From the NCBI GenBank assembly GCA_947589375.1, contig CANQAO010000001.1, positions 1 through 37,051 of the forward strand: a DNA stretch of 37,051 bases, written 5' to 3'. Of the stretch, positions 1 through 37,051 are shown piece after piece (position 1 is the stretch's first letter; the number at the start of each line of letters is the position of its first letter). This stretch comes from an uncultured Bacilli bacterium. GTDB lineage: Bacteria > Bacillota_I > Bacilli_A > RF39 > UBA660. The position numbers and the translations under genes were made by a program. Below the pieces are notes generated by a model. It saw nothing but the letters and a program-made list of their open reading frames with translations, was not told the origin of the DNA and searched no databases.

Positions 1-44
1 TCATTATATATATTTATTTTATCTTCGTAACTCAATTTACTCAT
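1..44 (-). CDS. Partial CDS, first 14 codons only (MSKLSYEDKINIYN...); it continues past the left edge. Function unknown.
   Basis: ATG is at 42-44 on the complement strand, with GAGG 7 nt upstream and an open frame to the window edge. Too short to assign. It faintly resembles the N-terminus of HTH/IS3-type OrfA proteins, but that is not supportable from 14 residues. Confidence 0.3.
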   Translation of the reverse strand, partial: MSKLSYEDKINIYN

Positions 45-45
45 A

Positions 46-81
46 TAAAAAACCTCGTTTCTATGTCCAAGAAACGGGGTT
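46..81 (-). terminator. Probable rho-independent terminator downstream of the m5C methyltransferase gene
   Basis: Inverted repeat aacctcgtttct (51-62) / agaaacggggtt (70-81) with a 7-nt loop. On the minus-strand transcript it is followed by UUUU (47-50). Confidence 0.5.
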
Positions 82-96
82 CATATCATTTATTTA

Positions 97-987
97 TTAT
101 TTCTTTTTTATTTTGATGATAAAAAACCCTTCATATAATTCACTTGGTTTTATACAGATTGCTCCTTTAATATTAACTGGTAATAAAGGTATTTCGGGAA
201 ATTGTTTTAAATCAATCGGTTCTATTTTTATATTTTCATTTAAAATACTATTAATTATATTTTCATTTTCTTCTTTTAAAATTGAACAAGTTGAGTAAAC
301 TAATTCGCCACCTTGTTTTAAATGACTTAAAGCTTTTGTTAATAATTCTTTTTGAATTTTTATTGATCTATTTATTAACTCTTCATTTATATATATTTTT
401 TCATTTAAGTTTATCGTTCCACTACCACTACAAGGAGCATCTAATAAAATCTTGTCAAACAGAAAAAATTCATCTAAATTACGGGCATCTATTTGCATTA
501 CTGTCGTTTTTTTAGTGCCTTGTTTTTCAATATTATATTTTAGTCTTTCTGCTCTGATTTTATTTTTTTCACATGCTGTTATTAAAGCTTTACCATTTGA
601 TAAACACGATAATTGGGTTGTTTTTCCACCTGGCGCGGCAGCCATATCTAAAATACTTTCTCCCGCTTTAGGATTTACAATAATGGCGGGAATCATTGAT
701 GATAAACTTTGAAGATAAATTTTTCCGTCTTTATAAATATTTAATTTTCTTATATCATCCTCTTTAGCATTTTCAATAACAAAAGCTTCATTATACCAGG
801 GAACTTTAGTAAATTTTATTTTAGCATTTATAAGTTCTTTTTCTACTGCTTCTGCTTTCGTTTTTAGAATATTTATTCTAAAAGTGACTGGTTTTGTTTT
901 TTCATAACTTTTTAAAATATCATTAATATCTTTCGGATATTCTTCCTTTATTTTTTTAGATAAAAATTCTGGTATTTGCTTATTCAT
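97..987 (-). CDS. NOL1/NOP2/Sun (RsmB/RsmF-like) SAM-dependent RNA cytosine-C5 methyltransferase
   Basis: 296-aa ORF with the SAM-binding motif DMAAAPGGKT and the two catalytic-Cys motifs DAPCSGSG and YSTCS that typify RNA m5C methyltransferases. Confidence 0.85.
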   Translation of the reverse strand: MNKQIPEFLSKKIKEEYPKDINDILKSYEKTKPVTFRINILKTKAEAVEKELINAKIKFTKVPWYNEAFVIENAKEDDIRKLNIYKDGKIYLQSLSSMIPAIIVNPKAGESILDMAAAPGGKTTQLSCLSNGKALITACEKNKIRAERLKYNIEKQGTKKTTVMQIDARNLDEFFLFDKILLDAPCSGSGTINLNEKIYINEELINRSIKIQKELLTKALSHLKQGGELVYSTCSILKEENENIINSILNENIKIEPIDLKQFPEIPLLPVNIKGAICIKPSELYEGFFIIKIKKK

Positions 988-1034
988 ATTTCACTTCCTT
1001 TCAAAATTATATCACAAAAAAAGGATAAAATTGT

Positions 1035-2702
1035 TTATTTATCCTTATTAATTTTAAATGTTGCTTGATAACTATTTTGTAAATCTATTTCATCAACATC
1101 AATATAATATCCCATTTTTTCAATTTCATTGGCGCAATTTCTAATAATTTTAATAACTTCAGCAAAATTAGAACTTGCATCTATGGTCTGTGGAGCTTTA
1201 GTTTCTAAAATATCAGCTGGAGGAATTGGCACTGAAGTTGGAGCTGGCTGAGCAATCGTTTGAGGTTCATTAACCAATGGCGCTGATTGCACTAATTCAT
1301 TATATAAAGATTGATTGTTTGCCGTCGGACCCATAGCCGGAGATTCTGGTTGTAAAGATGGTTCCACTGGCTTTTCAGGTAAATCAGAATTTATAGCTCT
1401 TTGAACAGCCGCAGCAATAGCGGCATTATTATTTACTATCGGTTTTTCTTCTTTAACAAAAGCGGTTGGTGCTGGTTCAGAAATATTTAAAGATGGTTCC
1501 ACTAGCGGAACTTGTTGCGAAGTTGACATAGTAGTCTGAGCTTCTATAGGTGTTGAAGTTTCCACTGGTGTATCATTCATGGTTAAAGATTCTGGTTTCG
1601 GAGTTTCAGCTGGTTGCTGTAAATCAGTAGGTGTAAAATTAAACATTGAATCAAAACTCGTAGTGTTTGGTTGTGCAGGAGCTGGGGCTGGAGTTGGTGC
1701 AGGATTTTCAGCCGCAATTCCAGCAAAATTTACAAATTTATTTTGTTCATCATTTACTAAAGGAATATCGGGATTATTGGCAGGTTTTGGAGTTTCAGTT
1801 ACTTCTGGGGCTGGCTGAGGATTATTTATTCCTTCTAAAACACTAGGTGAATCTGGTGTTTGTTTCATTAATCCCGTAATATCTTTTTCTTCAGATGGAA
1901 CATTAATATCTTGGGCTTCTTGCATTATTTTATCTATATCCATATTTTTTTCCTCCCTTTTTATTCTTTCGTTTATTTCTTGTGGTGGATTAACTTTAAT
2001 AATATCATGACTAGCAACTGCTACCGCTCTTCGAGGTTTTCGTGGGAGTGGTGTAGCAAATAATTCTTCGATTTCCTTATCATTAGTTGGTGCGGGAGCT
2101 TCTAAAAGCTCTTTGATGGCATCGTCAGTTCTTTTTACGGTTAATCTTTCATTAATAATGCGATTTAGCATTTGTACTTGATCTTGGTTATTGTGAATTC
2201 TAAGTAGTGAACGAGCATGTCTTTCGGAAATTTTTCCGTTTAATAAAGCATATTGAACTTCGTCATCTAAGTTTAACAATCTTATTTTATTAGCTATTGT
2301 TGATTGGGATTTTCCAAGTTTTTTTGCAAGTTCTTCTTGTGTAATATAACCCATATCTAAAATTCTTTTATATGATACAGCTTCTTCAATCGGGGTTAGA
2401 TTTTGTCTTTGAACATTTTCCAGTAAAGCAATTTCTTCACTTTCTTTATCGGTTAGATTTATCACGATAGTGGGAATTACACTTTTACCAGCTAATCTAC
2501 TAGCTTTAAATCTTCTTTCACCGGCAATAATTTCATATTTATTACCAATTTGGCGCACAATAATCGGTTCAATGACACCATATTTACGAATAGATTCAGC
2601 TAATTCATTTAATTTATTATCATCAAAATGAATGCGTGGTTGAAATCTATTTGGCAAAATATCATTCATATTTAAGTAAGTAAAATTGCTGCCATTTTCC
2701 AT
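1035..2702 (-). CDS. ParB/Noc-family nucleoid-binding protein (Noc-like) with a long disordered insertion
   Basis: 555 aa. The N-terminal ParB/Srx domain has PNRFQPR and GERRFKAS (arginine patch, aa 61-68). The HTH region reads LGKSQSTIANKIRLLNL...ISERHARSLL (aa 121-167). Aa ~201-510 are low-complexity P/T/E/Q/A/N-rich. Aa 511-555 (VIKIIRNCANEIEKMGYYIDVDEIDLQNSYQATFKI) resemble the Noc/ParB C-terminal dimerisation domain. It lies directly downstream of rsmG, where noc sits in Bacillus. Confidence 0.9.
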   Translation of the reverse strand: MENGSNFTYLNMNDILPNRFQPRIHFDDNKLNELAESIRKYGVIEPIIVRQIGNKYEIIAGERRFKASRLAGKSVIPTIVINLTDKESEEIALLENVQRQNLTPIEEAVSYKRILDMGYITQEELAKKLGKSQSTIANKIRLLNLDDEVQYALLNGKISERHARSLLRIHNNQDQVQMLNRIINERLTVKRTDDAIKELLEAPAPTNDKEIEELFATPLPRKPRRAVAVASHDIIKVNPPQEINERIKREEKNMDIDKIMQEAQDINVPSEEKDITGLMKQTPDSPSVLEGINNPQPAPEVTETPKPANNPDIPLVNDEQNKFVNFAGIAAENPAPTPAPAPAQPNTTSFDSMFNFTPTDLQQPAETPKPESLTMNDTPVETSTPIEAQTTMSTSQQVPLVEPSLNISEPAPTAFVKEEKPIVNNNAAIAAAVQRAINSDLPEKPVEPSLQPESPAMGPTANNQSLYNELVQSAPLVNEPQTIAQPAPTSVPIPPADILETKAPQTIDASSNFAEVIKIIRNCANEIEKMGYYIDVDEIDLQNSYQATFKINKDK

Positions 2703-2735
2703 AAAGTGCCCTCCCCTCTATATTCTTCCATTATC

Positions 2736-2764
2736 ATAATACTATTTTTTGGGAAATAATTCAA
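2736..2764 (-). promoter_or_regulatory. Candidate sigma-A promoter for the ParB/Noc-like gene
   Basis: On the minus strand: TTGAAT (2759-2764), a 17-nt spacer, then TATTAT (2736-2741). The RBS GAGGGGAGGG precedes the ATG at 2702. Confidence 0.4.
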
Positions 2765-2808
2765 CATTTTTTTGAAACTTTATGAAAAAAACCTCTATAA
2801 ACTTCTAT

Positions 2809-3507
2809 TTATAAAGGTTTTTTCTTAATTTCGGCAAATCTTCGAGGATATTTCCCGGGAGTATTTCCCAATTTTTGATATTTAATAATTGTTCGTTGAC
2901 TATTTTCGATTGGTAATAAAAATTTATTTTCTTCTTCAAGTTTTAAATTTAATTTTTGTGCGGCTTCTTTACTTTCTTTAGCTTCTTCGCTTCCTTTCAT
3001 GGCAATAAAATATTTAGAAACTTTAACTAAAGGCGCACAATATTCAAGCAGGATATTTAAAGGTGCCACAGCCCGCGCCGTTACAACATCGTATTTTTCT
3101 CTATTTTTTAAGGCATATTCTTCAGCCCGCGTATGAATAATCGTAACGTCTTTTAAAGCTAACTGTTTACATACTTCATTTAAGAAAATAATCCTTTTAT
3201 TTAAAGCATCAATTAAAGTTATCTTTAAATGAGGAAAACAAATTTTTAAAACTATGCCGGGAAATCCCGCCCCTGTGCCCACATCACATAAGGTGGCAAT
3301 CTTTGTCAAATCGATTACTTTAGCTATTGTTAAACTATCATAAAAATGTTTTAAATAAACGTCTTTTTGATCAGTAATCGCCGTTAAATTTATTTTTTCA
3401 TTCCAACTAATGAGTAAATGATAGTATTTTTCTAGCTTTTTTAACATTTCATCAGTAATATTAATATTCATCTTTTTAACTTCATTTATAAATAAATTTT
3501 TATCCAT
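2809..3507 (-). CDS. rsmG: 16S rRNA (guanine527-N7)-methyltransferase RsmG (GidB)
   Basis: 232 aa with the DVGTGAGFPGI SAM motif. It follows mnmG with an 8-nt overlap, the canonical mnmE-mnmG-rsmG order. Confidence 0.95.
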   Translation of the reverse strand: MDKNLFINEVKKMNINITDEMLKKLEKYYHLLISWNEKINLTAITDQKDVYLKHFYDSLTIAKVIDLTKIATLCDVGTGAGFPGIVLKICFPHLKITLIDALNKRIIFLNEVCKQLALKDVTIIHTRAEEYALKNREKYDVVTARAVAPLNILLEYCAPLVKVSKYFIAMKGSEEAKESKEAAQKLNLKLEEENKFLLPIENSQRTIIKYQKLGNTPGKYPRRFAEIKKKPL

Positions 3508-5359
3508 GATAATCCCTCTTTAAATAAATCATCAATATTGAAATATCCGCTGGATTGACACCACTAATCCGCAAAGCTTGACCTAGCGAAGTAGGCCTTA
3601 TTTCTTTTAATTTTTGTTTGGCTTCACTAGCTAAATTATGCATTGCATCGTAATCGATATCACTAGGTATTTTTTTATCTTCAAGTTCGTTCATTTTCAT
3701 AGCTTCTTTTTTAGCTTTTTGAATATAGCCGGCATATTTTATATCAATATTTACTTGTTCTAAAACATCATCATTATAATTATTAGCTAAAAACTTAGTT
3801 AAAGATTCAATGGTAATTTCAGGCCTTTTTAATAAGTCGTATAAAGTAATTCCATCTTTTATTTCTTTAGTGTTTAATTGTTTTAAAAAGTCATTATCTT
3901 TTGGCGTTAATTTTTTAGTTTGTAATTCTTTGGTTAAAACTTTTATACTTTCTTTTTTCTTTAAAAAATTATGATATCTAGTTTCATCAATAAGACCGAC
4001 TTTATAACCATATTCTCTTAATCTTAAATCAGCGTTATCGTGTCTTAATAACAAACGATATTCGGCGCGTGAAGTTAAAAGACGATATGGATCTCTTATT
4101 CCTTTGGTAACTAAATCATCAATTAATACGCCGATATAAGCTTCGTTTCTTTTTAAAATCAAAGGCTTTTTTCCTTCTAATTTTAAAGCAGCATTAATGC
4201 CAGCAATTAATCCTTGACAAGCGGCTTCTTCATAGCCACTAGTACCATTAATTTGACCAGCTGAATATAAATTTTCAATTATTTTAGTTTCTAAAGATTG
4301 TTTTAATTGGGTTGGATAAATAGAATCATATTCAATCGCATAAGCATATTTTAAAATTTTAGCTTTTTCTAATCCTGGTAAGCTATGAACCATTTCTTCT
4401 TGGACATCATAAGGCATAGATGTGGAAAAACCTTGCAGATATATGTCATCATAATAGATACTTTCGGGTTCCAAAAATAATTGATGCTTTTCTTTATCGG
4501 CAAAACGGACGACTTTATCTTCGATTGAAGGGCAGTATCTAGGTCCTACTCCCTTTATATCATTTAAACCCCCATACATACTAGATTTTTTTAAGTTTTT
4601 ATTTATAATTTCATGAGTTTTGGCGGTTGTATAGATTAAATGACAAGGTATTTGGTTATCAATATCATATTTTGGCTTTAAATCAAAACTAAATGTATGA
4701 TATACATTATCACCATTTTCCACTTTCATTTTAGTAAAATCGATAGAATCTTTAGCAATTCTTGGTGGGGTACCGGTTTTTAATCTTTTTAAAATAAAAC
4801 CTAATTCTTCTAGGTTTTCACTTAAATAATTCGATGGTTTTTCCCCATGTGGTCCTTCTCTTCGCCTCGTACTACCAACTAAAATATCGGCTTTCATATA
4901 AGTACCTGTAGTTAAGATAACAGCCTTAGCTTTTATTTGGCGATCATCTTCTAAAATAACCCCTTCACATTTACCACTCTTGACAATTAACTTTTTTACT
5001 AAAGCTTCTAAAATATCTAAATTTGCCGTTTTGTTTAAAGTTTTAAGCATTTCTTTGGGATAAGTAATTTTATCAGCTTGGGCTCTTAAAGCTCTTACCG
5101 CTGGTCCTTTAGCACTATTTAACATTTTTATTTGTAATAGACTTTTATCGGCATTTTTTCCCATTTCACCGCCTAAGGCATCGATTTCTCTGACGACGAT
5201 TCCTTTCGCACTCCCACCTATTGATGGATTACAAGGCATATCGGCAATATTATTGATATTTCCCGTAACCAGTAAAGTCTTATGGCCTTTTCGAGCGGAA
5301 GCTAAAGCGGCTTCACAGCCAGCATGGCCACCACCAACGACGATTATTTCGTAATTCAT
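3500..5359 (-). CDS. mnmG: tRNA uridine 5-carboxymethylaminomethyl modification enzyme MnmG (GidA)
   Basis: FAD motif VVGGGHAGCEAA and full-length similarity to GidA. The start is placed at the ATG giving MNYEIIVVGGG (AGGTGG RBS upstream), not the longer track ORF that starts at 5383. Confidence 0.96.
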   Translation of the reverse strand: MNYEIIVVGGGHAGCEAALASARKGHKTLLVTGNINNIADMPCNPSIGGSAKGIVVREIDALGGEMGKNADKSLLQIKMLNSAKGPAVRALRAQADKITYPKEMLKTLNKTANLDILEALVKKLIVKSGKCEGVILEDDRQIKAKAVILTTGTYMKADILVGSTRRREGPHGEKPSNYLSENLEELGFILKRLKTGTPPRIAKDSIDFTKMKVENGDNVYHTFSFDLKPKYDIDNQIPCHLIYTTAKTHEIINKNLKKSSMYGGLNDIKGVGPRYCPSIEDKVVRFADKEKHQLFLEPESIYYDDIYLQGFSTSMPYDVQEEMVHSLPGLEKAKILKYAYAIEYDSIYPTQLKQSLETKIIENLYSAGQINGTSGYEEAACQGLIAGINAALKLEGKKPLILKRNEAYIGVLIDDLVTKGIRDPYRLLTSRAEYRLLLRHDNADLRLREYGYKVGLIDETRYHNFLKKKESIKVLTKELQTKKLTPKDNDFLKQLNTKEIKDGITLYDLLKRPEITIESLTKFLANNYNDDVLEQVNIDIKYAGYIQKAKKEAMKMNELEDKKIPSDIDYDAMHNLASEAKQKLKEIRPTSLGQALRISGVNPADISILMIYLKRDYHG

Positions 5360-5367
5360 TATACCAC

Positions 5368-6717
5368 CTATTTTCCCACGCAAAAGCGCTTAAATATTTG
5401 ATCAATTAGTTCTTCTTCATAAGTTTCACCGATGATAAAACCTAATAAATTCCAAATGTTTTTTAAATCGATTTCAATCATATCTAAGGTAAAACCTTGG
5501 TTTAAGCCTTGTTTTACCTCTTTGATAGCTTCCCTTACTTTATTTAATATGGATAGAGATCGGGCACTACCTAAATAACTCATATCTTCAGTTTCGATTT
5601 CTTCTAAATTAAATAATTCTTTTATTTTATTAGTAATTCCATCAATGTTGATATTATTCAATGCACTTACATAGACTTTGTTTTGTAAATTTTCATCATC
5701 GATTTTTTTCGCTAAATCACATTTGTTGATTATCGTTATATATTTTTTATCTTTTATTTGATTAATTATCTTTTTATCATCTTCCGTTAATTTTTCATTA
5801 TAATTTAGGACTAATAAAACTAGATCAGCATCATTTACTAATTTTAAACTTTTTTCCACACCAAGACTTTCGACTAAATCTTTCGTTTTTCTAATGCCAG
5901 CGGTATCGATAAGGTTTAAAATAATATTATCTAATATTAATGTCGCTTCGACACTATCTCTTGTTGTCCCTTGAATTTCCGTGACAATGGCTTTATCTTC
6001 ACCGATTAAATTATTAAGTAAACTACTTTTACCAACATTAGGTCTTCCGACAATTACGGTTTTAATTCCATTTTTTAAAAGTTCGCCATTTTTACTTTCA
6101 AGACATATTTTTTTGATTTTAGTTTCTAAATTATCCATACTAGAACTTATTTTAGATACTGTCATTTCTTCAATATCTTCATATTCAGGATAGTTTAAAT
6201 TAACTTCGATATTAGCTAAAATCGCGGCTAAATCATTTCTTAAATCTTTGATTAAATTAGAGGCTTTGCCATTTATTTGATTGATGGCCATTTGGGAAGC
6301 TTTTTCTGTTTTCGCATTTATTAAATCCATAATTCCTTCAGCTTCGGTTAAATCGATTCTTCCGTTTAAAAAAGCTCGTTTAGAAAATTCACCAGGTTCA
6401 GCTAAACGACAACCATTTGAAAGGAGTATTTCCAAAACTTTATTAGTAGCGACAATACCCCCATGAGTATTTATTTCCACAACATCTTCTTTAGTAAAAG
6501 TTTTAGGCGCCAGCATCTTAGATACTAATACCTCATCGATTTTTTCATCATTATTGGTAATATATCCATAATGAATTGTATGTGATGGAGCGGTTTTAAA
6601 CTTTTTATTACTAAAAATCTTACTAACAATTTCTATAGCTTCACTTCCACTAACTCTTATTATCGAAATAGCCCCGACTCCTTGCGCGGTAGATATAGCG
6701 GCAATAGTATCGTTCAT
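5368..6717 (-). CDS. mnmE: tRNA modification GTPase MnmE (TrmE)
   Basis: 449 aa with the G-domain motifs GRPNVGKSS, DTAGIR and NKCD, and the C-terminal FCVGK motif. Confidence 0.96.
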   Translation of the reverse strand: MNDTIAAISTAQGVGAISIIRVSGSEAIEIVSKIFSNKKFKTAPSHTIHYGYITNNDEKIDEVLVSKMLAPKTFTKEDVVEINTHGGIVATNKVLEILLSNGCRLAEPGEFSKRAFLNGRIDLTEAEGIMDLINAKTEKASQMAINQINGKASNLIKDLRNDLAAILANIEVNLNYPEYEDIEEMTVSKISSSMDNLETKIKKICLESKNGELLKNGIKTVIVGRPNVGKSSLLNNLIGEDKAIVTEIQGTTRDSVEATLILDNIILNLIDTAGIRKTKDLVESLGVEKSLKLVNDADLVLLVLNYNEKLTEDDKKIINQIKDKKYITIINKCDLAKKIDDENLQNKVYVSALNNINIDGITNKIKELFNLEEIETEDMSYLGSARSLSILNKVREAIKEVKQGLNQGFTLDMIEIDLKNIWNLLGFIIGETYEEELIDQIFKRFCVGK

Positions 6718-6789
6718 AATCGCACCTCCTTAAATATCTACGGCTTATTTTACATCATATTCTATTATTAGTCAAAGAAAAAGAAGAAA

Positions 6790-7404
6790 TTAATCTTCTT
6801 TATATTTTATAACTGTATATCTATTAGGCGCTTCTCCTTCAGATTCACTATAAAGTTTATCAAATTTTGATACCACATTATGAACTATTCTTCTTTCATA
6901 AGAGTTCATCGGATCTAATTTAACTTCGACTTTAGTTTTTAAAACTTCTTTACAGATTTTCTTGATTTCAAAAGCTAAATGTTTTTCTTTTCGAGCTTTA
7001 TAATTAGAAATATCAAGATTTACTTTAAAGTCAAAATTACCATATTTCTTTAAACTTTGACGTAATAGCGTTTGAATACTATTTAAGGTTTTGCCATCTT
7101 TACCAATTAACATCGCACTATCATCAGTAACAATAATAACGGAAAAACCTACTTCACTACTCATAACTTCAAGATTAAATTTCGTGTTCATTTTATGCGC
7201 GAGTTCTTTTAAAAATTCTTTGATATATTCTTTAACCGCGTATTTCGTAGTCACAACTGAAATATATTTTTTACCTTTGAATAATCCACCTTCAGTTTCT
7301 TCAAAATAATAATATACTTCATCTTCACGGACATTTAATTGTTCTAGACTTTTATTTAAGGCCTCTTCTTTATTCTTAGCTTCGTTTCTTACTACTTCTA
7401 ACAT
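6790..7404 (-). CDS. jag: Jag/KhpB (EloR) family RNA-binding protein (Jag_N-KH-R3H)
   Basis: 204 aa with a KH-like core (IGKDGKTLNSIQ) and a C-terminal R3H-type motif (ERRIVH). It sits downstream of yidC, the conserved yidC-jag pairing, and overlaps the yidC 3' end by 29 nt. Confidence 0.85.
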   Translation of the reverse strand: MLEVVRNEAKNKEEALNKSLEQLNVREDEVYYYFEETEGGLFKGKKYISVVTTKYAVKEYIKEFLKELAHKMNTKFNLEVMSSEVGFSVIIVTDDSAMLIGKDGKTLNSIQTLLRQSLKKYGNFDFKVNLDISNYKARKEKHLAFEIKKICKEVLKTKVEVKLDPMNSYERRIVHNVVSKFDKLYSESEGEAPNRYTVIKYKED

Positions 7405-8365
7405 CTTTATGCCTCCTTATAATTAAAGTTTGAATAATTGTAAATAAGCTTCCAGTTATCCAATAAATAATGATACTTGTTGACATTGTGAAAGAAACAA
7501 AGGTGATAAAAATCATCATTATATTCATCATTAATTTCATTTGTTTTTCTTGTTCGGGATTACCCATATTCATACCTGAATTCATCTTAAATGAGAAGAA
7601 AGTGGCAAGCCCAACGGCGATTGGTAAAAGGATATATACCCATGAACCAGTACTAAATGAATTAATAAAATGACCAAAATCTAAACTTGTACCAAATAAA
7701 GCATTAAATGGACTGGTACCTAAATTATAAATTAAGAAATTACCTTCAAAGACCGCTGGAATGCGATAGAGACTTTCTAAGAAAGCAAAGAATAATGGAA
7801 ACTGGATAAAAGCAAATAAACAACCAGACATGGGATTGATATTATGTTTCTTATATATCTGCATCATCTCTTGCGCTTTCATCATCTGATCTTGCTGGCT
7901 ATTGCGATTACGATATTTATTTTCTAAACGTTGTAAATCTTTTGAAGCTTCTTTCATACCTTCCGATTGCATCGCCGATTTTTTACTGATTGGGAAAATA
8001 ATCATCCGAATAATAAGGGTAACGATAATAATCGCTAAACCAAAGTTTTTAACGATTTCCCCAATTTGAATAATAAGCCAGCTCAATGGTTTGATAAATA
8101 AAGTACTCCATATGCCTTCATAACCACCATTAGCCGGCGTAAATTTCGCACATTTTGGAAGTTTTTCAACTTTAACATCATTTTTTTTGTAAGTTTTTAA
8201 TACATCTTCATTCTCGGGCTGACATAAAATATTCGAAACCAAATTTTGACCAGTAGTTGGTTCTTTAACCACCATGCCTTTATCATTTTTTAAATATTGC
8301 GTACATCCAGTTAAAGATAAGGTCATAATCAGCAAAAGAACGACTATTACTTTTTTCTTATGCAT
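7376..8365 (-). CDS. yidC: Membrane protein insertase YidC (SpoIIIJ/YqjG-type lipoprotein)
   Basis: 329 aa with a signal peptide and lipobox LSLTGC, multiple TM segments and a basic C-terminal tail. It follows rnpA in the conserved order. Confidence 0.9.
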   Translation of the reverse strand: MHKKKVIVVLLLIMTLSLTGCTQYLKNDKGMVVKEPTTGQNLVSNILCQPENEDVLKTYKKNDVKVEKLPKCAKFTPANGGYEGIWSTLFIKPLSWLIIQIGEIVKNFGLAIIIVTLIIRMIIFPISKKSAMQSEGMKEASKDLQRLENKYRNRNSQQDQMMKAQEMMQIYKKHNINPMSGCLFAFIQFPLFFAFLESLYRIPAVFEGNFLIYNLGTSPFNALFGTSLDFGHFINSFSTGSWVYILLPIAVGLATFFSFKMNSGMNMGNPEQEKQMKLMMNIMMIFITFVSFTMSTSIIIYWITGSLFTIIQTLIIRRHKDVRSSKKRS

Positions 8366-8366
8366 C

Positions 8367-8702
8367 TTAATTCTCCTTTGTTATTTTTAATATTTCTAAG
8401 GCTTTAAATAAATTTTCTTCCATTTCTTTAAAACTCTTATTTAAAATCCCCTTGCTTACTATTATAATACAATTAAAGTTATTTTGATAGTTTTTTTTAT
8501 CAATTATATTCTTTAATCTTCTTTTATACTTATTTCTAGTAACAGCATTGCCAATTTTTTTACCGACAGAAAAGCCAAATTTATAAGGGGCAGCAGTATT
8601 TTTTTCTAGATAAATAATATAATCTTTATATTTAAAAGCCGTATTGGATTTTATTATGCGATTAAAATCTTCATTTTTTTTTAAAATATTTATTTTTTTC
8701 AT
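8367..8702 (-). CDS. rnpA: Ribonuclease P protein component
   Basis: Basic ~111-aa protein with the RNR-type motif (AVTRNKYKRRLK) in the rpmH-rnpA-yidC order. The start is placed at the ATG (MKKINIL) 5 nt after AGGTGA rather than the upstream GTG used by the track. Confidence 0.9.
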   Translation of the reverse strand: MKKINILKKNEDFNRIIKSNTAFKYKDYIIYLEKNTAAPYKFGFSVGKKIGNAVTRNKYKRRLKNIIDKKNYQNNFNCIIIVSKGILNKSFKEMEENLFKALEILKITKEN

Positions 8703-8748
8703 TTCAATCACCTAATATTTTAAAACCACTGCTTGCCAGTGGTCATAA

Positions 8749-8874
8749 TTAATGAGATAGTACTTTACGTCCTTTTTTTCTACGACTTTTAATTATTTTT
8801 GTTTGCATTCGCGCAAAAAATCCTAATTTTTTACTTCTTCTTCTAGTATTAGGTTGAAAAGTTCTTTTGGTCAT
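8749..8874 (-). CDS. rpmH: 50S ribosomal protein L34 (not in the supplied ORF track)
   Basis: Manual minus-strand translation gives [41 protein letters not shown] (41 aa, TAA stop). This matches the L34 signature KRT(F/Y)QP...GF..RM....GR.(V/I)L..RR.KGRK.L. Confidence 0.9.
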
Positions 8875-8950
8875 TTTTTCACTCCTCTCGCTTTTTTTCT
8901 TTGCGTAAGTTAATTATATAGATAAAAACTATCTTTGTCAAGGAAAATCT

Positions 8951-9126
8951 TTTTCCACAGTTTAATTTTTATTGATTTGTAAAAGCTAAATAATCTTTTA
9001 AACATATGTGGATAAGTAAAAATATATGTCATTTGAGGAAAATTTTTTTATTCACATTTTCTGTGGATAACTATTTTTAGACTTTTATTTAAAAAGGTTT
9101 AAAAATGTGGATAAAAAAGTGGATAA
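8951..9126. promoter_or_regulatory. oriC part 1: DnaA-box cluster upstream of dnaA
   Basis: Three exact TTATCCACA boxes lie on the reverse strand (tgtggataa at 9007-9015, 9062-9070, 9106-9114). One-mismatch boxes are at 8951-8959 (ttttccaca), 9048-9056 (ttattcaca) and 9118-9126 (agtggataa). Confidence 0.85.
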
Positions 9127-9220
9127 TTTTTTTTATAAGTTTAATGCACTTTTTCCTAGTAATTTAAAGAAAAATATTGTAAAATAAGTATTAAGAACTT
9201 TTAACATCGGAGGTGAAATT

Positions 9221-10558
9221 ATGGATTTAGAAAATCTATGGAACGTTTTTCTAACAAAAATTAAAGAAAAAATCAAACCTGTTTTATTTCAAACTTGGTT
9301 CCAAGAAACTAAATTAATTGAACTAAACGATGAATATGCTTTAATTAAAGTACCATTAGATGTTCACAAAAAACATCTACAGGAAAATTATAATGATATT
9401 ATTAAAGAAACTTTTATGGAAGTAACTGGTTCTATCTTTAATTTTAAATATATTACCGATGAAGAACTAGATAAAGACGAAATGGTTATCTTAGAAAATG
9501 ATGAAGCTATTTTTGAAAGTAATTTAGATAAAAGATATACCTTTGATAACTTTGTTTCTGGGGAAAGTAATAAATTTGCCAAAACGATTGGTCTAGCTGT
9601 AGCCGAAAAACCAGGCAATGTTTATAATCCTTTATTTATATATGGCAAAAGTGGTTTAGGCAAAACGCATTTAATGCATGCGATTGGTAATTATATCGCC
9701 GAAAATGGGGCTAAAAAAGTTTTATATGTGACAAGTGAAAAATTTGTCGATGATTTTCTAAGTTTATATCGCGGAAAAGACAATAATTTTGAAGCCGTCG
9801 ATAAATTTAAAAGAAAATATCGCGATATTGATGTTTTAATGATCGATGATATTCAGTATTTAGAAATAGCTTTAAAGACCCAGCAAGAATTTTTCAACAC
9901 CTTTAATGAACTACATACGAAAAATAAACAAATTATTATTTCCTCTGATCGTTCGCCGGATGATTTAAATAAATTAGAAGAACGTCTTCGAACGAGATTT
10001 AATTGGGGCCTTACCATCGATATTTTGCCACCTGACTTTGAATTAAGAATGAAAATCTTAGATAAAAAAATCGAAGCTCAAGGCATTAGTAGTTTTGTCC
10101 CAAAAGAAGTAAAAGAATATATCGCCAATCATTGTACGACCGATATTCGAAAATTAGAAGGAGCTTTAACGAGGGTGTTTGCCTATGCGACGATTATGAA
10201 TGGTTCTGAAATTACTTTAGAGTTAACCATTGAAGCCTTAAAAGATTATATTGGTAAAAACATTTTATCAAAAAATAAAATTCAAAAAGTAATTGGCATT
10301 GTCGCCGATAATTACAACATAACGCCAGATGATTTAATTGGGAAAAAAAGATTATCGAAAATTGCCATTCCAAGACAGATTGCGATGTATATTTGCCGCG
10401 TACATTTAGGCGAATCACTGCCGAAAATAGGCACCGAATTTGGCGGAAAAGATCATACAACGGTTATGCATTCCGTTAATAAAATAACTAATGAAATAAA
10501 AAAAGACAAAAATCTTGAAAAAGAAATCGCCAAAATCACTAGTAAATTAAATCTTTAA
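9221..10558 (+). CDS. dnaA: Chromosomal replication initiator protein DnaA
   Basis: 445 aa with the AAA+ Walker A GKSGLGKTHL, Walker B LMIDDIQ and the C-terminal DnaA signature (GGKDHTTVMH). GGAGGTG RBS upstream. Confidence 0.98.
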   Translation: MDLENLWNVFLTKIKEKIKPVLFQTWFQETKLIELNDEYALIKVPLDVHKKHLQENYNDIIKETFMEVTGSIFNFKYITDEELDKDEMVILENDEAIFESNLDKRYTFDNFVSGESNKFAKTIGLAVAEKPGNVYNPLFIYGKSGLGKTHLMHAIGNYIAENGAKKVLYVTSEKFVDDFLSLYRGKDNNFEAVDKFKRKYRDIDVLMIDDIQYLEIALKTQQEFFNTFNELHTKNKQIIISSDRSPDDLNKLEERLRTRFNWGLTIDILPPDFELRMKILDKKIEAQGISSFVPKEVKEYIANHCTTDIRKLEGALTRVFAYATIMNGSEITLELTIEALKDYIGKNILSKNKIQKVIGIVADNYNITPDDLIGKKRLSKIAIPRQIAMYICRVHLGESLPKIGTEFGGKDHTTVMHSVNKITNEIKKDKNLEKEIAKITSKLNL

Positions 10559-10563
10559 CACCT

Positions 10564-10670
10564 TTATCCACCTTGCCCTTTCTTAAAAAAAATCAGTTAT
10601 TTAAAGAAAAATTAACACTTTTCCACATAATCCACACTAATAATAAAAATATTAATTAATAATAAAAAAG
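10564..10670. promoter_or_regulatory. oriC part 2: DnaA boxes plus an AT-rich candidate unwinding region between dnaA and dnaN
   Basis: One-mismatch boxes are ttatccacc (10564-10572), ttttccaca (10619-10627) and taatccaca (10628-10636). They are followed immediately by ctaataataaaaatattaattaataataaaaaa, which is almost pure A/T and starts with TAA repeats. Confidence 0.65.
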
Positions 10671-10682
10671 GAGATGTTTAAA

Positions 10683-11804
10683 ATGAAAATTCAAATCAAG
10701 CAAAATATTTTAATTGAACATTTAAATTATGTCATTAAAGGAATTTCCACGAAAAATTTAAGACCTATTTTAAATTGTATTAAATTTGAACTTACCGATG
10801 ATGGTTTATATTTAATGAGTACTGATAATGAAATATCAATTAAAACTTTTATCGATAAAAAAGAAATCGATAAAATCGATGCATGCGGAGAAATAGTCGT
10901 TTCTGGACGCTATATCTATGATATTATTCGTAAATTACCCGATGAACTTATTACGATTGAAGAAGTCATGGATGCGAAAATTTATATTAACACGAAAAAT
11001 TCCTCATTTACTTTAAATTGTAATGATCCAGCAGAATTTCCTGACTTAGAACTTGAATATCGTAAAAAACCAATCTTATTAAATCAAAAAGTGTTCAAAA
11101 CAATCATAAATCAAACAGCTTTTGCTACTTCAACAGGCGAATCACGTCCGGTTTTAACGGGCATCAATTTTAAAATTGAAAATAATCAAATGGAATGTAC
11201 AGCGACAGATTCTTATCGTTTAGCCATTAAAAAAATTGAATTAAATGAAAAGGCCGAAGAAAATAGTAATATAATTATTCCTACTAAAAACTTAAACGAA
11301 TTAGTGAAATTAATGGATGAAGATGATGAAAATATCGAAATTCATATTTTCAACAACAAAGCCATCTTTAAATTTAGTACCATTTCAATGATGACTAGAT
11401 TGATAAGTGGTACTTATCCTGATACTTCGAAATTAGTTCCAGCAGAATTTCTCTTAACTATGCAGACTTCTTTAATGGATTTCTATAATGCGATTGATCG
11501 CGCTTCTTTATTAACCAATGAAAGTGATAAAAATACGATAAAATTTGAAACCAATGATGAGCAAGTTATAATTTCTTCTAATATTCCAGAAATTGGGAAT
11601 GTCGAAGAAAAAATTATGGTAAAAAAGAACAATCAAGAAAATATAAAAATTGCTTTTAATTCGAAATTTATGATGGATGCCGTGCGGGTATTAGATAGCA
11701 GTGAAATTGAACTTTTATTTAATGGTGAATTTAAACCAATTATTATCAAAAATCCTGAAAGTGATGATCTAATTCAATTAATTTTACCAATTAGAACCTA
11801 TTAA
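10683..11804 (+). CDS. dnaN: DNA polymerase III beta sliding clamp
   Basis: About 373 aa with full-length beta-clamp similarity (e.g. TATDSYRLA, LPIRTY C-terminus). The start is placed at the second ATG (MKIQIKQ), 9 nt after GGAG. Confidence 0.96.
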   Translation: MKIQIKQNILIEHLNYVIKGISTKNLRPILNCIKFELTDDGLYLMSTDNEISIKTFIDKKEIDKIDACGEIVVSGRYIYDIIRKLPDELITIEEVMDAKIYINTKNSSFTLNCNDPAEFPDLELEYRKKPILLNQKVFKTIINQTAFATSTGESRPVLTGINFKIENNQMECTATDSYRLAIKKIELNEKAEENSNIIIPTKNLNELVKLMDEDDENIEIHIFNNKAIFKFSTISMMTRLISGTYPDTSKLVPAEFLLTMQTSLMDFYNAIDRASLLTNESDKNTIKFETNDEQVIISSNIPEIGNVEEKIMVKKNNQENIKIAFNSKFMMDAVRVLDSSEIELLFNGEFKPIIIKNPESDDLIQLILPIRTY

Positions 11805-11826
11805 AAAATAAATTTCGCTTAAAAAT

Positions 11827-11879
11827 GACAAAAATCGACATGGAAAAAGAGTATAAGAAAGATGTCGATTTTTTTTGTC
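11827..11879 (+). terminator. Rho-independent terminator after dnaN
   Basis: Inverted repeat gacaaaaatcgacat (11827-11841) / atgtcgattttttttgtc (11862-11879). The core stem tcgacat/atgtcga is followed by a T8 run. Confidence 0.6.
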
Positions 11880-11907
11880 GGCATAATCTATGAGGGGGGA
11901 ATTAGCG

Positions 11908-12357
11908 ATGATAGATTATGAAATAACAGGAAGCACTTGTGCTTTAATTGGAATTAATAATAAAGAAACCGAGGTGATTGAAAAAGGTAAACGCTTTATT
12001 ATTCCTAAAAAAACCAAAGATGTTTTAAATGAAAGTTGTGAATTTTATGGAAGTACTTTAGCTGGCCGAATTAAAGGTAGTCAAGTTCAATTAGGAATGA
12101 AATATAAATTACCAATAATTGTTGAAAGTTCTAGGGAATTAGTTTTTTTTCCAACGCTTTCACCACGATTAGAAGATTGTAGCTGGATATCCTTAAAAAA
12201 CATCAAAAGTTATGAAGAAATTGCCTATGGTGTTAATATTGAATTTTGTGATGGAGAAAGCATAAGTCTGCCAATTTCTCTAGAATCTTTGGAAAATCAA
12301 ATCTTTCGAGCGACGAAATTGATGCTTATCGCGCGTAGTCGTCGTGCGAAACTATAA
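11908..12357 (+). CDS. comK: ComK-family competence transcription factor homolog
   Basis: About 149 aa. It aligns with recalled B. subtilis ComK blocks: SCEFYGSTLAGR (cf. SCRFFGSSYAGR), PIIVES...VFFPTLSP...C.WIS (cf. PPIMV...LFPTLS...CGWIS) and LPISLESLENQ (cf. LPISYNSFENQ). The start is at the ATG 8 nt after GAGGGGGG. Confidence 0.8.
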   Translation: MIDYEITGSTCALIGINNKETEVIEKGKRFIIPKKTKDVLNESCEFYGSTLAGRIKGSQVQLGMKYKLPIIVESSRELVFFPTLSPRLEDCSWISLKNIKSYEEIAYGVNIEFCDGESISLPISLESLENQIFRATKLMLIARSRRAKL

Positions 12358-12366
12358 TATTGAGAA

Positions 12367-12395
12367 AAAAAATAGGTTAAAATAGCCTATTTTTT
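12367..12395 (+). terminator. Rho-independent terminator after the comK-like gene
   Basis: Stem aaaaaatagg (12367-12376) / cctatttttt (12386-12395) with a 9-nt loop and a T-run. Confidence 0.55.
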
Positions 12396-12423
12396 GATTT
12401 TTAAGCCCATTTTATGGTATAAT
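12394..12423 (+). promoter_or_regulatory. Candidate sigma-A promoter for recF-gyrB-gyrA
   Basis: TTGATT (12394-12399), an 18-nt spacer, then an extended -10 TGgTATAAT (12415-12423). Confidence 0.5.
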
Positions 12424-12498
12424 GTAGTTGGAGTATAGGAGTACTATTAAGGTACTTATTTTCAATTTTACCCCAAAAAAAGCGAAAAGAGGGATTTC

Positions 12499-13611
12499 AT
12501 GATACTAAAAAATATAGAAATCAGAAATTTTCGAAATTATGAACATCTCAAAATCGACTTAAATAAGAATATTAATATTATTTATGGCGATAATGGTGGC
12601 GGTAAAACCAATATTTTAGAAAGTATTTATGTTTTAACTTTAACTAAATCGCATCGCGCTTTAACTAATGTCGATTTAATTAAAAGTGGAAAAGATAAAG
12701 CCTTAATCAAAGGAACTATGCTGGAAAACATTTCTTATAATTTAGAAATTGAAATTTCGAAAACGCAAAAGCAAGTGAAAATTGATAATGAAGTTATTAG
12801 TAAAATTGGCGATTATGTCAGTAAAATGAATATTATCATGTTTTATGCCGAAGACTTAGAATTAATTCATGGTTTTCCTAGTAATCGAAGGAAATATTTA
12901 AATTTATCGCTTAGTCAAATTTCCAAAAATTATTATAATACTTTAAATGATTACCACAAGTTGCTGCGCACGCGTAATGAATATTTAAAAAGGATCAGTA
13001 ATAATGAAAGTTACGATGCCAATTATTTCGATATTTTAACTGAATATCTAATTGAAAAAAGTGTTTTTATTTATCAAATGCGGGAAAAATATATTGAAAA
13101 GTTAAATGATATTTGTCCAAAAATATATAAAGACATTACTAAATTAAAAGGCTTTAAGATAAAATATCTGCCTACGATTTCGTTAGAAGATAATTCGAAA
13201 GAGGCCATTAGAAAAGAAATGCGCGACAAATTAAAAGAAAATTTTGAAAAAGAAGTGAAATTTAAAACAACTTTATGTGGTCCTCACCGTGATGATTTTG
13301 GATTTTATTTAAATGAAGATAATTTAAAATCATTTGGTTCCCAAGGTCAACAAAGAGTAGCTGTTTTAACTTTAAAATTATCAGAAATTCAAATTTTTAA
13401 AGATTATAAGAAAGATAATCCAATTATTTTATTAGACGATGTTTTTAGTGAGCTTGATAATGAAAAGAAAAATAATTTACTTAAATATATCAATAACGAT
13501 ATGCAGGTAATTATTACAACGACTGATTTAAATAATATCGATGAAAAATTAAAAGCCAAAGCTAAATTAATTAATATTAACAAAGGAAAAATTATAGAAG
13601 AGGTGAAATAA
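12499..13611 (+). CDS. recF: DNA replication and repair protein RecF
   Basis: 370 aa with Walker [13 protein letters not shown], the signature SQGQQR and Walker [12 protein letters not shown]. The stop overlaps the gyrB start (TAATG). Confidence 0.96.
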
Positions 13612-15536
13612 TGGCAGAAAATAAAGAACATTATAATGAATCTGATATTCAAGTATTAGAAGGCTTAGAAGCGGTAAGAAAAAGACCGGGAATGTATATT
13701 GGAACGACCGATGTTAAAGGCTTACATCATTTGGTATGGGAAATTGTCGATAATGCTATCGATGAAGCTTTAGCGGGATATTGTGATAATATTGAAATTA
13801 TTATTAATAAAGATAATTCAATTACCGTTAAAGATAATGGTCGTGGTATCCCAGTGGGAATTCATCCAAAAACTGGTTTATCAACGGTGGAAACTGTTTA
13901 TACGGTTTTACACGCTGGTGGTAAATTTGGTGGCGGGGGCTATAAAGTTTCTGGGGGACTTCATGGAGTTGGGGCTTCAGTTGTTAACGCCCTATCTAAA
14001 GAAGTTACGGTTACCGTTTACAAAGATGGTAAAATTCATGAAGCAAAATTCGCGGATGGTGGAAAAACTATTCAAAAATTAACTATTATTGGGGAATGTG
14101 AACCAGAAAGAACGGGAACTGTAGTTACTTTTAAACCAGATCCGGAAATATTCGATACTGATATCTATGATTATAATACTTTAATGATTCGTACAAGGGA
14201 ACTTGCCTTTTTAAATAAAGGGTTAAGTTTAACTTTAAGAGATGATCGTGATGACGAAGATACAACCGGAGAAACTTTCCACTATGAAGGGGGAATTAGC
14301 GAGTACGTTAAGTATTTAAATAAAAATAAAACGCCAATTGGGGAAGAAATTATTCACTTAGAGGGTGAAGAAGACGATATTATTTTTGAAGTAGCATTAC
14401 AATATAATTCTGGATACAATGAAAGTATTTATTCCTTTGTAAATAATATCAATACTCATGATGGAGGAACGCATGAAGAAGGAGTTAAAAGAGCTTTAAC
14501 CCGAATTTTAAATAATTATGCACGTAAAGCTAATATTTTAAAAGAAAAAGATGATTCATTAAGTGGTGAAGATGTTAAAGAAGGTTTAACAATGATTATT
14601 TCTTGTAAACATCCTAATCCGCAATTTGAAGGTCAAACTAAGGGGCGTCTTGGAAATTCTGAAGTTCGAAAGTTAGCCGATAAAGTTTTTGCCGAAGGAT
14701 TTGAAAGATATTTAATGGAACATCCTGATGAAGCGAAAATCATTATCGATAAAAATATGACGGCGGCGCGGGCAAGGATTGCTGCTAAAAGAGCACGTGA
14801 ACTTACCAGAAGAAAAAGTGATTTAGATGTTGTTAATTTTGGTGGAAAGTTAGTTGATTGTAAAGATAAAGATCCTATTAATAGTGAAATCTTTATCGTC
14901 GAGGGGGATTCAGCCGGTGGTTCAGCTATCAAAGGAAGAAACTCGATGACCCAAGCTATTTTACCACTTCGCGGAAAAATTCTTAATGTCGAAAAAGCCC
15001 GTATTGATAAAGCATTATCAAATGAAGAAATAAGAACAATTATAACTGCTTTTGGGACAGGAATTGGTCAAGAATTCGATTTAAATAAACTAAGATATCA
15101 TAAAATAATTATCATGACCGATGCCGATGTCGATGGCGCCCATATTCGGGTATTGTTACTCACATTATTTTATCGCTTCTTTAGACCCATTGTTGAAGCA
15201 GGTTATGTTTATGCCGCACAACCACCACTTTTCTGTATTAAACATGGTAAAACGATTAAATATGTTTTAAATGAAGAGGAAAGAGATGCTTATTTAGCTA
15301 CTTTAAATCCTAATACTAAATACGATATTTTACGTATGAAAGGTTTAGGTGAAATGGATCCTGAAGAATTAAATGAAACGACTATGGATATTAATACTAG
15401 AGTATTAAGAAAGATAACGGTTGATGACGCTATTGCTGCCGATGAAGCCTTCTCTATGCTTATGGGCGAAGAAGTTGAACCAAGAAGAAAATTTATAGAA
15501 GAAAATGCGCCTTATGCGCAAAATCTAGATGTTTAG
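13611..15536 (+). CDS. gyrB: DNA gyrase subunit B
   Basis: 641 aa with the GHKL ATPase motifs (DNGRGIP, GLHGVG), the Toprim EGDSAGG and PLRGKILNV. It ends ...NLDV at a TAG stop. Confidence 0.98.
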
Positions 15537-15546
15537 GAGGTGCCGT

Positions 15547-18003
15547 ATGGATGATAAGATAAAAGATAAATTAGAAGAAAATAATATAGTTGAAGAAATA
15601 AAGTCATCATTTATTGATTATTCTTTAAGTGTTATCGTTTCACGTGCCCTTCCAGATTTAAGAGATGGATTAAAACCTGTTCATCGTCGTATTTTATATT
15701 CAATGTATGAATCTGGTTATACACCTGACAAACCTCATAAGAAAAGTGCGCGTATTGTCGGAGATGTAATGGGTAAATATCACCCTCATGGTGATTCAAG
15801 TATTTATGATGCTATGGTCAGAATGGCTCAAGATTTTAACTATCGTCATATGCTTGTCGATGGCCATGGAAATTTTGGTAATATCGAAGGTTATAGTGCC
15901 GCGGCTATGCGTTACACTGAATCAAGATTATCGAAAATATCATTGGAACTTTTACGTGATATTAATAGAGATACAGTTGATTTTGTTCCAAATTTTGATG
16001 AATCAGAAAAAGAACCAGCTGTGTTACCATCAAGATTTCCAAATATTTTAGTAAATGGAACAATGGGAATTGCTGTCGGTATGGCAACCAATATTCCCCC
16101 TCATAACTTAGGGGAAGTAATCGATGGATGTGTTGCTTATATCGATAATCCAGATATTGATGTTTTAGGTTTAATGGAACATATTAAAGGTCCTGATTTT
16201 CCAACAGGCGCCATTATTCTAGGTAATAGTGGGATTAAAAAAGCCTATGAAACTGGTAAAGGAACGATTACGATCCGTAGTCGCGCGCGAATTGAAGAAA
16301 ATAATGGTAAGCAACAGATTATTATTGATGAAGTACCATATGGTATAAATACATCAGAACTTAAAAATAAAGTTGCTGATTTAGTTCATAGTAAAGTCAT
16401 CGATGGTATTTCAGATTATCATACGGATTTAAAAGATGGTATTAAGATTACGATTACGCTTAAAAAAGAAGCAAATGCGCAGGTAGTTCTTAATAATTTA
16501 TATAAGCACACCCAATTTCAAACTAATTATGGTATAACATTATTAATGCTTGATAATGGAGTCCCAAAAACTTTAGGTTTAAAAGATATTATTTCTAAAT
16601 ATATTGATTATCAAAAGGAAATAATTATTAGAAGAACTAAATTTGATTTAGATAAAGCTGAAAAAAGAGTTCATATTTTAGAAGGTTTGAAAATAGCTTT
16701 AGATAATATCGATGCAGTTATTAAACTAATTAGAGGTTCGAAAACTGATGATGAAGCTAGAGCCGGTTTAATGAATAACTTTGCATTATCAGAAATTCAG
16801 GCTAATGCCATTTTAGAAATGAAGTTAAGAAGATTAACTGGTTTAGAAAGAGATAAAATTGAAGCTGAATTAAAAGAATTATTAGCTAAAATCGAAGAAC
16901 TTAAAGCTATTTTAGCTAGCGAAGCTAAAGTTCTAGCTATTATTAAAGAAGAATTATTAGAAATAAAAGAAAGATATAGTGATGATCGTCGTACAGATAT
17001 CGATATGACGGCTATTGACTATATTGAAGATGAATCTTTAATTCCCGTTGAAGATATCGTAGTTACTTTAACGAATAAAGGTTATGTTAAACGTATGACG
17101 AGTGAAACTTATAAAACTCAAAATCGCGGAGGTGTTGGAATTAAAGGTATGACAACCAATGAAGATGATTTTGTTGAGAATTTAATTTCGATGACGACCC
17201 ATGATTATATAATGTTCTTTACGAATAAAGGTAAAACATATCGGGTTAAAGGGTATGAAATTCCACAATTCAGTAGACAATCTAAAGGTTTACCAATTAT
17301 TAATTTATTGCCTTTAGATAAAGATGAAGTAGTTAAAGCAATGCTAAAGGTTAGTAAAGATGAAGAAAATAAATATATTGTATTTTGTACACAAAGAGGT
17401 TTAGTTAAGAGAACAGCTTTAACAGAATTTGAAAGTATAAGATCTAATGGTAAGATTGCTATTACGCTTAAAGAAGATGATGAATTAATTTCCGTTAAGA
17501 AAACAACCGGTGAAAATGAAATTATTATTGCTTCTTCAAATGGTCGCATGATTAGATTTGAAGAAAAAGAAATTAGAGTAATGGGAAGAACAGCATCTGG
17601 TGTTAAAGGTATTGATTTAGGTGATGGTATCTGTGTAGGTTGTGAAATAGCTGAACCTGAACAAGAAATTTTAGTTGTTACTGAAAAAGGTTATGGAAAA
17701 CGTACTAAAACTACTGAATATCGTATGACACATAGAGGTAGTAAGGGAGTTAAAGCTTTAAATATTACTGAAAAAAATGGTAACATTGTCGCCTTTAAAT
17801 TAGTTAATGGAGACGAAGATTTAATGATTATCACAGATAGTGGCATGATTATTAGAATGGAAGTAGCTCAAGTTTCCACAACAGGAAGAGTAGCTCAAGG
17901 AGTTAGGTTAATTAATTTGAAAGATGAACAAAAAGTAGGAAATGTTGCCTTAATTAACAAAGAAGAAATAGCTGAAGCTGATGATTCAGAAAAGGAAGAA
18001 TAA
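15547..18003 (+). CDS. gyrA: DNA gyrase subunit A
   Basis: About 818 aa with the active-site region AAMRYTE, the QRDR-like [10 protein letters not shown] and an acidic C-terminal tail. The start is at the ATG (MDDKIKD) 7 nt after AGGAGG rather than the upstream track start. Confidence 0.98.
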
Positions 18004-18033
18004 AATCTTCTTTTTCTTATAGTTAAAAACTAA

Positions 18034-18049
18034 TGTTTCACGTGAAACG
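18034..18049. promoter_or_regulatory. parS-1 (ParB-binding centromere-like palindrome), 15/16
   Basis: tgtttcacgtgaaacG compared with the consensus TGTTTCACGTGAAACA. Confidence 0.8.
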
Positions 18050-18076
18050 TTGGTAGAAAGATAGAAAAAGAAATAT

Positions 18077-18092
18077 AGTTTCACGTGAAACA
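18077..18092. promoter_or_regulatory. parS-2, 15/16
   Basis: Agtttcacgtgaaaca; its centre is 43 bp from parS-1. Confidence 0.8.
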
Positions 18093-18250
18093 TAGGATAT
18101 ATTTACTTTTTAAATAAATTAAAACTTAAATTAAAAAAGATATAAACCAAGAAAAATAAGGGCTAATTCATTTATAAGTATTAAAATTAACTTTTGAAAA
18201 AATATTCAAAATTAGTTTAAAGAAATAATATTTTATTATCAAACTTTAAA

Positions 18251-18266
18251 TGTTTCACGTGAAACA
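18251..18266. promoter_or_regulatory. parS-3, 16/16
   Basis: tgtttcacgtgaaaca, extending to the 18-bp perfect palindrome atgtttcacgtgaaacat. Confidence 0.85.
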
Positions 18267-18291
18267 TCATTTGCAGAAACAAAAAAACTAA

Positions 18292-18307
18292 TGTTTCACG
18301 TGAAACA
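18292..18307. promoter_or_regulatory. parS-4, 16/16
   Basis: tgtttcacgtgaaaca; its centre is 41 bp from parS-3. Confidence 0.85.
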
Positions 18308-18477
18308 TAGGATATATTTACTTTTTAAATAAATTAAAACTTAAATTAAAAAAGATATAAGCCAAGAAAAATAAGGGCTAATTCATTTATAAGTATTAAA
18401 ATTAACTTTTGAAAAAATATTCAAAATTAGTTTAAAGAAATAATATTTTATTAATTATTTTATTATCAAACTTTAAA

Positions 18478-18493
18478 TGTTTCACGTGAAACA
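18478..18493. promoter_or_regulatory. parS-5, 16/16
   Basis: tgtttcacgtgaaaca (18-bp palindrome). Confidence 0.85.
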
Positions 18494-18518
18494 TCATTTA
18501 CAGAAATAAAAAAACTAA

Positions 18519-18534
18519 TGTTTCACGTGAAACA
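18519..18534. promoter_or_regulatory. parS-6, 16/16
   Basis: tgtttcacgtgaaaca; its centre is 41 bp from parS-5. Confidence 0.85.
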
Positions 18535-18561
18535 TTGGTAGAAAGACAGAAAAAGAAATAT

Positions 18562-18577
18562 AGTTTCACGTGAAACA
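18562..18577. promoter_or_regulatory. parS-7, 15/16
   Basis: Agtttcacgtgaaaca; its centre is 43 bp from parS-6. Confidence 0.8.
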
Positions 18578-18748
18578 TAGGATATATTTACTTTTTAAAT
18601 AAATTAAAAAGTAAATTAAAAAAGATATAAACCAAGAAAAATAAGGGCTAATTCATTTATAAGTATTAAAATTAACTTTAAAAAAAACATTCAGAATTAG
18701 TTTAAAGAAATAATATTTTATTAATTATTTTAATTATCAAACTTTAAA

Positions 18749-18764
18749 TGTTTCACGTGAAACA
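18749..18764. promoter_or_regulatory. parS-8, 16/16
   Basis: tgtttcacgtgaaaca (18-bp palindrome). Confidence 0.85.
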
Positions 18765-18810
18765 TATAATATATTTGCTTTTTTATAATAAATAAGCTAT
18801 TATTATTAAT

Positions 18811-18883
18811 GGCACAACATTTATATCCGAAACAGGTCAGGATCGGAAGATAGCAGCCTTAAAGATCTCTGAATGTGTGTGCC
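18811..18883 (+). ncRNA. ffs: Small (4.5S-type) signal recognition particle RNA
   Basis: ggcacaaca... pairs with ...tgtgtgtgcc to form a long hairpin. The apical domain IV, cAGGTCAGGAtCGGAAGAtAGCAGCC, matches the universal SRP RNA motif CAGGUCAGGUCCGGAAGGAAGCAGCC with a GGAA tetraloop. It is followed by ttttatt. Confidence 0.85.
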
Positions 18884-18901
18884 TTTTATTATGGTGATAG
18901 T

Positions 18902-19306
18902 ATGAATAAATATATGAAATTAGCTTTTAAAGAAGCGGAAAAAGCTTTAAAAACAGATGATGTTCCCGTAGGAGCAGTAATAGTTGAAAAAGGAAAAATA
19001 TTGGCAAAAGCTCATAATACCAAAGAAAAAAAACAAATGGTAACTAGGCATGCCGAAATAAATGCTATAGAAAAAGCTTGTCAAAAAAAACATTGTTGGT
19101 ATTTAAATGATTGTGTTATGTATATAACATTAGAGCCTTGTAAAATGTGTATGGGCGCAATCGAACAAGCGCGAATAAAAAAAATAATATATGCCACCAA
19201 ACGTGAAAAAAAAGTAAATAATATTTTTCCACAAATTACACAAGGTGAAGGTGAAAACGAAGCGCGAAATTTATTAAAATCCTTTTTTGAAAATAAGAGA
19301 AAATAG
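18902..19306 (+). CDS. tadA: tRNA-specific adenosine deaminase TadA
   Basis: CDA fold motifs HAE (RHAEINAIE) and PCxxC (LEPCKMCMGAI). The start is placed at MNKYMKLAFKEA because the longer track ORF (18875) would overlap ffs. Confidence 0.9.
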   Translation: MNKYMKLAFKEAEKALKTDDVPVGAVIVEKGKILAKAHNTKEKKQMVTRHAEINAIEKACQKKHCWYLNDCVMYITLEPCKMCMGAIEQARIKKIIYATKREKKVNNIFPQITQGEGENEARNLLKSFFENKRK

Positions 19307-19373
19307 TGTAAAGTTATTTTCTTTTATTTTCGATAAATGATATAATTAGATTAGTGTTTAGAAGGTGATAAAG

Positions 19374-21116
19374 GTGTATCAAGCATTATATAGAAAATAT
19401 CGTCCAAAAACTTTATCCGAAATTAGTGGACAGGATGTAATTGTAAAAATAATTCAAAATTCTATTCAAAATAATCATATTAACCATGCTTATTTATTTG
19501 CCGGTCCAAGAGGTACTGGAAAAACAAGTATTGCGAAAATATTCGCTAAAATGGTTAATTGTGAAAATTTAATCGAACAAGGTCCTTGCGGACATTGTGT
19601 TAGTTGTACACAAAGCAATAATAGCGATATTGTGGAAATAGATGCCGCTTCGAATAATGGTGTTGACGAGATAAGAGAATTAAGGAATAAAGTTAGTTTA
19701 GTTCCATCTTATAGTAAATATAAAGTATATATAATAGATGAAGTCCATATGCTGACGACGGGAGCTTTTAACGCTTTACTTAAAACCTTAGAAGAGCCAC
19801 CAGGACATGTAATCTTTATTTTGGCGACAACCGATCCTCATAAAATACCAGAAACTATTTTATCTAGATGTCAACGTTTAGACTTTAAAAAAGTCAGTGA
19901 AGAGAGCATTGTTAAACGTTTAAAACAAATAGCTGAAGCTGAAAAAATCGATGTTGAAGAATTAGCTTTAAAAGAAATAGCGCGATTATCAGATGGTGGA
20001 ATGCGTGATTCCATTGGCATGTTAGATCAAGCTGTTGCTTATGCTGAAGGAAAAATATCGGCAAAAGATATACATGATATTAACGGAACCTTGACAGCGG
20101 AAACACTAAAAACTTTAATTAATGTAATAATTACAGGGGAAATCGACGAAGTTTTTAAAATTGTTAATAAATTTAACGAAGAAGGTAAGAATTTTGTCAA
20201 ATTAACAGAAGAAATTATTACTTTTATGCAAAATATGTTATTATTTCAAAAGGCTCCTAGCTTTTTTAAATCAATTGAAAAAGAATATGATTTATATAAA
20301 GATGTTTCTCAAAAAACAAATTCTGAAGATATCTTAGGCTATATTTTGGTTTTAAATAAGTTTTTATCGGAAATGAAAACTACTAATAATCCAAAATTAT
20401 TACTTGAATTAGCATTAATTCAAATAATGAATAAAGAAGATATGGTAAATAGAGTTATCCATATCGATAGTACCAAGGAAAAACAGAATGAAGAAAAAAA
20501 TAATCAAGAAAAAATAGAAATAAAACCTGAAGTCAAAATAGAAGAGAAAATAAAAACAGAACCTGAAGCAAAAGAAGAACAAATAGAAAAGAAAACTGAA
20601 GAAAAAAGTGAAGATAAAAAAGACAAGCCTTTAATGGTGCCAAAAAAAGAAAAAGAAGATAATAAACAGCTAATGGAATTAAAAAATATAAGAATAAATA
20701 ATACTTTAGCTAAATTTTCTAAACAAAAAATGATAGCGGTTAAAAAAGAATTAGAAAAATTAAATGATTATATGTTAGATACCGATATTAATTCTTTTAT
20801 TGAAATAATATTAGATGGAATGTTAAAAGCCGCTAGTGACGATAATTTAATTTTTGTTTATAAAAATGAAAGAACAGCTAAATTATTTAATGATAATATT
20901 TTAAATATTGAAAAAGCTATTCATAAAGCTTTAAAATATAATTATAAAGTAATTGCCACGGATATAAATGATTGGGAACAAATAAAAACTGAGTTCAATG
21001 GCAAGAAGAAAACTTACCAATATACTGAAGAAACTAAAGAAATGTTAGAATCACTTAATAAGAAAAAAAAGGAAACTGAATTTAACGAATTTAAAGATAT
21101 AATCGAATATAATTAG
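19374..21116 (+). CDS. dnaX: DNA polymerase III subunit tau (DnaX)
   Basis: YQALYRKYRP N-terminus, Walker A GPRGTGKTS, a Zn module CxxCxxC, DEVHML and SRCQ. A K/E-rich linker lies at aa ~370-430. The start is probably the GTG at 19374 (after AAGGTGA); the track ORF starts at the GTG at 19365. Confidence 0.95.
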   Translation: MYQALYRKYRPKTLSEISGQDVIVKIIQNSIQNNHINHAYLFAGPRGTGKTSIAKIFAKMVNCENLIEQGPCGHCVSCTQSNNSDIVEIDAASNNGVDEIRELRNKVSLVPSYSKYKVYIIDEVHMLTTGAFNALLKTLEEPPGHVIFILATTDPHKIPETILSRCQRLDFKKVSEESIVKRLKQIAEAEKIDVEELALKEIARLSDGGMRDSIGMLDQAVAYAEGKISAKDIHDINGTLTAETLKTLINVIITGEIDEVFKIVNKFNEEGKNFVKLTEEIITFMQNMLLFQKAPSFFKSIEKEYDLYKDVSQKTNSEDILGYILVLNKFLSEMKTTNNPKLLLELALIQIMNKEDMVNRVIHIDSTKEKQNEEKNNQEKIEIKPEVKIEEKIKTEPEAKEEQIEKKTEEKSEDKKDKPLMVPKKEKEDNKQLMELKNIRINNTLAKFSKQKMIAVKKELEKLNDYMLDTDINSFIEIILDGMLKAASDDNLIFVYKNERTAKLFNDNILNIEKAIHKALKYNYKVIATDINDWEQIKTEFNGKKKTYQYTEETKEMLESLNKKKKETEFNEFKDIIEYN

Positions 21117-21127
21117 GAGGGATAATA

Positions 21128-21424
21128 ATGAATATACAAGCAATGATGAAACAAGCACAAAAAATGCAAAAGGATATGATGAATTCTAAAGAAGAAATTG
21201 ATAATATGACCTTTGAAGGCAAATCTTCTTTAGTAACTATCACAATGAAAGGAACAAAAGAAATAACTAAAGTTAAAATTGATGCCGAGCAAATTGAAAA
21301 TGATGAAATTGAAATGTTAGAGGATATGATTTTAGTTGCTGTTAATGAAGCTAGTAAAAAAGTCGATGAAACAACCGAAGAAAAAATGGGAAAATATACG
21401 CAAGGAATGCCAGGTTTATTTTAA
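21128..21424 (+). CDS. ybaB: YbaB/EbfC family nucleoid-associated protein
   Basis: 98 aa with an MMKQAQKMQ N-terminus and a GMPGLF C-terminus, in the conserved dnaX-ybaB-recR order. Confidence 0.92.
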   Translation: MNIQAMMKQAQKMQKDMMNSKEEIDNMTFEGKSSLVTITMKGTKEITKVKIDAEQIENDEIEMLEDMILVAVNEASKKVDETTEEKMGKYTQGMPGLF

Positions 21425-22020
21425 TGTATCCAAAGACTATTAATAATTTAATTGAATGTTTTAAAAAATTTCCAGGAATAGGCGAGAAAACAGCTGAACG
21501 TCTCGCTCTTTCATGTTTAGAAATGGATGACGAAACAATTGAAACGTTTTCTAAATCTTTAAAAGACAGTAAAACTAAAATAAAAAAATGTAAGATATGT
21601 GGTAATCTATCAGAAGAAGATGAGTGTTCAATTTGTAAAGATCCATCACGTGATAAACATTTATTATGTGTTGTTGAAGAAAGTAAAAACATAATTTTAT
21701 TCGAAAAAATTGGAACATTTAATGGTGTCTATCATGTTTTAAATGGTCTAATTTCCCCACTAGATGGCATCAACCCTGAAGACATAAACATTGCTTCACT
21801 GATTAAACGAATTGAAACTGATGAAATTAAAGAAGTTATTTTAGCTGTGAAACCAACAGTTGAAGGGGAAACTACGGCTTTATATATTAAAAAAATGTTA
21901 GAAGGAAAACCCGTAATCATTTCCAAAATAGCGCATGGGATACCAATCGGTGCCGATATGGATTACATTGATTCTTTGACCTTAGAAATAGCTTTATCTG
22001 AGCGTAGCCAAATTTCATAA
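21424..22020 (+). CDS. recR: Recombination protein RecR
   Basis: 198 aa with an HhH region (FPGIGEKTAERLA), a C4 zinc finger (CKICGN...CSIC) and a Toprim domain. Confidence 0.95.
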   Translation: MYPKTINNLIECFKKFPGIGEKTAERLALSCLEMDDETIETFSKSLKDSKTKIKKCKICGNLSEEDECSICKDPSRDKHLLCVVEESKNIILFEKIGTFNGVYHVLNGLISPLDGINPEDINIASLIKRIETDEIKEVILAVKPTVEGETTALYIKKMLEGKPVIISKIAHGIPIGADMDYIDSLTLEIALSERSQIS

Positions 22021-22059
22021 AACATCAGGCAAAAATATATAATATACCAGAGGTGTATT

Positions 22060-22245
22060 ATGCTTGATAGAATAACAAATATTTTAAAAAAAATAATCGT
22101 CGGTTTTTTAATGTTATATGGTTATAATCTATTAGTACCTTCAGCCGCGATAATTCCAATTAATGTTATAACGGTAATTTTACTTACTATTTTTGGCTTG
22201 CCAGGGCTAATCTTTTTAATTATAATTAAATTAATCGTGTATTAG
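22060..22245 (+). CDS. bofA: BofA-family small membrane protein (pro-sigmaK processing inhibitor-like)
   Basis: 61 aa with two TM segments. The motif IPINVITVILLTIFGLPGLIFLIIIK resembles the BofA C-terminal half (VPINLVT...GILGIPGIAALVVIK). It follows recR as in Bacillus. Confidence 0.65.
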   Translation: MLDRITNILKKIIVGFLMLYGYNLLVPSAAIIPINVITVILLTIFGLPGLIFLIIIKLIVY

Positions 22246-22256
22246 AGGGATGAATT

Positions 22257-23201
22257 ATGTTAGATGAATATCAAAAAAAGCAACCTATAATTTATAAAAT
22301 TTTAAAAAACGCCGTTAATAAAGATAAGCCATCACATGCTTATCTCTTTGAAACTAATGGTTTTTACGATAGTTATAATTTAATTATGGCTTTTGCAAAA
22401 GCTTTACTATGCCCAAATAAATATACCAATGAAGAAAAATGTCAAAATTGCCATCAATGTCATGTAATCGATCATGGTAATTTCCCGGAAATAAAAACAA
22501 TTAAACCAGAAGGTTTATGGATTAAAAAAGAAGAGCTGCAAAGTTTACAAGCCGAATTTAGTAAAAAAGCTATTATTGGCAATAAGAAAATATATATAAT
22601 TAAAGAGGCCGATAAATTAAACAAGCAAGCGGCTAATTCAATATTAAAATTTTTAGAAGAACCCGAAGAAGGCATTATTGCTATTTTAATGACCGAAAAT
22701 ATTTACAATGTTTTAGAAACCATTAGATCAAGATGTCAGATTTTAACCTTAAAAGAGGATAGTCAAACAGAAAATGTGAATGATACATTAAGTAAAATAG
22801 GCCAAATATTATACGAAAAAAAAGAATTAACCGAAGAAGAACAAGAAAAAATAGAAAAAATTTTGAAATTTATAAAACATTATGAAACAAATCATTTAGA
22901 CACCCTTTTATATACCCAAAAATTGTGGCATGATTATATTAAAACTAAAGAAGATTTAGAAAAAGCTTTTAATTTAATGATTTTATTTTACAAAGACCTT
23001 TTAAATTATTTAAATAATTTAAAAATAGAAATTTTTGATAGTTATGAACCATTAATTAAAGAGATTGCTTTAAAAAATACTTTAAATGATGTTTGTTATA
23101 AAATAAATATCTTGACAGAATTTAAAGAAAAGATAAAATATAATGCAAACACATTATTGTTAATGGACAAGCTGATTATAACTTTAGAAAGGAGGGATTA
23201 A
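22257..23201 (+). CDS. holB: DNA polymerase III subunit delta'
   Basis: 314 aa with SHAYLFE, a Cys cluster CxxCxxCxxI and the SRCQ sensor motif. Confidence 0.9.
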   Translation: MLDEYQKKQPIIYKILKNAVNKDKPSHAYLFETNGFYDSYNLIMAFAKALLCPNKYTNEEKCQNCHQCHVIDHGNFPEIKTIKPEGLWIKKEELQSLQAEFSKKAIIGNKKIYIIKEADKLNKQAANSILKFLEEPEEGIIAILMTENIYNVLETIRSRCQILTLKEDSQTENVNDTLSKIGQILYEKKELTEEEQEKIEKILKFIKHYETNHLDTLLYTQKLWHDYIKTKEDLEKAFNLMILFYKDLLNYLNNLKIEIFDSYEPLIKEIALKNTLNDVCYKINILTEFKEKIKYNANTLLLMDKLIITLERRD

Positions 23202-23202
23202 G

Positions 23203-23994
23203 TTGAAAGAGGTCGTAGGTATTTCAATTAATGATATGGGCAGAGTTTATTATTTTGATCCAAATGGATTTGAACTCAAAAAAAATGTTACCGTTATCGT
23301 GGAAACTGATCAAGGTTATCAATTTGGAAAAGTAGTTAGAGAAAAATTTGCCATTAATCTTCATGATTTAAAAAGTCCTTTAAAACAAGTTATCAGAATT
23401 TCTACTAAAGATGATTATCATAAACATTTAAAAAACCTTAAAGAGGCTAAAACAGCGTTAGTTAAATGTCAAAAATTAGCTGATGAAAAAAATTTACAAA
23501 TGAAAATTATGGATGCTAGCTATACTTTTGATCGGGATAAATTAATTTTTCGTTTTTTAGCGGATAATCGTGTTGACTTTCGTGAGTTAGCTAAAGAATT
23601 AGCTTCTATTTATAAAGTCCGTATTGAATTAAGACAAATAGGCGTACGTGATAAAGCCAAAGAAGTTGGCGGGTGTGGTTTATGTGGTCAAAAATTATGC
23701 TGCTCAAGATTTTTAAAAGATTTAGATGCCGTGTCAATTAATATGGCCAAAAACCAAAATCTTTCTTTAAATCCTTCGAAGATAAATGGGGTTTGTGGCA
23801 GACTTCTTTGCTGTTTAAAATATGAAGATGAAGAATATAAAGAATGTCGTCATGGGATGAAAAAAATTGGCGACAAAGTAAAAACAGAATTTGGTGAAGG
23901 AAAAATTATTGGTTTAGAAATTTTAAAACAACAATATAAAGTAGATGTTGAAGACCATGGAATTATTATGGTCGATAGAGAAGCATGCAAGTAA
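23203..23994 (+). CDS. ricT: PSP1-domain protein RicT/YaaT (stage 0 sporulation / RNase Y regulatory complex component)
   Basis: 263 aa (TTG start after AGGAGGG) with a PSP1 C-terminal domain and the Cys cluster GGCGLCGQKLCC...CGRLLCCL. It follows holB as in Bacillus. Confidence 0.88.
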   Translation: MKEVVGISINDMGRVYYFDPNGFELKKNVTVIVETDQGYQFGKVVREKFAINLHDLKSPLKQVIRISTKDDYHKHLKNLKEAKTALVKCQKLADEKNLQMKIMDASYTFDRDKLIFRFLADNRVDFRELAKELASIYKVRIELRQIGVRDKAKEVGGCGLCGQKLCCSRFLKDLDAVSINMAKNQNLSLNPSKINGVCGRLLCCLKYEDEEYKECRHGMKKIGDKVKTEFGEGKIIGLEILKQQYKVDVEDHGIIMVDREACK

Positions 23995-24704
23995 TCAATT
24001 ATTTACTCGGTTATAAAAATTTAAAAATATATCAGGATACAGATATGTTTAATTTTTCTTTGGATTCTGTTTTACTTCCGAATTTTATAACTTTAAATAA
24101 AAAGGTCAAAAACATTTTAGATATTGGTACTGGTAATGCACCAATACCTTTAATTTTAAGTACTAAAACGGAAGCGAAAATAATTGGGGTCGAAATTCAA
24201 AAAGAGGTAAGTTTACTCGCCAAAAAATCAGTTAAATTAAATAAATTAGAAAAGCAAATTGAAATCATTACTGGGGACATTAATGAAATTGCCCAAACTT
24301 TACCTAAAAATCATTTTGATATTATAACTTCGAACCCACCTTTTTTTGAGCTAAATGAAAATTCACATTTAAACGACAAAGAATATAAAACCTTAGCTCG
24401 TCATGAAGTAACTTTAAATATTAACGAGCTTTGTCAAATTGCTAAAAGTCTTTTGAAAAATGGTGGCACTCTAGCGCTTGTTCATAGGCCCGAGCGCTTA
24501 CTTGATATTTTAAAGGTTATGCGGGAAAATAACATTGAACCGAAAAAAATAAAATTTGTGCATCCTAAAAAAAACAAAAATGCGAATATTGTTTTAATTG
24601 AGGGAGTGCTTAATGGTAAAAAAGGCCTAAAAGTCACTTCCCCACTTATTAGTCATAAAGCCAATGGCGAATATACCGATGAAATAAAAAAATATTTTGA
24701 ATAG
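23985..24704 (+). CDS. tRNA1(Val) (adenine37-N6)-methyltransferase-like protein (YabB/TrmN6 family)
   Basis: 239 aa with the SAM motif LDIGTGNA and the N6-adenine MTase motif NPPFF. It overlaps the ricT 3' end by 10 nt. Confidence 0.8.
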   Translation: MQVINYLLGYKNLKIYQDTDMFNFSLDSVLLPNFITLNKKVKNILDIGTGNAPIPLILSTKTEAKIIGVEIQKEVSLLAKKSVKLNKLEKQIEIITGDINEIAQTLPKNHFDIITSNPPFFELNENSHLNDKEYKTLARHEVTLNINELCQIAKSLLKNGGTLALVHRPERLLDILKVMRENNIEPKKIKFVHPKKNKNANIVLIEGVLNGKKGLKVTSPLISHKANGEYTDEIKKYFE

Positions 24705-24712
24705 GTGATTTT

Positions 24713-25555
24713 ATGAAGCAAAAAAGTTATGATGGAATGCCTACTTTATATCTGGTCCCAACTCCGATTGGTAATTTAGAAGATATTACTTATAGGGCGA
24801 TTACTATTCTAAAAAGTGTTGATGTTATTTTTGCTGAAGATACGAGAGTAACTCGTGAATTATTAAATAAATTTGACATTAAGAAAAAATTAATTTCCAG
24901 TCATTTATATAATGAAAATAACAATCAAGAAAAAGAAATAGAATATTTAGAAGATAATAAAAATATTGCGATTGTAAGTGATAGAGGGACACCAGTTATC
25001 AGTGATCCCGGCTATATTTTAGTTAAAGAAGCTATTTCAAAAGGCTATAATGTGGTGTGTCTGCCAGGGCCAACCGCTTTAATTCCCGCTTTAGTGATGT
25101 CAGGACTTGGCGATGGACCCTTTACTTTTTATGGCTTTTTAAACAGTAAAGAAAGTAAACGAAAAAAAGAATTAGAAGCCTTAAAAGATCATAAATTTAC
25201 TTTGATTTTTTATGAAGCTCCGCATCGTCTTTTAAAAACCATGCAAAATATAAAGGAAATTTTTGGCAATCGAGAAATCGCCATTGTTAGAGAAATTAGT
25301 AAAAAATATGAAGAAGTAATTAGAGGTAAAGTGGAAACCATCATTTCTAAACTAGAAAATATTAAAGGCGAAATAGTTATTGTCGTTGAAGGTAATAAGG
25401 AAGAAAAAGATTTTAGTGATTTATCAATTATGGATCATATTAATATTTATTTAAAAGAAGGTAAAAATAGTAAAGAAGCGATTAAACTAGTGGCTAAAGA
25501 TCGTCATTTGGCTAAAAGTGAAGTCTATAATATCTATCACAAAAAGGAGGAATAA
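24713..25555 (+). CDS. rsmI: 16S rRNA (cytidine1402-2'-O)-methyltransferase RsmI
   Basis: 280 aa, tetrapyrrole-methylase fold, with LYLVPTPIGNLEDIT, AEDTR and FYEAPHR. Confidence 0.93.
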   Translation: MKQKSYDGMPTLYLVPTPIGNLEDITYRAITILKSVDVIFAEDTRVTRELLNKFDIKKKLISSHLYNENNNQEKEIEYLEDNKNIAIVSDRGTPVISDPGYILVKEAISKGYNVVCLPGPTALIPALVMSGLGDGPFTFYGFLNSKESKRKKELEALKDHKFTLIFYEAPHRLLKTMQNIKEIFGNREIAIVREISKKYEEVIRGKVETIISKLENIKGEIVIVVEGNKEEKDFSDLSIMDHINIYLKEGKNSKEAIKLVAKDRHLAKSEVYNIYHKKEE

Positions 25556-25556
25556 A

Positions 25557-26126
25557 ATGAAACTTATTGTAGGTCTTGGTAATCCTGGTAAAGAGTATGA
25601 AAACACCAGACATAATGCCGGATATAGATTTATTGATGCTTATGCTCAAAGTAAAAATTTAAAATTTGATAAAAACAAATTTAACGGTACCTATACAGAA
25701 TTTAAGCACCATAATGAAAAAGTTATCCTTCTAAAGCCTGAAAAATATATGAATTTATCGGGTGAAGTAATTAAAGACTTCGTGAGTTTTTTCAAAATCG
25801 ATCTTGAAGATATATTAATTATTTGTGATGATTTAGATACCGAAAAAGGAAAAATAAAAATAAAATATAAAGGTTCATCTGGGGGACATAATGGCCTTAA
25901 AAATATCGAAAACAATTTAAAAACCCAAGCATATAAACGAATAAAAATAGGAATTTCAAACAATAACGATAGCGATAAAATCGATTATGTTATTGGTAAA
26001 GTTTCTAAAAGTGAATTAGAAAAAATAAATATAGTAAATGCGAAAGCCGAAAACATTATCGACGATTATTTAGATATGTCATTTGATAAATTAATGAATA
26101 AATATAACAAAAAGGAATCATTATGA
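25557..26126 (+). CDS. pth: Peptidyl-tRNA hydrolase
   Basis: MKLIVGLGNPG...TRHNAG N-terminus plus GGHNGLK. The start is placed at the ATG after AAGGAGG. The TGA stop overlaps the mfd ATG (ATGA). Confidence 0.95.
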   Translation: MKLIVGLGNPGKEYENTRHNAGYRFIDAYAQSKNLKFDKNKFNGTYTEFKHHNEKVILLKPEKYMNLSGEVIKDFVSFFKIDLEDILIICDDLDTEKGKIKIKYKGSSGGHNGLKNIENNLKTQAYKRIKIGISNNNDSDKIDYVIGKVSKSELEKINIVNAKAENIIDDYLDMSFDKLMNKYNKKESL

Positions 26127-29100
26127 GTTTTTTTGAAAATATATTTACCAATGATAAAGCTAAAGAAATCGTCGGACTTAATACCGAATTAAAAAGCATT
26201 TATACATATAATTTATTTAAAAAAGAAAAGAAAAATATTCTTTTAGTAACTTCTAATTTACATGAGGCCAGTAAACTTTATACTTCACTTACCCACTATA
26301 CTGATAAAGTATGGTTTTTTCCGATGGATGATTTTTTAACTAGTGAAGCTATTGCGGTTTCTCCCGAATTTAAAAGTACAAGATTAGAAACCATCAATAA
26401 TATCTTAAATAACGATAAAAATATTATTGTCGCTAATTTAATGGGTTACTTACGTTTTTTACCTCCTAAACAAAATTTTGAACAAAGTTTTTTAAAATTA
26501 AAAATAAATAAAGAATATGATATGTCAAAATTAGTCGAAAATTTATTTAAGTTAGGTTATAAACGCGAAGACCTTGTTAATATGACTGGGGAAATAGCGG
26601 TTAGAGGTTTTGTTTTAGATATTTTTCCAATTAATTATGATAAACCAATTAGATTAGAGTTTTGGGGCGATGAAATTAGTTCAATAAAAACATTTAATGT
26701 CGATAACCAACGAACAATTGAAGAAATTAAAGAAATTACTATTTATCCTAATACGGAATTTTTAATTGATCAGGATCCTTTTGAAATTCCTTATCGCGAT
26801 ATGTATAAATATACCAAGGTTACGAATATTGGTGGCTATTTAGATAATAAAATAACTATTTATGATAATTATAATGATTTAAAAAACAATTATCAGTTTT
26901 TAATGGAAGAAGTTTTTGAATATAATATTAGTTTAGATCGCTCTAAAGACACAAAATATATGAATTCTTTTGAAGAAGTCGCGGAAAAAGACCCAATTAT
27001 CTTTGAAACTTTCCTTCAAAAAGAAAATGTAAAAAACACACAAATATTAAAAAATGTTGATATTCCATCATTTAAGTTAAATAAAGAAGCTATCAATAAT
27101 TTTTTGAATAATTCTTTAGACAAAGGTAAAAAGGTTATAGTTTGTTTAGATAATCGTTATCAAATTAATAAAATTACCGAATTTTTAAACAATAAAAATA
27201 TTATTTATACAAATGAAAATAAAATTTTTGATCAAAAAATCAATTTAATTGTAAAAAAAATCAGTAGTGGTTTTATGACTGATGAATATGTGGTGTTGTC
27301 AAAAAAAGAATTGTTTGGAGAAAAAGAAGACAATGCTTATAAAACCAAGTTTAGATATGGTTCGAGAATCAAAGATATTTCCAAATTAGAAATTGGTGAT
27401 TATGTCGTTCATGGAACCCATGGAATTGGGAAATATTTAGGGATAAAAACGATTGTTAAAAATGGATTAAAAAAAGATTATTTAACGATTGAATATCGGG
27501 ATAGTGATAAATTATATATTCCCGTAGAGAAAATTGAACTTATTTCTAAATTTTCCGGTAAAGAAGGAGTAGTTCCCAAAATAAACAAATTAGGTAGTCA
27601 CGAATGGGAAAAAACTAAAGCGAAAGCGCGCAAAAAAGCTTTTGATATGGCTGAAGATTTATTAAAGTTATATGCATTAAGGGAATCTAAACAAGGTTTT
27701 GCTTTTGCGAAAGACACGGAAGAACAAATTGAATTTGAAAAAGAATTTGAATATGAAGAAACTTTAGATCAAATAAGAGTAACTGAGGAAATTAAAAAAG
27801 ATATGGAAAGTATAAAACCGATGGATCGACTTTTATGTGGTGATGTTGGTTATGGTAAAACCGAAGTAGCTTTTCGGGCAATTTTTAAATGTATTTTATC
27901 TAATAAACAAGCGGCTATTTTATGTCCAACCACGATTTTATCTTCCCAGCACTATCAAAATGCTTTAAAACGTTTTTCCTCATTTCCAATTAATATTGCC
28001 TTATTAAATAGATTTGTTTCTAGTAAAGAAACTAAAAAAATAATTCAAAATTTAAAAGAAGGCAAAATAGATTTATTAATCGGAACACACCGAATATTAA
28101 GTGATGACATTGACTTTAAAGATTTAGGCCTTTTAGTTATCGATGAAGAACAACGTTTTGGTGTTAAGCATAAAGAAAAAATAAAACAATATAAAAACAA
28201 TATTGACGTTTTAACCTTATCGGCAACGCCAATTCCACGAACGCTGCAAATGTCGATAGCTGGACTTCGCAGTTTATCGATGATTGAAACGCCACCTGTT
28301 AATAGATATCCAATTCAAACTTATGTCCTTGCGGAAAATAATCAAATTATTAAAGAAGCTATTTATAAGGAATTATCAAGGAATGGTCAAGCGTTTATTT
28401 TATTTAACCGAATTCAAAATATCGAATCGAAATTAAGAGAAATTGAGGCTTTAGTTCCCGATGCGAAAATAAAATTTGCCCATGGCAAAATGGATAAAAA
28501 TGAATTAGAAAAAGTTATGCTGGAATTTAATAATAAAGAATTTGATGTGCTTTTATGTACGACGATTATCGAAACCGGTATTGATATTCCTTCGGTTAAT
28601 ACTTTAATTATTATTGATGCCGATAATTTTGGTCTATCGCAACTTTATCAAATTAGAGGTCGTATTGGTCGTAGTAATAAAATAGCTTATTGTTATTTAA
28701 TGTATAATCAAAATAAAGTTTTATCAGAAGTAGCTACTAAGAGATTAAAAGTGATTAAAGATTTTACCCAGTTAGGTAGTGGTTTTGCGATTGCGATGCG
28801 CGATTTATCAATTAGAGGTGCTGGGGATATTTTAGGTAGTGAACAAGCTGGTTTTATTGATAGTATTGGTATTGAGTTATTTTTAGAAATGCTTAATGAA
28901 GAGATTCAAAAATTAAAAGGGCAAGAGATAAAACCAGTAGTTTTAGACGAAAGGCCACCATTAATTGACGTCGAAACTTCTATTAGTGATGATTATGTTA
29001 GTGAAGAAGATTTAAAAATTGAAATCCATAAAAAAATTAATACGATTGATTCTTATGATAAATTAATTGAGGTTAAAAATGAAATTGAAGATAGATTTGG

Positions 29101-29407
29101 AAAAGTATCTGAAGAACTTCAAATTTATATGTGTGAAGAATGGTTTGAAAAAGAAGCTTTGAAATTAGGTATCAAACAAGTTCGGCAAACTAAAACCTTT
29201 GTGGAAATTACTTTAGATAAAGAACTTACAAAAAAAATAGATGGTGAATATTTGTTTTTTGAGACAAACGAACTTAGCCGAATGTTTAGATTCAGCATGA
29301 AATTTGAACGATTGATAATTATTTTAGATACTATCAAATTAGAAAAACATTTTATTTATTATCTAATTGATTTTATCAAAATATTAGAAAAAAGTATAAA
29401 AAAATAA
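26123..29407 (+). CDS. mfd: Transcription-repair coupling factor Mfd
   Basis: 1094 aa with a UvrB-homology N-terminus, a CarD/RID region, helicase motifs GDVGYGKTEVA, DEEQRFG, SATPIPRT, and the TRG motif. Confidence 0.97.
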   Translation: MSFFENIFTNDKAKEIVGLNTELKSIYTYNLFKKEKKNILLVTSNLHEASKLYTSLTHYTDKVWFFPMDDFLTSEAIAVSPEFKSTRLETINNILNNDKNIIVANLMGYLRFLPPKQNFEQSFLKLKINKEYDMSKLVENLFKLGYKREDLVNMTGEIAVRGFVLDIFPINYDKPIRLEFWGDEISSIKTFNVDNQRTIEEIKEITIYPNTEFLIDQDPFEIPYRDMYKYTKVTNIGGYLDNKITIYDNYNDLKNNYQFLMEEVFEYNISLDRSKDTKYMNSFEEVAEKDPIIFETFLQKENVKNTQILKNVDIPSFKLNKEAINNFLNNSLDKGKKVIVCLDNRYQINKITEFLNNKNIIYTNENKIFDQKINLIVKKISSGFMTDEYVVLSKKELFGEKEDNAYKTKFRYGSRIKDISKLEIGDYVVHGTHGIGKYLGIKTIVKNGLKKDYLTIEYRDSDKLYIPVEKIELISKFSGKEGVVPKINKLGSHEWEKTKAKARKKAFDMAEDLLKLYALRESKQGFAFAKDTEEQIEFEKEFEYEETLDQIRVTEEIKKDMESIKPMDRLLCGDVGYGKTEVAFRAIFKCILSNKQAAILCPTTILSSQHYQNALKRFSSFPINIALLNRFVSSKETKKIIQNLKEGKIDLLIGTHRILSDDIDFKDLGLLVIDEEQRFGVKHKEKIKQYKNNIDVLTLSATPIPRTLQMSIAGLRSLSMIETPPVNRYPIQTYVLAENNQIIKEAIYKELSRNGQAFILFNRIQNIESKLREIEALVPDAKIKFAHGKMDKNELEKVMLEFNNKEFDVLLCTTIIETGIDIPSVNTLIIIDADNFGLSQLYQIRGRIGRSNKIAYCYLMYNQNKVLSEVATKRLKVIKDFTQLGSGFAIAMRDLSIRGAGDILGSEQAGFIDSIGIELFLEMLNEEIQKLKGQEIKPVVLDERPPLIDVETSISDDYVSEEDLKIEIHKKINTIDSYDKLIEVKNEIEDRFGKVSEELQIYMCEEWFEKEALKLGIKQVRQTKTFVEITLDKELTKKIDGEYLFFETNELSRMFRFSMKFERLIIILDTIKLEKHFIYYLIDFIKILEKSIKK

Positions 29408-29460
29408 TTGAGCTTTGATGTCCGTTATTTGGAATTAACATCAAAGCTCAATTGCTTTTT
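29406..29460. terminator. Bidirectional rho-independent terminator between the convergent mfd and pyrophosphatase genes
   Basis: A 16-bp perfect inverted repeat, aattgagctttgatgt (29406-29421) / acatcaaagctcaatt (29438-29453), flanked by A-runs upstream and T-runs downstream. Confidence 0.8.
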
Positions 29461-29479
29461 AGAAGATAAATGAAATAGT

Positions 29480-31096
29480 TTATTTATCTAAATAACTCAT
29501 TAATTTAGGAACAATCTGTTTTTTTCTAGACACAAGACCTTCAAAGAAATGAGCTTCTTTAATATTTTCTAAATTAAAAGCATTTTCGAAAATTTCCTGA
29601 CTTTTTTCATTAAATAAAATATAGGAACCATTTTTTAAAATATCCGTTATAAATAAAGCCGTTGCACGATAATCTTCGTCAGTATACATATTATTTAATT
29701 CTAAAATAATTTCATTTTTGCGTTTTAGTATTTCTTTGGTATTCATTGTAGAGATTTGACCAATACCTACTTTTTGATTATCAATCATAAAGTTTTTAAA
29801 ATCACCATGAATGATTTCACCAACGGATTTGCCTTCAATACTTGAGCCAGCATTAAACATCTGCATGCCAAAATCCGTATAATCAATCCCTGTTTGCTTA
29901 GATAGGGAAAGAAGAGCAGACTTATCAAATAAAGTCGTCGTTGGCGAAGTTAAAAGTAATGTATCAGAAATAATCCCGGCCATCATTAGGCCAGCGATAT
30001 GTCTTGGAATATCGACATTTTGTTCTTTAAACATTAAATACAAAATAGTGTTAGTGCACCCAACTGGCATATTTCTAAAATTAATCGGCATGGTAGTACC
30101 AATATTACCTATTTTATGATGATCGACAATTTCCACAATTTCCGCTTCGTCTAAACCGATAACACTTTGTTCTTTTTCGTTATGGTCCACTAAAATGACC
30201 TTTTTCGGTTTATTATTATCAGCGGTACTAACTCTAAAAATACCACGGCATTTACCAGAGTTACTTAAAACAGGATAATTGCTGAATTTTTTCTTATTAG
30301 CCATATCTAAAACATCAAATAAAGAATCATTTTCATTAACGCAAATAATGTGCATACTGGCAATGTCTTCAATATAGTTACTTAAAATAACTAAATTGGC
30401 AGCCGTAATTCCATTATAATGAGTTTGTATAATATCAACTTTATTTTTTTTCGCAATTTCTAAATGTTCAGGGAGCATTTCGACATTATTAGTTAAAATA
30501 ATGATGGAAGCTGAGCTATTAACCGCATATTCAATAATACTATGTCTATCACCAGTAATTAAAACACTATCGCGATCTATTTTTACTTCTTCTTTAAAAG
30601 TAATACTGCGATATGAAGGGGAAATGATTTCTCCTTCGATTTCTTTATCAAACCTTAAAATAGCTTTACCCTCTAAAGCTTCTAATAAATTGTCGTAAGA
30701 TGTGCGAACACGATTGAAATTACCGGAAATCAAATCACTCATAACGTGTTTAAGGGAAACAGCCCCTTTATATTTGCCTTCCGAAGAAACGATTGGGAGC
30801 ATACTAATATTAGTTTCGCGCATTTGATTATAAGCTTTAAAAATTGAATCTTTTTCATGTAAGAAAAAACCTTTTTCATAATGGACATCTTTAACCTGGA
30901 TACGGACATCATTTAAATATTTGGGAGCTTTTACATCGAAATAATTCAATACAAAAGAGGTTTCTCGGCTAATATTACCGAGAACCCTAGGTTCGGTTTT
31001 TTCTCCCAATTCATTTTTTAAATAAGATAGAACGATTGCTGATGTGACACTATCAGTATCAGGTTTTTGATGACCAAAAATTAAAGTTTTAGCCAT
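29480..31096 (-). CDS. ppaC: CBS-domain-containing family II (DHH) manganese-dependent inorganic pyrophosphatase
   Basis: 538 aa. DHH motifs GHQKPDTDS, VDHNE and IVDHHK are split by an inserted CBS pair/DRTGG-like region, with a DHHA2 C-terminal half. The size matches clostridial CBS-PPases. Confidence 0.85.
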   Translation of the reverse strand: MAKTLIFGHQKPDTDSVTSAIVLSYLKNELGEKTEPRVLGNISRETSFVLNYFDVKAPKYLNDVRIQVKDVHYEKGFFLHEKDSIFKAYNQMRETNISMLPIVSSEGKYKGAVSLKHVMSDLISGNFNRVRTSYDNLLEALEGKAILRFDKEIEGEIISPSYRSITFKEEVKIDRDSVLITGDRHSIIEYAVNSSASIIILTNNVEMLPEHLEIAKKNKVDIIQTHYNGITAANLVILSNYIEDIASMHIICVNENDSLFDVLDMANKKKFSNYPVLSNSGKCRGIFRVSTADNNKPKKVILVDHNEKEQSVIGLDEAEIVEIVDHHKIGNIGTTMPINFRNMPVGCTNTILYLMFKEQNVDIPRHIAGLMMAGIISDTLLLTSPTTTLFDKSALLSLSKQTGIDYTDFGMQMFNAGSSIEGKSVGEIIHGDFKNFMIDNQKVGIGQISTMNTKEILKRKNEIILELNNMYTDEDYRATALFITDILKNGSYILFNEKSQEIFENAFNLENIKEAHFFEGLVSRKKQIVPKLMSYLDK

Positions 31097-31107
31097 AAAA
31101 TTCCTCC

Positions 31108-31773
31108 TTATAAATATTTTTCAGCTATAGCCGTTGCCCAAAGTACTAATAAACAAACAACAACAGTGATGATGAAAGCCGCTATAAAAAATTTAATACT
31201 ACGGGCATAATCACTGCGATGATCATATACGTTTTCTTTTTCAGAAATTTTTGAAGGATCATCATCGATGTGGAAATCCATATGATCGTTAACGAATACT
31301 TCAATTCCGTTTTTACTTTCAGTGACGTTTTCTTTGAAAGAAAATTTAGTTAAGGGCGCAATTTCGTAAAGTGAAAAGTTTTTTTGCTCTGGATTTTCCG
31401 TTAAACTATTAAGTTTATTAGTTACAACATAGATAAGTTCGTCATAAGTTTTAAAACTATATTGTCCTTGATAACCAATTAAATTAGGCTCATAGAAAAA
31501 CCATTCTTTACCATCTGAAAAAGCTACAAACCAATGCCTAAACGTTTGATAATCTTTAGAGGTATCATTTTTTTCAAAGAAAAGTCTCATAACTTCATAG
31601 TCTGATGCTGATAAAAAAAGAGCCATAAATTCCATTGCAGAATTGTTATTGCGTAAATTGAAATTGCGGCCATTAACATGAGCTTTATTATTTTTGATAG
31701 TAAAATCGTATAATTGATTAGGCGTTTTGATTCCAATTTTAGTATAGTCATTTAAAATTTGTTCATTTTCCAT
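31108..31773 (-). CDS. Hypothetical protein with a single C-terminal transmembrane anchor
   Basis: About 221 aa with no motif I recognise and a C-terminal hydrophobic stretch IKFFIAAFIITVVVCLLVLWATAIA. The start is placed at the ATG (MENEQ) 5 nt after GAGGTGG rather than the upstream TTG. Confidence 0.6.
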   Translation of the reverse strand: MENEQILNDYTKIGIKTPNQLYDFTIKNNKAHVNGRNFNLRNNNSAMEFMALFLSASDYEVMRLFFEKNDTSKDYQTFRHWFVAFSDGKEWFFYEPNLIGYQGQYSFKTYDELIYVVTNKLNSLTENPEQKNFSLYEIAPLTKFSFKENVTESKNGIEVFVNDHMDFHIDDDPSKISEKENVYDHRSDYARSIKFFIAAFIITVVVCLLVLWATAIAEKYL

Positions 31774-31896
31774 AATCCACCTCAATTAATCTTTTATAAC
31801 TAATAATATAATACCACATAAACCAGATAATAGCAAAAATAAAAGTATATTTTCTGTCAATTAAACACACACTATACATTAGAAAGAAGGTAAAAA

Positions 31897-32418
31897 ATGA
31901 AAGCAACGGGAATTATAAGGCGAATTGACGATTTAGGAAGAATTGTGATTCCTAAAGAAATACGCCGAAATTTAAGACTGAAAAACGGCGAAAATTTAGA
32001 AATTTTTATCGATGAAAATGAAAACATAATTTTAAAAAAATATAATCAAATTGATAAACTAAAAGAATTTGGGCAAAACATTGCCGATGCCTTTTCTAAT
32101 ATAACCAAAAACAATCTTTTTATTACTAATACCGATACTTTTATTGCCGCTAGCGGTCATAAAAGTAATTATATTGGCAAAGATATTTCCGACGATTTAA
32201 TTTCTTTAATTGTCTCAAGAGGCGATATTAAAATGGAGGGGGCCATTAAAATGACAGCCGCTGAAAATGAACAAGGATTTTTTGCTTTTAGTCCAATCAT
32301 CGCTAGTGGAGATGTTATTGGTTCGGTTATTTTACTGGCGGATCAAGCGATTAGAGATGAGGAATTAAAACTTTTGAAAATAATTTCAACCTTTTTAGCG
32401 AGGTATATTGAAGAATAA
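31897..32418 (+). CDS. spoVT: Stage V sporulation protein T (AbrB-type SpoVT/AbrB N-domain plus GAF-like C-domain)
   Basis: 173 aa. The N-terminus MKATGIIRRIDDLGRIVIPKEIRRNLRL...LEIF is almost identical to recalled B. subtilis SpoVT, and the length and C-terminal domain are consistent. Confidence 0.9.
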   Translation: MKATGIIRRIDDLGRIVIPKEIRRNLRLKNGENLEIFIDENENIILKKYNQIDKLKEFGQNIADAFSNITKNNLFITNTDTFIAASGHKSNYIGKDISDDLISLIVSRGDIKMEGAIKMTAAENEQGFFAFSPIIASGDVIGSVILLADQAIRDEELKLLKIISTFLARYIEE

Positions 32419-32440
32419 AAATAAATATGCTATAATTAGG

Positions 32441-32656
32441 CATAAGCGATGAAGGAAAGAAAAATAGGTGACTTTATAGAGAGTTTATGGTTGGTGGAAA
32501 TAAACAAGGTGACTATTCCGAATGGTTCTGGAGCTTCTTAGCCGAATAATTAAGCTAAGGCGTATATCTGCGTTAAAGATTTAAGGTAAGCAATAGCTTA
32601 TAAATTAAGGTGGTACCACGTAATTTACGTCCTTATGTTTAAGGATGTTTTTTTTT
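32441..32656 (+). promoter_or_regulatory. T-box leader (tRNA-sensing transcription attenuator), probable Met specifier
   Basis: An extended -10 TGcTATAAT (32428-32436) lies upstream. Stem I has a GA/K-turn (gcgATGAagg ... ctgGAGCtt), an AGAGAG box (32478-32483) and a distal-loop motif ggttggtggaaa. The specifier-loop region is ccgaATGgttctggagc (AUG at 32522-32524). The T-box sequence aaggtggtaccacg is at 32607-32620. The terminator stem cgtcctta/taaggatg (32628-32647) is followed by T9. Confidence 0.85.
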
Positions 32657-32669
32657 GGAGATGATTAAC

Positions 32670-33158
32670 ATGCGCAAATTTGAAAAAATCAGTTTATCAC
32701 AGTTTATCAAGGACACAGGATTAACTGAAGCAGAATATCATAAATATAGATTACCTAAAAGAAGCACTAAACATAGTGCGGGTTATGATTTTGCAACCTT
32801 AACTGATTTTACTTTAAAACCAAAAGAAATTAAATTAATTCCAACCGGAATAAAAGCTAATATGAATGAAAATGAGGTATTAATGCTTTATATTCGCAGT
32901 AGTTTAGGGTTTAAATATAATTTACGGATGTGTAATCAAGTAGGTATTATCGATAAAGATTATTATAATAACAAAGACAATGAAGGTCATATTTTTGTAA
33001 AATTACAAAATGAAGGCGATACAATCAAAGAATTTAAATAGGGGGAAAGCATCGTTCAAGGAATTTTTACGAAATTTTTAGTAGTTGATGATGAAAAAGA
33101 AATTACCACGCTTAGGAAAGGTGGAATTGGTAGTACAAATGAGGAGGAAGAAAAATGA
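32670..33158 (+). pseudogene. dut: dUTP diphosphatase (trimeric dUTPase family) interrupted by one in-frame TAG at 33039-33041
   Basis: The N-terminal part (MRKFEKIS...SAGYDF...IPTG...RSSLG...VGIIDKDYYNNKDNEGHIF...) ends at TAG. The same frame then continues for 38 codons, GESIVQGIFTKFLVVDDEKEITTLRKGGIGSTNEEEEK. These carry the conserved QGIF and C-terminal R.GG.GST motifs and end at a TGA overlapping the metG ATG (ATGA, 33155-33158). Confidence 0.8.
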
Positions 33159-34720
33159 AAGATACTTTTTATATTACAACATCAATATTTTATGCATCAG
33201 CCAAACCCCATATTGGCAATTCATATGAGGGCGTTTTAGCGGATGCGATTGCGCGTTATAAAAGACTTACTGGTTATGATGTAAGATTTCATACCGGTAC
33301 TGATGAACATGGGGAAAAAGTCCAAAATAATGCTTTAAAAAACGGCAAAGATCCCCAAGAATATGTGGATGAAATAGCTTTAGAAGTTAAAAGATTATTA
33401 GATATTTTAAACGTTAGTTATGATAAATTTGTAAGAACAACCGATGCGAATCATAAAAAAATTGTCGGTAAAATATTTGAAAAATTATATGAAAATGGCG
33501 ATATATATAAAGGCACATATGAAGGCCTTTACTGCACACCTTGTGAATCTTTTTTTACAGAATCACAGTTAGTAGATGGTAAATGTCCTGACTGCGGAAG
33601 AGAAGTAAAAAAAGCCAGTGAAGAAGCTTACTTTTTAAAACTTAGTAAATATAATGAATGGTTAAAAGATTATATTTTAAACCATCCTAACTTTATTGAA
33701 CCTGAAAGTCGTAAAAATGAAATTATGAATAATTTTATTATTCCGGGAGTTCAAGATTTATGTGTTACTAGAAGCTCATTTGATTGGGGCATTAAAGTAC
33801 CATTTGATCAAAAACATGTAACTTATGTGTGGTTAGATGCCTTAGCTAACTATATTACTTTTTTAGGGTATGATCCCGATAATGAAAGTGATGATTTTAA
33901 TAAATATTGGCCAGCTGATATTCATATTATTGGCAAAGATATTTTAAGATTTCATACAATTTATTGGCCAGTAATGTTAAAAGCTTTAGGTCTTGCAATG
34001 CCGAAAAAAATCTTTGGTCATCCTTGGGTTTTAGCGGCTGATAGTGATAAGATGAGTAAATCTAAAGGTAATGTTTTATATGCTGATAAACTTGTAAATT
34101 TATTTGGTGTTGATGCTGTTAGATATTATTTATTACATGAAATCCCTTATGGACATGATGGTTATATTAGTTATGAATTATTAATTGAAAGAATTAATTC
34201 AGATTTAGCTAATATTTTAGGTAATTTAGTTAATAGAACAATTACTATGGCTCATAAATATTTTGATGGTATTATTTATAAACCAGAAAAATTGGAAGAA
34301 GCTGATTACGAATTAATCGAAATGGCCAAAGGTTTAAAGAATAAAGTCGAAGAAAAGATGAACAATTTAAAAATTGCGGAAGCGATTGATGAAGTTTTTG
34401 AACTATATCGTCGTAGTAATAAATATATCGATGAGACTACACCTTGGATTTTAGCTAAAGATGAAAGTCAAAAAGAAAGACTAAAAACGGTTATTTATAA
34501 TTTGTTAGAAGCCATTAGAACGGCTACGGTTTTCTTACAAGCCTTTTTACCAGATACCGCCGATAAAATTTTTGAGCAGTTAAATACGCAAAATCGACAA
34601 ATTGATTCTGTAGATAATTTTGATGGTATGGATGATGGTATTAAGTTAAATCAGCCAGAAGTATTGTTTGCGAGAATTGATAAAGATAAGAAATTAGAAG
34701 AAATCGAAAATGCCGAATAA
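33155..34720 (+). CDS. metG: Methionine--tRNA ligase (short form without the C-terminal tRNA-binding domain)
   Basis: 521 aa with the class I motifs HIGN (HIGH-type) and KMSKS, and the Zn knuckle CxxC...CPDC. Confidence 0.96.
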   Translation: MKDTFYITTSIFYASAKPHIGNSYEGVLADAIARYKRLTGYDVRFHTGTDEHGEKVQNNALKNGKDPQEYVDEIALEVKRLLDILNVSYDKFVRTTDANHKKIVGKIFEKLYENGDIYKGTYEGLYCTPCESFFTESQLVDGKCPDCGREVKKASEEAYFLKLSKYNEWLKDYILNHPNFIEPESRKNEIMNNFIIPGVQDLCVTRSSFDWGIKVPFDQKHVTYVWLDALANYITFLGYDPDNESDDFNKYWPADIHIIGKDILRFHTIYWPVMLKALGLAMPKKIFGHPWVLAADSDKMSKSKGNVLYADKLVNLFGVDAVRYYLLHEIPYGHDGYISYELLIERINSDLANILGNLVNRTITMAHKYFDGIIYKPEKLEEADYELIEMAKGLKNKVEEKMNNLKIAEAIDEVFELYRRSNKYIDETTPWILAKDESQKERLKTVIYNLLEAIRTATVFLQAFLPDTADKIFEQLNTQNRQIDSVDNFDGMDDGIKLNQPEVLFARIDKDKKLEEIENAE

Positions 34721-34726
34721 AAAAGT

Positions 34727-34769
34727 AAAAATATTGTAAAATCCTAAAAAAAGGGGTTTACAATATTTT
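34727..34769 (+). terminator. Terminator-like hairpin after metG
   Basis: aaaatattgtaaa (about 34727-34740) pairs with tttacaatatttt (34757-34769), and a T-run follows. The 3' arm overlaps the next promoter's -35. Confidence 0.5.
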
Positions 34770-34785
34770 TTTAATGGCATATAAT
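34757..34785 (+). promoter_or_regulatory. Candidate sigma-A promoter for the small membrane protein gene
   Basis: TTTACA (34757-34762), a 17-nt spacer, then TATAAT (34780-34785). Confidence 0.55.
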
Positions 34786-34817
34786 AAGTCGGACACAAAA
34801 AAGAAGGGAGGGATAAA

Positions 34818-35135
34818 ATGTTAAAAGACGCTATTACAAAAGAAGTAACTAGAGATAAAGACGGAAACATCAATATTCTTTATGTTAGTGAAAGATTAAC
34901 ACAACTAAAAGATTCGAGAAAAAAATTTGCTTTATGTTCAGGAACTTCTGGTATCATGGCTTTTATCACAGCTCCATTAGCACCTATTGTTTCATTAGTA
35001 TTTTTAGGAACTGCGATTGGAACTTTAGGGCATTGTTGTGAGATTAATAGAGAATATCAGTCACACAAGAGTGAATTAGAAAAAACGGGCAAAATTAAAA
35101 CTCGTACAATTTTAAGAAGAAAAAACACAATATAG
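34818..35135 (+). CDS. Hypothetical small membrane protein (105 aa)
   Basis: GGGAGGG RBS. A central hydrophobic hairpin FALCSGTSGIMAFITAPLAPIVSLVFLGTAIGTLGHCC is followed by a basic C-terminal tail. No family recognised. Confidence 0.55.
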   Translation: MLKDAITKEVTRDKDGNINILYVSERLTQLKDSRKKFALCSGTSGIMAFITAPLAPIVSLVFLGTAIGTLGHCCEINREYQSHKSELEKTGKIKTRTILRRKNTI

Positions 35136-35165
35136 AATGGTATTAACACTATATTGTTTTTTTTT
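35127..35165 (+). terminator. Rho-independent terminator
   Basis: Stem acaatatag (35127-35135) / ctatattgt (35149-35157), followed by a T-run. Confidence 0.65.
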
Positions 35166-35223
35166 ATGAAATTATAAAAAAGGTTTTTATTTGTCATTTT
35201 TAGACAAAAAGTGTTGAGATTTA

Positions 35224-35252
35224 AAGAAATAATTGATATAATACAATTTGTA
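35224..35252 (+). promoter_or_regulatory. Candidate sigma-A promoter for the ANL ligase gene
   Basis: TTGAGA (35224-35229), a 17-nt spacer, then TATAAT (35247-35252). Confidence 0.55.
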
Positions 35253-35279
35253 GTATGTTGTACGATAGGGGGAATTTGA

Positions 35280-37051
35280 ATGACAGAAAATATAACTATG
35301 ATGAATGAGGAAAAAACTAAAGAAATAATTTTTCATTCACCAAAACTCGATAAAGAAAAAAGTGGGGAACTTACTGGCTATGCTTCGATTGATAAACCTT
35401 GGCTAAAATATTATAAAGAAGGAGTAGACAAAACACCTATTCCTCACATGTCCATTTATGAAATCATAAAAGAAAACAATAAGAATAGACTTAGTAATAT
35501 TGCTATTGATTTTCGCACTAGTCAAAATAATTTTTCAAAAGGGATTGAAATTACTTATGATAAATATTTCAAACGTATTGAAAATATTGCCCGATCATAT
35601 ATCAATATGGGGTTAAAGCCAAATGATATTGTAGTAACATTATTACCAAATGTTCCAGAAAGCAGAATGCTTATATATGGTTTAAATATTTTAGGCGTAA
35701 CAGTTTACCCTGTGTCTCTTATGGCATCTGCCGGACAAGTAGATCAAATTTTAGCAGAAAACAATGTTAAAAATGTAGTAGTTTTTGCAGGCTTTTATGA
35801 TAAATTTAAATCAATAATTACATCTCGTAATCTTGATAGTGTTCTGTATGTTACGGGTACTGAATCTTTGCCCAAATTTTTAAAAATTCTTAACAAATTA
35901 AAAAATCAAAAAACAGATGCTTCTTTGACAAAAGAAAATGTTTTACTATGGGATGAGTTTGATAAATTAAAAAAAGGTTACAAAGAAGAATTGAAACCTT
36001 ATTATGATAAAGATCATACCGCTATTGTCGTAGGAACTAGTGGAACTACTGGAATTCCTAAAGGTGTTTGTTTAACTGATGACAATTTAAATGCAATTGC
36101 TATTCAACATCGATTAAGCGATATTATTAAAGAAGAAGAAACAATGCTTGATGCTTTAATTCAATCTATTGGATATGGAGTATCAACAATGCATTATACA
36201 ACAGTTTATGGACACAAAAATATATTAATCCCAGAATTATTAACGGATAAATTTTCAGAGGTACTTTGTAAGACACAACCTGATCATTTTACAGGAGGAC
36301 CAGTTCATGTTCAATATTTAGCTAATAGTAAAGAATTTGCCGAAGGAAAAATTCCAAAAATTAAAAATTTAGTTTCTGGTGGAGCTACATTATCTAAAGA
36401 ATTAGAAAGAAAAGTTAATCAAGTAGATGAGGGCTATGTCGAAAAAGAAAACGATGATAAAATTATGGTAAGACAAGGCTTTGGAGCTACTGAAAATGGT
36501 GGTTGCGGGGCCTATGCTCGAAAGGGAACATATAAATTTGGTGGTGTTGGTATCCCATTACCATATGATACAATTGCCGTATTTGAGCCAGATTCAGATC
36601 ATGAACTTCAATATAATGAAGAAGGCGAGTTATGTATAGAAGGCCCTACAGTTATGAAAGAATATCTAAATAATCCAGATGAAACTAGAAAGGTCTTAAA
36701 GCAACATAGTGATGGTAAAACATGGTTACATTTAGCTGACTTAGGCAAAATTGATGAGGATGGACAAGTGTTTATTACAGACAGAATTAAGAACATATTT
36801 ATGAGAACCGGTTTTAATATTCATCCTTCTAAAATACAAGAATTTTTAAATTCTTTACCTTGTGTAAAAGATTCAGTAGTTATTGGTGTAGATCACCCAG
36901 ATGAACAAAAAGTACCTGTGGCTTTTATTACTTTAACTGATGATGCTTTAGGAAATGAAAAAGACGTTTTAGAATATATTCAAAAAATGTGTTATGACAA
37001 TTTGGAAGAACTTTCTATTCCATATGATTGGGTTATTAGTGATGAATTACC
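35280..37051 (+). CDS. AMP-dependent synthetase/ligase (ANL superfamily, acyl-CoA synthetase-like), 3'-truncated by the window edge; not in the ORF track
   Basis: Manual translation from the ATG at 35280 (after AGGGGGA) is open to the window end, about 590 codons. It contains the ANL motifs VGTSGTTGIPKGV (A3), GFGATENGG (A5), and GDLG-like LADLGKIDEDGQVFITDRIKN (A7/A8). Confidence 0.85.
   Translation, partial: MTENITMMNEEKTKEIIFHSPKLDKEKSGELTGYASIDKPWLKYYKEGVDKTPIPHMSIYEIIKENNKNRLSNIAIDFRTSQNNFSKGIEITYDKYFKRIENIARSYINMGLKPNDIVVTLLPNVPESRMLIYGLNILGVTVYPVSLMASAGQVDQILAENNVKNVVVFAGFYDKFKSIITSRNLDSVLYVTGTESLPKFLKILNKLKNQKTDASLTKENVLLWDEFDKLKKGYKEELKPYYDKDHTAIVVGTSGTTGIPKGVCLTDDNLNAIAIQHRLSDIIKEEETMLDALIQSIGYGVSTMHYTTVYGHKNILIPELLTDKFSEVLCKTQPDHFTGGPVHVQYLANSKEFAEGKIPKIKNLVSGGATLSKELERKVNQVDEGYVEKENDDKIMVRQGFGATENGGCGAYARKGTYKFGGVGIPLPYDTIAVFEPDSDHELQYNEEGELCIEGPTVMKEYLNNPDETRKVLKQHSDGKTWLHLADLGKIDEDGQVFITDRIKNIFMRTGFNIHPSKIQEFLNSLPCVKDSVVIGVDHPDEQKVPVAFITLTDDALGNEKDVLEYIQKMCYDNLEELSIPYDWVISDEL

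Follow-up and report, generated by a model that had tools for sequence, protein, structure and literature searches.

The 555-aa protein encoded, with its stop codon, at positions 1035 to 2702 (reverse strand) of a 37,051-nt stretch of DNA from an uncultured member of the Bacilli (hereafter the window) is a Noc-like member of the ParB family whose interior holds a long, predicted disordered stretch, as seen from the open reading frame list, its domains and its homologs. This architecture typifies a gut lineage of uncultured Bacilli, and combines a highly constrained core closest to that of Noc, lacking the Noc N-terminal membrane-targeting helix, with a long acidic linker in which short islands are conserved. 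The reading that best accounts for these features, with a probability of roughly one in two, is that of a CTP clamp derived from Noc, in which short motifs along a long acidic tether have taken over the effector contacts. Literature searches on RF39 and ParB, and on Noc or ParB with disordered or proline-rich linkers, returned no description of this family, and the default "ParB/RepB/Spo0J family" annotation hides a distinct family in bacteria that are common in the human and animal gut.

A Noc-type core without the membrane-targeting helix

The folded part of the protein begins with a ParB N-terminal, CTP-binding domain (aa 7-98, positions 2409-2684, reverse strand; Pfam PF02195, E 1.5e-30, above cutoff), followed by an HTH DNA-binding domain (HTH_ParB, aa 100-200, positions 2103-2405, reverse strand; PF17762, E 5.2e-33). 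The linker (aa 201-510, positions 1173-2102, reverse strand), comprising a native short linker and an acidic disordered insertion, then leads to a C-terminal domain made of one helix and a beta-hairpin (aa 511-555, positions 1038-1172, reverse strand; 62% mean pairwise identity). An earlier note on this DNA, made by inspection, had described recognisable domains on both sides of an insert, and both the flanks (ParB_N and HTH_ParB over aa 7-200, and a 45-aa C-terminal domain) and the insert coordinates, exactly aa 201-510, are borne out. In an AlphaFold2 model built with a 49-sequence alignment, pLDDT values of 80-97 are obtained for aa 1-201 and of 76-85 for the C-terminal helix and hairpin (aa 509-552). 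The CTP-binding boxes PNRFQPR (P17-R23), GERR (G61-R64) and ENxQR (E95, N96, Q98 and R99) are invariant in 49 family members, and the match to TIGR00180 (parB_part) reaches 171 bits against a cutoff of 58. By domain order and CTP boxes the protein is a member of the ParB/Noc CTPase-clamp superfamily, CTP binding itself being predicted, and very strong purifying selection acts on its CTP-binding and HTH domains, both of which are intact.

Several lines of evidence place this folded part closest to Noc. The best NCBIfam match is TIGR04285 (Noc), at 266.1 bits for the native protein versus 171 for parB_part, and a construct in which the linker is spliced out (aa 1-232 joined to 511-555) aligns end to end with the model (positions 3-255 of 255) at 272.9 bits; both the native protein and the spliced construct miss the curated cutoff of 315 bits. 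Comparison with PDB sequences gives 208 bits for Noc versus 165 for Spo0J, and the top Foldseek matches are Noc structures, with the DNA-binding domain superposing on that of Noc bound to the Noc-binding site (NBS; 6Y93) at a TM score of 0.89-0.92 and 50% identity. The recognition helix, GKSQSTIANK, equals that of Noc at the base-contacting positions when aligned with 7NG0 and 7NFU, and the specificity residues Q133, K139, N144 and R161 (QKNR) match three of the four in Noc (QKKR; Q173, K179, K184 and R201), with Asn instead of Lys at position 184. Q133, K139 and R161 are invariant in the family, and a regular-expression survey of 160 members recovers QKNR in 127 and, among the 137 that could be parsed, Q-x-x-R without exception. 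In the mutational landscape linking ParB and Noc, Q173 and R201 together with one permissive Lys confer preference for NBS, whereas parS-specific variants always carry Arg at 173 and the ParB pattern is RxxG (PMC7383237). The parS-reading R173 and G201 (or a small residue at the latter position) are replaced throughout the family by invariant Gln and Arg.

The genomic context is also that of noc. The gene lies directly after rsmG (gidB), the syntenic slot of noc near oriC, and the order mnmE-mnmG-rsmG-gene is found in the window, in relatives and in a complete 1.54-Mb genome; soj-spo0J do not follow. Furthermore, the ParA-binding motif (L/F/I)G(K/R)G(L/F/I), as defined in PMC12704722, is absent from the first 60 residues of all 160 family members. 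The choice between ParB and Noc, which the earlier note had left undecided, is one on which the evidence favours a Noc-derived protein, yet strict membership in Noc fails.

The family also departs from Noc at the N-terminus. Residue 9 of the protein aligns with residue 30 of the G. thermoleovorans Noc structure that retains its full N-terminus (7NFU), and 143 of the 160 members have only 16 residues ahead of PNRFQPR. The N-terminal amphipathic membrane-targeting helix of Noc (aa 1-10), suspected from the start to be missing here, and helix alpha2 are both absent. In Noc, this membrane-targeting sequence is highly conserved and required, the NocNdelta10 variant being non-functional (Adams 2015, PMC4331003), and the helix was predicted in all Noc homologues examined by Adams et al. 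(PMC4331003); both membrane-targeting helices, alpha1 and alpha2, have been described (Jalal 2021, PMC8429893).

The C-terminal domain is the presumed dimerisation domain and is weakly Noc-like. It contributes 6.8 bits to the TIGR04285 score, and the family profile of the domain aligned by hhalign without gaps to residues 244-283 of B. subtilis Noc (E 5.8e-4, probability 29%). A PDB sequence search with the same profile for solved relatives yielded chance matches alone (E ~1), and Pfam and NCBIfam scans of the domain by itself gave nothing meaningful.

An origin-proximal parS array

An array of eight parS sites (GTTTCACGTGAAAC core) occupies positions 18034-18764, between gyrA and the SRP RNA gene, against a chance expectation of 0.01-0.23. 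It lies downstream of gyrA, 15 kb from the gene encoding the Noc-like protein. Equivalent arrays of 4-8 sites lie in the gyrA-ffs intergenic region of three relatives (L036, L037 and L038). The origin region, searched in the 37-kb window and over 545 kb of loci close to the origin, yielded no canonical ParB. ParA is likewise missing from the window, from the genes adjoining this one in the complete genome and, by tblastn with a Soj sequence as query, from 545 kb of the relatives' origin regions. The parS arrays without nearby ParAB raise a second question, on chromosome segregation in RF39.

These observations bear on an unlikely alternative, according to which the protein is the only chromosomal ParB of the lineage, binding the parS array, loading SMC and organising the origin without ParA, with the long linker as a spacer whose partner-binding motifs would serve segregation or anchoring. 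The conserved canonical sites in the window and three relatives, and the lack of ParA or of a second ParB-family gene in the origin-proximal DNA searched, are what it would lead one to expect, as is a short N-terminus devoid of the ParA motif in a ParA-less organism; the CTP-binding and DNA-binding domains are, moreover, as conserved as GyrA (dN/dS 0.03). The DNA-binding residues nonetheless speak against it, Q133 and R161 being invariant in 49 sequences when parS-specific variants always have Arg173 (PMC7383237). The recognition helix is that of Noc and the gene's own promoter holds an NBS half-site, not parS. A canonical ParB elsewhere in the genome would be the simpler expectation, the search having covered origin-proximal DNA.

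A conserved family defined by its linker

At least 160 homologs of 416-766 aa share the same architecture, 120 matches of 416-694 aa being returned by the homolog search. A profile of the linker alone retrieves 52 clusters among 1.84 billion representatives, and nearly all of its complete matches carry a ParB N-terminus, with the match falling at about residues 200-400. The gene is carried by 33 GTDB species representatives, all of them uncultured MAGs; the labelled members are uncultured gut MAGs, one of which is assigned to Ca. Coprosoma, order RF39. A search of public assemblies for the exact sequence of the window protein found no record of it. Every family linker found is at least about 210 aa long, with no reversion to a short linker. 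Among the complete orthologous genes of relatives, 30 of 31 are intact. Mean pairwise identity is 0.78 in the two N-terminal domains, 0.50-0.61 in the linker islands, 0.20 (with 45% gaps) in the spacers between them and 0.62 in the C-terminal domain, and the corresponding dN/dS values against the closest relative (0.03, 0.32, 0.47 and 0.19) are all below 1.

Relative to the other 27 open reading frames of the window, the linker is enriched in Pro (15.5% vs 2.6%), Ala (11.0% vs 4.9%), Gln (6.1% vs 2.4%) and Thr (8.1% vs 5.2%); it contains no Cys or Trp and 0.3% Tyr, and is net acidic. It is better described as Pro/Ala/Gln/Thr-rich and acidic than as Pro/Thr/Glu/Gln-rich, because Glu is enriched only 1.1-fold. 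All family linkers, of 209-522 aa, are net acidic, and their composition is uniform over 50,718 residues: acidic, without Cys and almost without Trp. The GC content is 0.35-0.40 over about positions 1050-2250, against 0.22-0.31 in the flanks. The linker frame is free of stops over 310 codons, where the five other frames hold 7-35, and an open frame of that length has a chance probability of ~2e-9 at the local composition. In the 49-sequence AlphaFold2 model, pLDDT stays below 50 across most of aa 280-508, and aa 201-510 have no counterpart in Pfam or NCBIfam, the linker scanned on its own also giving no meaningful match. With low predicted order, biased composition, abundant indels and conserved segments, the linker has the features of a disordered region with short linear motifs. 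A compact domain hidden in aa 208-362 was considered and rejected, AlphaFold on that segment alone giving a pTM of 0.16.

By homology to Noc, the insertion proper would comprise about aa 240-510, since a basic PRRxA segment (aa 222-232) aligns with the native Noc linker; this boundary depends on the sequence of B. subtilis Noc and on the way in which the spliced construct aligns with TIGR04285 from end to end. DNA tandem repeats were discarded as the origin of the insert, none being found by TRF in the linker of the window gene. Internal repeats or duplications do occur in some family members (P0112 and P0045), which suggests growth driven by slippage.

Six to eight short islands are retained family-wide at ~50-60% identity, separated by spacers of variable length that cannot be aligned (20%); typical consensuses are MDIDKIMxEAQDIN, KDISxLMKQ, NKFVNF, SFDSIFNQ and NIPDxDIxE. 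Island B (aa 222-245, positions 1968-2039, reverse strand; KPRRAVAVASHDIIKVNPPQEINE), in which a PPKELEE-type motif comes after a basic patch and which is conserved in alignments A1 and A2, probably includes the ancestral Noc linker, judging from its alignment. Islands C and D (aa 250-281, positions 1860-1955, reverse strand; EEKNMDIDKIMQEAQDINVPSEEKDITGLMKQ) form the most conserved part of the linker, with M254, D255, I259, A263, D265, I266 and M279 invariant in 49 sequences. Within them, MDIDKIMQEAQDIN (aa 254-267), the most conserved island of all and one absent from the earlier note, holds six of these invariant positions. Two short helices are predicted here, at aa 256-267 and 276-279 (pLDDT 50-71), the first of which is acidic and amphipathic, with a hydrophobic moment of 0.69 and a charge of -2. 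Island F (aa 320-326, positions 1725-1745, reverse strand; QNKFVNF) is a short Phe motif; alignment A1, of 28 sequences, has F323 invariant and K322 conserved at 90% or more, and the Gln ahead of NKFVNF is not conserved. Island G (aa 348-357, positions 1632-1661, reverse strand; TSFDSMFNFT) has the family consensus VSFDSIFNQxP, with F350, D351 and F354 at least 90% conserved, and island H (aa 488-500, positions 1203-1241, reverse strand; PTSVPIPPADILE) the consensus NIPDxDI(I/L)E, with P494 and I498 at least 90% conserved. A further segment, NNNAAIAAAVQRAINS (aa 424-439, positions 1386-1433, reverse strand), with a weak predicted helix at 426-437 (pLDDT ~60), is conserved in the nearest clade alone.

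Much of what the earlier note had read from the insert holds at family level. Its view of a GC-rich segment that is translated and maintained accords with the composition, the homologs, the intact genes and dN/dS values below 1 throughout, and the disorder and AlphaFold analysis and the survey of homolog lengths it had proposed returned, respectively, a poorly ordered linker between confident folded ends and a family of 416-766 aa with one architecture. The opposite case, a strain-specific insert with frameshifts, is contradicted by the same data, the insert being a family trait. Disorder and enrichment in Pro, Thr and Gln were correctly identified. Of the four islands quoted, all present, NKFVNF and SFDSMFNF extend across the family, and for the other two (NAAIAAAVQRAI and LYNELVQ) conservation does not reach beyond the closest clade; selection on the short islands is evident from their identity relative to the spacers. 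The repeated VEPSL segments recur over short stretches only and do not amount to a DNA tandem repeat. Lastly, the proposal that one island might bind the membrane finds no backing: a hydrophobic-moment scan detected no basic amphipathic helix among the islands, the best candidate being acidic, and the sole Pro-free amphipathic helix conserved family-wide (aa 256-266) has a net charge of -2 to -3. Because this helix is acidic, partner-protein binding fits better than direct lipid binding.

The same data allow the opposite view of the linker to be weighed, namely that it is a tolerated low-complexity expansion, with no function beyond connecting its two neighbouring domains, whose islands would be left over from the ancestral linker or would reflect local structural preferences. 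Spacers that cannot be aligned, a 2.5-fold variation in length, spacer dN/dS of about 0.5-0.66, the lack of any fold in AlphaFold models and the repeats and duplications of P0112 and P0045 are all in keeping with it. It is nevertheless a doubtful account of positions deep in the linker and far from the domains, such as M254, D255, I259, A263, D265, I266, M279 and F323, that remain invariant, and of F350, D351 and F354, which persist even though the spacers have diverged completely. The uniform composition and the absence of any member reverted to a short linker argue in the same direction. Furthermore, the membrane-targeting sequence lost by this family is essential in Noc, and its loss therefore calls for a compensating feature.

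Candidate Noc-binding sites and the promoter of the gene

A promoter scan locates the promoter of the gene at positions 2736-2764 (reverse strand), with TTGAAT and TATTAT separated by a 17-nt spacer (TATTTCCCAAAAAATAG) that contains a perfect half-site of NBS (TATTTCCCGGGAAATA); the promoter element reads TATTTCCCAAAAAATA. In ~20 of 35 relatives the spacer pattern TATTTCCC[G/A]AAAAATA recurs ~55 nt ahead of the start codon, within intergenic DNA that otherwise diverges, and the half-site could, from its sequence and placement, be a candidate auto-operator. The window holds no full NBS palindrome within two mismatches. Across 487 kb from the window and relatives, 17 sites lie within two mismatches of the 16-mer (ATTTCCCGGGAAAT), versus 0.07 expected, and these represent only some 4-5 independent positions, of which the promoter of this gene is the main one; others lie in the mnmE-mnmG intergenic region of relatives L002 and L005.

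Such sites could be taken as operators of a sliding-clamp repressor similar to KorB, nucleating at NBS-like sequences that include its own promoter and recruiting a co-repressor or clamp-locking partner through the linker. KorB offers a precedent for a ParB-family CTP clamp in gene silencing (PMC11790492), and both the exact fit of the half-site between the -35 and -10 elements in ~20 of 35 relatives and the mnmE-mnmG sites would suit this function. It appears improbable all the same: only a half-site is conserved, it is lost in distant members that still carry QKNR, and no KorA-like partner gene adjoins the gene. Autoregulation is, besides, compatible with the Noc-derived clamp favoured here; alone, it would leave the linker unexplained.

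A proposed tethered-motif model for the Noc-like clamp

In the model preferred here, the Noc-derived protein would nucleate at NBS-like sites, one candidate being that in its own promoter, and would then close into a CTP-dependent sliding clamp, its far end held by the C-terminal dimer. The conserved motifs, three of them with helical propensity, would be displayed on a long, negatively charged tether, serving as short linear sites to which one or more partner proteins bind, and taking over the effector role (connection to the envelope or to the division machinery) of the lost N-terminal amphipathic helix of Bacillus Noc. The variable spacer would provide flexible reach or an entropic brush, and the clamp lumen would be greatly enlarged. 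The relocation of the effector is a step that we infer, because the islands include no basic membrane-binding amphipathic helix. Comparison of the islands by eye with known peptide motifs (beta-clamp QL[SD]LF, PIP box, FtsZ C-terminal peptide and SSB tip) found none that fits, and the island motifs were encountered in this family alone, both with the linker-island profile against 1.84 billion representatives and with regular expressions over all open reading frames of 39 loci (545 kb of origin-proximal lineage sequence), where this gene was the only match.

Two further observations weigh against this model. On the one hand, a spacer dN/dS of ~0.5 and free indels are also expected of a linker that is merely tolerated; on the other hand, a conserved canonical parS array lies 15 kb away with no canonical ParB found. 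A single ParB-family protein of this reduced-genome gut lineage might fill both roles, binding the parS array as sole centromere protein in spite of its Noc-type specificity residues and coupling the chromosome to division or the envelope through motifs on the disordered tether; the odds are long against such a dual role, which, if true, would represent a merger of chromosome segregation and nucleoid occlusion free of both ParA and a membrane helix. A linker that tunes phase separation or bridging rather than binding partners is a poor candidate, since it leaves the sequence-specific invariant islands without explanation, notwithstanding a composition and net negative charge that resemble those of the PopZ Pro/Glu/Asp-rich linker (PMC9512792), and the reported phase separation of Noc on membranes (PMC9606368).

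The interest of the family lies in how a clamp of this type may be connected to the cell. Canonical Noc ties DNA to the membrane through its N-terminal amphipathic helix, released on CTP binding, yet this lineage keeps a highly constrained Noc-type clamp without that helix, and has instead a long acidic disordered tether with invariant motifs. If the motifs bind partners, they would couple a DNA clamp gated by CTP to the cell envelope or the divisome in a different way. The family is also a natural experiment on the effect of linker length, and therefore of clamp lumen size, on ParB-type sliding clamps.

Comparison with known systems

The closest known system is Noc of B. subtilis and G. thermoleovorans (TIGR04285; 7NFU, 7NG0, 7OL9 and 6Y93), with which the family shares the PNRFQPR, GERR and ENxQR boxes, the QSTIANK recognition helix, the xERHAR motif (SERHAR here, TERHAR in Noc), the Q, K and R specificity residues, the slot after rsmG, the lack of a ParA-binding motif, ~50% identity over 200 aa and, less surely, a short helix-plus-hairpin C-terminal domain, whose alignment with the Noc C-terminus is collinear but weak. 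It differs from Noc in lacking alpha1 and alpha2 (about 22-26 residues), in carrying Asn for Lys at position 184, in a disordered insertion of 210-520 aa that bears conserved motifs and takes the place of about 30 residues in Noc, in a score under the curated family cutoff and in the absence of soj-spo0J after the gene. ParB/Spo0J (TIGR00180; 1VZ0, 6SDK and 4UMK) has in common with it the CTPase, HTH and C-terminal dimerisation domains, a flexible linker, an origin-proximal gene and parS sites near the origin; unlike ParB/Spo0J, the family has neither the LG(K/R)GL motif nor an adjacent parA, reads Gln and Arg for Arg and Gly at positions 173 and 201, and has a linker ten times longer.

Beyond the superfamily, the FtsZ C-terminal linker with its terminal peptide and the SSB linker with its acidic tip also use a variable disordered tether to present short conserved peptides, and share with this family a design in which length and composition, not sequence, are conserved. 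These proteins are unrelated to it, and its tether differs from theirs in being internal, closed at both ends by the folded domains of a dimeric clamp, and in bearing several motifs instead of a single terminal peptide. PopZ (PMC9512792) likewise has a disordered spacer, acidic and rich in proline, that separates a helical binding motif from an oligomerisation domain; it shares no homology with the family, does not bind DNA, and has a linker of ~80 aa.

Results

The Noc-like gene is a single long ORF (1035..2702, minus strand) encoding a protein of 555 aa, in which Pfam recognizes a ParB_N domain (aa 7-98) and an HTH_ParB domain (aa 100-200). The linker segment first reported (1173-2102, minus strand) corresponds exactly to aa 201-510, where no Pfam or NCBIfam model finds a match; the proposed insertion of about 310 residues between recognizable domains is real. 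Compared with the window's other 27 ORFs, the linker is enriched about sixfold in Pro (15.5% vs. 2.6%) and about twofold in Ala and Gln, and is poor in Lys, Arg, Gly, Tyr, Cys, and Trp; its net charge is acidic. As the earlier note had described, the segment is GC-richer (0.35-0.40) than its flanks (0.22-0.31), as expected from its CCN, GCN, and ACN codons, and its frame remains open, with 0 stops in 310 codons, 7-35 stops in the remaining five frames, and a probability of ~2e-9 for an equally long open frame arising by chance at local composition. The disorder attributed to this region was borne out by AlphaFold2 (49-sequence alignment), which assigns pLDDT values of 80-97 to aa 1-201 and 76-85 to a C-terminal helix and hairpin (aa 509-552), values below 50 to most of aa 280-508, and weak isolated helices to 241-251, 256-267, 276-279, and 426-437. 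A hidden domain in aa 208-362 was ruled out, since this region folded alone yields a pTM of 0.16.

Several lines of evidence point to a Noc origin for the folded part. Among NCBIfam models, nucleoid_noc scores highest (TIGR04285, 266 bits, vs. 171 for the generic parB model); among solved structures, sequence comparison ranks Noc (7NG0/7NFU, 208 bits) above Spo0J (165 bits); and the top Foldseek matches are Noc (46-51% identity), with the DNA-binding domain superposing on the Noc complex with its binding site (NBS; 6Y93) at a TM of 0.9. The gene order mnmE-mnmG-rsmG-Noc-like gene is shared by the window and its relatives, including a complete 1.54-Mb genome, and the slot directly after mnmE-mnmG-rsmG is the noc position in Bacillus. 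Within the recognition-helix region (GKSQSTIANKIRLLNL...ISERHARSL), the four specificity positions read Q133-K139-N144-R161; Q, K, and R are invariant across the family, and QKNR is found in 127/160 members. These four positions set the preference for NBS or for the ParB-binding site, parS (Noc Q-K-K-R, ParB R-T-A-G), with Arg at 173 in all parS-specific variants, and Gln173 reads adenine 1 and Arg201 cytosine 6, given one permissive Lys at 179/184 (Jalal et al., PMC7383237).

The N-terminus is of a different kind. The membrane-targeting helix, presumed missing in the earlier note, is indeed absent: residue 9 pairs with residue 30 of a full-N-terminus Geobacillus Noc chain, and exactly 16 residues precede PNRFQPR in 143/160 members. 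Noc proteins share a very highly conserved extreme N-terminus, predicted to be amphipathic in all examined homologues, and NocNdelta10 is non-functional unless given a foreign membrane helix (Adams et al., PMC4331003). Membrane binding by this helix is turned on by CTP binding, and the apo-Noc crystal structure holds it in an autoinhibited position (Jalal et al., PMC8429893). The family is in effect a natural Ndelta22-26 Noc. Furthermore, a spliced construct without the linker aligns to positions 3-255 of 255 in TIGR04285 and scores 272.9 bits, below the 315-bit cutoff. The C-terminal domain (CTD) is collinear with the last 40 residues of B. subtilis Noc, a weak match (hhalign E 5.8e-4, probability 29%). 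Judged by its sequence, the protein is thus not a canonical Noc, as it stays below the curated TIGR04285 cutoff even without the linker and lacks the membrane-targeting sequence. Nor is it a canonical ParB, because the ParA-binding motif (as in PMC12704722) occurs in 0/160 members and no parA was found next to the gene in the window or its relatives.

In a protein search, over 100 homologs emerged (416-694 aa, 41-67% identity, many full-length matches), and 30/31 complete orthologous genes are intact through the CTD, three more reaching contig ends; the linker is therefore not strain-specific. In the L017 locus (gene at 7356-9035), an unrelated basic tail (…SRAKYSRRHNNRTSSGTNK) replaces the CTD, probably through a frameshift or assembly error. 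A linker profile built from aa 208-362 only (21 members) matched 52 of 1.84 billion cluster representatives, all but a few truncated fragments being proteins of 450-770 aa in which a ParB N-terminus precedes the matching stretch (~residues 200-400), and the linker motifs are therefore limited to this architecture. The MDIDKI[ML]xE pattern was found in 33 genomes that represent species; all are uncultured MAGs, most of them carrying the label 'Bacilli bacterium', and one, Candidatus Coprosoma intestinipullorum, belongs to GTDB order RF39, family CAG-822 (PMC8035907). Only P0039 comes with a source name; its label reads 'ParB/RepB/Spo0J family partition protein'.

Family alignments reveal the linker as a mosaic of conserved islands alternating with divergent spacers. 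The islands span aa 209-215 (xxVExLF), 222-245 (KPRRAVPVASHEIIKVxPPKELEE), 250-267 (ERGxxxMDIDKIMxEAQDIN; M254, D255, I259, A263, D265, and I266 invariant in 49 non-redundant sequences), 273-281 (KDISxLMKQ; M279 invariant), 320-326 (NKFVNF; F323 invariant), 348-357 (VSFDSIFNQxP; F350, D351, and F354 at least 90% conserved), and 488-500 (NIPDxDI(I/L)E). Among the islands proposed earlier, NKFVNF and the SFDS type are family-wide, and NAAIAAAVQRAI and LYNELVQ are kept in the nearest clade only. Island motifs have zero occurrences in other ORFs near the origin, and match no recognizable known peptide motif. Mean pairwise identity is 0.78 for the N-terminal and DNA-binding domains, 0.62 for the CTD, 0.50-0.61 for islands, and 0.20, with 45% gaps, for spacers. 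Across 136 members, linker length ranges from 209 to 522 aa (median 375), the linker is always acidic (median net charge per residue -0.074), and its 50,718 residues include 0 Cys and 4 Trp. These features bear the signature of a disordered tether in which length and composition are kept and short linear motifs held under sequence-specific selection. In rival readings, the linker would tune condensates or be tolerated and neutral. Against the closest relative (L001), dN/dS is 0.47 in spacers and 0.32 in islands, vs. 0.19 in the CTD and 0.03 in the N-terminal and DNA-binding domains.

Internal repeats also occur within the family. The linker of the homolog P0112 (623 aa) contains three tandem copies of a ~28-aa unit (…MNAQGVFDAGVQNEAPxM…), which suggests that spacer length changes through repeat expansion in some members. 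A 690-aa clade (L034/L035, 10598-10834; P0045, P0050, P0100) shows an internal duplication of the last HTH helices and linker start (ISEGHARSLL...ERLTGKMTD...), and the 621-aa protein of Ca. Coprosoma (L013) appears closely related to it.

A sigma-70-type promoter (2736-2764, minus strand; TTGAAT, 17 nt, TAT(T/G)AT) lies ~55 nt upstream of the start codon and is conserved among relatives (L001-L032). Its spacer, TATTTCCC[G/A]AAAAATAG, is retained in the window and ~20/35 relatives amid diverged intergenic DNA, and TATTTCCC is a perfect NBS half-site that could act as an auto-operator. Conservation is likewise unusually high in the 5' UTR and RBS (AAAGAATAGAAGGGAGGGG). No full NBS within 2 mismatches occurs in the window. 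Among relatives, NBS-like 16-mers lie between mnmE and mnmG (L002, L005) or within the mnmE coding sequence (L018, L020, L032); overall, 16-mers within 2 mismatches total 17 sites vs. 0.07 expected, representing only ~4-5 independent positions. This pattern fits NBS-type recognition and possible autoregulation, short of proof; it is also the setting for a rival reading of the protein as a KorB-like repressor.

In the window, the intergenic region of gyrA and the SRP RNA gene carries a parS array (18034-18764) of eight copies of GTTTCACGTGAAAC, 5/8 being perfect 16-mers (TGTTTCACGTGAAACA), within three direct repeats of ~215-270 bp each (chance expectation, 0.01-0.23). Arrays were found in 3/3 relatives whose gyrA-downstream intergenic region was obtained via GyrA homologs: L036 (12505-12751, at least 7 sites with a 38-39-bp period, reaching the contig end), L037 (12615-13582, 7 sites in ~1 kb), and L038 (12493-12910, 4 perfect sites in ~400 bp). 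Neither the window nor 545 kb of origin-proximal sequence from relatives yielded a second ParB-family gene or a ParA. That the Noc-like protein is the lineage's only ParB nevertheless seems improbable, because its specificity residues make a canonical ParB encoded elsewhere the simpler expectation.

The origin region further contains a ComK-family gene (11890-12357, plus strand) between dnaN and recF, a position kept in L034 and L036-L038. A T-box leader (32440-32637, plus strand; Rfam RF00230, 123 bits) precedes a small dUTPase-like ORF (32655-33041) and a methionyl-tRNA synthetase gene (33155-34720), and a SpoVT/AbrB-type regulator gene is present at 31897-32418 (plus strand) in this reduced-genome lineage, in which complete MAGs of relatives span 1.3-1.5 Mb.

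Discussion

The Noc-like protein combines a strongly constrained CTP clamp of Noc type, which has lost the membrane-targeting sequence, with a small conserved CTD and, in every member found, a long acidic disordered tether bearing invariant short motifs. For the functional meaning of this architecture, we infer a model in which the dimer would nucleate at NBS-like sites and then close around DNA, with the tether walling a very large clamp lumen. As short linear sites, the motifs would bind a partner and so may connect the protein to the envelope or division machinery in place of the lost N-terminal helix. Helical propensity is seen in three motifs, most strongly in the acidic amphipathic helix at aa 256-266; an island is unlikely to bind lipid directly, as entertained in the earlier note, given the lack of any basic amphipathic helix.

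In a recent survey of ParB-CTPase folds, Noc counts as keeping the canonical architecture (PMC12704722), and no description of such a Noc/ParB family was found in the literature. With this linker, the ParB/Noc clamp takes an architecture that appears undescribed in the literature found and is of interest to ParB/Noc specialists. Canonical Noc has an N-terminal membrane-targeting sequence, which the Noc-like family is without, whereas the specificity residues Q, K, and R and the gene slot after rsmG are common to both.

Follow-up and report, generated by a model that had tools for sequence, protein, structure and literature searches.

The closest described relatives of the protein analysed here are the Noc proteins of Bacillus subtilis and Geobacillus thermoleovorans (PDB 7OL9, 7NFU, 7NG0 and 6Y93) and the Spo0J/ParB proteins (B. 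subtilis 6SDK and 5NOC). Streptococci and staphylococci have ParA-less ParB–parS–SMC systems, in which ParB is a Spo0J-type parS binder with Arg at position 173 (R173; Caulobacter ParB numbering is used throughout for such positions). Jalal et al. 2020 reported Q173, K179, K184 and R201 in Noc versus R173 and G201 in ParB (PMC7383237). Q173 reads A1 and R201 reads C6, and a single Lys at 179 or 184 is enough, whereas recognition of parS involves R173 and a small residue (G, S, C or T) at 201; parS-specific variants always retain R173, and Q173 loses the contact to G1 (PMC7383237). The code was derived in the Caulobacter ParB scaffold, a different protein from the Noc-like one described below. 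At their N termini, Noc carries a membrane-targeting amphipathic helix that is needed for nucleoid occlusion (PMC8429893) and chromosomal ParB carries the ParA-binding motif (L/F/I)G[KR]G(L/F/I) (PMC12704722).

Here we examine the only ParB-family gene of a 37,051-bp stretch of DNA (the window), which is an entire contig of a metagenome-assembled genome (MAG). The original prediction had described a Noc-like protein close to parS-type sites and had offered three explanations: a Spo0J/Soj pair encoded elsewhere, a takeover of parS by the Noc-like protein, or a ParA-less parS/SMC system. We consider it probable that this is a normal Noc that would bind NBS, and that a separate Spo0J, encoded off the contig, would serve the parS array.

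Gene neighbourhood

The noc-like gene is an open reading frame of 555 amino acids on the reverse strand (1,035–2,702), with a ribosome-binding site, GAGGGGAGGG, on the same strand before its ATG. Upstream lies rsmG (gidB; 2,809–3,507, reverse strand; Pfam GidB, E = 5e-57), which precedes the noc-like gene in every relative examined, and directly 3' follows a gene for an RsmB/F-type rRNA methyltransferase (97–987, reverse strand; Pfam Methyltr_RsmB-F, E = 1.9e-47). These calls bear out the predicted order of rsmG, ParB-like gene and RNA methyltransferase. Orthologues of the methyltransferase with 58–61% identity occupy the same slot in relatives L169, L170, L006 and L171, in which uvrB-lgt-yvcK-whiA come next. 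The MAGs of this lineage, which are uncultured, low-GC gut Bacilli, are labelled variously as Bacilli, Tenericutes or Mollicutes.

ParA had been claimed to be absent from the 37 kb, and this holds: a scan of all six frames of the window detected no ParA-type Walker A motif, and tblastn searches, with Soj among the queries, detected neither Soj nor a second ParB in it. The accompanying description of the gene as an orphan is correct in that soj and spo0J are missing from the contig, but it covers only this contig and 1 kb downstream of the gene, because the window is the whole MAG contig and ends approximately 1 kb past the noc-like gene, 96 bp beyond the methyltransferase gene. Hence, the apparent paradox of a Noc beside parS is largely a contig-edge effect. 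rRNA genes, tested as a cause of the contig ends, were not found. An exact look-up of the Noc-like and RsmF-like protein sequences returned neither as a called gene and hence gave no extension of the contig. At the right end, one gene (34.3 kb) is similar to a gene located 9 kb upstream of soj in L161; colinearity goes no further, and we regard the match as a false lead.

Orthology with Noc

Judged by its sequence, the lone ParB-family gene is an ordinary Noc orthologue. The best matches in a search of PDB sequences are Noc 7NG0 and 7NFU at 208 bits, versus 163–165 bits for Spo0J, and in NCBIfam the protein scores 266 bits for nucleoid_noc versus 171 bits for parB_part. Noc structures also rank first in a Foldseek search with the predicted fold, and the AlphaFold2 (AF2) model of the DNA-binding domain superimposes on the Noc–NBS complex 6Y93 with a TM-score of 0.90–0.92 and an r.m.s.d. 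of 1.1–1.5 Å. In a neighbour-joining tree (Kimura distances, about 200 columns, 200 bootstraps) the Noc-like proteins of the lineage join the Noc proteins of B. subtilis and Geobacillus in 195 and 191 of the 200 bootstraps, with lineage Spo0J apart. Together with the specificity residues described below, the tree and the PDB matches establish orthology and confirm the Noc-like diagnosis. The B. subtilis Noc and Spo0J sequences from which that diagnosis had been made were correct, with a 100% match to 7OL9 and 6SDK over the solved parts. The ParA-binding motif is missing from the protein of the window and from every one of 77 lineage Noc-like proteins, whereas 71 of the 81 Spo0J-like proteins of the lineage carry it.

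The protein shares with the characterized Noc proteins its position after rsmG, the three Box motifs (I, QPR; II, GERR; III, ENxQR) of a ParB-type N-terminal domain, 47–51% identity over about 195 residues, the recognition elements GK(S/G)QSTIANK and (S/T)ERHAR, the lack of a ParA-binding motif and its clade, and its relatives carry the identical NBS consensus. Unlike them, it lacks the first ~26 residues (a 10-residue amphipathic helix, helix alpha-2 and a loop) and is therefore the natural equivalent of the engineered NocN-delta-26; it also has Asn instead of Lys at position 184 and a linker of ~300 residues, and it scores below the cut-off of TIGR04285. With Spo0J/ParB, both of B. subtilis and of the lineage (for example L173, 12,810–13,682, and L044, 12,152–13,042), it shares the fold, the CTP-binding motifs and about 43–45% identity, and its GERRxK variant is common to many lineage Spo0J proteins. 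It differs from them in lacking the LG[KR]GL motif, in having Q rather than R at 173 and R rather than G or S at 201, in its C-terminal region and clade, and in lying outside a parA–parB operon, which in the relatives is a separate pair downstream.

The shortfall on TIGR04285 (cut-off, 315 bits; native protein, 266.1 bits; linker-spliced protein, 272.6 bits; lineage Spo0J, 240 bits) leaves room for another reading, namely that the gene is the chromosomal ParB/Spo0J of the organism misread as Noc, and that its product binds the parS array directly. It is the sole ParB-family gene on the contig, and because of the score its NCBI-style name would be 'ParB/RepB/Spo0J family partition protein'. We find this reading hardly credible, and it is already contradicted by the grouping with Noc apart from lineage Spo0J, by Q173 and R201 in place of R173 and G201, by the missing ParA-binding motif and by the location in the noc slot after rsmG, where in relatives the gene is followed by a true soj–spo0J pair.

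Domain architecture and the missing membrane anchor

The Noc orthologue begins with a ParB/Noc N-terminal CTP-binding domain (residues 7–98, nt 2,409–2,684; Pfam ParB_N, E = 1.5e-30) and a DNA-binding helix-turn-helix (HTH) domain (residues 100–200, nt 2,103–2,405; Pfam HTH_ParB), and the AF2 pLDDT is 80–96 across residues 5–205. A disordered linker rich in Pro, Ala, Glu and Asn (residues 206–508, nt 1,179–2,087; pLDDT <50) and a small C-terminal domain (residues 509–555, nt 1,038–1,178; pLDDT 84–89 over 509–552) follow, all of these on the reverse strand. Box I (Q21-P22-R23), Box II (G61-E62-R63-R64) and Box III (E95-N96-x-Q98-R99) are invariant among 51 homologues. All of the motifs that had been quoted are present in the translation: PNRFQPR at 17–23, GERRFKAS at 61–68, GKSQSTIANK at 130–139, RLLNL at 141–145 and ISERHARSL at 158–166. 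However, the Lys in GERRxK, which had been presented as an anomaly, is a trait of the lineage, found in 109 of its 117 Noc-like proteins and also in 46 of its 86 bona fide Spo0J proteins.

The real oddity of the protein is that it combines the lack of a membrane anchor with a long disordered insert. The N-terminal membrane-targeting helix is absent, with only 16 residues before PNRFQPR compared with 40 in B. subtilis Noc, and no upstream extension of the open reading frame is possible. This short N terminus without the helix is common to all 85 lineage proteins checked. The linker was searched for a cationic amphipathic helix that might substitute for it, and none was found; the segment with the most amphipathic character, MDIDKIMQEAQDI, is net acidic and was rejected as a replacement.

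Linker length varies from 40 to 400 residues across the lineage, with ~300 disordered residues in the subclade of the window, in which the short motifs MDIDKIM, KFV and FDSMF are conserved between the DNA-binding and C-terminal domains. The C-terminal domain of ~45 residues is conserved across the lineage and predicted by AF2 to form a helix plus a beta-hairpin. The linker-spliced protein aligns through the end of the TIGR04285 profile, with a gain of just 6.5 bits, and neither the C-terminal domain alone nor the linker alone matches a family in NCBIfam or Pfam. A large lineage of gut Bacilli thus has Noc orthologues that keep NBS-type residues, and has canonical NBS sites (described below), without the membrane-targeting helix. 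The cellular role of these proteins is a matter of prediction: if they still couple nucleoid and division, another route must serve, and if they do not, they would be an example of an NBS-binding CTP clamp without a membrane anchor.

Specificity residues and NBS sites

When the protein is aligned with the Noc sequences of Geobacillus and B. subtilis, the Caulobacter positions 173, 179, 184 and 201 correspond to Q133 (2,304–2,306), K139 (2,286–2,288), N144 (2,271–2,273) and R161 (2,220–2,222), with the four codons spanning 2,220–2,306 on the reverse strand. Q, K and R do not vary among 51 family members, and N hardly varies. The Q/K/K/R code given in the original prediction agrees with the published one (PMC7383237), but N at position 184 is not the anomaly it was taken for: none of 77 lineage Noc-like proteins has Lys there, and their NBS sites are canonical. 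That natural Noc proteins with Lys at 179 alone go together with canonical NBS sites is in line with the published statement that a single Lys is enough. Q173 and R201 are invariant in lineage Noc-like proteins with or without an adjoining Spo0J, and the lineage Spo0J proteins carry R173 and G or S at 201.

Canonical NBS palindromes are retained in the related gut Bacilli far above chance. Perfect 16-mers (TATTTCCCGGGAAATA) occur 11 times in relatives, mostly in intergenic DNA of the jag-mnmE-mnmG-rsmG-noc region, versus fewer than 0.001 expected by a composition-based estimate. Of 81 loci, 18 have an NBS-like site (up to three mismatches) upstream of noc, compared with 26 of 1,700 control windows, and fuller sites are found there in L031, L026, L076 and L028. 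In the subclade of the window, 339 kb of DNA contains four one-mismatch sites versus ~0.006 expected, again estimated from composition. It contains no perfect NBS; the density in other clades would predict ~2, so this lack is not significant.

The window has no full NBS at up to two mismatches. It does have an NBS-like half-site, TATTTCCCAAAAAATA, with a perfect left and a degenerate right half (2,743–2,758, reverse strand), about 41–56 bp before the start codon of the noc-like gene, and the same element is present at equal distance in L005, L006, L007, L010 and L012. The half-site falls between the two hexamers of a promoter-like site (TTGAAT, 17 nt, TATTAT; 2,736–2,764, reverse strand), which is a consensus match only and no commoner than in shuffled sequences. 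A second NBS-like palindrome, ATTTCCCGGAAAT, with one central base missing, lies inside a coding region (22,478–22,493, forward strand), and this 13-mer is found once each in L002 and L006.

From these residues and sites we infer that a dimer of the Noc-like protein would nucleate on NBS-type palindromes through its HTH domain, as B. subtilis Noc does, with Gln133 reading A1, Arg161 reading C6 and Lys139 acting as a permissive contact. A CTP-dependent clamp would then close through Box I, II and III, all of which are intact. Both the DNA binding and the use of CTP are predicted here, and parS would not be recognized.

The parS array

The striking sites of the window had been called parS rather than NBS, and this is what we find. 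Eight parS sites (TGTTTCACGTGAAACA), of which five match perfectly and three have a single mismatch, lie at 18,034–18,764, versus 0.07 expected. They sit within three direct repeats of ~230 bp each, flanked by gyrA and the SRP RNA gene, ~15 kb from the noc-like gene. Arrays after gyrA are also found in subclade relatives L085 (at least seven sites), L086 (two, then the contig ends) and L087 (seven), and their retention in three relatives with differing repeat structures argues for selection. The only enriched GC-containing palindrome in the 339 kb of subclade DNA is parS.

Most likely, the array is the target of a Spo0J-type ParB and not of the Noc-like protein. The opposite case would be that Spo0J has been lost, either in this genome or in those members of the subclade without an adjacent soj–spo0J pair, and that the anchor-less Noc-like protein has become the centromere and SMC-loading protein at parS. 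In that event the ParB-to-Noc specificity switch would have been reversed or broadened in nature, with the four canonical specificity residues unchanged. Such a takeover could account for the enrichment of parS over perfect NBS in the subclade and for the distribution of Spo0J, which is encoded neither on this contig nor within 10 kb of noc in about 11 other subclade loci and is missing with soj from the position in L014 and L027 that they hold in L128; moreover, the lack of a membrane anchor means that classical Noc action is not required. Even so, we think it very unlikely. Within the subclade Q173 and R201 do not vary, and relatives with a Spo0J have the same two residues. The published parS-specific variants all kept R173, and Q173 drops the G1 contact (PMC7383237). 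The subclade has kept one-mismatch NBS sites and the promoter NBS element, L173 pairs the same long-form protein with canonical Soj and Spo0J, and the Noc-like protein has no ParA-binding motif. The takeover put forward in the original prediction is unsupported because Q173 and R201 are invariant regardless of an adjacent Spo0J and NBS-type sites persist in the lineage.

Soj and Spo0J in the lineage

Under the favoured explanation of a normal Noc and a separate Spo0J, the eight-site array would be the centromere of a canonical Spo0J with R173 and G or S at 201, which together with Soj would most probably be encoded elsewhere in this fragmented genome. Spo0J in this genome is thus a prediction, favoured by comparative evidence. 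The genes noc, soj and spo0J are adjacent at the loci of 22 of 80 related species, and soj and spo0J directly follow noc in many metagenome loci as well. L173, whose long-form Noc (P0039) is nested within the subclade of the window in 199 of 200 bootstraps, has the order rsmG, noc, soj, spo0J, mscS, DUF951, abgT, ychF, rpsF, ssb and rpsR.

In about 11 other subclade loci (L001, L002, L007–L012, L168, L169, L171 and L172), the 10 kb downstream of noc contain neither soj nor spo0J. Here noc and soj–spo0J would have been parted by insertions after noc, either of the rsmF-like gene, uvrB, lgt, yvcK and whiA or of accessory and mobile genes. Hence, a Noc-type protein beside parS needs no new biology beyond a short contig and insertions between noc and soj–spo0J. 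The flanks upstream of soj in L156, L117, L146, L110 and L128 are colinear with the uvrB-lgt-yvcK-whiA block that follows noc in the clade of the window. From this synteny we considered a soj–spo0J pair ~9 kb downstream of noc, but other genes follow whiA or rlmH in L171, L168, L014 and L027. L014 and L027 have the block, ending in rlmH, after which soj comes in L128, but in neither does soj follow it, so Spo0J may have been lost in some lineages. A profile search for a subclade Spo0J gave 120 listed matches, all from the clade with adjacent noc, soj and spo0J, and among loci of the non-adjacent types those centred on noc and those centred on spo0J did not overlap at species-level identity.

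Spo0J could also be encoded elsewhere with Soj/ParA lost, the array serving a ParA-less ParB–parS–SMC system and Noc acting independently. ParA is indeed absent from the 37 kb, and SMC loading could be the sole function of the dense parS array; as in streptococci and staphylococci, the ParB-family gene of the window lies near oriC with no adjacent parA. Unlike their R173 proteins, however, the protein of the window is Noc-type, and its lineage keeps Soj. Wherever a lineage Spo0J is seen, Soj immediately precedes it (in L173, in 22 genome loci and in nearly all of the 80 metagenome loci), so the ParA-less system proposed in the original prediction is not supported, and lineage Spo0J proteins keep the ParA-binding motif LG[KR]GL. 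We therefore regard this arrangement as unlikely.

A pair of ParA and ParB_N genes in L169 was considered as a chromosomal parA–parB pair and rejected. Its ParA is 43% identical to Soj and its ParB_N protein has GHRR and no HTH_ParB domain; with a sortase, a SpaA-type protein and a DUF3991-Toprim gene as neighbours, the pair looks like part of an integrative conjugative element.

Results and discussion

The window is one entire MAG contig of 37,051 bp with a GC content of about 29%, and it contains oriC; the GC skew changes sign at around 8.7-9.2 kb. The order on the minus strand is rnpA, yidC, jag, mnmE, mnmG, rsmG (2809-3507), a ParB-family gene encoding 555 aa (1035-2702) and an RsmB/F-type methyltransferase gene (97-987), which lies 96 bp from the contig end. 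No ParA-type Walker A motif occurs in any reading frame of the window, and tblastn of the window with Soj and Spo0J queries returned nothing beyond the one ParB-family gene. The facts stated in the original prediction were correct: the lone ParB-family gene, without ParA and beside parS sites, was confirmed, and every motif quoted was found in the window protein. The term 'orphan', applied to the gene, is a statement on the contig and not on the genome. Elsewhere in the window, a ComK-family gene (11890-12357, plus strand; Pfam E = 8e-36) lies between dnaN and recF, a position kept in all relatives examined (L001, L002, L085-L087, L168, L171 and L173), and a T-box leader is found at 32440-32637 (plus strand; 123 bits).

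The window protein is a Noc orthologue. It matches the Pfam domains ParB_N and HTH_ParB and scores 266 bits against NCBIfam nucleoid_noc versus 171 bits against parB_part (240 and 220 bits, respectively, for the lineage's own Spo0J). Among sequences of solved structures, it scores highest against Noc of Geobacillus (208 bits) and of B. subtilis (175 bits), with Spo0J/ParB sequences behind them at 150-165 bits. An AlphaFold2 model built from 51 homologues is confident over residues 5-205; its best Foldseek matches are Noc structures, and the predicted DNA-binding domain can be overlaid on 6Y93, a Noc-NBS complex, with a TM of 0.90-0.92. Trees built by neighbour joining on the first 200 residues, with Noc and Spo0J reference sequences checked against PDB chains 7OL9, 6SDK and 5NOC, put the window protein with Noc: all lineage Noc-like proteins join B. 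subtilis and Geobacillus Noc (195/200 and 191/200 bootstraps), and lineage Spo0J proteins join B. subtilis Spo0J.

Noc carries Q173, K179, K184 and R201 (Caulobacter ParB numbering), and R173 and G201 are conserved throughout ParB orthologues (PMC7383237, Jalal et al. 2020). NBS base A1 is read by Q173 and C6 by R201, one lysine at 179 or 184 is enough, and in a 160,000-variant scan R173 was retained by all parS-specific variants (PMC7383237). The window protein has Q133, K139, N144 and R161 at these positions, and 77 distinct Noc-like proteins give a lineage code of QK(N/S/A/T/G/V)R. The asparagine noted at one specificity position is real (N144, position 184) but is a lineage trait, because lysine occurs there in 0 of the 77 proteins. 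For the window protein, the published code predicts binding to NBS without binding to parS. An Arg-to-Lys change in the arginine patch (GERRFKAS, aa 61-68) had also been pointed out; it is present but not diagnostic, because GERRxK is the rule in lineage Noc (109/117) and common in lineage Spo0J (46/86). That both paralogues often have GERRxK instead of GERRxR suggests that the patch drifted in parallel or underwent gene conversion.

A scan of species-representative genomes yielded 80 loci from uncultured gut Bacilli, including MAGs labelled Tenericutes or Mollicutes, Clostridium sp. CAG:609 and Candidatus Ventrenecus, and the Noc-like gene follows rsmG in all of them. Across these and 80 metagenome loci we found 11 perfect NBS (TATTTCCCGGGAAATA), with <0.001 expected from base composition. 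They are mostly intergenic within jag-mnmE-mnmG-rsmG-noc, occupying the jag-mnmE, mnmE-mnmG and rsmG-noc regions (L112 at 2175 and 3707, L043 at 2866 and 4304, L069 at 7341, L081 at 7253, L067 at 3178, L031 at 9836 and L104 at 1542), and often extend to a 24-bp palindrome, AAATTATTTCCCGGGAAATAATTT. The perfect sites suggest a Noc nucleation or autoregulation zone in its own operon near oriC, and the NBS of relatives agree with what the published code predicts for the window protein. The 400 bp upstream of noc contain NBS-like sites (up to 3 mismatches) in 18/81 loci, versus 26/1,700 control windows. The 37,051-bp window holds no NBS at up to 2 mismatches; the element TATTTCCCAAAAAATA (2743-2758) is located within a promoter-like site, in its spacer, and its distance from the gene matches that in L005, L006, L007, L010 and L012. 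The 339 kb sampled from the window's subclade contains four one-mismatch NBS (about 0.006 expected from base composition) and no perfect one. A 13-mer, ATTTCCCGGAAAT, equal to NBS minus one central base, is found once per locus in the window (22478-22493), L002 (21520) and L006, and may represent either a chance match or an NBS with altered spacing.

The interval between gyrA and a small SRP RNA gene (18801-18899, plus strand; Rfam, 64 bits) holds three direct repeats, each about 230 bp long, with eight parS sites, five of them perfect, at 18034-18764; the SRP RNA gene directly follows the array. Three relatives also carry parS after gyrA: at least 7 in 39-bp tandem repeats reaching the contig end (L085), 2 followed by the contig end (L086), and 7 dispersed over 1.3 kb ahead of the SRP RNA gene (L087). 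The clusters span 18004-18800 in the window, 12464-12764 in L085, 12152-12357 in L086 and 12446-13772 in L087. The post-gyrA array is conserved in the subclade, and its constant position with differing repeat architecture argues for selection on the parS sites themselves, hence for a parS-binding protein. In loci centred on noc or spo0J, no parS-like sites were found at up to 2 mismatches (L001-L084) or up to 1 mismatch (L088-L167). The array is an assembly breakpoint in MAGs, because the contigs of two relatives stop within it or immediately beyond it. Its most likely role is to recruit a distinct Spo0J together with Soj, serving origin segregation and SMC loading.

The Bacillus arrangement, with soj and spo0J directly after noc, is found at 22 of the 80 species loci; in L045 the pair is inverted and located 7 kb upstream. 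The Spo0J proteins of these loci are canonical, with the LG[KR]GL ParA-binding motif, GKSRSHITN and SM(G/S)HAR. Within the window's subclade (200/200 bootstraps), the hallmark of which is long forms with the MDIDKIM motif, the genes after noc differ in most members: rsmF-like, uvrB, holin, lgt, yvcK and whiA in L006 and L171 (the rsmF-like gene being common to the window, at 58-61% identity), an ICE-like insertion in L169, and cell-wall or accessory genes in L001, L002 and L172; none of these loci has soj or spo0J within 10 kb. The deciding case is L173, a 203-kb contig on which a 625-aa long-form Noc (P0039) is immediately followed by soj and spo0J and then by mscS, DUF951, abgT, ychF, rpsF, ssb and rpsR. 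P0039 is nested in the window's subclade (199/200 bootstraps), so that within this subclade long-form Noc coexists with canonical Soj and Spo0J and is not their replacement. The first explanation in the original prediction, Spo0J/Soj encoded elsewhere, is the supported one; a takeover, with Spo0J lost and Noc occupying parS, is very unlikely. Some more distant relatives have uvrB-lgt-yvcK-whiA-soj-spo0J (L156, L117, L146) or rlmH-soj-spo0J-abgT-ychF (L128), orders from which we conclude that insertions separated noc and soj; soj is absent after rlmH in L014 and L027. We infer that the window's own genome very probably encodes a Spo0J.

Some of these loci carry other genes of note. In L169 (13076-21935), uvrB is cut down to an 88-aa fragment next to the rsmF-like gene and is followed by the ICE-like element. 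This element encodes a ParA-like protein of 274 aa that shares 43% identity with Soj and a 313-aa protein with ParB_N as its only domain and a GHRR motif, along with a sortase, a SpaA-type surface protein and DUF3848 and DUF3991-Toprim proteins. A 172-aa ORF after rlmH in L014 (19340-19858) is, we presume from its NWWCVMFPPFC motif, SpoIIR-like, and L173 has SpoIID and M23 peptidase genes; sporulation-type genes are therefore present in genomes labelled Tenericutes or Mollicutes.

Beyond the orthology, residues, sites and synteny observed here, the Noc and ParB literature suggests that dimers of the window protein would nucleate on NBS, close as clamps in a CTP-dependent manner and then slide. 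The promoter position of the NBS could allow autoregulation or mark a zone of local nucleation within the mnmE-noc operon.

For the most part the finding is ordinary; what is new is an anchor-less, linker-bearing Noc architecture common to a large uncultured lineage. Only 16 residues precede PNRFQPR in the window protein, whereas the same stretch is about 40 residues long in Noc of B. subtilis and Geobacillus and includes the 10-residue membrane-targeting helix MKHSFSRFFG needed for nucleoid occlusion. This segment is missing from 85/85 lineage proteins, whether or not Soj and Spo0J are adjacent, and no cationic amphipathic substitute was found in the linker of the window protein. That linker, residues 206-508, is rich in Pro, Ala, Glu and Asn and has pLDDT values below 50; three short helices are predicted in it, and it bears the conserved motifs MDIDKIM, KFV and FDSMF. 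The C-terminal domain, a helix plus beta-hairpin, is conserved and may tentatively be regarded as homologous to that of Noc. The linker is variable, and lineage proteins range from 318 to 690 aa. The 690-aa P0100 (L002, 10001-12073; circular 1.54-Mb contig) has a tandem duplication of ~75 residues within about 160-330, running from SERHARSLLR to MMDIDKI, the second copy being degenerate (SEGHARSLLRPSD...).

Follow-up and report, generated by a model that had tools for sequence, protein, structure and literature searches.

A tandem array of canonical parS sites between gyrA and the SRP RNA gene, a probable origin-proximal centromere in an uncultured clade of gut Bacilli

The origin region and its parS array

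The DNA analysed here (hereafter the window) spans 37,051 bp and is the whole of one contig from an uncultured Bacilli-type MAG with a low GC content (about 29%), and its genes are ordered as in the classical origin region of Firmicutes. On the plus strand, dnaA, dnaN, comK, recF, gyrB and gyrA (15529-18003) are followed by an array of parS sites, the SRP RNA gene, tadA, dnaX, ybaB, recR and holB, with further housekeeping genes beyond holB; the minus strand carries an rsmB-like gene, a ParB-family gene, rsmG, mnmG, mnmE, jag, yidC and rnpA. The GC skew switches sign around 9 kb. One cluster of DnaA boxes lies upstream of dnaA (8951-9126, three perfect boxes and three with one mismatch) and another between dnaA and dnaN (10564-10636), which places the array 7.4-9.1 kb from a bipartite oriC and hence inside the origin domain in which chromosomal parS sites are expected. 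The interval between the gyrA stop codon and the SRP RNA gene (18004-18800) opens with a weak hairpin and a T-run just before the first parS, contains no open frame longer than 38 codons and has a GC content of 18.3%, which falls to 14.5% when the parS sites are left out. Directly after the array comes the small SRP RNA gene (ffs/scr, 18801-18899, plus strand; RF00169, 64 bits). No integrase, replication or partition gene stands beside the array, whose flanks are gyrA on one side and ffs-tadA-dnaX on the other, and no mobile-element genes are found nearby.

A search of the window for TGTTTCACGTGAAACA with up to two mismatches returned exactly eight matches, all confined to 731 bp (18034-18764) with no further match anywhere else in the 37,051 bp, and 100 dinucleotide-preserving shuffles returned none. 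Each of the eight departs by at most one mismatch from the 16-bp palindrome of chromosomal parS, TGTTNCACGTGAAACA. The first two, parS-1 (18034-18049, TGTTTCACGTGAAACG) and parS-2 (18077-18092, AGTTTCACGTGAAACA), match at 15 of 16 positions and constitute modules a and b of the first repeat unit. They are followed by four perfect sites, namely parS-3 (18251-18266), parS-4 (18292-18307, at the start of unit 2), parS-5 (18478-18493) and parS-6 (18519-18534, at the start of unit 3), then by parS-7 (18562-18577, again AGTTTCACGTGAAACA, 15/16) and finally by the perfect parS-8 (18749-18764), which falls within or beside the promoter predicted for the SRP RNA gene (TTTAAA-16-TATAAT at 18743-18770, with a second TATAAT at 18784-18789). 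The centre-to-centre distances are 43, 174, 41, 186, 41, 43 and 187 bp. The mismatch search and the shuffles thus bear out the original prediction of eight parS in 731 bp, five at 16/16 and three at 15/16, and a reading of the sequence agrees with its further statement that the match continues to the 18-bp palindrome ATGTTTCACGTGAAACAT in all five perfect copies.

TRF, which reports a period of 215 bp over 18078-18535 and one of 43 bp over 18476-18578, and the alignment of the copies resolve the array into three tandem units on the plus strand (18029-18790; about 260, 229 and 257 bp), whose aligned bounds are 18029-18288, 18287-18515 and 18514-18790. The layout of the unit is parS a, 27 bp, parS b, an AT spacer of 158-171 bp, parS c and 25 bp. 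Unit 2 is without the 43-bp module a, both units 2 and 3 contain an insertion of 12-13 bp, and every unit has private substitutions and indels, including several private SNPs in unit 3; the long AT spacers (146-158 bp in this comparison) are 96-99% identical pairwise. The array grew through recent tandem duplication of a three-parS unit. On these points too the first description of the locus holds: the setting is non-coding and very AT-rich, the units number about three, and the picture of a dedicated origin-proximal cluster amplified by tandem duplication is supported.

We also considered whether the 158-bp AT spacer of the window is a conserved functional element, and rejected the idea because the spacer has no ORF, no Rfam hit and no counterpart in any relative compared. 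Its matches are its own copies and a single 50-bp hit of 78% identity (E 5.5e-4) at positions 4628-4677 of the related locus L122, which is at chance level and far from any array.

Recurrence and density of the array

Two samples of relatives were compared. The first was retrieved through GyrA homologues (GyrA 85-95% identical). The relative with 93% GyrA identity carries at least seven parS, tandemly arrayed with a period of 38-39 bp from 42 bp past gyrA onwards, and its contig stops within the array; the one with 95% identity has two parS before its contig ends, and three relatives at 85-86% identity have seven, four and four in the gyrA-tadA spacer. For three species, identical arrays were obtained from two to three independent assemblies each. 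The second sample came from a metagenome scan with the GyrA C-terminus, which yielded 80 loci in which parS sites with at most one mismatch were counted over 1.5 kb downstream of gyrA and 4 kb upstream of it. Among the 43 loci with at least 58% identity in the GyrA C-terminus, 36 have between one and 13 parS within the downstream 1.5 kb and none has any within the upstream 4 kb, while more distant loci (at most 55% identity) have any parS in only 2 of 37 cases. Most of the seven siteless loci among the 43 possess very little downstream sequence, as the contig ends there. All 16 loci tested have the SRP RNA gene after gyrA. The array is not an isolated case, as parS recurs downstream of gyrA in 36 of the 43 related loci, with up to 13 sites.

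While the location is constant, the repeat itself is not. The period is 26 bp in L266, 34 bp in L273, 38-39 bp in L123, 63 bp in L286 and about 230-260 bp in the window; the regular arrays of L123, L266 and L273 hold one parS per repeat unit and the units of the window two to three each. L273 has one parS within the 3' end of gyrA and an eight-copy array between tadA and dnaX, and the seven parS of L124 have unique, unrelated sequence between them. The logo built from 182 clade sites has an invariant core, including G2 and A7, the bases that discriminate parS from the Noc-binding site NBS, and varies only at position 5 (T/C, known to be degenerate), at its mirror position 12 and at the outermost bases. 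The sites are thus conserved irrespective of their surroundings, in 36 of 43 loci and amid unrelated spacers. The presence of parS at the same place in dozens of relatives, together with the turnover of the spacers, shows that selection acts on the palindrome and on its location and not on the repeat unit; since relatives have amplified other units at the gyrA locus, copy number is evolutionarily labile and the palindrome constant. All in all, the comparison indicates that the parS array after gyrA is a clade-wide and fast-evolving feature. Between lineages the centre-to-centre spacing ranges from 26 to about 190 bp, with a smallest gap of 10 bp between neighbouring palindromes, and so wide a range is more readily explained by gates that load independently than by a nucleoprotein structure with phased sites. 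Helical phasing as the reason for the 41-43-bp spacing of the window was rejected, as relatives use 26, 34, 38-39, 46 and 63 bp.

The original prediction had regarded the locus as exceptional by comparison with B. subtilis, a view that was not sustained. A bacterial genome commonly has a single parS or a few close together, most genomes keep their sites clustered within 5-40 kb and the scattered layout of Bacillus occurs in few lineages (PMC8357415), so that the contrast with B. subtilis overstates the oddity of the array; in gut Firmicutes several parS have been reported inside one 5-kb window (PMC10197239). When one genome per species was scanned for pairs of perfect parS separated by 10-40 bp, at least 120 loci were returned, and the matches listed include Actinomycetota, Bacillota, Pseudomonadota, Bacteroidota, Chloroflexota and other phyla. 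A density of 5-8 parS per 800 bp was reached by five of the matches listed when up to two mismatches were allowed and by three when at most one was. Tandem arrays occur in Clostridia: the Lachnospiraceae locus L085 has eight parS with a 46-47-bp period directly upstream of parA-parB-DUF4446-serS, and L105, L096 and L017 have five to seven each, the seven of L105 lying right after rsmG. Arrays of 5-8 sites in less than 0.8 kb are therefore found beside chromosomal parA-parB or rsmG, and members of the present clade reach 13 sites. The array is a genuine and unusually dense example of an ordinary origin-proximal parS cluster; what is still unusual is its sub-kilobase compaction, its origin by tandem duplication, its position after gyrA away from parAB and its rapid turnover.

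It is instructive to set the array beside better known systems. With the origin-proximal clusters of P. aeruginosa (parS1-4), C. crescentus, C. glutamicum (10 parS in about 35 kb) and M. xanthus (22 sites) it has in common the 16-bp palindrome, the multiple copies and the proximity to oriC, as well as the presumed role of nucleating a single ParB complex and loading SMC. Those clusters extend over 5-40 kb, whereas the array of the window covers 0.73 kb; unlike them, it occupies one non-coding spacer, is tandemly duplicated, has no adjoining parAB operon and renews its repeat unit and copy number quickly between related species. S. pneumoniae, which is ParA-less and has an orphan parB, carries four parS near oriC that serve mainly in SMC recruitment and origin organisation (PMC7022226). 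The likeness lies in the low-GC Bacilli background and in the lack of a visible parA near the origin; the pneumococcal sites are four separate loci, whereas the window has a tandem array and no parB was seen in the contig. The Clostridia arrays (L085, L105, L096 and L017) resemble the window in palindrome, density, tandem repetition and chromosomal housekeeping context. Two of these contexts were checked, and there L085 adjoins parA-parB and L105 adjoins rsmG, whereas in the window about 15 kb and oriC lie between the array and the nearest ParB-family gene. Finally, sopC of the F plasmid consists of twelve 43-bp repeats of plasmid-specific sequence, is bound by SopB and lies beside sopAB. Tandem repeats that carry inverted-repeat sites for a ParB-family protein are common to both; the head-to-tail repeats of sopC hold one site each, the units of the window two to three. 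The window, however, has the universal chromosomal parS at a chromosomal locus, and the closeness of its 41-43-bp spacing to the 43-bp period of sopC is a coincidence, given that spacings of 26-190 bp in relatives require no particular period. A sopC-like system would belong to a mobile replicon with its own adjacent parA-parB, and what flanks the array is gyrA and ffs-tadA-dnaX.

A candidate centromere and its binding protein

We consider it probable that the array serves this lineage as its chromosomal centromere, that is, as a cluster of canonical parS at which a canonical ParB would load. On the established biology of ParB, dimers would bind the palindromes, bind CTP and close as clamps, and the clamps would then slide onto flanking DNA and leave the parS free for another dimer. 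With eight such independent gates in 0.73 kb, the flux of ParB clamps beside oriC might be raised, and the resulting dense partition complex would mark the origin and recruit SMC-ScpAB, with the multiplicity of gates adding robustness. As all the parS sit in one sub-kilobase block, they would act as a single point-like loading site. Two published observations agree with this picture: in vitro, the condensation force rose with the number of parS (7, 13, 26) and one to four copies gave no condensation in the assay (PMC8299390), and tight clustering of parS avoids collisions of SMC, which dispersed sites promote (PMC8357415).

Which protein would bind these sites is less straightforward. The only ParB-family gene in the window (1035-2702, minus strand) lies directly after rsmG, which is the position of noc in B. 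subtilis, and encodes 555 aa. The closest solved relatives of its product are Noc proteins (2e-61, 2e-51), followed by Spo0J (about 1e-47), with identities of 52% and 48% to the former and 43-45% to the latter. The Noc type of this gene went unnoticed in the first description of the locus. Four specificity positions distinguish Noc (Q-K-K-R) from ParB (R-x-x-G) (Jalal et al. 2020, PMC7383237), and here the window protein reads Q-K-N-R, three of the four being shared with Noc; the same combination is common to 114 of its 120 closest homologues. Deep mutational scanning found R173 to be invariable in parS-specific variants, and Q173 and R201 with a single permissive lysine to suffice for NBS specificity, which prefers A at position 1 and C at position 6 (PMC7383237). 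Measured against the Noc residues Q173, K179, K184 and R201, the Q-K-N-R protein is of the Noc type, one permissive lysine being reported as sufficient, and with Q at the position where parS recognition is reported to tolerate only R it is predicted not to bind parS. As a positive control, the ParB encoded next to the L085 array has R-S-K-G, the parS type (R..G).

The protein is nevertheless not a standard Noc, as it lacks the N-terminal membrane-targeting extension and scores below the cut-off of the curated full-length model (TIGR04285, NCBIfam Noc; 266 bits against 315). Only 16 residues precede its PNRFQPR motif, with no in-frame start codon upstream, and about 23 N-terminal residues of B. 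subtilis Noc are absent. A P/T/Q-rich linker of about 300 aa leads to a short conserved C-terminal domain, an architecture that recurs in the same 114 of the 120 closest homologues (490-690 aa in total, with a long P/T/Q-rich linker and about 45 conserved residues in a C-terminal segment). Pfam returned no hit in the C-terminal 66 aa; from sequence reading only, this end appears to resemble the C-terminal domain of Noc. As to possible targets, none of the array sites corresponds to the NBS palindrome TATTTCCCGGGAAATA, for they have G and A at the discriminating positions, as do 182 of 182 clade sites. At a tolerance of two mismatches the window and the clade loci (about 130 kb) contain no NBS, and at a tolerance of three the window has only two, which is not above chance.

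No canonical ParB, ParA or SMC gene was visible in the window or in the origin regions of the clade loci examined. A second ParB or ParA is absent from the open frames at both contig ends, no soj-spo0J follows the Noc-type gene either in the window or in the 10 kb beyond it in a relative, and tblastn with canonical ParB and ParA against the clade loci gave no match. The 37-kb contig and the clade origin loci thus hold no ParB of the R173...G201 type, their sole homologue being Q-K-N-R. It is tempting to ask whether this Noc-derived protein is the clade's only ParB-family protein, has taken over centromere binding and itself binds the parS arrays. Such a reading would account for a family that is conserved across the array-carrying clade, that departs from standard Noc in its missing N-terminus and its model score, that is unaccompanied by soj-spo0J or by any other ParB-family gene in the window or within 10 kb beyond it in a relative, and that has no NBS-like site around it in the clade sequence. 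We regard it as unlikely, all the more so as the published residue rules (invariable R173 for parS; Q173, R201 and a permissive lysine for NBS; PMC7383237) place the protein on the NBS side, and the clade sites throughout have the G and A of parS and not the A and C of NBS. In its fullest form, in which the clade would have lost its canonical ParB and repurposed a Q-K-N-R paralogue with a disordered linker and no membrane-targeting N-terminus for tandem parS satellites, the idea seems to us equally improbable.

A further argument against it is the precedent of S. aureus, with noc beside rsmG and an orphan parB elsewhere. Because the sequence examined is the origin region only, the absence of an NBS or a parB there says little about the rest of the genome. 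With the sole ParB-family gene of the region not expected to bind parS, the true ParB would be encoded elsewhere, and a canonical, possibly orphan, ParB at another place in the genome appears to be the most economical explanation.

Alternative readings and significance of the locus

Could the palindromes instead be operators of the SRP RNA-tadA-dnaX genes, bound by ParB or by another regulator, with partition not their main role? The position of parS-8, between the -35 and -10 elements of a promoter predicted shortly before the SRP RNA gene, invites this question, as does the repression of neighbouring genes by ParB at an intergenic parS in P. aeruginosa (PMC7022226). One site would suffice for an operator, which leaves 8-13 copies unexplained. 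Relatives show no constant distance between the sites and ffs; their sites occur before as well as after this gene, some between tadA and dnaX, and one in the 3' end of gyrA. Moreover, DNA this AT-rich is expected to yield 8.4 promoter hits and the scan found 13, so that the overlap of parS-8 with a promoter is weak evidence. We hold this reading to be very improbable; a local regulatory side-effect on ffs could be compatible with the array being a centromere.

Slightly less credible again is an artefact of assembly, in which a single parS unit would have been mis-expanded by the assembler or the copy number would be otherwise wrong. The array does come from a single short-read MAG contig, and the locus is not spanned by any independent assembly from this species: exact-protein look-ups with TadA and GyrA of the window and with P0001, a GyrA entry of the database, yielded no recorded contig, RecR led only to a 1.5-kb metagenome contig that stops short of the array, and a metagenome scan for a repeat-specific 29-mer gave no match. 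In close relatives the contigs end 30-500 bp after gyrA, a sign that the locus is hard to assemble. Against this, the three units differ by private substitutions and indels that an assembler cannot invent, so at least three distinct units exist, and multi-parS arrays were assembled independently in dozens of relatives, identically so in the two to three assemblies available for each of three species. A collapse, with too few copies reported, is more likely at this array than an expansion. A plasmid or phage integrated at this place, with the array as its centromere, is hardly conceivable, for although tandem iterated centromeres are typical of plasmids and close canonical parS pairs are common in IMG/VR viral contigs, the array is framed by the core synteny dnaA-dnaN-comK-recF-gyrB-gyrA and ffs-tadA-dnaX-ybaB-recR-holB, has no integrase, replication or partition genes and is orthologous across the clade.

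As the probable centromere of its chromosome, the array represents a natural extreme of chromosomal centromere layouts, with up to 13 canonical parS in about 1 kb within this clade. A fixed locus, gyrA-ffs-tadA, is maintained across a widespread clade of uncultured gut Bacilli while the repeat units are replaced between species, in a manner that can be likened to the centromeric satellites of eukaryotes. One practical consequence is that such arrays break short-read assemblies right after gyrA, and they thereby offer a recognisable cause for contigs that end at the origin in MAGs of this group. They are also natural counterparts of the synthetic 7x-39x parS substrates of single-molecule work, and could be used to ask how parS dosage tunes the loading of ParB and the recruitment of SMC. 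Because the only ParB-family gene near the origin is of the Noc type, the identity of the binder is the one element that could lift the locus above a dense but ordinary parS cluster: were a Noc-derived protein to bind these centromeres, it would break the published rule that recognition of parS requires R173.

The ParB-family protein and its relatives

The ParB-family gene of the window (1035-2702, minus strand) follows rsmG, which is the position of noc, and encodes a protein of 555 aa whose specificity residues, Q-K-N-R, are of the Noc type; no soj/spo0J pair adjoins it in the window. While Noc possesses an N-terminal extension, the protein of the window is devoid of a similar one and consists in part of a low-complexity linker of about 300 aa, rich in P, T and Q, and of a C-terminal segment, some 45 aa long, that is conserved. 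Gut metagenomes encode many proteins of this kind, 490-690 aa in length, which together form a large family.

Genes of the origin region and beyond

A comK homologue (11890-12357, plus strand; PF06338, 8e-36) is inserted in the order dnaN, comK homologue, recF, and the same placement was recovered in all relatives fetched (L122, L123, L124, L127 and L130). In B. subtilis, this slot is occupied by a small gene formerly named yaaA. Further along, a T-box leader (32440-32637, plus strand; 123 bits) precedes a short dUTPase-like ORF (32655-33041), itself followed by metS (33155-34720).

At the gyrA-distal end of the parS array (region 18743-18905), a promoter-like site lies directly 5' of the SRP RNA gene, with the last parS between its -35 and -10 elements. 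The longest ORF of tadA begins with GTG at 18875 and thus shares sequence with the SRP RNA match (18801-18899); for this reason the ATG at 18903 is probably the start of tadA. Such a start would explain why no protein corresponding to the 143-aa tadA product is on record.

Distribution of parS sites among other contigs and relatives

Pairs of perfect canonical parS spaced by 10-40 bp are frequent in IMG/VR contigs classed as viral (at least L134-L253), which carry at most five parS per 800 bp among the matches listed. Four perfect bacterial parS were also found within 300 bp on L062, a contig (CAXQPB010000082.1) from a MAG labelled Nitrosopumilus sp.; both these sites and the composition of the 8-kb stretch that carries them (63% GC) look out of place in a Nitrosopumilus genome, and therefore L062 is probably a mis-binned bacterial contig.

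Contigs of the clade very often stop 30-500 bp past the gyrA stop codon (L122, L123, L125, L129, L131 and many of the metagenome loci L254-L298), some of them within the parS array, and parS arrays are a recurrent breakpoint at the origin for short-read assemblies. The contig of the closest relative, L122, displays two parS and then, up to its end, G+C-rich inverted repeats (12290-12357; CTTCCCGCACGAAGTGTGGGAAG and CCACGCATTATATGCGTGG) that contrast with the surrounding AT-rich DNA and may belong to a different repeat element. Finally, in one relative, the metagenome locus L273 carries a perfect parS inside the last codons of gyrA (4885-4905) and a separate array of eight copies with a 34-bp period in the tadA-dnaX spacer (5620-5880); the centromere can thus extend into adjacent intergenic regions.
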